The notes beneath the pieces were generated by a model. That model was not told where the DNA came from, made no database searches, and worked only from the letters and a program-made list of their open reading frames with translations. This document shows positions 1-20,000 of a DNA stretch of 20,000 bases, piece by piece. This DNA comes from an uncultured virus (IMG/VR IMGVR_UViG_3300029288_000087). Lineage: Duplodnaviria; Heunggongvirae; Uroviricota; Caudoviricetes. Made by a program: the position numbers and the translations under genes. The stretch is taken from IMG/VR virus record IMGVR_UViG_3300029288_000087; one strand, given 5' to 3'. Within the stretch, counting starts at the first letter, position 1. Every line of letters begins with the position of its first letter.

Positions 1-239
1 TCGCGGAGCGCGGTGTCAGCGTGCTTCGAGATCATGACCATCACCGGGTCGCCACGCACATCCACAACGGCCAGCGCCTCGTCTGGGAACCGGCCAGCGT
101 CGAACTCCTCGATCGTCACCACCGGCTGGCGTCCCTGCGCAAAGACGACAAGGATCGCCGGGTCCGGATCCCCGCTGGCCCGAAGCACCATGACCCGGCA
201 CTGGATCTGTTCGAGCACGCTCGCCAGATCGGTTGCCAT
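1..239 (-). CDS. Hypothetical protein, partial (runs off left edge)
   Basis: Not in ORF track. ATG at 239 after AAGGAAGGG; translates MATDLASVLEQIQCRVMVLRASGDPDPAILVVFAQG... with no stop to the edge. Alternative in-frame ATG at 260. Confidence 0.65.
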   Translation of the reverse strand, partial: MATDLASVLEQIQCRVMVLRASGDPDPAILVVFAQGRQPVVTIEEFDAGRFPDEALAVVDVRGDPVMVMISKHADTALR

Positions 240-276
240 CCCTTCCTTGCCTGAAAACATCGCTTTTATTTCTTCC

Positions 277-305
277 TTGACGCCGCGTCTCGGCATGTAT
301 ATCAC
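277..305 (+). promoter_or_regulatory. Putative sigma70-type promoter, probably giving a leaderless mRNA
   Basis: TTGACG (277-282), 17 bp, TATCAC (300-305), then 7 nt to ATG 313 with no SD; lies in an AT-richer divergent gap. Confidence 0.5.
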
Positions 306-312
306 TGATGGT

Positions 313-555
313 ATGTCGCATCCCGGTGAAAGTCAACAGCTCAAAGGTCTCCAGATCGCTCTTCGTATCTCGCAGGAGATGGATGACGAACTTCTCCAGC
401 TCGCGCAGCGATGGGAGCGCACGATGACGCTCGACACGCGCGTGGGCAAGACGACGATCGCGCGCGAGGCTCTCAAGCGGGGCATGAGGCTGATCGACGA
501 GGAGCTTACGGCCATCGAGGCGAAGCAAGGGAAGAAGAAGGACGGCGGGCGATGA
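313..555 (+). CDS. Ribbon-helix-helix (CopG/Arc-like) DNA-binding protein
   Basis: [20 protein letters not shown]...[13 protein letters not shown] fits beta-strand plus two helices; stop overlaps next ATG (ATGA). Confidence 0.7.
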
Positions 556-725
556 CCTACGAGTACGAGTGCGACGCCTGCGGACACGAGTGGGAGCAGG
601 AACAGAAGATCACTGAGGAGCCGGTGAAGGTGTGCCCGAAGTGCGGGGAAGAGGCGGCGAAGCGGCTCGTGTCCAACGGCAACTTCGTGCTCAAGGGGAA
701 GAACTGGGCGAGGGATGGGTACTGA
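552..725 (+). CDS. FmdB-family zinc-ribbon protein
   Basis: [32 protein letters not shown]...[19 protein letters not shown] is the typical family pattern. Confidence 0.9.
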
Positions 726-912
726 CGCAAAGCCCACGTGGCTCCTCCGCGTCGAGATGCAGCACGCTGTCTTCGGTATCATCGTTGCGGCAGACGGCAG
801 CGTGATGGAAGCCGCGCCCATCGCGAAGTGGTCGGTGGGTAAACGAGGTCGGGAAGTCGTTCGGTACTTCAGGGAGCGGGGAGCGACGGTAACGGTGCAT
901 GGAGGGAAGTAG
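715..912 (+). CDS. Hypothetical phage protein
   Basis: 65 aa ORF packed between neighbours, natural composition. Confidence 0.7.
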
Positions 913-915
913 TCG

Positions 916-1575
916 ATGAGCGAGAAGCACGTAAAGATCGTCCGAGCAGTCCGGGACCAGCTCAAGGCCTACGGCGTCAACAAGGACGAGAGCCTGCGTG
1001 ACGCTATCGATCGGCTCACGGCTGAGCACGCGCTCGCGACCGATGAAGCGCGCACCTACAAGAGGCTCACGGAGGAGGCGCAGCAAGAAGCTGCCCTGGC
1101 CCGCAAGACGCGTGACGAGGCAGAGGCAACAGCGATCGTCGCGCTGGCGAAGGAGAGAGCTGCGACGTTCCAGAACCGCGCGCTGCGAGCGTTCCTTGAT
1201 CTGGTCATCGAGCGCAGCGGCGCGCAGATCCAGAAGGACTACGCGGGGGCCCTGGCGGAGATCGATGCGCGGAGCAAGACCATCGCGAAGGAAGCGGGCA
1301 CGACCCGGCTGGAAGACGACATCCGAGAAGTGGAAGCCCGACGCGTGACGGCGTTCGCTCAGTCGATGCAGGGGAAGTCGTTCGACACCTACGGGAATCC
1401 GCTACCAAACGGCGTGCTTTGTAGAAAGAGGGACTCGTATCTCGACGACTGCCTCGCCCCGAACCCGAAACATCCTGGCGCGAATTGCCATCGTCCGAAG
1501 ACGCACGGTGGCCAGCACCAGAACGGGGACGACGTGTGGGGCGATGAACCTGAAAGCAGAAAGGCAGGTGCGTGA
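916..1575 (+). CDS. Hypothetical coiled-coil protein with Cys/His-rich C-terminus
   Basis: GGAGG upstream; Ala/Glu/Arg helical body; stop overlaps next start. Confidence 0.75.
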   Translation: MSEKHVKIVRAVRDQLKAYGVNKDESLRDAIDRLTAEHALATDEARTYKRLTEEAQQEAALARKTRDEAEATAIVALAKERAATFQNRALRAFLDLVIERSGAQIQKDYAGALAEIDARSKTIAKEAGTTRLEDDIREVEARRVTAFAQSMQGKSFDTYGNPLPNGVLCRKRDSYLDDCLAPNPKHPGANCHRPKTHGGQHQNGDDVWGDEPESRKAGA

Positions 1576-1958
1576 TGCCCTGGTGCTACGCAACGTCCAG
1601 AGAAGCCGAAGCATGGAACGGAAACTTCGCGACGCGGGAAGAGGCGATCGAGGAGGGAACTCGCGAGTACGAGGGCGACGCTGATCATTTCTTCGTCGCG
1701 TGCGGCGAGTGTCCGGACCCGGCTGATGCCATGCCCCGAGCGCTCGACATCATCGAGATGATGGTGGAGTGTGCTGGCGACGAATGGGGCGAGATCGCGG
1801 AGGACTGGCCCGAAGTCTCTAAGGAAGAGGAGAAGGAACTGGACGACATCCTGGAGGGATGGGCACGCAAACACTGCCGCATCTCGTTCTTCATGGTGGA
1901 TGGCGACAAGGCAGAGGAGGTGCGCATCGCGAAGGCAGAGGAGCCGAAGCAACCGTGA
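1572..1958 (+). CDS. Acidic hypothetical phage protein (paralog of 18519-18932)
   Basis: Coupled to both neighbours; FATREEAI motif resembles FDTREEAM in the paralog. Confidence 0.8.
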   Translation: MMPWCYATSREAEAWNGNFATREEAIEEGTREYEGDADHFFVACGECPDPADAMPRALDIIEMMVECAGDEWGEIAEDWPEVSKEEEKELDDILEGWARKHCRISFFMVDGDKAEEVRIAKAEEPKQP

Positions 1959-2158
1959 GCGCGCGGCAAGAGAGGATGGTCGAAGCCAGACAGCGCCTCG
2001 ATGACGCGATCGGCGCGCTCTCCGACCTGTACGAGTACGGCCACCTGCTCGCCCAGACCGAGCCCGACAAGCTCCTGATGCTGGCTGTTGAGGAGATCCG
2101 AAAGGCGCGGGACGAGAAGCGCAACGAGAAGAAAGGCACGCGAACACATGGACGATGA
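1955..2158 (+). CDS. Hypothetical protein
   Basis: GTGA overlap start; helical sequence MSARQERMVEARQRLDDAIGALSDLYEYG... Confidence 0.7.
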   Translation: MSARQERMVEARQRLDDAIGALSDLYEYGHLLAQTEPDKLLMLAVEEIRKARDEKRNEKKGTRTHGR

Positions 2159-2729
2159 TGCTGCCAACAAGACTCCGGAGCCCGCTCCGTTCGTCTGCCC
2201 ATACCACAGGCCGTCTCCACCCTGGACATGGCGCGACACCGTAGGGGTGCTGCTCCTGATTGCCGCTGCGACCGTGCTCACCATCGGCATGTATCACGTC
2301 GAAAAGCTGAGCGAGCACTACTGGATCATGTCGGCCTACCTCACGAAGCCCATAACGCTGTACTCTTACCGTGGACATCGTGAGTGGGTAGATCGGGATC
2401 GGATCGAGAAGTCCGACGCGGACGACTACGGCCAAGCGTACAGGGAGGGGTACCACGACGGCAAGGGCATGTGCGTGGCCGCGTACAAGAGGACGAAGAG
2501 CCCAACTGCGCTCTGGGTCTCGACGGGTTGCATCGACGCCTGCGCTGCCATGCGCAAGGCGGGGGCTCACGACATGAGTGCACAGACGCCCGGACATGCC
2601 TGCGAGTTCTTCTGCGAGGCGGGCAACGAGCGGGGCTACGACGATCCGTGGCCGGTTGCGTGCTTCCAGCGGGCGAAGTCGCAGCAGGATGTCCACGACT
2701 GCTGGATCGGGGCGGAGAAGAAACAATGA
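2148..2729 (+). CDS. Hypothetical membrane protein with Cys-rich C-terminal domain
   Basis: TM segment VGVLLLIAAATVLTIGMY; several Cys downstream; ATGA overlap with next gene. Confidence 0.7.
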   Translation: MDDDAANKTPEPAPFVCPYHRPSPPWTWRDTVGVLLLIAAATVLTIGMYHVEKLSEHYWIMSAYLTKPITLYSYRGHREWVDRDRIEKSDADDYGQAYREGYHDGKGMCVAAYKRTKSPTALWVSTGCIDACAAMRKAGAHDMSAQTPGHACEFFCEAGNERGYDDPWPVACFQRAKSQQDVHDCWIGAEKKQ

Positions 2730-2962
2730 CCAGGATGGCTCACCACGAAGAGTGTGGCATCTGCCACAGCGACCACATGTGCGAGCACAGGCTTCCGAAA
2801 GTCGAACCTCGCCCTCCGAGCATCTGCCCCCTGTGCGGAGAGCCGATCAACCCGCTCGACGAGATCGAGACCGATCGGGACCGCCTGATGAGGGCAGCGC
2901 CCGGCTGCACCACCGATGGGTGGATCGCTCACAAGAGCTGTGTCACCAAGGCGGGCACGTGA
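2726..2962 (+). CDS. Small zinc-finger-like protein
   Basis: CGICHSDHMCEH, CPLCGEPI and HKSC motifs; overlaps at both ends. Confidence 0.7.
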   Translation: MTRMAHHEECGICHSDHMCEHRLPKVEPRPPSICPLCGEPINPLDEIETDRDRLMRAAPGCTTDGWIAHKSCVTKAGT

Positions 2963-3804
2963 CCACCCCCAAGACAACGTGCGGGACATGCGGCGGTGAC
3001 TACCCAGTCGGCTCGACATGTCCTAGCTGCGGTCCCCACAACCCCGGAGCGGCGCTGTTGGGCGCTCTCCGCGGGCACGGCAGTGGCTTGGCACCCGATC
3101 CGTTCGAGCAGGCCGAAGCGTGCCCGTACTGCGACATCAAGGACCAAGTGATCAAGGCTGCTGGCGAGCAGATCGAGGCTCTCGAACAGAAGCTCGCTGA
3201 CGCCGCTGCTGATCGCGACAGGAACGCATCGTCCGTCGAGACACTGATCCGCGAGATTGGCTACAACCGCGTGCTACCGTATGGAGATGTGGGCGCTGCC
3301 GTCGAGTACGCCCGCGGGCTGCACGCGAGGATCGCATCCGACGCAAGCGACAACGCCAGATTGTGCAATGCCCTCAACCGGGACAAGACCGGGCTGGCGC
3401 AGGCGCTCGTGGATGTCCTGACTGAAGCCAGGGGTCGTCGCTGGCTCGGGCCAGAAGGCGGGTGGGGCTCGTACGAGTGGCAGGAGCACACGACGGACAC
3501 GCTGCGCAAGGAGATCGAGTGGGCCCTGGACGCCATCGAGACGATCGCGAAGAAGGCGCTCGCCACGTCGGGCGCGCTCGCGACGGAGACGCTTCGGCTC
3601 ACAGCAGAAAAAGCCCGCGCGATGTGCAGAACGGCGGTAGACATACCCAGCCGCTACGGCATGATCGAAGGCGCGCACCATAAGCAGTGGGTCATCGACC
3701 AGATGCTTCGGAAGATGCTCGGAGAAGCGGGCTACGCTACTTGGGTAGCGGGGATGAACGCGGACCCCGACTTCGCACCGTGGGACACGGGGATCGCGCC
3801 ATGA
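2959..3804 (+). CDS. Multidomain hypothetical phage protein (N-terminal Zn ribbon, coiled coil, GAHHKQWVIDQM C-terminal domain)
   Basis: GTGA overlap start; CGTC/CPSC/CPYC motifs; C-terminus YGMIEGAHHKQWVIDQMLR...WDTGIAP resembles a recurrent phage domain of unknown function. Confidence 0.75.
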   Translation: MTTPKTTCGTCGGDYPVGSTCPSCGPHNPGAALLGALRGHGSGLAPDPFEQAEACPYCDIKDQVIKAAGEQIEALEQKLADAAADRDRNASSVETLIREIGYNRVLPYGDVGAAVEYARGLHARIASDASDNARLCNALNRDKTGLAQALVDVLTEARGRRWLGPEGGWGSYEWQEHTTDTLRKEIEWALDAIETIAKKALATSGALATETLRLTAEKARAMCRTAVDIPSRYGMIEGAHHKQWVIDQMLRKMLGEAGYATWVAGMNADPDFAPWDTGIAP

Positions 3805-4058
3805 AGGCCCTCTGCCCCTGTGGCCGCATCGCCACGTGGTTCTACATGCTCTGCACACCCGCTCCGGTCGTGTACTGCGATGCCTGCGTGCCCCGCAACT
3901 GCGCCTGCGGCGTCTGCCAGCAGTTCGGAGAAGAGCGTGACGAGCAGGGGCGCTTGACGCCCTGCATTTGGTGGGCCGAAGAGCCGCATGGAGTGGATGA
4001 TAGCGAGCCCGGGTGGATCGCACACGATCAGCCGTTCGAGCAACCGGAGGCGACGTGA
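3801..4058 (+). CDS. Cys-rich small phage protein
   Basis: CPCGRIATWFY...YCDACVPRNCAC...DEQGRLTPC; overlaps at both ends. Confidence 0.75.
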   Translation: MKALCPCGRIATWFYMLCTPAPVVYCDACVPRNCACGVCQQFGEERDEQGRLTPCIWWAEEPHGVDDSEPGWIAHDQPFEQPEAT

Positions 4059-4489
4059 AAAAGCTCAAGGTGCTCCCACCCATGACGTGCGATCCCGGCT
4101 GCGGGGACTGCTGCGGTATCGTCCCGGTGACCGAGACCGAGTTCCAGCGGGTCGCTCGATACGCCCGCGAGCACGCCGTCGAGCCGCTGCGGCAAAGGAT
4201 CACCTGCCCCTGGTTCCAGCAGGGCAGCTGCGCGGTCTACCCGGCGAGACCCCTGCCATGCCGCCTGTTCGGGCACACCCCGGGGCTGGCGTGTCCGAGA
4301 GGGCACAGCGCGTTCGTGTGGGAGCGCGAGATTCAGCGCATGATGCGAGCGAACGGAAAGCCCGTAAAGCTGCTGCACGACGTGTTCCCCGACTTCAGGA
4401 ATGGGATGGCGCTCGACATGTTTATCGATCAGATCCAGCAGGCCGCGCAGTTGTACGCTCGCGACATGAAGTTCGCGGGAGGGGTGTGA
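4055..4489 (+). CDS. YkgJ-family (CxxCxxCC-type) cysteine-cluster protein
   Basis: CDPGCGDCC...CPWF...CAVYPARPLPCRLFG signature; GGAGG SD before GTG. Confidence 0.85.
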   Translation: MKKLKVLPPMTCDPGCGDCCGIVPVTETEFQRVARYAREHAVEPLRQRITCPWFQQGSCAVYPARPLPCRLFGHTPGLACPRGHSAFVWEREIQRMMRANGKPVKLLHDVFPDFRNGMALDMFIDQIQQAAQLYARDMKFAGGV

Positions 4490-4491
4490 GT

Positions 4492-4767
4492 ATGAGTAGG
4501 GACGAAGAACCGAACATCATGTTGCCGGATGAAACGCAGCGCATATCGGACCTGCACAACGAGGCCTTGGCTGACCTGAGCATCGCGCTCGACATACTCG
4601 AAGATGAGCAGTGGGACGGGGACACGGCTGCGCTACCGGACGAACGCGACAGGGGCTGCGCGACGTGCAAGAACTCGGAGGTGGATGGAGCGCACAAGTG
4701 CGATTGTGCCAAAGCCCTGCTGCTGCGCAAGTACGGGCGGAAGGTCAAGATCCAGGGGGATCCTTGA
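4492..4767 (+). CDS. Hypothetical protein with CxxC...HxxxC motif
   Basis: GGAGG upstream; CATC...HKCDC. Confidence 0.7.
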   Translation: MSRDEEPNIMLPDETQRISDLHNEALADLSIALDILEDEQWDGDTAALPDERDRGCATCKNSEVDGAHKCDCAKALLLRKYGRKVKIQGDP

Positions 4768-5126
4768 GGCTCAACTGGCACCGTCCCCGAGGCCACCCGA
4801 TGCCCTTCCGACAGCGCTTCGCTCGTCCACAACCCCTGCGGTGCCGCTCCCTGCCGAGGCCGTCTGTGCCGCCTGCATGCGCCCGTAGCGCCGAGTCGCT
4901 GGCCTGCGTGAGAAGGACGAGGCTTGAGATCGCCGTCCAGCAGTTCGAGCAGATCGCGAAGCGCATCCAGATCGAGAACAGCGACACCGGAACCACAGCG
5001 TACGGCATCCGGATCGACCGGGGCCTGCTCTCGGTGCGCGTGTTCGTGAACGGCGAGCTTCGCGAGGTGATTGACCTACCAACCAGGGACGAGTACCCTA
5101 CGATGTCGTACGGGAACCGCGTCTGA
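4764..5126 (+). CDS. Hypothetical protein (start uncertain; may be GTG near 4908)
   Basis: TTG overlaps previous stop; C-terminal half looks protein-like, N-terminal Pro/Arg-rich part is doubtful. Confidence 0.5.
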   Translation: MRLNWHRPRGHPMPFRQRFARPQPLRCRSLPRPSVPPACARSAESLACVRRTRLEIAVQQFEQIAKRIQIENSDTGTTAYGIRIDRGLLSVRVFVNGELREVIDLPTRDEYPTMSYGNRV

Positions 5127-5154
5127 CCCCACTCGCTGATAAGGAGCTGGCAAC

Positions 5155-5784
5155 ATGGATCTGGCCTCTATTGAGCAACTCGCAAATACCATCGCTTCCA
5201 TCCCTGATACGCGGCCCGACTGGATGAAAAACGTGTGCATGGGAAATGAGGGCTGGCTATATTACAGATTCTTCCACGAGTTCATTCAAAGGCATGGGCC
5301 AGCGCGTGTTGTAGATATTGGGACTCACATGGCAGGTTCTGCTGTACACCTCGCCTGCGGCAACCCGCAGGGCCACGTCTACACAATGGACCCGGACCCG
5401 AACTCAAAGAACTGCGTCGCGCTTCTTCCGGTGAAGAACATCACGGCGTTCACGGGTACTTCCATGGCTCTGGCGGATCAAATCCGCCGGTTCGGGCCGT
5501 TCGACATCGCTGTCATCGACGGCGAACACCACATCAATCACATGTACCCAGAATACGTGTGCTACCGAAGCATGGTGAAAGACGGAGGGCTCATCTTCTT
5601 CGACGACGTGAACTATGACCAGTTCCCCAGCATGCGTATTGCCTGGGATCTCATCCCGGACCCCAAAGCGCTGCTACCTACGCTGCACTTCTCTGGGTTC
5701 GGCGTCTGCAAGGTAGACCACAGCATCCACGCCCTGGAGCTTCGGGCCGCTCTGCGGCAGAGAGAGCGAAGAGCTACGGCTTGA
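5155..5784 (+). CDS. Class I SAM-dependent methyltransferase (Methyltransf_24-like)
   Basis: VVDIGTHMAGSA, FDIAVIDGEH and GGLIFFDD motifs; AAGGAG SD. Confidence 0.88.
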   Translation: MDLASIEQLANTIASIPDTRPDWMKNVCMGNEGWLYYRFFHEFIQRHGPARVVDIGTHMAGSAVHLACGNPQGHVYTMDPDPNSKNCVALLPVKNITAFTGTSMALADQIRRFGPFDIAVIDGEHHINHMYPEYVCYRSMVKDGGLIFFDDVNYDQFPSMRIAWDLIPDPKALLPTLHFSGFGVCKVDHSIHALELRAALRQRERRATA

Positions 5785-6262
5785 TCGCCTCGAAGAATGA
5801 GTCGAGACCTTCGATGCGGTTGTCCACGATGACGTAGGACTTCCTACCGTTCTCGATCATCCACTCCCCGAACAGCACCTTGTACGCGTCGTGCGAGAAG
5901 CGCCAGCAGTCGGTCGGATACGCATGGTACCCCCATGCCCAGGCGGCGCTGATGCACAGTAGCCCACTCGGGCGAAGCACGCGATCCATCTCAAGCACGA
6001 GCTTCCATGGCATAGAGACGTGTTCCAGGCTGTTCGCTGAAACCACTGCATCCACGCTTGCGTCGGCCAGCGGGATCTTGAATGGTTCCTTCTCGACGAT
6101 GTCTACGTTCGGACCTTTCTCGATGTCGAACCCGATGTACTTCGGGCCAAACAGCCCGCGCAGGTTCCCATTTACGTCGTAGGCTCCAACATCCAGGACC
6201 ACCGCATGCTTCGGCACCTTCTTCGCGAACTCCGCTAGTCTATTGTAGCTCTGTGCGTGCAT
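5774..6262 (-). CDS. SAM-dependent methyltransferase (Methyltransf_11-like)
   Basis: VLDVGAYDVNG, DIEKGPNVDIV, SVDAVVSANSLEHV, RVLRPSGLL, HAYPTDCWRF. Confidence 0.9.
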   Translation of the reverse strand: MHAQSYNRLAEFAKKVPKHAVVLDVGAYDVNGNLRGLFGPKYIGFDIEKGPNVDIVEKEPFKIPLADASVDAVVSANSLEHVSMPWKLVLEMDRVLRPSGLLCISAAWAWGYHAYPTDCWRFSHDAYKVLFGEWMIENGRKSYVIVDNRIEGLDSFFEAIKP

Positions 6263-7055
6263 TTTCGTTCTCCCGTTTCAAAAAACCAGTTGGGTTCCAT
6301 GTAACACAGAACCGCTCCCGATCCCTGTCGCTTGCAAACTTTTTGTTTTCGGCCAGAAATGCCGCGACCGCCTCATAGGGGCCAGGAGAATGGCCGACGT
6401 TCAACCCGTGATGGCAAATCGTATCTTCCACGATCAGATAGCTGCCGCACGTTACCACGTCTCCATAGGTTCGCATCACGCTCAGCGTGTGTTCATACGT
6501 GTGCGCCGTGTCCTCAATCACGAGAACCGTCTCCGCTCCGCTGCACAGTTTCTTCACATCTCCGAATCTCGCGATGACATCCCCCTGCACCAGCTTGATT
6601 CTAGGGTGCCTCGGAACCGTCTCGTGCAGCATCGCGAAGCTCTTGTCCACACCTACGACGAAGCCCTTCCCGATGCTCTGGCACGTGTCAGCAAGCCACA
6701 GTGTTGCCCCGCCCCTGGATACACCCAGCTCGACGACAGCGTTTGGCCGAAGCTCGTACATGATCTCTCGATACGTCCACAAGTCGAACGGGTTCTTGAG
6801 TGCCACGACTCCATTGTACGCCATGAGACCGGACATCAGGCGCTCCTGGACTTTAGCGAGAGCGTCGCGTACCTTCGCCTTCTGCATCCCTCGCAGGAGC
6901 TTCAGCATATCCTTTGCGCACGCCATGACCCACATGTCAGCAGGCACGCCCACCGACTTCAGTGGCCACGGATGGCGCGGTGTGAACAACTCTGCCTCGA
7001 CAATCGGTAAAATCTCCGACACTGGCCTATCAAGCATGGCTTCCATGATTGGCAT
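6240..7055 (-). CDS. CmcI (cephalosporin hydroxylase / rhamnosyl O-methyltransferase) family methyltransferase
   Basis: KNPFDLWTYREIMYELRPNAVVELGVSRGG, VLVIEDTAHTYEH, GSYLIVEDT, GPYEAV, TWNPTGFLKR. Confidence 0.9.
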   Translation of the reverse strand: MPIMEAMLDRPVSEILPIVEAELFTPRHPWPLKSVGVPADMWVMACAKDMLKLLRGMQKAKVRDALAKVQERLMSGLMAYNGVVALKNPFDLWTYREIMYELRPNAVVELGVSRGGATLWLADTCQSIGKGFVVGVDKSFAMLHETVPRHPRIKLVQGDVIARFGDVKKLCSGAETVLVIEDTAHTYEHTLSVMRTYGDVVTCGSYLIVEDTICHHGLNVGHSPGPYEAVAAFLAENKKFASDRDRERFCVTWNPTGFLKRENENARTELQ

Positions 7056-7058
7056 GAT

Positions 7059-7796
7059 TCAACCCTTGAAATACGGGCTCGCTGGCGGAGCCCTGTGCCC
7101 ATACGCGGAGACCTCCCCGATGTGCTTGCACATGCAGGGGTGAGCGTTGAAGATTGGGATCTTGTGCAGCGCACAGGCTCGGTTGATGCCCATATCCGCG
7201 TACCAGTCCAGTGCCCCGCCATAGACCGGCAACAGCATCTTCTCGCTAATCGTCATGGCAAATTGCGACGCGACAGCAGCAGGCATGCACAGACCATGGT
7301 TGGCGTAAAAAGCAGTCGGGTACTTCCACTTCATCAGGAGATCCTCTCCGAAGCCGGTGGCATCCACCCGATCAAAGTCTTCCAGTCGATACAAGTGATG
7401 CAGAGTTATCATCCACTTGTCGCACTTGCCCGACACGACGCGCACAAGCGCTTCCACTCGCTTGTACCAATCGCGAGCCAAAATCACGTCATCCTCGAAT
7501 ACGCACCCTGGCTCACCTGTCTCCGCGATCCACTTCAGAGCCCGCACCAAATTCAGGGTCAGCCTGATGCCTCCATGCGTCGCGTCCGCGAGTTCGATTG
7601 GAGGGGTCACGTGGACATACGTGCCTTCCGGGACTGATGGTACGATATGATGATCGACGAATACCCCCATGTTCGTGGCCTGAAAAGTCGGATCTTTCTC
7701 GACCATCTCGCGCAGCGTCTGCTCGCAATATCCATACCCGATCCCTATTCTAGGAGCCGTGGTGGTTGCTGCGCGCATCATGATCTTTGTCTCCAC
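7059..7796 (-). CDS. Putative GT-A fold glycosyltransferase (GT25/GT54-like)
   Basis: N-terminal TTAPR...Y...TL, VFEDDVIL metal-binding motif, C-terminal HPCMCKHIG; operon context. Confidence 0.65.
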   Translation of the reverse strand: METKIMMRAATTTAPRIGIGYGYCEQTLREMVEKDPTFQATNMGVFVDHHIVPSVPEGTYVHVTPPIELADATHGGIRLTLNLVRALKWIAETGEPGCVFEDDVILARDWYKRVEALVRVVSGKCDKWMITLHHLYRLEDFDRVDATGFGEDLLMKWKYPTAFYANHGLCMPAAVASQFAMTISEKMLLPVYGGALDWYADMGINRACALHKIPIFNAHPCMCKHIGEVSAYGHRAPPASPYFKG

Positions 7797-7808
7797 GGAT
7801 ACCGCCTG

Positions 7809-8663
7809 TTACCACACGGTTTGCACCATCGGGTGATGTAGTAGATGTTCTCGGCTCAGTGCCTGCTCGACGTATTCTCGATACCTACCCACGTCGCGAC
7901 TGACGCGCCGACCGAACCGCTTTGGCCCATCCATGTGCAGAATCACCTTCCCAGGCGTGTCTGACATCAGGCTGTACTTTTCCGGATCCAGTTGCACAGG
8001 AGAAATGTCCGCTTCCATCGCTGCGCAGTTCATCGGAGTATTCTCAGGAAGGATCGCCAAGGCTCGCGCGTTCGGATGCGCAATACCGAACTCCGACGTG
8101 CGCTGAAACATCTGGATCACCTTCTCACACCGTCGCACAAACAAGAATGCTGCCCCGAAGTACGGCCTCCTGTTCAGTGCGTCCTGTTCTGGCAAGTTGA
8201 AGAAACTCTTCAATTCTGCACCCGAATCGGGGCAGATGTCCAGACGACTGCCAAGATCGCTTCTGCATCTGGCATGGTCGTGCCTAAGCTCTACCGTGCT
8301 TGAATGCACCTGCATGTACGAGGAGTTGTCCACTACGGCTGCCAGCCCGGTCCTGTGAGACTCCTTGATCCCTTCATGCAGCGAAGCAAGTGGCACGGTG
8401 TCCGCGTCGAGAAGCACGACCTCCCTGTCGCCTGCGCAGCTGAGTAGGTGCAACCACGATCTGGGCTTGCGAATGTAGTGCTGCGGATACTCGTCATCCA
8501 CAGGGCGGTGCTCTATCCAGTCCGGGAAGTCTCTGGCATACTTCTGGGGGCTGTAGACGATCACCGTCATATCAGGATCTGCGCGTCTCGCGCAGCATGC
8601 GCTTATCAGCGCCATGCCGACGTAGATCCCGTCCGCGTAGTACGCAAGGATCGTCTGGCTCAC
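7809..8663 (-). CDS. GT8-like glycosyltransferase
   Basis: GTG 8663 overlaps upstream stop; ILAYYADGIYVGMALIS N-terminus, VVLLDADT DxD motif, LAAVVD, ILHMDGPK. Confidence 0.75.
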   Translation of the reverse strand: MSQTILAYYADGIYVGMALISACCARRADPDMTVIVYSPQKYARDFPDWIEHRPVDDEYPQHYIRKPRSWLHLLSCAGDREVVLLDADTVPLASLHEGIKESHRTGLAAVVDNSSYMQVHSSTVELRHDHARCRSDLGSRLDICPDSGAELKSFFNLPEQDALNRRPYFGAAFLFVRRCEKVIQMFQRTSEFGIAHPNARALAILPENTPMNCAAMEADISPVQLDPEKYSLMSDTPGKVILHMDGPKRFGRRVSRDVGRYREYVEQALSREHLLHHPMVQTVW

Positions 8664-9466
8664 GCGACGCTCCGCTTCTTGAACACCGTGGTCGCGCACC
8701 CCAGCCTCTGCAACTTCTCCACAGATACTGGGCACGCGACGCCGCTGGAGCTTATCTCCCAAGCGTCGTACCCGCCCTCCATCATCTCAACACCGAACCT
8801 CTTCGCGTAGTGAGGACGCCAGCTGCACACAAAGATCGGAGGCTTCTCTGTGGATAGGATACCGGAAGCTCCCGACACGACCTCTGGTTCAGCCCCGCAC
8901 GCGCCGCAGAATATCACGTCTGGAACACTCGACAGGGCGAAGTCAAGATTCGCCACTTTCACGTCCAGCGACATCCAGTCGTCAGCGCCGCAAACGATAG
9001 ACCCTTCCATGGGAGAACGGGGCGGGCACCTGAGATCGTGACTTCCGCAGACATCGCTCACCGCGCACTCGTGTACGTCAGTGACGGCAGAGAGCCCGTT
9101 GAGCCTCAGATTATCCATCAGCAAGGGAACCAGCTGTGGGTTCGGCTCGAACGCGTCCACGTGTCCGTTCTCACCAACGAGATGAGCGAACAGCATAGTG
9201 TAGTAGCCAACGTTCGCGCCGATTTCCACGACGTGCATCCCGCGACGGATGATCCCGCACATGGCAGCTGTTATCCAGCTTTCCCAGTAGCCATCGAACA
9301 CGACATGTGGCGCAAACGTCGTGTCCGAAGAGAGCACGAACGTCTTGAACATCCCAAGCGTGTGGCAAAGCACTCTATCCGGCGGGAATGAAACCGCCCT
9401 AACTTTGCTGCGAGAGAACTCTTCAATCTTCTGAGGAGTGGGGTTGCTCAGGTAAATCGACATCAC
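8660..9466 (-). CDS. FkbM-family methyltransferase (atypical C-terminal motif)
   Basis: GYWES, VVEIGANVGYYT, GHVDAFEPNP. Start GTG 9466 or ATG 9463. Confidence 0.88.
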   Translation of the reverse strand: MMSIYLSNPTPQKIEEFSRSKVRAVSFPPDRVLCHTLGMFKTFVLSSDTTFAPHVVFDGYWESWITAAMCGIIRRGMHVVEIGANVGYYTMLFAHLVGENGHVDAFEPNPQLVPLLMDNLRLNGLSAVTDVHECAVSDVCGSHDLRCPPRSPMEGSIVCGADDWMSLDVKVANLDFALSSVPDVIFCGACGAEPEVVSGASGILSTEKPPIFVCSWRPHYAKRFGVEMMEGGYDAWEISSSGVACPVSVEKLQRLGCATTVFKKRSVA

Positions 9467-10254
9467 TTCCCCGCATTCGTCAGTGTGTCGTTGTACTCTT
9501 TCGCAGCGCGCAGAACGCTCATGTCCACCCCAACACTAGCGGCGGCAACGAGCATAGCGTTCGTATCCTTCGGCAGGCATTTCCCACCGAACCCCCTATA
9601 CCCCTTGTGGAACACGTCCAAGTGCGTCGGCCCACACATCGGGTCCACTTCCGCCGCTCGACGTATATCCTCGTACTGTGCCCCAATCGCTTGCGACATG
9701 TCGTACATCTGGTTGGCGAACGACACCTTCACCGCGTACCAGCAGTTGGCGAAATACTTGACGAGTTCTGCCTCTGTGCTTTTCATCAGCAAGACGAACC
9801 CGGCTGGCGGCAGTAGCGACAACACCCGATGAAGAACTTGAGCGTCTCTGCTGCCCGCAAACCCCACAACGTGGCGCGCGGGGTGTAGAAAGTCGTCCAC
9901 TGCTGTTGCGTCGGACAAGAACTCTGGCATGAATAGGATCGCCAAGGTAGGATGCTTGGCTTGTAGCGCCGCGGTAGTCCCCGGGGCCACGGTTGAGCGA
10001 ATGACGACGATGATGCCCTCGCGAGCGGACAGCTTGCGCACAGCATCTTCGACAGCCGACACATCGCATGCTCCATCGGCGCGTTCAGGAGTCGGCACGC
10101 ACACGAATGCGACTTGACAATCGGCAACCGCATCCCAGTCGTTGTAGCCCTTCGCCGGATCGTAGACGGACAGCTCGCATCTGCTCGCGAGCCACTCTGC
10201 CATCGCGGCCCCTACCGTGCCGTGCCCAATGACCGCTACACGCTCTGCGCTCAC
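9463..10254 (-). CDS. ugd: UDP-glucose/GDP-mannose 6-dehydrogenase family protein, short form
   Basis: VIGHGTVG Rossmann motif, FVCVPTP, IRSTVAPGTT, PEFL, AELVKYFAN, GFGGKCLPKD (catalytic Cys). Confidence 0.92.
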   Translation of the reverse strand: MSAERVAVIGHGTVGAAMAEWLASRCELSVYDPAKGYNDWDAVADCQVAFVCVPTPERADGACDVSAVEDAVRKLSAREGIIVVIRSTVAPGTTAALQAKHPTLAILFMPEFLSDATAVDDFLHPARHVVGFAGSRDAQVLHRVLSLLPPAGFVLLMKSTEAELVKYFANCWYAVKVSFANQMYDMSQAIGAQYEDIRRAAEVDPMCGPTHLDVFHKGYRGFGGKCLPKDTNAMLVAAASVGVDMSVLRAAKEYNDTLTNAGK

Positions 10255-10808
10255 GCCTGCCCCTCCGCCGCTGCCTCCGCGGGGGCCATCTGCACGAACG
10301 GCGCGGTCACCTGATACTTCGCAAACTTCTTGGACCCGATCTGCTCCACCTGCTTGCTCTCCCGAAGCTCCCGCATCGCGCGCTTCACCTGCGAGATCGA
10401 CCAGTCGAACTGTGTGGCGAGCGAGCCATGGATCTCCGCCAGCGCGACCGGCTCCGCGAACCCACTCAGGTAGCTCAGGATCTCGCGCTTCACGTCCTGC
10501 ATCGGCGCAGCCTTGGACTTGCTCACGATGACCTTGCTCTTGCCGATCACCTTCTTGGCCCGCTGCATGAGCCCAGAACGCTTCTTCTGCACCTTACCCA
10601 TCGGCTTACCGTCCCGGGCCACCTTGCGCGCCCCGCCCCGGCGATCCCCTCCCGCGTCCAGGTACATCTCGTGCAGGAACTGCTTGTGCGCCTCGCAGTG
10701 CGCCTCCGCGAGCTTGTCCGTGATCTCTTTCGAGTAGAGCGGCCTGAGCGTCGCAAAAAACAAGTCGTAGAGCGACGAACGCGCCTTCTCGATCTTCTTT
10801 TGGGACAT
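10251..10808 (-). CDS. Basic DNA-binding protein with C-terminal winged helix-turn-helix
   Basis: KREILSYL...VALAEI...SISQVKRAMRELRESKQVEQIGSKKFAKYQV is a wHTH plus wing pattern; Lys/Arg-rich linker. Confidence 0.7.
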   Translation of the reverse strand: MSQKKIEKARSSLYDLFFATLRPLYSKEITDKLAEAHCEAHKQFLHEMYLDAGGDRRGGARKVARDGKPMGKVQKKRSGLMQRAKKVIGKSKVIVSKSKAAPMQDVKREILSYLSGFAEPVALAEIHGSLATQFDWSISQVKRAMRELRESKQVEQIGSKKFAKYQVTAPFVQMAPAEAAAEGQA

Positions 10809-10816
10809 GCGAAGAA

Positions 10817-10845
10817 TGATTAGCCGAACAACAAGAATTTGTCAA
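10817..10845 (-). promoter_or_regulatory. Putative sigma70 promoter of the wHTH-glycosylation operon (leaderless)
   Basis: Perfect TTGACA (10845-10840), 17 bp, TAATCA (10822-10817), then 8 nt to ATG 10808; no SD. Confidence 0.6.
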
Positions 10846-11249
10846 CGCGCCGTCATCGCACGATAGGCGAGGAAGCCAAGGATCGCTGCGATGACCACGA
10901 CGGCTGCGCGTGGCGAGGAGGCCACGGATGCTTGGATCACAGGGGGTTGCGTGATGACGATCTCGGACTCCGTTTCGTCAGGCGGCGTCTCTTCGTCTGG
11001 GACTTCCGGCGAAAGGGACGCGTACAAGTTCGATAGGGCCTGCTCGATGGCCGAAGCGTAGTACCCGTCGATCTGAGGCTCGTCCCCGATGATGATGAGC
11101 GGCACCTGCTTGATGGCCGAGTCCTCGCCCGCGTCGTGAACGTTGACCGTGACGCCGTGGGAGGCCGGGTCCGACGCCATGATCTGCGCCTTCGCTTTTT
11201 CGCAATGCTCGCAATACGGTCGCGTAAAGATGTCGATCTGGGTTCTCAC
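10842..11249 (-). CDS. Glutaredoxin-like thiol-disulfide oxidoreductase with C-terminal membrane anchor
   Basis: IDIFTRPYCEHCEKAK (CxxC), QVPLIIIG (cis-Pro loop), acidic/Pro linker, TM AAVVVIAAILGFLAY. GTG 11249 overlaps the reconstructed ancestral SLT stop. Confidence 0.8.
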   Translation of the reverse strand: MRTQIDIFTRPYCEHCEKAKAQIMASDPASHGVTVNVHDAGEDSAIKQVPLIIIGDEPQIDGYYASAIEQALSNLYASLSPEVPDEETPPDETESEIVITQPPVIQASVASSPRAAVVVIAAILGFLAYRAMTAR

Positions 11250-11262
11250 GCGTGCACCGCCC

Positions 11263-11375
11263 GGAGGATCTTCGGGGTGAGCCCGATCATTTTTCGCTAC
11301 CAGACGCTGCCGGTGCAACATCTAATGCCGATGCATCCTTCAGGTTACCCCGAAGGACGGGTTGATCTCCCAAAG
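11263..11375 (-). ncRNA. Predicted TnpB omegaRNA (scaffold ~11375-11283 plus ~20 nt flank-derived guide)
   Basis: Overlaps tnpB 3' end/right end; GGG-AGAUCAA-CCC hairpin whose loop can pair with terminal UGAUC; GUCCUUCGGG-GUAA-CCUGAAGGAU GNRA hairpin. 5' boundary is a guess. Confidence 0.6.
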
Positions 11376-12501
11376 CTCGCAGGAAGATCCCGCGAGCGCC
11401 ATTGTAGTCTCGATCCATCGAGAGTCCCGTCTTCGCCGAGCGCACCACCTTCGAGCCGCCGAGCTTGGCGTTCACTTCACCCGTCCACGATACCGTCTTG
11501 CTCGTCCAAGCCTCGTTCTGATCGAGCACGAGCTTGCCGTACTCGAATGCCTTGTGCTTCAGAAACATCCTGAAACGGTAGTGGGCAAACGTCAGCATCG
11601 AACGCACCGACTTCGCCCGGAGCTTACGCGCACCTCGTTGCACCATCTCCTGCGTCTCGAACGGAGGCAGGATGATCACGTCGAAGCTCTTCACTAGAAA
11701 TGCCGCCACCTTGTGATGCAGCTCGTCCACGAGGTTGTGGAGCCTGCTCTGCATGTTCAGAATCGCGCGGCGCAAGTTCCGTTTTCGGAAGCGCTGCGTC
11801 TCCAGCTTGCGCCTGGAGATCAGATCGTCGATGTGCGCGCATAGCCGCTGAATCTGTCCAAAGTCACCGTCTCCGAGCTTGCCACAACCTGTCTCGGCGT
11901 AGAACGTTTGGAAGGATCGCACCCCGGGATCGAGAGCAACGACGCGCCCTTGGTTTTCGGCTGCGCATCGCTTCTGCTGTACGGGAACGATCAGAAACCA
12001 ACGCCCTCTTGCACGTACCAACCGCAGATCACCGTGTCCCTTCGGCACCTCCTCGACCATTCGGATCTCGCCCTTGGAGAGAGTCGGGTATATTCCTCCA
12101 CGACGGAATGCACTCTTCGGAATGAAACATGACTGCACGGGTTGTTTCCTGGACCTGAAGCCCACCTCTTGAAACTCGCCCGTCTCCATGAACTTGCGCT
12201 TCGCCGCCGACACCGCCCTGCACGCGTCCCTCATTGCCACGGATCGGATCTGGTAGGGCGTCTCCTCGGACCATGGCGGCAACGCCTTGAGCAGGCCCGT
12301 CTTGATCTTCTTCCAGTTCGCCTTGGTGCCGGGCGTTCGGAGGAAGGCGACCGCTGCGTTGAACGCGACGCGCGAGGTCCCGAGCCATCGGCGGAAGACG
12401 CCTGCCTGCTGGTCAGTGGGGTAGATCCGGATCTTCTTTGATTTGAGCAGCGTATCGTCTGAGGCCGTGCATTCGGCAAGAGAAGACGTGAACGATGGCA
12501 A
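11287..12501 (-). CDS. tnpB: IS607-associated RNA-guided endonuclease TnpB (Fanzor2-like)
   Basis: KSKKIRIYP N-terminus, VALDPGVRSF (RuvC-I), NEAWTSKT, MDRDYNGARGI (RuvC-III). Start uncertain (TTG 12501, CTG 12450 or GTG 12567). Confidence 0.92.
   Translation of the reverse strand: MPSFTSSLAECTASDDTLLKSKKIRIYPTDQQAGVFRRWLGTSRVAFNAAVAFLRTPGTKANWKKIKTGLLKALPPWSEETPYQIRSVAMRDACRAVSAAKRKFMETGEFQEVGFRSRKQPVQSCFIPKSAFRRGGIYPTLSKGEIRMVEEVPKGHGDLRLVRARGRWFLIVPVQQKRCAAENQGRVVALDPGVRSFQTFYAETGCGKLGDGDFGQIQRLCAHIDDLISRRKLETQRFRKRNLRRAILNMQSRLHNLVDELHHKVAAFLVKSFDVIILPPFETQEMVQRGARKLRAKSVRSMLTFAHYRFRMFLKHKAFEYGKLVLDQNEAWTSKTVSWTGEVNAKLGGSKVVRSAKTGLSMDRDYNGARGIFLRALGDQPVLRGNLKDASALDVAPAASGSEK
11297..11307. 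repeat. IS607 right-end subterminal motif, inverted copy of 12987-12997
   Basis: CTACCAGACGC (11297-11307) is the exact reverse complement of GCGTCTGGTAG (12987-12997). Confidence 0.75.
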
Positions 12502-12985
12502 GAAGATCGTCGGAAAGCTCCCGCTCGGGGCTGTGTTCAGTCTGATTGAGAACCACGAGTTCTCCACCGTTATGTTCGAGAAGATGCCCGAGAAGTTCGA
12601 CACCAAAGCGGGCAAGGCGGTCCTTGTGGGCAACCACAACCGTGAGCTTTGCTCCGCGTGCCAGTCGGTCCAGTAGGGAGAGCAATCCTTTACGCTTGAA
12701 GTTGAGCCCACTCCCGATGTCTTTGACAATTTCTGCGTTCGGGAAGCGCTGTCGCATGTAGATGATCTGTCTTGCGAGGTCATCCTTCTGCTTGGGAGAG
12801 GAGACCCGGCAGTAGCAGACAATAGCTGGAGGCAGGCCGTCCTTGACGAAGGAATCGACATCGAGAAGCCGCTGGCCAGCAGCGTTGCGCACGTGTTTGA
12901 TGAGCCCTTCATCGGCGTACTTCCGGATCGTGTTCGGGCACATGCCAAGAATCTGGCAGGCCATCCGCAGTGGAACCAACTTCAT
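12413..12985 (-). CDS. tnpA: IS607-family serine transposase TnpA
   Basis: N-terminal MerR-like HTH (ACQILGMCPNTIRKYADEG), YCRVSSPKQKDDLARQ catalytic Ser motif, DIGSGLNFKRKG, HKDRLARFG. Confidence 0.96.
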   Translation of the reverse strand: MKLVPLRMACQILGMCPNTIRKYADEGLIKHVRNAAGQRLLDVDSFVKDGLPPAIVCYCRVSSPKQKDDLARQIIYMRQRFPNAEIVKDIGSGLNFKRKGLLSLLDRLARGAKLTVVVAHKDRLARFGVELLGHLLEHNGGELVVLNQTEHSPERELSDDLLAIVHVFSCRMHGLRRYAAQIKEDPDLPH

Positions 12986-12986
12986 G

Positions 12987-13019
12987 GCGTCTGGTAGAGA
13001 ACGGTAGCATCTCGTTAGC
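12987..13019. repeat. IS607 left-end array of imperfect repeats (probable TnpA binding sites)
   Basis: CTGGTAG (12991-12997), ACGGTAG (13001-13007), TCGTTAG (13012-13018) at 10-11 bp spacing. Confidence 0.6.
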
Positions 13020-13029
13020 TATTCGTCAA
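13001..13029 (-). promoter_or_regulatory. tnpA promoter at the IS left end
   Basis: TTGACG, 17 bp, TACCGT with TGn extension; overlaps the subterminal repeats, consistent with autorepression. Confidence 0.6.
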
Positions 13030-13761
13030 CCCCCAGTGGATGTCGGCGAGCATGTACCCCACGGCCCCGAGCACGAAGAAGATGACCGCGACCTGCATCG
13101 CCCCGCTCGCCCCAGCCTGCCGAGGCGCGGACAAGCCGAGGGCGACGAAGGTGTTGGCGGCGCGCACGAAGTTCGCCACGTAGTCGTGCTGGCCGTACAT
13201 GCCCAGGATGCCAGGGCCATCAGCCATGCCGGTGTCGTTGCAGGCGCACGTCTCTGCGGGCTTCCCGCAACCGTTGTACGCCTTCACCGCCGCGAGTACC
13301 GAGCCACCGAAGTTCTTCGTCATCTTCACGATGAGGTTGCCCGCGTCGATGATCTGCTGCTCCGGGTGCTCGTTGTAGAACTGCGGCTCGTGACCGTACA
13401 TCCGGCACGTCATCGGGATGAACTGCATCAGGCCGCACGCGCCAGCGTCGCTGCACACCGTGGGGTTGCCGCCCGATTCGATCTGCATGATGCCCACAAG
13501 CCAGGACGGCGGGATGCCGTTGATCTCGGCAGCGTTCTGGATGGCCGCGCCCCAGCGGCCCCAGACGTTTGTGGCCATCTTCTGAGCGCGCGCGCTTGCG
13601 ATGTCCCAGGAGGGGAACCCCTGGCCTTCGACCTCGATCCGCCCGTCCTCCCACAGCCGGTAGGGGACGCCACAGGGATTGAACCACGCGCTCGGCATGG
13701 CCCCATCATACACGCGGGGCGCTTGTCCGAAAAGCGCCCGAGGCTGTATGCTCTCGTCCAT
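13015..13761 (-). CDS. Lytic transglycosylase (SLT domain) with C-terminal TM; last codons replaced by IS607
   Basis: AAEINGIPPSWLVGIMQIESGGNP...GACGLMQF...AVKAYNG motifs; TM VAVIFFVLGAVGYML. Alternative start ATG 13698, 6 nt after TATGAT. Confidence 0.9.
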   Translation of the reverse strand: MDESIQPRALFGQAPRVYDGAMPSAWFNPCGVPYRLWEDGRIEVEGQGFPSWDIASARAQKMATNVWGRWGAAIQNAAEINGIPPSWLVGIMQIESGGNPTVCSDAGACGLMQFIPMTCRMYGHEPQFYNEHPEQQIIDAGNLIVKMTKNFGGSVLAAVKAYNGCGKPAETCACNDTGMADGPGILGMYGQHDYVANFVRAANTFVALGLSAPRQAGASGAMQVAVIFFVLGAVGYMLADIHWGLTNS

Positions 13762-13804
13762 GAAGATCGCCTTCTACGTCGGGTTGTGCGGAGGGTATGG
13801 GGCC

Positions 13805-13951
13805 ATGGAGGCTCGTCAGTACGAGCGTCTACAGACAGAAACCGAAGCGCTCGCCAAAAAGAACCACGAGAAGGACGCATCGGTCCCGCTGTTTCATCCC
13901 GTACCACCGCTGCTCGTGGTAGACACGAAGGATTTTGAAGGTCACGGATGA
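13805..13951 (+). CDS. Small hypothetical protein
   Basis: GGAGG SD before ATG 13805; stop overlaps the SGNH start (ATGA). Alternative start 13760. Confidence 0.5.
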   Translation: MEARQYERLQTETEALAKKNHEKDASVPLFHPVPPLLVVDTKDFEGHG

Positions 13952-14679
13952 AAGATTCGACGCCCCTCATCCTGGGAGGCCTGCTGCTCGTTGCGGGCAT
14001 CGGCATCGCCAAGAGTCTAAGCGCCCGGTGCGTTCCGAACATCAAGGCGGGCTCGCGCGTCTTTCTGGTCGGCGACAGCCTTGCCGTGGGGCTCGGCCCC
14101 TACGTGAAGAAGCTCTGCACCAGCGTCGGAGCAGACTTCGATGCGGCGTCCCAGATCAGCACGACGACCGGCTTCTGGGTGGGCAACGCGGAGTTCAAAG
14201 CGCAGATCGCAGCGTTTCAGCCGACCATCGTCCTGGTCTCGCTGGGCACGAACGACACGGCGGGAAACACCCAGGCCCCGCAGCTCTCCGCCAACATCGC
14301 CGCCATGATCGACATCATCCGGGCGACCGGAGCGATCGTCTACTGGATCCTTCCCCCGACGCTGCCCTTCGCAGACAGGTTCTCGGCGCTCGTGAGGCAG
14401 ACCGGGGTGCCGGTGTTCGAGTCGAGCAGGTTCGCCATCCCGCGGGGGCCCGACAACCTGCACCCCACCGGGCTGGGCTACGCATCGTGGGCGGGCGTCA
14501 TTTGGCAGACCGCAACGTGCAGCAAGGAGCCACCCGCAGTCTCCCTGTCCGGGCTCGGCAGGCTGCGCTTCCTGCCCCTCAACGGTGTGAGGCCGCGGGC
14601 GAGCGGCGTGATGAGCCGTGTTGCCCCTGCGCGCCCAGTCAGACGGCGCAAGCCGACCATCACGTTCAGACGGACTTGA
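13948..14679 (+). CDS. SGNH/GDSL hydrolase with N-terminal membrane anchor/signal and basic tail
   Basis: VGDSL (block I), LGTND (block III), DNLHP (block V); hydrophobic N-terminus. Confidence 0.9.
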   Translation: MKDSTPLILGGLLLVAGIGIAKSLSARCVPNIKAGSRVFLVGDSLAVGLGPYVKKLCTSVGADFDAASQISTTTGFWVGNAEFKAQIAAFQPTIVLVSLGTNDTAGNTQAPQLSANIAAMIDIIRATGAIVYWILPPTLPFADRFSALVRQTGVPVFESSRFAIPRGPDNLHPTGLGYASWAGVIWQTATCSKEPPAVSLSGLGRLRFLPLNGVRPRASGVMSRVAPARPVRRRKPTITFRRT

Positions 14680-14685
14680 GAGGAC

Positions 14686-16353
14686 ATGCTCATGCGCGCA
14701 CGTAGACCGTTTGGCATCTTCAACAACGTGCCCGAGCCATTGCGCGGGCTCGGGGAGGAAGACAAGGGCGACGAGTCTGGGTGCGAGTCGCTGATCCTTG
14801 CGGGGAAAACGAAAGAGTACGAGCAGTGCGAGGAATCATACTGGGGGAGCAGCGCGGGTGACTGTCACCAGTTTCAGAAGCGCATGAGAGAAGGGGGCGA
14901 GATCAACGACGATTGGTGTAGGAGCAAAGGAGGCACCGATCCCGAGCCCTGCGTCGAGCTGGCGCACTCCTGCATTTCCACCGTGGTTTGCCAAGTCTTC
15001 AACTACATGTACGGCGGGGGCGCGTTCACAAAGCAATGCGGCCAGTACGGCGAGCCCGTGGGGGATGTGATCTGGTACCTGTCCGGTTTTCAGTTCGCCT
15101 CCGGTCTGCTTGGCCCCATTTCGGAAGCAATCAAGTGCATCGGTGCCAACTCAGGATCCTGCTGGACCAACATAGAGACCCTCTATTCCCAGTATGCGAA
15201 GGGCGTCGGGAAACTCCTCGCCGACATCACCAAACTCTGGGACACCCAAAGGGCCGAGGCGGGGCTGCCCTGGTCTGCGGTCTGCATCGACGCCCCATTC
15301 CTGAGTATCGCCGCGATGATCGCAAGGGGAGATGTCCCCGCTACCCTGAACGCGCCGTCGAGGGCAAAGCTCCTCAGTGCGTTGAAAGCCTCCCAGGGCT
15401 ACGCGCCCAAGGGCTGGGCGGTCACGGAGGGCTACGCGCCCAAGGGCTTCACGATGGCGTGCGTCAAGGACGGGGGATGCGAGTGCCCACCGAAAACCTT
15501 CGGCCTGGAGGAAGCCTTCGTCGAGCTTTCCCTGTGGACTGACCCAAACGGGTTTCAGAAGACCATTTCGACAAACAGGCTGGTGTTCCTCAACAAGAGC
15601 AGCTGGGTGCAGGCGTTCTCACGAGGGATAGCCTCCAGCGTCCAGCTTGTGGATCCTGAGATCGCGAAAACGTTGAAGCCTGTTTCTGTGATGTCGCTTA
15701 CGAGAAAGTTCATCGCGGGTCCGGTGGGCCTGTCGGGCGAAGACATGTCCGGGTACTCGCCCCCTATGCTCCCGGAGGGATCCAAGCCTCTCAAGCTGTT
15801 CTTGACGTACGACCTGTTCAAGCTGAACTACGAGAACAGCTCCGACAACTGCGCCTTCAACCTGTACATCGACCAGAAAGGTGGGCCGGAAGCGTGCAAG
15901 AGCATCGCGGCCTCCAACGATTCCAGGGTCTGCGCAGGCGTTGCGCAAGAGCTTCTTAGTCAGAGGCTGGAGGCTTTGCGCCGGGTGCTCCCACTCGTCA
16001 TTGGCGCGATGACGGCGCACAACGCGCACTATGCCATGCGGTGGCAGCAGTCCAAGGGAACCATCCCTTTCCCTGCCCAGGGCGCTCCCGCCAAGAAGAT
16101 GTTGTCCGTGAGGGCACTGAAGCTCGACCTCGTACCGGCTGCTCCCAAGGCCAAGGTCTCCATTGCGCCGAAAAACAGGTTCTCCATCGTCCAGCCGTTG
16201 AAGCCGGGTGTGGATCTACCGGGCAGAGCAGGGTCCGTCACAAGATGGGTGCTCATCGCGGCGATCGCGGCCCTTGTCGGTGTGGGGATCTGGGCCGGGA
16301 CGAAAAAAAGGCGAGCAGCCCCGAACCGCCGCCGCAGAATCCGCCGATACTGA
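14686..16353 (+). CDS. Large Cys-rich protein with C-terminal TM and Arg-rich tail (possible virion/membrane protein)
   Basis: 555 aa, GAGG SD, many Cys, TM WVLIAAIAALVGVGIWAG followed by TKKRRAAPNRRRRIRRY. Confidence 0.8.
   Translation: MLMRARRPFGIFNNVPEPLRGLGEEDKGDESGCESLILAGKTKEYEQCEESYWGSSAGDCHQFQKRMREGGEINDDWCRSKGGTDPEPCVELAHSCISTVVCQVFNYMYGGGAFTKQCGQYGEPVGDVIWYLSGFQFASGLLGPISEAIKCIGANSGSCWTNIETLYSQYAKGVGKLLADITKLWDTQRAEAGLPWSAVCIDAPFLSIAAMIARGDVPATLNAPSRAKLLSALKASQGYAPKGWAVTEGYAPKGFTMACVKDGGCECPPKTFGLEEAFVELSLWTDPNGFQKTISTNRLVFLNKSSWVQAFSRGIASSVQLVDPEIAKTLKPVSVMSLTRKFIAGPVGLSGEDMSGYSPPMLPEGSKPLKLFLTYDLFKLNYENSSDNCAFNLYIDQKGGPEACKSIAASNDSRVCAGVAQELLSQRLEALRRVLPLVIGAMTAHNAHYAMRWQQSKGTIPFPAQGAPAKKMLSVRALKLDLVPAAPKAKVSIAPKNRFSIVQPLKPGVDLPGRAGSVTRWVLIAAIAALVGVGIWAGTKKRRAAPNRRRRIRRY
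15395..15448 (+). repeat. 21-bp perfect direct repeat (period 33) encoding GYAPKG twice
   Basis: AGGGCTACGCGCCCAAGGGCT at 15395-15415 and 15428-15448. Confidence 0.9.
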
Positions 16354-16386
16354 AACAAGTTGGAGGAACGGGACAGCTCGTGATAC

Positions 16387-16415
16387 GCATGGTGTCGAAG
16401 GAGCGACAACCATGC
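16387..16415 (+). promoter_or_regulatory. RNA hairpin holding the SD in its loop and the start codon in its stem
   Basis: GCATGGT-GTCG-[AAGGAG]-CGAC-A-ACCATGC: 11-bp stem with one bulge. Confidence 0.65.
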
Positions 16416-17146
16416 AATTTGTCGAGATTTTGTTCGGTATCATCCTGATGTTCGCCGCTACCCGAGGGAAATTGCCTGAAGATCAGGTGCGACTTCACCA
16501 AGTGGCCTTTGATCAGTGGGAAGCCGTCGATGCAGCGCCCCAAACCCCTGTCCGCGGAGAAGCGGGCCGCGAAGCATCAGCGCTGGCCCTGGCAGCCGTC
16601 TCGGGGCACGAGAGCGGGTTCTGGTCCAAGGTCCAGGACTGCTCGGCCTGCTTCGTCGGTAGCCAGTATTGTGATCGCGGAATGAGTATTTCACTTTTTC
16701 AGTTGCGCACCGGGAGCGGGGCGTTCGGCGACTACACGCGCGAGCAGCTCTGTGAAAGCAATGCGCTGGCGACGGAGCGCGCGCTCGTGCTGCTCAACCG
16801 GCATCGGCGGGCGCACACGACCCTGGCGCTGTTCAAGGGCTACGCACGCGGGGGTCGCAGCGGAGCCGCCGAGGAGATGGACGCGATGTACGCGACGGCG
16901 CTGCGCAAGGCGGGCATCGTCGTCACCTACGGCACGACGGTCGATGCCGAAGGCAAGGAGCACAGGGGGCTCAAGGCTGCTTGGCTCCCTGGCCGGAAGC
17001 CGGTGCCGGGTGAACCAGAAGCTGCCATGCCCACGTTGCCCAGACTCGACATCCGTCTGCCCGATCCCCTGCGTATTGGGGCCTGGAACAGTGAAGCTGG
17101 TCGTCCCACATACCAACTTCGATTTCTCGCGCATCCAGGTACCTAA
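16412..17146 (+). CDS. Lysozyme-like (divergent lytic transglycosylase) protein with N-terminal hydrophobic segment
   Basis: AAGGAG SD; ALALAAVSGHESGF (helix-ES catalytic motif), SISLFQL (GLMQ equivalent), FKGYARG (AYN equivalent). Confidence 0.65.
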   Translation: MQFVEILFGIILMFAATRGKLPEDQVRLHQVAFDQWEAVDAAPQTPVRGEAGREASALALAAVSGHESGFWSKVQDCSACFVGSQYCDRGMSISLFQLRTGSGAFGDYTREQLCESNALATERALVLLNRHRRAHTTLALFKGYARGGRSGAAEEMDAMYATALRKAGIVVTYGTTVDAEGKEHRGLKAAWLPGRKPVPGEPEAAMPTLPRLDIRLPDPLRIGAWNSEAGRPTYQLRFLAHPGT

Positions 17147-17576
17147 ACCCCGTCCTGCTCACCATTTGCACAAACGCTTCCAGCCCCTTGGCCGCTCGCC
17201 TGAGCTTCGGAGGCCCAAGCCAGACGACCTCACGAGCCCCGAGCCCATCCAGCCGCTTCGACACGCGGGCCAGGAACGGCCCCTCGTTGCGGACAACGGA
17301 CGGCCCCATATACGCATCGTTCGAGCCCAGACTGACCAGCACAGCGGTGGGACGGAACTGCGCGGCCATGGCCCACAGCGGGCCGTCAGAAGCCCAGGAA
17401 ATGACGCTGGAGCCAGGAGCGACGACCGCTTTGAACGTGACGCCGTCACGCGTGGCGAGAACAGGAAACTCGTGCGAGAGCAGGAACGCTTGGGAGTCCC
17501 CGATGAGGAGCACACGATCGCCTGCCGTGAGGGACATGAGCCCAATGGTAAACCCGAGTGTCCAGAATCCCGTCAC
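16971..17576 (-). CDS. Second SGNH/GDSL hydrolase with N-terminal signal/TM
   Basis: IGDSQ, LGSND, DQLH motifs; VVWLGPP; GTGA overlap with upstream gene. Confidence 0.85.
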   Translation of the reverse strand: MTGFWTLGFTIGLMSLTAGDRVLLIGDSQAFLLSHEFPVLATRDGVTFKAVVAPGSSVISWASDGPLWAMAAQFRPTAVLVSLGSNDAYMGPSVVRNEGPFLARVSKRLDGLGAREVVWLGPPKLRRAAKGLEAFVQMVSRTGFRYLDAREIEVGMWDDQLHCSRPQYAGDRADGCRVWATWAWQLLVHPAPASGQGAKQP

Positions 17577-18073
17577 GTGCAGCCCTGCTTGATGTAGCGG
17601 ACGAGCTGGTCCATCGTCCTGAGCGCGGATCGCTGACAGACGTAGAAGTTCTCGTCGATGTTGCGTACCCGATCGTGTTTGGCCACGATCCGGAAAAACG
17701 TCTTGGTTTGACTGTTGATCGCGAGCATCGCTCCGGTGATCTGGCTGACGAACACGTAGGCGACCGGCGGGGGCTTCTTCGCATCGTAGCCCGCAACGGT
17801 GTCTACAAAGGGTTCGTCGTAGGGGAAGTCGGCAGCGCAGGTGAACCGCTCCCCGCGGCTCTTGATCTCGATGACGTGCCCATCAACGATCAGGTCGGTA
17901 TCGGACTTCGTCCACCGGCTCGCTTCCGATACGTCCTGCCGCACCGTTAGGTTGGGGATCTCGACGGCGAGCCCCGAGCACCGGAAGAAGACGGCGGGCA
18001 GGTGCTGCCACGCGTAGCCCTTCTTCAGCTGATCGAAGAACAGCGCGTCGTTCGAGAACCAGTCCTCGCTCAC
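17573..18073 (-). CDS. Putative PD-(D/E)XK nuclease-fold protein
   Basis: DTDLIVDGHVIEIKSR matches D...ExK; GTGA-coupled. Confidence 0.65.
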   Translation of the reverse strand: MSEDWFSNDALFFDQLKKGYAWQHLPAVFFRCSGLAVEIPNLTVRQDVSEASRWTKSDTDLIVDGHVIEIKSRGERFTCAADFPYDEPFVDTVAGYDAKKPPPVAYVFVSQITGAMLAINSQTKTFFRIVAKHDRVRNIDENFYVCQRSALRTMDQLVRYIKQGCT

Positions 18074-18522
18074 AACGAGCCTTCGCGCACACGTCGGAGC
18101 GTGTCCCCGATCTGTTGCTGCAAAGCGATCGATTCTACCCGGAGCGCTTCATACTTCGCCATGAGAACGCCGAGATCGGACGGCGCGTCCGTCTGGTCGT
18201 TGTTGTACCGGCATGTCGAATCAGGCTCTGATCGGAACCACTTCTGGACGGCCTCCATCCATTCACCGCGGCACCCCTTGCACACGCGCATCGAGAACAG
18301 GCCATACGTCGTCGCCTGTTCCTCCCACTTGTACGGAGGAGCCTCGAACTCCGCACAGCCGAACTTCGGGTCGTCACCGCAGGACTTCACGACGACGCCA
18401 TGCAGCCCGATCGGCATCAGAGGGATGCCAAGCTCGCGCATATCGTAGAAGCACGCCATGCACAACGTGCGCCTGTCCGTGCCGATGCTCCCGCAGCGTT
18501 CGCACTTCTCGCCTTCGCTCAC
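18070..18522 (-). CDS. Zinc-finger-like hypothetical phage protein
   Basis: GTG 18522 overlaps upstream stop; CERC...DRRTLCMACFY...RVCKGCR; coiled-coil tail. Confidence 0.75.
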   Translation of the reverse strand: MSEGEKCERCGSIGTDRRTLCMACFYDMRELGIPLMPIGLHGVVVKSCGDDPKFGCAEFEAPPYKWEEQATTYGLFSMRVCKGCRGEWMEAVQKWFRSEPDSTCRYNNDQTDAPSDLGVLMAKYEALRVESIALQQQIGDTLRRVREGSL

Positions 18523-18932
18523 GGCTTTTCTCCTTCTGGCACCTTGTGCGCCTGAACCTTGCACGACGTGAACCACTGCGGCCTGAGATTGTACTTGTCG
18601 AGCCACGTGTTCCAGGTGGCTTCGAGCATCGCGTCGAGATCCTCCATCTCCCCGCGCGGAACATCGTCGAGCCACGTCTCTACCCAGTCGGCTCCGAGTG
18701 TGTCGTCGCAGGCGCGCTCTTGTGCATCCTCGATCACGCGGTCCGCAACGGGTGGATACGTTTCGGTCGTGTAGTCAGCCTCGCACGTCCAGAAGTTGTC
18801 GCCGGGCTCCAGATCGAACTCCGCGACGGCTGCGGCCATGGCCTCCTCGCGCGTGTCGAACGGGCCGCACGAAAACGACTCCTCGCTGTCGCTGGCCCAA
18901 AACGAAGGTTTCGATTCTGTCTTGTCTGCCAT
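18519..18932 (-). CDS. Acidic hypothetical phage protein (paralog of 1572-1958)
   Basis: GPFDTREEAM motif; GGAG upstream; coupled to downstream gene. Confidence 0.8.
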   Translation of the reverse strand: MADKTESKPSFWASDSEESFSCGPFDTREEAMAAAVAEFDLEPGDNFWTCEADYTTETYPPVADRVIEDAQERACDDTLGADWVETWLDDVPRGEMEDLDAMLEATWNTWLDKYNLRPQWFTSCKVQAHKVPEGEKP

Positions 18933-18935
18933 TGC

Positions 18936-19388
18936 TCAATACTCCGTAGTGCAAAGGTATCCGCGTCCATCCGACTGGCACCACTCCGCACACGTCTTGC
19001 GCGGGTGGCCGACTGGGCAGTCATCGTAGTGGCCGTTCGGACCTGGGGCGTCCTTCGGTTGCGGCATCGGCGGCAAGTCCTTCAGCCTCGCTCCTACCTT
19101 CGCCATGAAGCCAACGTAGTTCGTCGCCGCTGTGTTGTAAGCGTCCGCAACGGCTTGGTGCGCCTTGGCCCTGGCCCCGCAGCCGCAGTCAGTTGTCGGT
19201 GTCGTGTCGTCGAGCCAGATGGCCAGCATCGAGTCGTCGGGTAGCATCTCCCACTCGCTATCGGGATAGTCTTCGCGATTTTCTCCCGTCGTATTACACC
19301 AGACAGCCCACGCGTCGTCGATGTCGGCGGCAACGACCCACTCGTAATCGTTGGTGAAGACGTGAAGTCCGTCACTCGGCGGGGTCAT
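18936..19388 (-). CDS. Hypothetical phage protein
   Basis: ATGA overlap start; LHVFTNDYEWVVAADIDDA...CAEWC...GRGYLCTTEY. Confidence 0.75.
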   Translation of the reverse strand: MTPPSDGLHVFTNDYEWVVAADIDDAWAVWCNTTGENREDYPDSEWEMLPDDSMLAIWLDDTTPTTDCGCGARAKAHQAVADAYNTAATNYVGFMAKVGARLKDLPPMPQPKDAPGPNGHYDDCPVGHPRKTCAEWCQSDGRGYLCTTEY

Positions 19389-19720
19389 GGCACTACTCGC
19401 TTTCGTTCTGCGATCGTCGCACCCGTCTCGTCCTCCACGCACATCGACACGCGCCCGCTCTTGTACACCGTCACCCACAGAACGAACGGCCCGACACGCA
19501 TCCACCACGTTCGCGTGGTCATCTGCTCGATGTGCAGCCAGTGATCGATCACAAGTTCGTCGAAGCACAGGTCGCTCCGTTCCTCGATCGCGAAGTCTTC
19601 GGCGCGCGAATGGGCAAGGATGCGCCAATGGTGCCCGGGGCGCGCGGCCATGGTGCGGTTGTGGGCGGCAACGCGCTTGTTCCACGATGACAGACTCTCG
19701 CCCGCACGACGCGCTTTCAT
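19385..19720 (-). CDS. Hypothetical phage protein
   Basis: GAGGTG SD, ATGA overlap; FDELVIDHWLHIEQM...WWMRVG motif. Confidence 0.75.
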   Translation of the reverse strand: MKARRAGESLSSWNKRVAAHNRTMAARPGHHWRILAHSRAEDFAIEERSDLCFDELVIDHWLHIEQMTTRTWWMRVGPFVLWVTVYKSGRVSMCVEDETGATIAERKRVVP

Positions 19721-20000
19721 CCCCCACCTCCCCCGCGCAGGGCGGCTTCCAGCGTTTGGATTGCCGACTTGATGTGCGCCTCCAGGTCGGTCACGGTCGC
19801 GAACCACACGATGCCGCGCGAGTCGTCAAGCACTTTACGCGCAGCTTCCACCGCCGCGTCCCGGGCCTGCTCGGCGGCGCGCCGCAGGTCCGCCCTGCGC
19901 TTCGGCGGGTGCACCCCGGCCGCTGGGTTCGCCAGGATGATGTGGCGTTCTACGGCATCCTGGAAGCACGCGCGCAGCAGGTTGAGCACGTTGCGCACGG
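19717..20000 (-). CDS. Partial protein: end of tyrosine-integrase core-binding (SAM-like) domain plus short helical tail, no catalytic domain
   Basis: VRNVLNLLRACFQDAVERHIILANPAAGVHPPKR is typical of the end of integrase CB domains; stop follows about 60 aa later; 5' end is outside the window. Confidence 0.65.
   Translation of the reverse strand, partial: VRNVLNLLRACFQDAVERHIILANPAAGVHPPKRRADLRRAAEQARDAAVEAARKVLDDSRGIVWFATVTDLEAHIKSAIQTLEAALRGGGGG

Follow-up and report, generated by a model that had tools for sequence, protein, structure and literature searches.

The stretch at 11263-11375 forms the 3' end of an IS607-type element, 1.75 kb long, that lies on the minus strand of the window (the whole 20,000-nt stretch of DNA analysed here) and carries a tnpA serine recombinase gene and tnpB. 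We consider it highly probable that 11397-11283 on this strand encodes the omegaRNA (reRNA) scaffold of an IS607-family TnpB, which would take its guide from the adjoining flank and cut sites empty of the element, the element then being restored or copied. The mechanism as such is known: IS607 TnpBs, their pseudoknotted guide RNA and the self-avoidance rule of GGG versus CGG have already been published, and the locus is a further IS607 TnpB system. What it adds is a natural pair of occupied and empty sites for a zinc-finger-less, Fanzor2-like TnpB clade that is apparently unassayed, together with a compact, well-delimited scaffold of ~115 nt that has covariation support from 70 relatives.

Table 1. 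Features of the element, its RNA and its flanks (positions of the window)
Feature	Position	Strand	Basis or remark
IS607-type element	11283..13031	-	GG counted at both junctions
Left end	12986..13031	-	GG core, then TTGACGAATAGCTAA
Left-flank T+GGGGG	13030..13035	-	Predicted TAM side; GGGG directly 5' of the guide match in the empty allele
tnpA, IS607-type serine recombinase, 190 aa, N-terminal MerR-like HTH	12413..12985	-	Pfam, NCBIfam
tnpB, 404 aa from TTG 12501	11287..12501	-	Pfam, NCBIfam
omegaRNA stem A (putative), 10 bp, 3-nt loop	11375..11397	-	Within ARGIFLRA codons
Pseudoknot hairpin GGG-AGAUCAA-CCC	11359..11371	-	Loop GAUCA 11367-11363 is the pseudoknot 5' strand
Variable stem-loop, GUAA cap, GUCCUUCGGG-GUAA-CCUGAAGGAU	11335..11358	-	Fold, comparison with relatives
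Terminal stem-loop, ~14 bp	11296..11328	-	Overlaps subterminal repeat GCGTCTGGTAG
Pseudoknot 3' strand UGAUC	11285..11289	-	After A-rich linker; holds tnpB stop UGA 11289-11287
GG core dinucleotide, right junction	11283..11284	-	CGG together with C11285
Guide-encoding right flank (predicted) GCUCACCCCGAAGAUCCUCC, probably 16-20 nt	11263..11282	-	Follows GAUCGG
SLT lytic transglycosylase, C-terminal membrane helix, interrupted	13015..13761	-	Pfam SLT 2.7e-17
Glutaredoxin/thioredoxin-like gene	10842..11252	-	Pfam Glutaredoxin 1e-4; GTG start overlaps SLT stop in the empty allele

The boundaries of the element were defined by comparison with related copies and with an empty allele. Homology with an 82%-identical copy (L002) starts at GGTTGACG and stops after GATCGG, and the flank that begins at 11283 is not the same in a related copy from run X4. 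Across the family, ATCGG closes the right ends, and in 68 distinct sites the flanks diverge from their first base on; multi-copy relatives share GG+TTG... at their left ends and ...ATC+GG at their right ends. The junctions of the window read GG+TTGACG on the left, where CACTGGGGG directly precedes TTGACG (13037-13029), and GATC+GG on the right, with no terminal inverted repeats, as is characteristic of IS607 elements. A natural IS-free sibling allele is present in two other metagenomes, so that the siblings postulated in the first-pass annotation are real. One sequence (L101) can be aligned to 13544-13030 and to 11284-10765, the two parts sharing 3 nt and 1748 bp being missing, and its flanks are 96% and 93% identical to the two flanks of the window. 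In run X4, 11281 is joined to 13030 on an independent contig, at the same joint as in L101, and the empty site is scarless, again as in IS607 elements. The insert relative to this allele (11282-13029, movable by 3 within the G-run) measures 1748 bp, against 1747 bp predicted by a simple GG-core model, and the right junction of the window has one extra G relative to its relatives. The occupied and the empty site can both be read at this locus.

The product of tnpA scores 166 bits with the NCBIfam model transpos_IS607 (cut-off 110) and matches Pfam Resolvase (3e-17), with MerR/HTH_17 matches that fall below their cut-offs. Downstream on the same strand and overlapping it (the tnpB frame is already open before tnpA ends at 12413) lies tnpB, the start of which is uncertain, the database gene call being 442 aa long. 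TnpB matches the Pfam domains HTH_OrfB_IS605, OrfB_IS605 and Cas12f1-like_TNB (PF12323 and PF07282 above their cut-offs, PF01385 below its own) and the NCBIfam model guided_TnpB (NF040570; 120 bits, cut-off 100). A RuvC Asp-Glu-Asp triad is formed by D191, E330 and D365, and these residues, together with P192, G193 and P279, are invariant among 42 relatives. D191 opens a DPG motif in RuvC-I and P279 occupies the canonical Glu position; from the arrangement in Fanzors and pro-Fanzors, E330 is probably the catalytic Glu. The CxxC...CxxC zinc finger between RuvC-II and RuvC-III is absent (V337 and T340, with no later cysteines), the first CxxC is missing in 81 of 84 clade ORFs, and the corresponding region (residues 331-390) is modelled with low confidence (pLDDT 53-70). 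The closest solved relative is mimivirus Fanzor2 (9b0l) both by sequence (E 9e-24) and by fold (E 2e-16, TM 0.66), with 8iaz as the third-ranked structural neighbour. The nearest relatives in sequence, at ~50% identity, are mostly cyanobacterial. The published pro-Fanzor pattern (DPG, 120-160 residues, E, six residues, CxxC...CxxC...D) is matched in its spacing (136) but not in its cysteines. TnpB appears, from its sequence, to be related to the pro-Fanzor clade and to work like it, yet it fails the clade's published pattern. No assayed member of the zinc-finger-less clade was found in the literature, although the supplementary tables of Yoon et al. may list the clade.

The 3' end of tnpB and the right end of the element are covered by a predicted structured RNA with a guide-adjacent pseudoknot. 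On the minus strand, GGGAGAUCAACCC at 11371-11359 folds into a hairpin whose loop GAUCA is complementary to UGAUC at 11289-11285. The first-pass annotation had placed both of its hairpins, this 5-nt complementarity, the flank and the G-run exactly where we find them, but had missed two helices, namely stem A (11397-11375) and the terminal hairpin (11328-11296). It had also proposed a compact scaffold of 90-100 nt almost wholly inside the tnpB ORF with a pseudoknot next to the guide. The location holds to the point that the stop codon UGA itself belongs to the pseudoknot strand, whereas the size does not, the conserved scaffold being ~115 nt long (11397-11283). For a 198-nt region, the folding energy is -90.3 kcal/mol (z = -3.92), a value that none of 200 dinucleotide shuffles attains. 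The fold also predicts an extra hairpin at ~11424-11407, which was rejected as it is not kept in L002 and as 30 relatives yield no predicted conserved helix 5' of stem A. In this closest relative, the GUAA stem-loop has two U-U mismatches, and the terminal stem-loop differs from that of the window by five one-sided changes that leave all pairs intact.

Support for these helices comes from comparison with relatives: the pseudoknot, the GUAA hairpin and the two further helices all show covariation among 70 distinct sequences. In the alignment of these 70 relatives (A2), standard pairs occupy 98.3% of the cells of the five pseudoknot pairs and both sides change in three of the five, which is the covariation that the first-pass annotation had proposed as a check. 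Over the whole structure, 93.2% of cells are paired versus 84.8% after shuffling, and 0 of 500 shuffles reach the observed value; when the partners are slid along as a control, 34-57% are paired. Because of this comparison with relatives, a chance 5-nt complementarity can be ruled out. Stem A covaries at synonymous sites, with six pair types at pair 28-49 of A2. The 3' ends of the relatives had at first been chosen by complementarity; a complementarity-blind rule (A-rich run, NNNTC, then GG) then found a site in 73 of 80 loci, in 72 of the 73 the same as before. A covariance model (R1) built from 16 cyanobacterial copies, with the window left out, matches 11283-11397 on the minus strand over the full length of the model (41.8 bits, E 2.3e-8), which is its single match in the 3.57-Mb assembly. 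In the model-fitted alignment A7, in which pair counts lean towards the model by construction, 22 of 29 pairs change on both sides, including 7 of the 8 pairs of the helix homologous to the variable GUAA helix. For the pseudoknot A2 was taken, since the model puts a gap in the loop and A7 is unusable there. A cmscan of 10500-13500 against Rfam at E up to 1 returned no match, RAGATH-18 and the group I intron included, and membership among the omegaRNAs therefore rests on our own model.

The right flank GCUCACCCCGAAGAUCCUCC, which directly follows the scaffold, probably encodes the guide; with up to 2 mismatches allowed, the 3.57-Mb assembly contains no second copy of it. In the empty allele, GGGG stands directly 5' of the guide-matching sequence, versus TCGG at the occupied junction. 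The G-rich left flank had already been pointed out, and it is indeed T+GGGGG there against the element's own TCGG. This pattern fits the rule of GGG/TGGG versus CGG/TCGG known from assayed relatives, from which the TAM at this locus is predicted. In ISXfa1 the TAM is GGG and not CGG, the right end is CGG and the pseudoknot was proven by compensatory mutation (10.1101/2023.08.09.552727); ApmFz2 has a GGG TAM and a pseudoknot with nucleotides -4 to 0 (PMC11832414). The IStron of C. botulinum has a TGGG TAM, a scaffold ending in UCGG and a donor joint that is cut by TnpB, and it is the G at -3 of TGGG that sets the target apart from the TCGG of the element itself (PMC10690162). Among 29 sites whose boundaries are defined, the left-end GG is preceded by A in 13, G in eight, C in six and T in two, and GGG is consequently not uniform at the insertion sites. 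At -3 the family left flanks show no more than a purine bias (21 of 29), and some of the shared As may be the element's own. Six of the 29 sites carry CGG and would be expected to be refractory. The one empty-allele sequence compared with the guide (L101) has a C-to-T mismatch at guide position 7.

The target had been assigned to the SLT gene, which is correct and can be refined: in the empty allele, it lies within the last 13 codons of this gene, the end of which overlaps the next gene by GTGA. In the window, the last codons and the stop of the interrupted SLT gene are supplied by the left end, whereas the uninterrupted end is seen in L101. A fusion of SLT to the glutaredoxin-like ORF, suggested by a six-G empty site reconstructed from the window, was discarded, as the natural allele has five Gs and the GTGA stop; SLT homologues in the genome that carries L002 likewise end shortly after their membrane helix.

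By analogy with characterised relatives, the RNA would be transcribed and processed into a scaffold composed, in order, of stem A, the small hairpin, the variable stem-loop, the terminal stem-loop with the repeat bound by TnpA, an A-rich linker and UGAUC. No sequencing run on record as RNA contains the stretch. Pairing of UGAUC with the loop of the small hairpin would create the pseudoknot, the scaffold would end in GG, and the next 16-20 nt of the flank (11282 to ~11263) would serve as guide. In a genome from which TnpA has excised the element, and likewise in a sibling that never acquired it, the guide match has the left flank immediately on its 5' side; such an empty site would present GGGG, a GGG-type TAM, and the occupied copy, which reads UCGG, would be spared. 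After TnpB had cut such a site, the element would be put back or copied in by recombination with an occupied copy. On the strength of the assayed relatives, insertion-free copies of the host element are very probably cleaved by TnpB, and homing against siblings is plausible.

Two alternatives deny that the RNA structure has a function of its own. The structure could merely reflect the coding of the protein, or GC-rich DNA that folds by chance, given that the scaffold lies mostly within the tnpB ORF and that the GC content of the window is 61%. This has virtually no chance of being right: the shuffle and slide controls, which never score as high as the observed structure, effectively refute it. 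Moreover, the covariation falls on synonymous third positions, the same helices are kept in AT-rich relatives (36-45% GC), and the adjoining 150 nt of upstream coding sequence yield no predicted conserved helix. In one relative (L004), the ORF stops just after the pseudoknot hairpin, which leaves the hairpin further downstream and the 3' strand of the pseudoknot outside the coding sequence. Very unlikely, too, is an action of the hairpins and repeats at the DNA level only, as recognition or synapsis sites of TnpA, in which case the complementarity would be an inverted DNA repeat. The terminal hairpin does overlap an 11-nt subterminal repeat (GCGTCTGGTAG, 11307-11297) with an inverted copy in the left end at 12997-12987, the terminus ...ATCGG must be read by TnpA as well, and direct repeats for TnpA lie within the reRNA stem-loop of ISXfa1 according to Yoon et al. 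(10.1101/2023.08.09.552727). The 5' partner of the complementarity, however, belongs to a conserved hairpin, in whose loop it occupies a fixed tnpB codon, 79-123 nt upstream at a variable distance, and the left-end sequence does not contain this 5-mer. In stem A and the variable stem-loop, covariation occurs without sequence conservation, which is not expected of protein-binding sites, and an equivalent pseudoknot has been proven in ISXfa1 and is visible in the structures of ISDra2 and ApmFz2. For the terminal hairpin, a role in DNA and a role in RNA are not exclusive.

A third alternative accepts the guide RNA but makes TnpB an RNA-guided binder that does not cut, in the manner of TldRs, for instance damping transcription that crosses the right end into the glutaredoxin-like gene. 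In its favour are the replacement of all four zinc-finger cysteines (TSKTVSWTGE...), the loss of the first CxxC in nearly the whole clade and the low model confidence of the zinc-finger region. We regard it as improbable. Described TldRs have lost RuvC residues, whereas D191, E330 and D365 are invariant here among the 42 relatives. The clade has also expanded recently to several copies per genome, the ORFs being intact (one genome has five copies that are 100% identical), and the junction keeps the asymmetry of CGG versus GGG, which is relevant only if the empty site is attacked. TnpB-derived repressors as such are known (PMC10705468).

Several known systems come close to this locus. As in ISXfa1 of Xylella fastidiosa (Yoon et al., NAR 2023), tnpB comes after a serine-recombinase tnpA, the RNA extends over the 3' end of tnpB as well as the right end, the pseudoknot joins an apical loop to guide-adjacent nucleotides, and a CGG right end is set against a GGG from the insertion site. 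ISXfa1 differs in its typical active site and zinc finger, in place of which we find DPG, a shifted Glu and no zinc-finger cysteines, and in its 144-nt scaffold with the loop partner ~130 nt from the guide, versus ~115 nt and ~80-85 nt here. With the pro-Fanzor IS607 TnpBs of Cyanobacteriota (Yoon et al.) and with mimivirus Fanzor2 ApmFz2 (PDB 9B0L; PMC11832414), the protein shares DPG in RuvC-I, a Glu (E330 in NEAWTSKT) six residues before the zinc-finger position and P279 at the canonical Glu position. ApmFz2 differs in an extra N-terminal domain and a 205-nt scaffold. The Clostridium botulinum IStron (Zedaveinyte et al.; PMC10690162) resembles the element in its GG core, its scarless donor joint and its ...UCGG scaffold end; it contains a group I intron, for which the Rfam search of the window gave no match, and in our empty allele the T of its TGGG TAM stands one position further out, next to GGGG. 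The IS607 TnpBs of the ISFba1/RAGATH-18 type (Cell Res 2024; PMC11061315) are likewise ~390 aa long, with a G-rich TAM and RNA pseudoknots, and include the structural neighbour 8iaz, but have AGGAG or GAGGG as TAMs and a scaffold of 187 nt.

The element resides on a 134-kb contig (C3) that encodes RecT, SSB, an AEP primase, helicases, a DNA methyltransferase, DUF2786 and Kyano_Gp96. Capsid, terminase and portal genes were not found on it with PHROGs (53, then 20 ORFs) or Pfam (88 ORFs), matches to the TerL_ATPase and HK97-capsid families being confined to other contigs, and it has no tRNA in its first 114 kb and no terminal repeat. Phage records yielded no match to two large ORFans of C3 or, by megablast, to 10800-13800, nor did a pattern search of IMG/VR with the SLT protein. 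With its phage-like replication genes, the contig may be a virus.

A more far-reaching scenario, which we put forward as speculative and rather doubtful, combines these elements. The contig would be a virus-like element that replicates to many copies, and the IS607 element a kind of RNA-guided gene drive that, in mixed infections, cuts IS-free siblings at the end of the SLT gene, after which RecT and SSB encoded by the contig would copy the IS, and possibly flanking markers, across. The two alleles from different metagenomes and the C-to-T change at position 7 would then be a snapshot of drive and resistance, and the enzyme a prokaryotic, zinc-finger-less cousin of Fanzor2 with ~380-400 aa and a ~115-nt scaffold. 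The setting, a large, RecT-encoding, phage-like element, makes 'non-restorative homing', an idea from a 2026 review, testable against co-resident siblings, as a defined guide, its target and a naturally mismatched target are at hand. The small protein and the short scaffold may also interest those who engineer miniature genome editors.

The 120-kb genome that carries L002 was considered as a sibling of C3 and rejected, as no homologue of two C3 ORFans was found in it. Its SLT paralogues are only ~30-38% identical, and the two genomes appear to have the IS, not the backbone, in common. The left end of the element has stops in all three frames (TGA 13028-13026, TAG 13021-13019, TAA 13017-15), and the interrupted upstream gene ends on such a left-end stop in L002 as it does in the window, the frame differing between the two.

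The first-pass annotation had read an omegaRNA and its guide at 11263..11375 and a TAM, at the ends of what is delimited here as an IS607-type element (11283..13031, minus strand), and had proposed an RNA-guided nuclease aimed at IS-free sibling phages. This is a published mechanism, correctly read, and the category 'transposon non-restorative homing' against co-infecting phages or plasmids is already named in a 2026 review. Specific to this locus are an occupied and an empty allele that form a natural pair, a zinc-finger-less, Fanzor2-like enzyme and a short, well delimited RNA scaffold. Transcription, processing, the TAM, cleavage and homing at this locus are inferred from characterised relatives.

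The window forms the last 20 kb of contig C3 (134,037 bp), and its element, with overlapping tnpA and tnpB genes, is present once in the assembly (205 contigs, 3.57 Mb). C3 consists mainly of ORFans, next to replication and DNA genes (RecT, SSB, AEP primase, helicases, DNA methyltransferase), DUF2786/DUF7168, a Kyanoviridae Gp96-like domain and sugar-modification genes. No capsid, terminase, portal or conjugation families were found in searches of C3, nor was a terminal repeat, and its first 114 kb (the part scanned) contain no tRNA. C3 is a phage-like mobile element and putative as a virus. A sugar-modification cluster adjoins the element (5155-10254, minus strand) and encodes two CmcI-type O-methyltransferases, other methyltransferases and a UDP-glucose/GDP-mannose dehydrogenase of 263 aa that looks truncated. 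Elsewhere on the contig, a 1301-aa ORF (G000:C3:68429-72334) carries a tyrosine-recombinase (Phage_integrase) domain at residues ~300-515 and no further recognised domain.

Genes of the element and its flanks in the window
Feature	Position	Strand	Remark
SLT lytic-transglycosylase gene	13761-13015	-	flanks tnpA/tnpB pair
tnpA, serine recombinase, 190 aa, MerR-type HTH	12985-12413	-	NCBIfam transpos_IS607, 166 bits (cut-off 110)
tnpB	about 12501-11287	-	NCBIfam guided_TnpB, 120 bits (cut-off 100)
glutaredoxin-like gene	11252-10842	-	flanks tnpA/tnpB pair on other side

The boundaries were delimited by comparison with a 119,895-bp IMG/VR contig (L002) that has a tnpB 82% identical to that of the window and shares with C3 the IS but not the backbone. 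Homology extends from GGTTGACGAATAG to the end of GATCGG, and the flanking DNA is unrelated. An 11-nt subterminal inverted repeat is located at 12997-12987 (left end) and 11307-11297 (right end). The left end (13015-13029) begins with TTGACGAATAGCTAA and contains stop codons in all three frames, so that any interrupted gene is terminated within five codons; the interrupted genes in the window and in L002 both end on these stops, using different frames.

With the SLT protein as query, one contig was found in the metagenome collection (L101, 1032 bp); it aligns to window positions 13544-13030 (96% identity) and 11284-10765 (93%) with a 3-nt overlap. Since this alignment skips the element, L101 represents a natural IS-free allele, with the junction sequence ...CATTGGGGGCTCACTCCGAAGATCC... 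Its SLT gene is 13 codons longer, and the SLT stop and the GTG start of the next gene overlap as GTGA. Contigs from four public sequencing runs were also compared with the window. Run X4, from another study, contains a 151-nt contig with the same joint (11281 to 13030, 1748 bases skipped), as well as a right end 93% identical to that of the window with a different flank from 11283 on. The probable source run (X1) holds the occupied form only. IS-free siblings of the occupied allele, as postulated in the first-pass annotation, thus exist. The insert measures 1748 bp, while the GG-core rule of the family (ATC+GG ... GG+TTG) predicts 1747, so the crossover is not placeable within the G-run. The right junction (11282-11284) reads GGG, where relatives read GG, and the left G-run spans 13030-13034; the one-G excess possibly reflects slippage of the crossover within this run or a homopolymer that differs in length from lineage to lineage.

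The GGG-AGAUCAA-CCC hairpin (11371-11359), its UGAUC partner (11289-11285), the GUAA hairpin (11358-11335), the flank GCUCACCCCGAAGAUCCUCC from 11282 and the CACTGGGGG preceding the left end all lie exactly where the first-pass annotation had placed them. The 198 nt ending at 11263 fold with a z-score of -3.92. In the genome collection, 528 of 603 pattern matches were confirmed as relatives, the best 80 of which were used (~47-58% identical; mostly Cyanobacteriota, Dehalococcoidia, Latescibacterota and Caldilineaceae, with multiple copies in several genomes); IMG/VR added five further loci. Anchored on the RD-N-GARG codons, the right end was located in 80 loci; in three others it was not (two cut by a contig end, one with an insertion in the 10-bp helix at 11397-11375, stem A). 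The 80 loci gave 71 distinct sequences, of which 70 were aligned (A2). L067, whose element is identical to that of L064, was dropped because the end-finding rule misplaced its end.

In A2, 93.2% of cells are paired over the whole structure, versus 84.8% when shuffled (0/500 shuffles as high); with partners slid, pairing is 34-57%. The predicted pseudoknot covaries, with 98.3% of cells paired and three of five pairs altered on both sides; the loop/end combinations include GAUCA/UGAUC, GAUAC/GUAUC, GACAC/GUGUC, GAUUC/GAAUC, GAUAU/AUAUC and GAUAA/UUAUC. As the end-finding rule itself used complementarity, the analysis was repeated with a motif-only rule, which found a site in 73/80 loci, identical to the first in 72 of these 73, with five of five pseudoknot pairs in 67 loci and four of five in six. 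Pair 28-49 of stem A, which lies at the third positions of Ala and Arg codons, occurs as six pair types. Over the 150 nt 5' of stem A, no conserved helix was predicted (RNAalifold, 30 relatives), which puts the start of the conserved scaffold at 11397. Its middle, from pseudoknot hairpin to linker, comprises a variable and a terminal stem-loop (70 sequences: median z -2.7, z < -2 in 44, z > 0 in none). A covariance model (R1) built from 16 cyanobacterial copies only matches window 11283-11397 (minus strand) over its full length (41.8 bits, E 2.3e-8), the sole match in the whole assembly. In the model-fitted alignment of 48 R1 hits, which favours the model by construction, 22/29 pairs are altered on both sides, including 7/8 in the helix that corresponds to the GUAA hairpin. 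Counter-evidence comes from two U-U mismatches in the L002 GUAA stem and from Rfam, which has no match (10500-13500, E up to 1). In an Oscillatoriales contig, the scaffold model has a second full-length match (L051:1852-1949, 96 bits), ~1.65 kb upstream of the scaffold that belongs to the element there; it may represent a tandem or orphan copy of the guide RNA.

Across 68 distinct insertion sites, the right flank varies from the first base after GG, which places the start of the predicted guide at 11282. With up to 2 mismatches allowed, the guide 20-mer occurs only once in the assembly. At guide position 7, L101 has T where the guide has C; L101 and the X4 joint contig each show two differences within the same 37 nt. 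Directly 5' of the guide match, the empty allele reads GGGG, with a T before it, and the occupied junction TCGG. Among assayed relatives, ISXfa1 cuts behind GGG and not CGG, its own right end being CGG (10.1101/2023.08.09.552727); the C. botulinum IStron requires TGGG and has a scaffold ending in UCGG, with discrimination by the G at -3 (PMC10690162); the ApmFz2 TAM is GGG (PMC11832414); and RAGATH-18 clade TAMs are AGGAG or GAGGG (PMC11061315). The C before the right-end GG is invariant in 70/70 sequences and is also a pseudoknot position. At the left end, boundaries are defined for 29 sites; GG is preceded there by A in 13, by G in 8, by C in 6 and by T in 2, so the family's insertion sites show a purine bias only. 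This is consistent with the published proposal of loose insertion by TnpA, in which protection by TnpB is limited to copies at TAM-bearing sites (10.1101/2023.08.09.552727), and does not fix the TAM of this enzyme. Right ends in one Latescibacterota genome read ATCAG (L056, L057, L063, L072, L073, L076) or ATCTG (L058) instead of ATCGG, a sign that the core dinucleotide may have changed in that lineage.

In TnpB, D191-P192-G193, P279, E330 and D365 are invariant among 42 relatives. P279 stands where RuvC-II canonically has its Glu, and E330 lies six residues ahead of the zinc-finger position, which is the arrangement known from Fanzors and from the 'pro-Fanzor' IS607 TnpBs of cyanobacteria (10.1101/2023.08.09.552727). 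All four zinc-finger cysteines are absent, so the protein departs from the published defining pro-Fanzor pattern; among clade ORFs in the fetched loci, DPG is present in 84/84 and the first CxxC absent in 81/84. The best solved relative is the mimivirus Fanzor2, both by sequence (9b0l, E 9e-24 versus ~7e-4 for ISDra2 TnpB) and by fold (Foldseek E 2e-16, TM 0.66; predicted model pLDDT 76), followed in fold by ISDra2 TnpB and ISFba1 TnpB. The family is large (2593 proteins at E ≤ 1e-20 among 8000 scored), and many members bear the name TnpB or transposase in their source records. Copies ~37% identical occur in cultured phages of Vibrio and Microcoleus: twenty Vibrio phages of ~133-140 kb (OZ195714 and relatives) and one Microcoleus phage (OR578706), annotated only as 'transposase' or 'hypothetical protein'.

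Two diverged copies in IMG/VR contigs, L002:2400-4260 (82% identical) and L003:2350-4200 (53%), occupy the equivalent site, directly 5' of a gene for a DnaQ-like exonuclease (DTETTGL motif). With the flanks joined across a single GG, a ribosome-binding site of the AGGAG type would be restored a few bases ahead of the ATG, and the element family thus also inserts in Shine-Dalgarno sequences. The L002 tnpA (2513-3083) is decayed, with its start codon replaced by ATA and a frameshift near codon 7-18; its tnpB and RNA scaffold are intact, making it a tnpB-only survivor. About 1 kb downstream of this element, the same viral contig carries a second, much larger TnpB/Cas12-like ORF (L002:5257-7209), which has CxxC...CxxC close to the C-terminus and, being still open where the locus ends, encodes 651 aa or more.

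Follow-up and report, generated by a model that had tools for sequence, protein, structure and literature searches.

How did a TnpB with a rearranged RuvC centre and no zinc-finger cysteines come to resemble the Fanzor2 nucleases of giant viruses, and where does such a protein begin? These questions are raised by a locus in an uncultured caudoviricete record (IMG/VR IMGVR_UViG_3300029288_000087), of which the whole stretch analysed, 20,000 nucleotides, is here called the window. A sequence-only reading had seen in it a phage-borne, Fanzor2-like TnpB of some 390-400 aa, zinc-free and of interest as a compact editor. As observation, that reading holds for the motifs, fails for the start and the size, and leaves the phage carrier unconfirmed; as interpretation, the Fanzor2-like, IS607-linked character stands, whilst the size and the idea that the zinc-free state is special do not. 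Instead, we consider it quite probable that the locus is an intact IS607 element with two overlapping genes, in which tnpB, a predicted RNA-guided DNA endonuclease of the DPG/alternative-Glu lineage, has had its zinc ribbon replaced and starts inside tnpA. Published systems are compared below as described in the available portions of the papers cited.

The IS607 element

The element and its transposase are laid out as follows.

11283..13031, minus strand: whole IS607-family element, 1,749 bp, intact; the left end begins GGTTGACG and the right end closes ...AAATGATCGG
12413..12985, minus strand: tnpA, IS607 serine transposase, 190 aa, intact; domains: MerR-type HTH, resolvase
12987..13001, minus strand: left-end subterminal repeat, 15 nt, inverted partner of 11293-11307 (14/15 complementary)
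11293..11307, minus strand: right-end subterminal repeat, also the 3' arm of hairpin 2

TnpA matches the transpos_IS607 profile NF033518 with 166 bits (cut-off 110) over positions 3-185 of 187, and has Pfam matches to Resolvase (3e-17) and MerR. This serine transposase would move the element. A second copy is found at locus L092 in another IMG/VR record, where TnpB is 79% identical; L092:2399-4148 aligns with window positions 13031-11283 only (blastn, 80.8% over 1,752 nt), and the flanks are unrelated. The occurrence of the same element in an unrelated context indicates that it is mobile. Its ends also match those of four identical Dehalococcoidia copies (GGTTGTCG...GTATCGG), with GG at both ends. 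The subterminal repeats are candidate TnpA binding sites, and motifs of the GCTAAC/GTTAGC type are found at both ends in other loci too. The element is single-copy in its assembly, and an IS607 TnpA is present in one of 92 other genomes of the phylum of G000, which is not enough to furnish controls.

Derivation of a TAM from the left-end flank was attempted and dropped, as this flank reads TGGG in the window, AATAA in L092 and differently once more in the Dehalococcoidia copies. TGGG is the TAM reported for ApmFNuc and CboIStron (PMC10530073, PMC10690162, in part).

The carrier of the element

The claim that the element is phage-borne was not upheld, since no match to terminase or capsid was seen on contig C3; a phage origin of the carrier is plausible. 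The carrier may otherwise be a plasmid, another mobile element or a host island, and C3 may be mis-binned, a reading that deserves serious attention even if we think it somewhat improbable. It draws on the lack of a PF03237 (terminase) or PF05065 (HK97 capsid) match on C3, when elsewhere in the bin 13 contigs match the first and 4 the second. It also draws on a search of 100 ORFs at E <= 1e-5, in which no PHROG of capsid, portal or tail type came up, and on a pair of large C3/window ORFs that are without an IMG/VR relative. However, roughly three in four of these 100 ORFs are without any match; the others encode RecT, SSB, primase, helicases, sugar-modifying enzymes, a Dam methylase and an SLT lysin-like protein, and no housekeeping genes were seen. 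The composition of the contig also departs from the bin core, and the bin is twice the size of a same-genus relative. Neither PF03237 nor the 862-aa ORF of C3 has a match in the IMG/VR record that holds L092; this record, which contains the closest copy of the element among the best 80 of 225 viral loci, is 119,895 bp long, has terminal repeats and is rated 100% complete.

A Fanzor2-like TnpB

Motif residues are numbered here on P0001, the 404-aa translation of 11287-12501. Minus-strand translation and alignment to PDB 9b0l/L79 agree with the earlier description of the active site, in which RuvC-I (LDPG) and RuvC-III (DRDYNG) are intact. The RuvC-I Asp, Asp191 (codon 11929-11931, minus strand), is kept in all 247 homologues and is followed by Pro in 240 of them. 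The canonical RuvC-II strand reads IILPPF, with Pro instead of Glu, and PPFE of the window protein corresponds to EDLN in two canonical TnpBs from the same genome; P279 occupies the canonical RuvC-II column in 244/247 homologues. The catalytic Glu is relocated, as had been noticed, to NEAWTSKT, which aligns with NEYLTTKT of mimivirus L79/ApmFz2, where the catalytic residue is Glu467. This Glu330 (codon 11512-11514, minus strand) lies six residues ahead of the former first CxxC, and its column holds Glu in 245 of the 247 sequences. In RuvC-III, the second Asp of DRDYNG is Asp365 (codon 11407-11409, minus strand), which aligns with Asp501 of ApmFz2 and is Asp in all but one homologue (246/247).

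Nuclease activity of the window TnpB is predicted from this centre. A nuclease-dead or regulatory derivative, in which loss of the finger marks a new role such as RNA-guided repression, would have precedent in the inactivated TnpB derivatives described in part of Altae-Tran 2023 (PMC10691335), but is hard to credit given an Asp, Glu, Asp set kept in 245-247 of 247 homologues, a gene that stays beside tnpA in a mobile IS607 element with conserved ends and a guide-RNA fold abutting the flank, and the identical multi-copy elements held by other genomes.

The protein scores 120.4 bits against the guided_TnpB profile NF040570 (curated cut-off 100), and its best solved match by phmmer is PDB 9b0l, the Fanzor2 protein ApmFz2 of mimivirus (E 9e-24), with ISDra2 TnpB reaching only 7e-4. 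The profile score and the 9b0l match place the TnpB assignment far beyond chance. PDB 9b0l is also the best match in a profile search (E 1e-56), in a Foldseek search with the model (E 8e-24) and in a VIA fold comparison (Z 26.2), where 414 residues of the model, between 89 and 530, align with chain positions 53-518, so that the Fanzor2-like character is borne out by sequence, profile and fold. By contrast with the 9b0l alignment, the VIA rows for all TnpBs and Cas12f begin near model residue 165. The AF2 model has a mean pLDDT of 70.9, with parts of the N-terminal extension at 45-60 and residues 1-89 disordered.

Phylogeny, which had been proposed as a check, separates the window TnpB from canonical TnpBs with a support of 100 and does not group it with them, in a FastTree tree whose backbone support is weak. 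In this tree the giant-virus Fanzor2 rows sit in a clade that retains the finger, and the window branch is related to them as a cousin rather than as a sister. Cyanobacterial relatives are 53-56% identical to the window TnpB, and among the best 80 of 552 genome loci and best 80 of 225 viral loci relatives are found in cyanobacteria, Chloroflexota, Latescibacterota, Poribacteria, Thiomargarita and viral contigs. Collectively, the sequence comparisons support a Fanzor2-like TnpB ('pro-Fanzor': DPG and alternative Glu) linked to an IS607 serine transposase, from a lineage to which cyanobacterial 'pro-Fanzors' and the Fanzor2 proteins of giant viruses also belong.

ApmFz2/L79 (PDB 9b0l; PMC11832414, in part) shares with the window protein the DPG motif, a Glu six residues before the first zinc-finger position, the RD Asp and a similar size (520 vs 541 aa), and in both proteins the WED/REC core is preceded by an N-terminal domain. 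It differs in having CxxC...CxxC with bound zinc, an N-terminal NLS and a virus of eukaryotes as its home, whereas the window protein has no Cys there, lies on a prokaryote-type metagenomic contig and is only 21% identical. The name Fanzor2 calls for a eukaryote or its virus, whereas the window contig has genes of bacterial and phage type, such as RecT, SSB, Dam and SLT. The cyanobacterial IS607 TnpBs termed pro-Fanzors (Yoon et al. 2023, NAR, PMC10711439, in part) share with the window protein, which reads LDPGV, the DPG motif, the alternative Glu and an IS607 TnpA link, and the published pattern ExxxxxxCxxC has the spacing of E-AWTSKT-VSWT in the window protein. However, the search pattern given there demanded CxxC...CxxC, which leaves the finger-less window protein outside, and the same portion mentions neither an N-terminal domain nor a tnpA overlap, both of which are features of the window. 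An alternative Glu replaces the canonical one, as in the window, in the RuvC-II-rearranged (RIIr) TnpB clades (Altae-Tran et al. 2023, PNAS, PMC10691335, in part).

ISDra2 TnpB (PDB 8h1j, 8exa) shares the WED-REC-RuvC-TNB core (some 320-340 aligned residues from model residue 165 on, VIA Z 24.6) and has a guide RNA at the right end, as is predicted for the window. It differs in its canonical Glu, four-Cys zinc finger and Y1 transposase partner, and in having no N-terminal domain. The canonical IS200/IS605 type does not describe the window element, which has Pro at the RuvC-II column and a serine recombinase as partner. A phage-carried relative, the 561-aa ORF of Microcoleus phage My-WqHQDG (OR578706, locus L004), is 37.8% identical, and tnpA lies wholly within this tnpB ORF in the other frame. 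Unlike the window protein, it keeps both CxxC pairs and belongs to the finger-bearing clade with the giant-virus rows.

Overlap of tnpB with tnpA

The features that bear on the start of TnpB are these.

11287..12912, minus strand: tnpB long form, 541 aa, from ATG 12912 to stop TGA 11287-11289
12413..12912, minus strand: dual-coding stretch, tnpA in frame 0 and the TnpB N-terminal extension in frame +1
12920..12924, minus strand: Shine-Dalgarno-like GGAAG, 7 nt upstream of ATG 12912, from tnpA Arg-Lys codons
12625..12678, minus strand: conserved extension segment PYWTDWHAEQSSRLWLPT, predicted helix (pLDDT 77-83)
12550..12558, minus strand: SWF of ENSWFS, counterpart of NSWY 82-85 of ApmFz2 (RuvC-R)

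The start had been placed at 12501. The reading frame instead spans the whole of tnpA, in the +1 register, as far as an ATG at 12912 whose position is conserved, and is open from 12948 (TTG, 553 aa in the ORF list). TnpB would start about 24 codons into tnpA, at ATG 12912, and its first 150 or so residues would be read from the +1 frame of tnpA. The earlier size of 390-400 aa thus misses an N-terminal domain inside tnpA, and the argument for a compact editor is weakened because the predicted protein is about 541 aa long. At least 10 of 30 aligned long homologues begin at the ATG 12912 column, and a start codon lies within -2 to +1 codons of it in 23 of 27 non-redundant loci taken from the best tblastn loci. 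Most of these 27 have AGGAAG, AGGAGG or GAGGCG at the equivalent place, and GGAAG is a putative ribosome-binding site; ATG 12912 is the likely start in use. An in-frame tnpA-tnpB fusion made by frameshifting was dropped, as the shift would need to be +1, an internal start preceded by a Shine-Dalgarno-like site is conserved, and the extension persists in loci that lack tnpA.

The true TnpB might nevertheless be a short form of about 400 aa, starting near 12501 or as annotated by NCBI, with the upstream open frame and its similarity arising as by-products of tnpA conservation. All 14 NCBI-named relatives among the matches listed are indeed 381-420 aa long (other gene callers give 520-550 aa), the disordered prediction for residues 1-89 of the long form would suit such a product, and conserved TnpA motifs partly constrain the overlapping frame. 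We regard this as very improbable in the light of the overlap itself.

The loci compared were the best 80 of 552 in genomes and the best 80 of 225 in viral contigs by tblastn to the long form, a choice that favours extension-bearing loci, and among them the +1 offset is seen in 69/74 genome loci and 69/70 viral loci with a TnpA match. In 43 of the 44 genome loci with intact tnpA (best 80 of 552), the +1 frame is open over 77-100% of that gene. It has no stop in any of the 27 non-redundant loci (best tblastn loci), a state reached by synonymous shuffles in 0-7.6% of trials; for 20 of these loci the share is no higher than 0.5%. As controls, nine IS607 elements whose TnpBs are of canonical type were taken from phage records, and they have 13-27 stops in the corresponding frame.

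Third-position identity in tnpA reaches 0.535 where the catalytic part is overlapped, compared with 0.36 in the HTH part and 0.354 in the tnpB core. Amino-acid identity in the +1 frame is 0.456, compared with 0.287 (sd 0.003) under synonymous shuffling; that in the +2 frame is raised as well (0.396 vs 0.27), as the test registers suppressed synonymous change and does not itself tell which frame is responsible. It is the open frame and the motifs that point to +1. S131, W132 and F133 (553-aa ORF numbering) are invariant in 30/30 sequences, although the W requires a fixed tnpA wobble base, and TTG 12501 falls within a conserved block, IFxxSFTSSLAEC.

The extension is also seen where tnpA is broken or missing. 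In 18 of the best 80 of 552 genome loci tnpA has 1-5 stops, yet tnpB is long, at 493-621 aa. In L092, the closest relative among the best 80 of 225 viral loci, tnpA has lost its ATG and gained a stop while 579 open codons are kept, and in L119-L121, L128, L165 and L168 of the same set an SWF-bearing extension is kept without detectable tnpA. These comparisons indicate that selection acts on the N-terminal extension of TnpB in its own right. No description of a tnpA/tnpB coding overlap was found in the literature, and the available portions of PMC10711439 and its preprint, PMC10530073, PMC10690162, PMC11832414 and PMC13565253 do not mention one.

The N-terminal domain

Long TnpB is further favoured over the short form by the alignment of its extension, in sequence and in fold, with the resolved N-terminal domain of Fanzor2. 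Residues 89-165 of the model align with chain 53-130 of 9b0l, the RuvC-R and thumb of the Fanzor2-type domain, inside the Z 26.2 match. P91, W93 and L104 (553-aa ORF numbering) are at least 90% conserved in the alignment of long homologues, and the profile aligns NSWF with NSWY of L79. A phmmer search of PDB with the extension alone gave a chance laccase match only, where the profile search succeeded; likewise, a single-sequence scan of viral contigs returned nothing and an alignment-based scan found loci.

The conserved extension (PYW...LWLPT...NSWFS) is the homologue of the Fanzor2 N-terminal domain, whose roles are to support the RuvC fold, to read the guide-RNA pseudoknot and to clasp the target DNA. 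A structured N-terminal domain was reportedly described in 2024 as unique to Fanzor2. In ApmFz2, Asn82 and Ser83 contact the omega-RNA pseudoknot (PMC11832414, in part).

Overall, we lean towards a wider interpretation, in which the Fanzor2 N-terminal domain arose in prokaryotic IS607 elements by overprinting of the +1 frame of a pre-existing transposase gene, is needed for guide-RNA binding, locks the tnpA and tnpB sequences together and was inherited by giant viruses. On this interpretation the domain is cut off in public annotations, such that 'pro-Fanzor' constructs may lack a required part, and in the same lineage the zinc ribbon has disappeared several times with function retained, so that the nucleases became independent of zinc. 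If it is true, a bacterial transposase gene supplied the extra domain of Fanzor2 through its second reading frame; as an example of overprinting that yielded a functional nucleic-acid-binding domain, this would be unusually clear. Those who clone these nucleases for editing would then have to use the long form, with a size near 540 aa and not near 400.

Guide RNA and proposed mechanism

The right end of the element contains a candidate guide-RNA scaffold.

11283..11371, minus strand: 3' domain of the presumed omega-RNA scaffold, two hairpins and a closing stem, overlapping the last 28 tnpB codons
11263..11282, minus strand: presumed guide, the flank directly 3' of the right end, GCTCACCCCGAAGATC...

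The closing stem pairs GAUCA (11363-11367) with UGAUC (11285-11289), and the 3' domain has an MFE of -40.6 kcal/mol (z -4.65). The three-part fold recurs across 35 loci from the best tblastn loci, each folded singly, with the closing stem complete in 34 of them and compensated variants present. RNAalifold on a MAFFT alignment of the 35 right ends gave 3 pairs only; the hairpins vary in length, for which reason the sequences were folded one by one. Rfam in E-value mode returned no match for window positions 10500-13300, and among the sequencing runs listed no RNA run contains the stretch. The guide probably lies in the flank 3' of the right end, to judge from its position in TnpB/Fanzor systems (PMC10711439, PMC11832414, both in part). 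In the manner of TnpB and Fanzor systems generally, the window TnpB would load a guide RNA transcribed from the 3' end of its gene together with the neighbouring flank, and would then cut element-free sites, leading to retention of the element.

Loss of the zinc finger

All four zinc-finger cysteines are absent, in keeping with the earlier report that both CxxC pairs are replaced: the window protein has VSWT and RSAKT where L79 has CSNC and CESC.

11428..11493, minus strand: former zinc-ribbon segment VSWTGEVNAKLGGSKVVRSAKT, without Cys or His

In the metal-free model this segment forms a hairpin with a pLDDT of 80-88, and Pfam PF07282 (TNB domain) still matches the protein with 48 bits despite the absence of the four-Cys ribbon. 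In place of the ribbon the protein has a hairpin free of Cys (VSWT...RSAKT), in which a Trp is conserved. That the segment still ligates a metal by different residues, or folds only with a partner, is suggested by the PF07282 match and the confident modelling of the hairpin, but there is no Cys or His anywhere between Glu330 and Asp365. The replacements, a conserved Trp (Trp339, in 170 of 189 finger-less homologues) with Val, Thr and Ser, suit hydrophobic packing over ligation, and partial forms (CSWT; P0131, CSWSGH...RCPETG) resemble stepwise decay. Residual metal or partner dependence is accordingly given very little weight.

Among 247 homologues covering the region, the finger is absent from 189, present in 56 and partial in 2; the finger-less set includes NCBI-annotated cyanobacterial TnpBs. 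The state changes at least six times, as losses, on the FastTree tree with its weak backbone. A zinc-free state that is common to most close relatives and arose several times implies that the fold no longer needs zinc, and the window protein is likely to be independent of it. Repeated loss of the finger with the triad kept suggests that it is structurally replaceable in this lineage, which is useful for engineering. The sequence-only reading had treated the zinc-free state as special; with 189 of 247 homologues lacking the finger, that of the window protein is ordinary for its group.

A predicted TnpB-like nuclease with a relocated glutamate

The stop-free frame at 11287-12501 on the minus strand encodes a TnpB-like protein of 404 residues (P0001), which scores 120.4 bits against the NCBIfam model guided_TnpB (cut-off 100) and matches the Pfam HTH_OrfB_IS605 and Cas12f1-like TNB domains. 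All of the motifs picked out in a sequence-only reading of this DNA (LDPG, IILPPF, NEAWTSKT, VSWTG, RSAKTG and DRDYNG) are present in the protein. At the canonical RuvC-II column the window has PPFE, compared with EDLN in two canonical TnpBs of the same assembly (G000), and proline occupies this column in 244 of the 247 homologues covering the region. These two proteins served as the outgroup for the tree described below:

L002, G000:C2:123441-124085: canonical TnpB with the DLG motif, EDLN and both CxxC pairs
L003, G000:C2:13822-14892: canonical TnpB with the same features

The catalytic residues of the mimivirus Fanzor2 ApmFz2 (L79) are given in its published description as Glu467, Asp324 and Asp501 (PMC11832414). 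By phmmer and profile alignment, Asp324 and Asp501 align with the LDPG aspartate and the second aspartate of DRD in the window, while the glutamate of NEAW aligns with the catalytic glutamate of L79, in its NEYLT motif. Conservation among the 247 homologues is near complete (Asp191 in 247, Pro192 in 240, Glu330 in 245 and Asp365 in 246; P0001 numbering). The active site of the window TnpB is thus rearranged, the relocated glutamate replacing that of canonical RuvC-II, as the sequence-only reading had proposed.

ApmFz2 (PDB 9b0l) is the best solved match, with a phmmer E of 9e-24 versus 7e-4 for ISDra2 TnpB, a profile search E of 9.8e-57, a Foldseek E of 8.4e-24 and a VIA Z of 26.2 over 414 aligned residues. 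In a FastTree phylogeny of 150 family members and the two canonical TnpBs, the family splits from the outgroup with a support of 100, and the window pairs with L092, the IMG/VR record holding the closest copy of the element, with a support of 99. The Fanzor2-like assignment therefore holds, the protein standing apart from canonical TnpBs. It belongs to the DPG, alternative-glutamate lineage, which is named pro-Fanzor or TnpB2 in published accounts (PMC10711439, PMC11832414).

An N-terminal extension encoded within tnpA

A transposase gene lies directly upstream of 11287-12501:

12413-12985, minus strand: tnpA, IS607 serine transposase, 190 aa (166 bits, cut-off 110)

The start at 12501 and the length of some 390-400 residues first assigned to tnpB do not stand, since its frame is stop-free from 12501 up to 12948, spanning tnpA one base out of frame, and a conserved start lies at 12912. 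Where homologues come from Prodigal-type sources they measure 520-550 aa; the additional 130-150 residues at their N-termini can be aligned with the upstream frame of the window. An alignment of 30 long forms shows no variation at S131, W132 and F133 and conservation of 90% or more at P91, W93 and L104 (all positions counted in the 553-aa ORF). A start codon is found at -2 to +1 codons from the window ATG 12912 in 23 of 27 loci (21 ATG, 2 GTG), usually preceded by AGGAAG or AGGAGG, formed from Leu-Arg-Lys/Arg codons of tnpA, and often with an in-frame stop five codons upstream; in the window GGAAG lies 7 nt ahead. The tnpB start is accordingly placed at ATG 12912, which would give a protein of 541 aa. 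This N-terminal domain encoded within tnpA is a more notable feature than the zinc-free state discussed below.

The two-frame arrangement was followed in the best 80 of 552 genome loci and the best 80 of 225 viral loci. Among 83 rows (82 loci and the window), 74 have a TnpA match, with a +1 offset in 69. The match is to an intact tnpA in 44, and in all of these except L060 (43/44) the open tnpB frame covers 77-100% of tnpA; 18 loci contain 1-5 stops in tnpA, yet retain a long tnpB of 493-621 aa. Among the best 80 viral loci the +1 offset is seen in 69 of the 70 having a TnpA match, including two finger-bearing loci, L166 (its record is named GVMAG) and L163 (its record spans 344,691 bp). L092 (119,895 bp) has ATA at the tnpA start (2440-2450) and one tnpA stop, alongside 579 open tnpB codons. 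The SWF-bearing extension is kept without a detectable tnpA in L119-L121, L128, L165 and L168. In Vibrio phage F100 (L005, 2143-3760), whose TnpB is finger-less, tnpA is a truncated, stop-containing remnant matching residues 46-178; tnpB with its extension is intact at 493 aa, of which the record annotates only 437. In a Dehalococcoidia locus (L041, 2389-4098) the first ~155 tnpA codons continue in frame into tnpB as a 569-aa ORF, which reflects either a fusion by frameshift or an indel in the assembly.

Selection on the second frame was assessed in 27 loci with less than 85% TnpA identity, using 2,000 trials of synonymous-codon shuffling. The +1 frame contains no stops in these loci, a result matched in 0-7.6% of shuffles (for 20 of these loci, in no more than 0.5%); stops number 3-19 in the +2 frame of tnpA and, for the tnpB core, 7-39 in its +1 frame. 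Pairwise third-position identity is 0.535 in the recombinase part of tnpA, 0.36 in its HTH part and 0.354 in the tnpB core. Amino-acid identity in the +1 frame is 0.456 versus 0.287 ± 0.003 when shuffled; that of the +2 frame is likewise raised (0.396 versus 0.27), as expected when wobble bases are constrained, so that the frame responsible cannot be told from amino-acid identity alone. Nine IS607 elements from phage and archaeal-virus records served as controls. Their TnpBs have no alternative glutamate ahead of the zinc finger; a canonical IEDL/LEDL-type glutamate motif is present in five of the nine. Since these elements carry 13-27 stops in the tnpA +1 frame, and their tnpB frames are open for only 0-22 codons above the annotated start, the extension is specific to the lineage of the window. 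It most likely arose by overprinting of tnpA, IS607 tnpA being the more widespread gene.

A counterpart of the Fanzor2 N-terminal domain

The 553-aa ORF, modelled with AlphaFold2 (mean pLDDT 70.9, pTM 0.64), has residues 1-89 disordered, a helix at 95-103 (pLDDT 77-83), a strand at 135-139 (about 73) and the core from 166. VIA aligns model residues 89-530 with ApmFz2 53-518, and all TnpB and Cas12f rows start near residue 165. The family profile aligns SWF with NSWY of L79 (residues 82-85). By the VIA alignment and the SWF/NSWY match, the extension is the prokaryotic homologue of the ApmFz2 N-terminal domain. In the published description of ApmFz2, RuvC-R (65-91) completes the RuvC fold, with Asn82 and Ser83 touching the guide-RNA pseudoknot, and the thumb (109-130) clasps the target DNA (PMC11832414). 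Neither an overlap of the tnpA and tnpB coding sequences nor a prokaryotic equivalent of the Fanzor2 N-terminal domain was mentioned in those parts of the literature that were searched.

Loss of the zinc finger

Where L79 has CSNC and CESC, the window has VSWT and RSAKT, and from the glutamate to the RD aspartate the protein contains no cysteine or histidine. The former finger segment is modelled with confidence in the absence of metal (pLDDT 80-88). The zinc-free state had been taken to set this protein apart; the absence of finger cysteines is confirmed, but the state is ordinary for the clade. Among the 247 homologues covering the segment (five C-terminally truncated rows left out), 189 have at most one cysteine there, 56 at least four and two a partial set; among 127 cluster representatives at 50% identity, 69 are finger-less, 56 have the finger and two are partial. 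Trp339 is kept in 170 of the 189 finger-less proteins. TnpBs annotated by NCBI in Moorena, Aphanothece and a Competibacteraceae MAG are among the members without the finger. As the search pattern of Yoon et al. is described as demanding CxxC...CxxC (PMC10711439), finger-less proteins fell outside that search by design.

The homologue P0131 retains the first cysteine of each pair (CSWSGH...RCPETG), and viral loci L105, L108, L111 and L115 have a half-kept finger (CSWT, CSWS or CSWN); these forms look like stages of zinc-finger decay. The finger state requires at least six changes on the FastTree phylogeny, and the outgroup and earliest ingroup branches bear the finger; several independent losses are the simplest reading of a tree whose backbone support is weak. 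The finger is borne by nearly all of a 42-row clade, the branch of the window excepted, and the giant-virus rows (L158, L161, L163, L166) belong to this clade; the zinc-free branch of the window is therefore a cousin of Fanzor2, not its ancestor.

Element ends and guide RNA

A blastn alignment of L092 to the window is confined to exactly 13031-11283, with nothing beyond, which gives an element of 1,749 bp that occurs in two unrelated contexts. The ends of four identical Dehalococcoidia copies are of the same types (GGTTGTCG...GTATCGG), and the right-end motif GTTAGC[GA]AAAA..TATCGG is found in most loci. The left end (13015-13031) contains the last five codons and stop of an SLT-domain ORF (13015-13761, minus strand), and the insertion has therefore replaced or supplied the 3' end of that gene. 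An inverted match of 15 nt (14/15) joins 12987-13001 with 11293-11307, and comparable GCTAAC/GTTAGC pairs occur in other loci; these repeats are probably TnpA sites.

Folding of the last 89 nt (11371-11283) gives a closing stem plus two hairpins at -40.6 kcal/mol (z -4.65). This arrangement is found across 35 loci (z below -2 in 25), the closing stem being fully paired in 34, with several compensated versions. The stem is GAUCA/UGAUC in the window and L092 and GAUAC/GUAUC in most loci, and this variant accounts for GDQ in the window in place of the usual GDT. The guide is predicted to be the flank that runs down from 11282. A glutaredoxin/thioredoxin-like gene (10842-11249, probably from GTG 11249) begins 34 nt past the right end, and the presumed guide falls in its leader.

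The carrier

The window is the final 20 kb of a 134,037-bp contig (C3) in the 3.57-Mb bin G000. About three quarters of the 100 ORFs on the rest of C3 are without any match; those matched include RecT, SSB, primase, helicases, Dam methylase, an integrase domain, glycosyltransferases and sugar enzymes. C3 gave no match to a capsid, portal, tail or terminase, and a phage origin of the nuclease gene, as read from the sequence alone, is plausible rather than established. Terminase and capsid matches occur elsewhere in the bin:

C7, C8, C18, C20, C24-C26, C50, C62, C77, C119, C165 and C174: Terminase_6N (13 matches, 13 contigs)
C42, C50, C107 and C140: HK97 capsid (four contigs)

Phage contigs seem to be numerous in the bin; it is twice the size of a same-genus relative (1.8 Mb), and C3 is unlike the core of the bin in tetranucleotide use. 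The IMG/VR record that holds the closest copy of the element has terminal repeats and a completeness rating of 100%. The carrier is likely a large phage or other mobile replicon swept into the bin.

The only match of a 1,301-aa ORF on C3 (68429-72334; L089:8429-12334) is to a phage-integrase (tyrosine recombinase) domain, at residues 299-514. Within the window, 5155-10254 holds a methyltransferase cluster, including two CmcI/rhamnosyl O-methyltransferase-like genes, together with a UDP-glucose/GDP-mannose dehydrogenase-like gene; other parts of C3 likewise encode nucleotide-sugar enzymes and glycosyltransferases.
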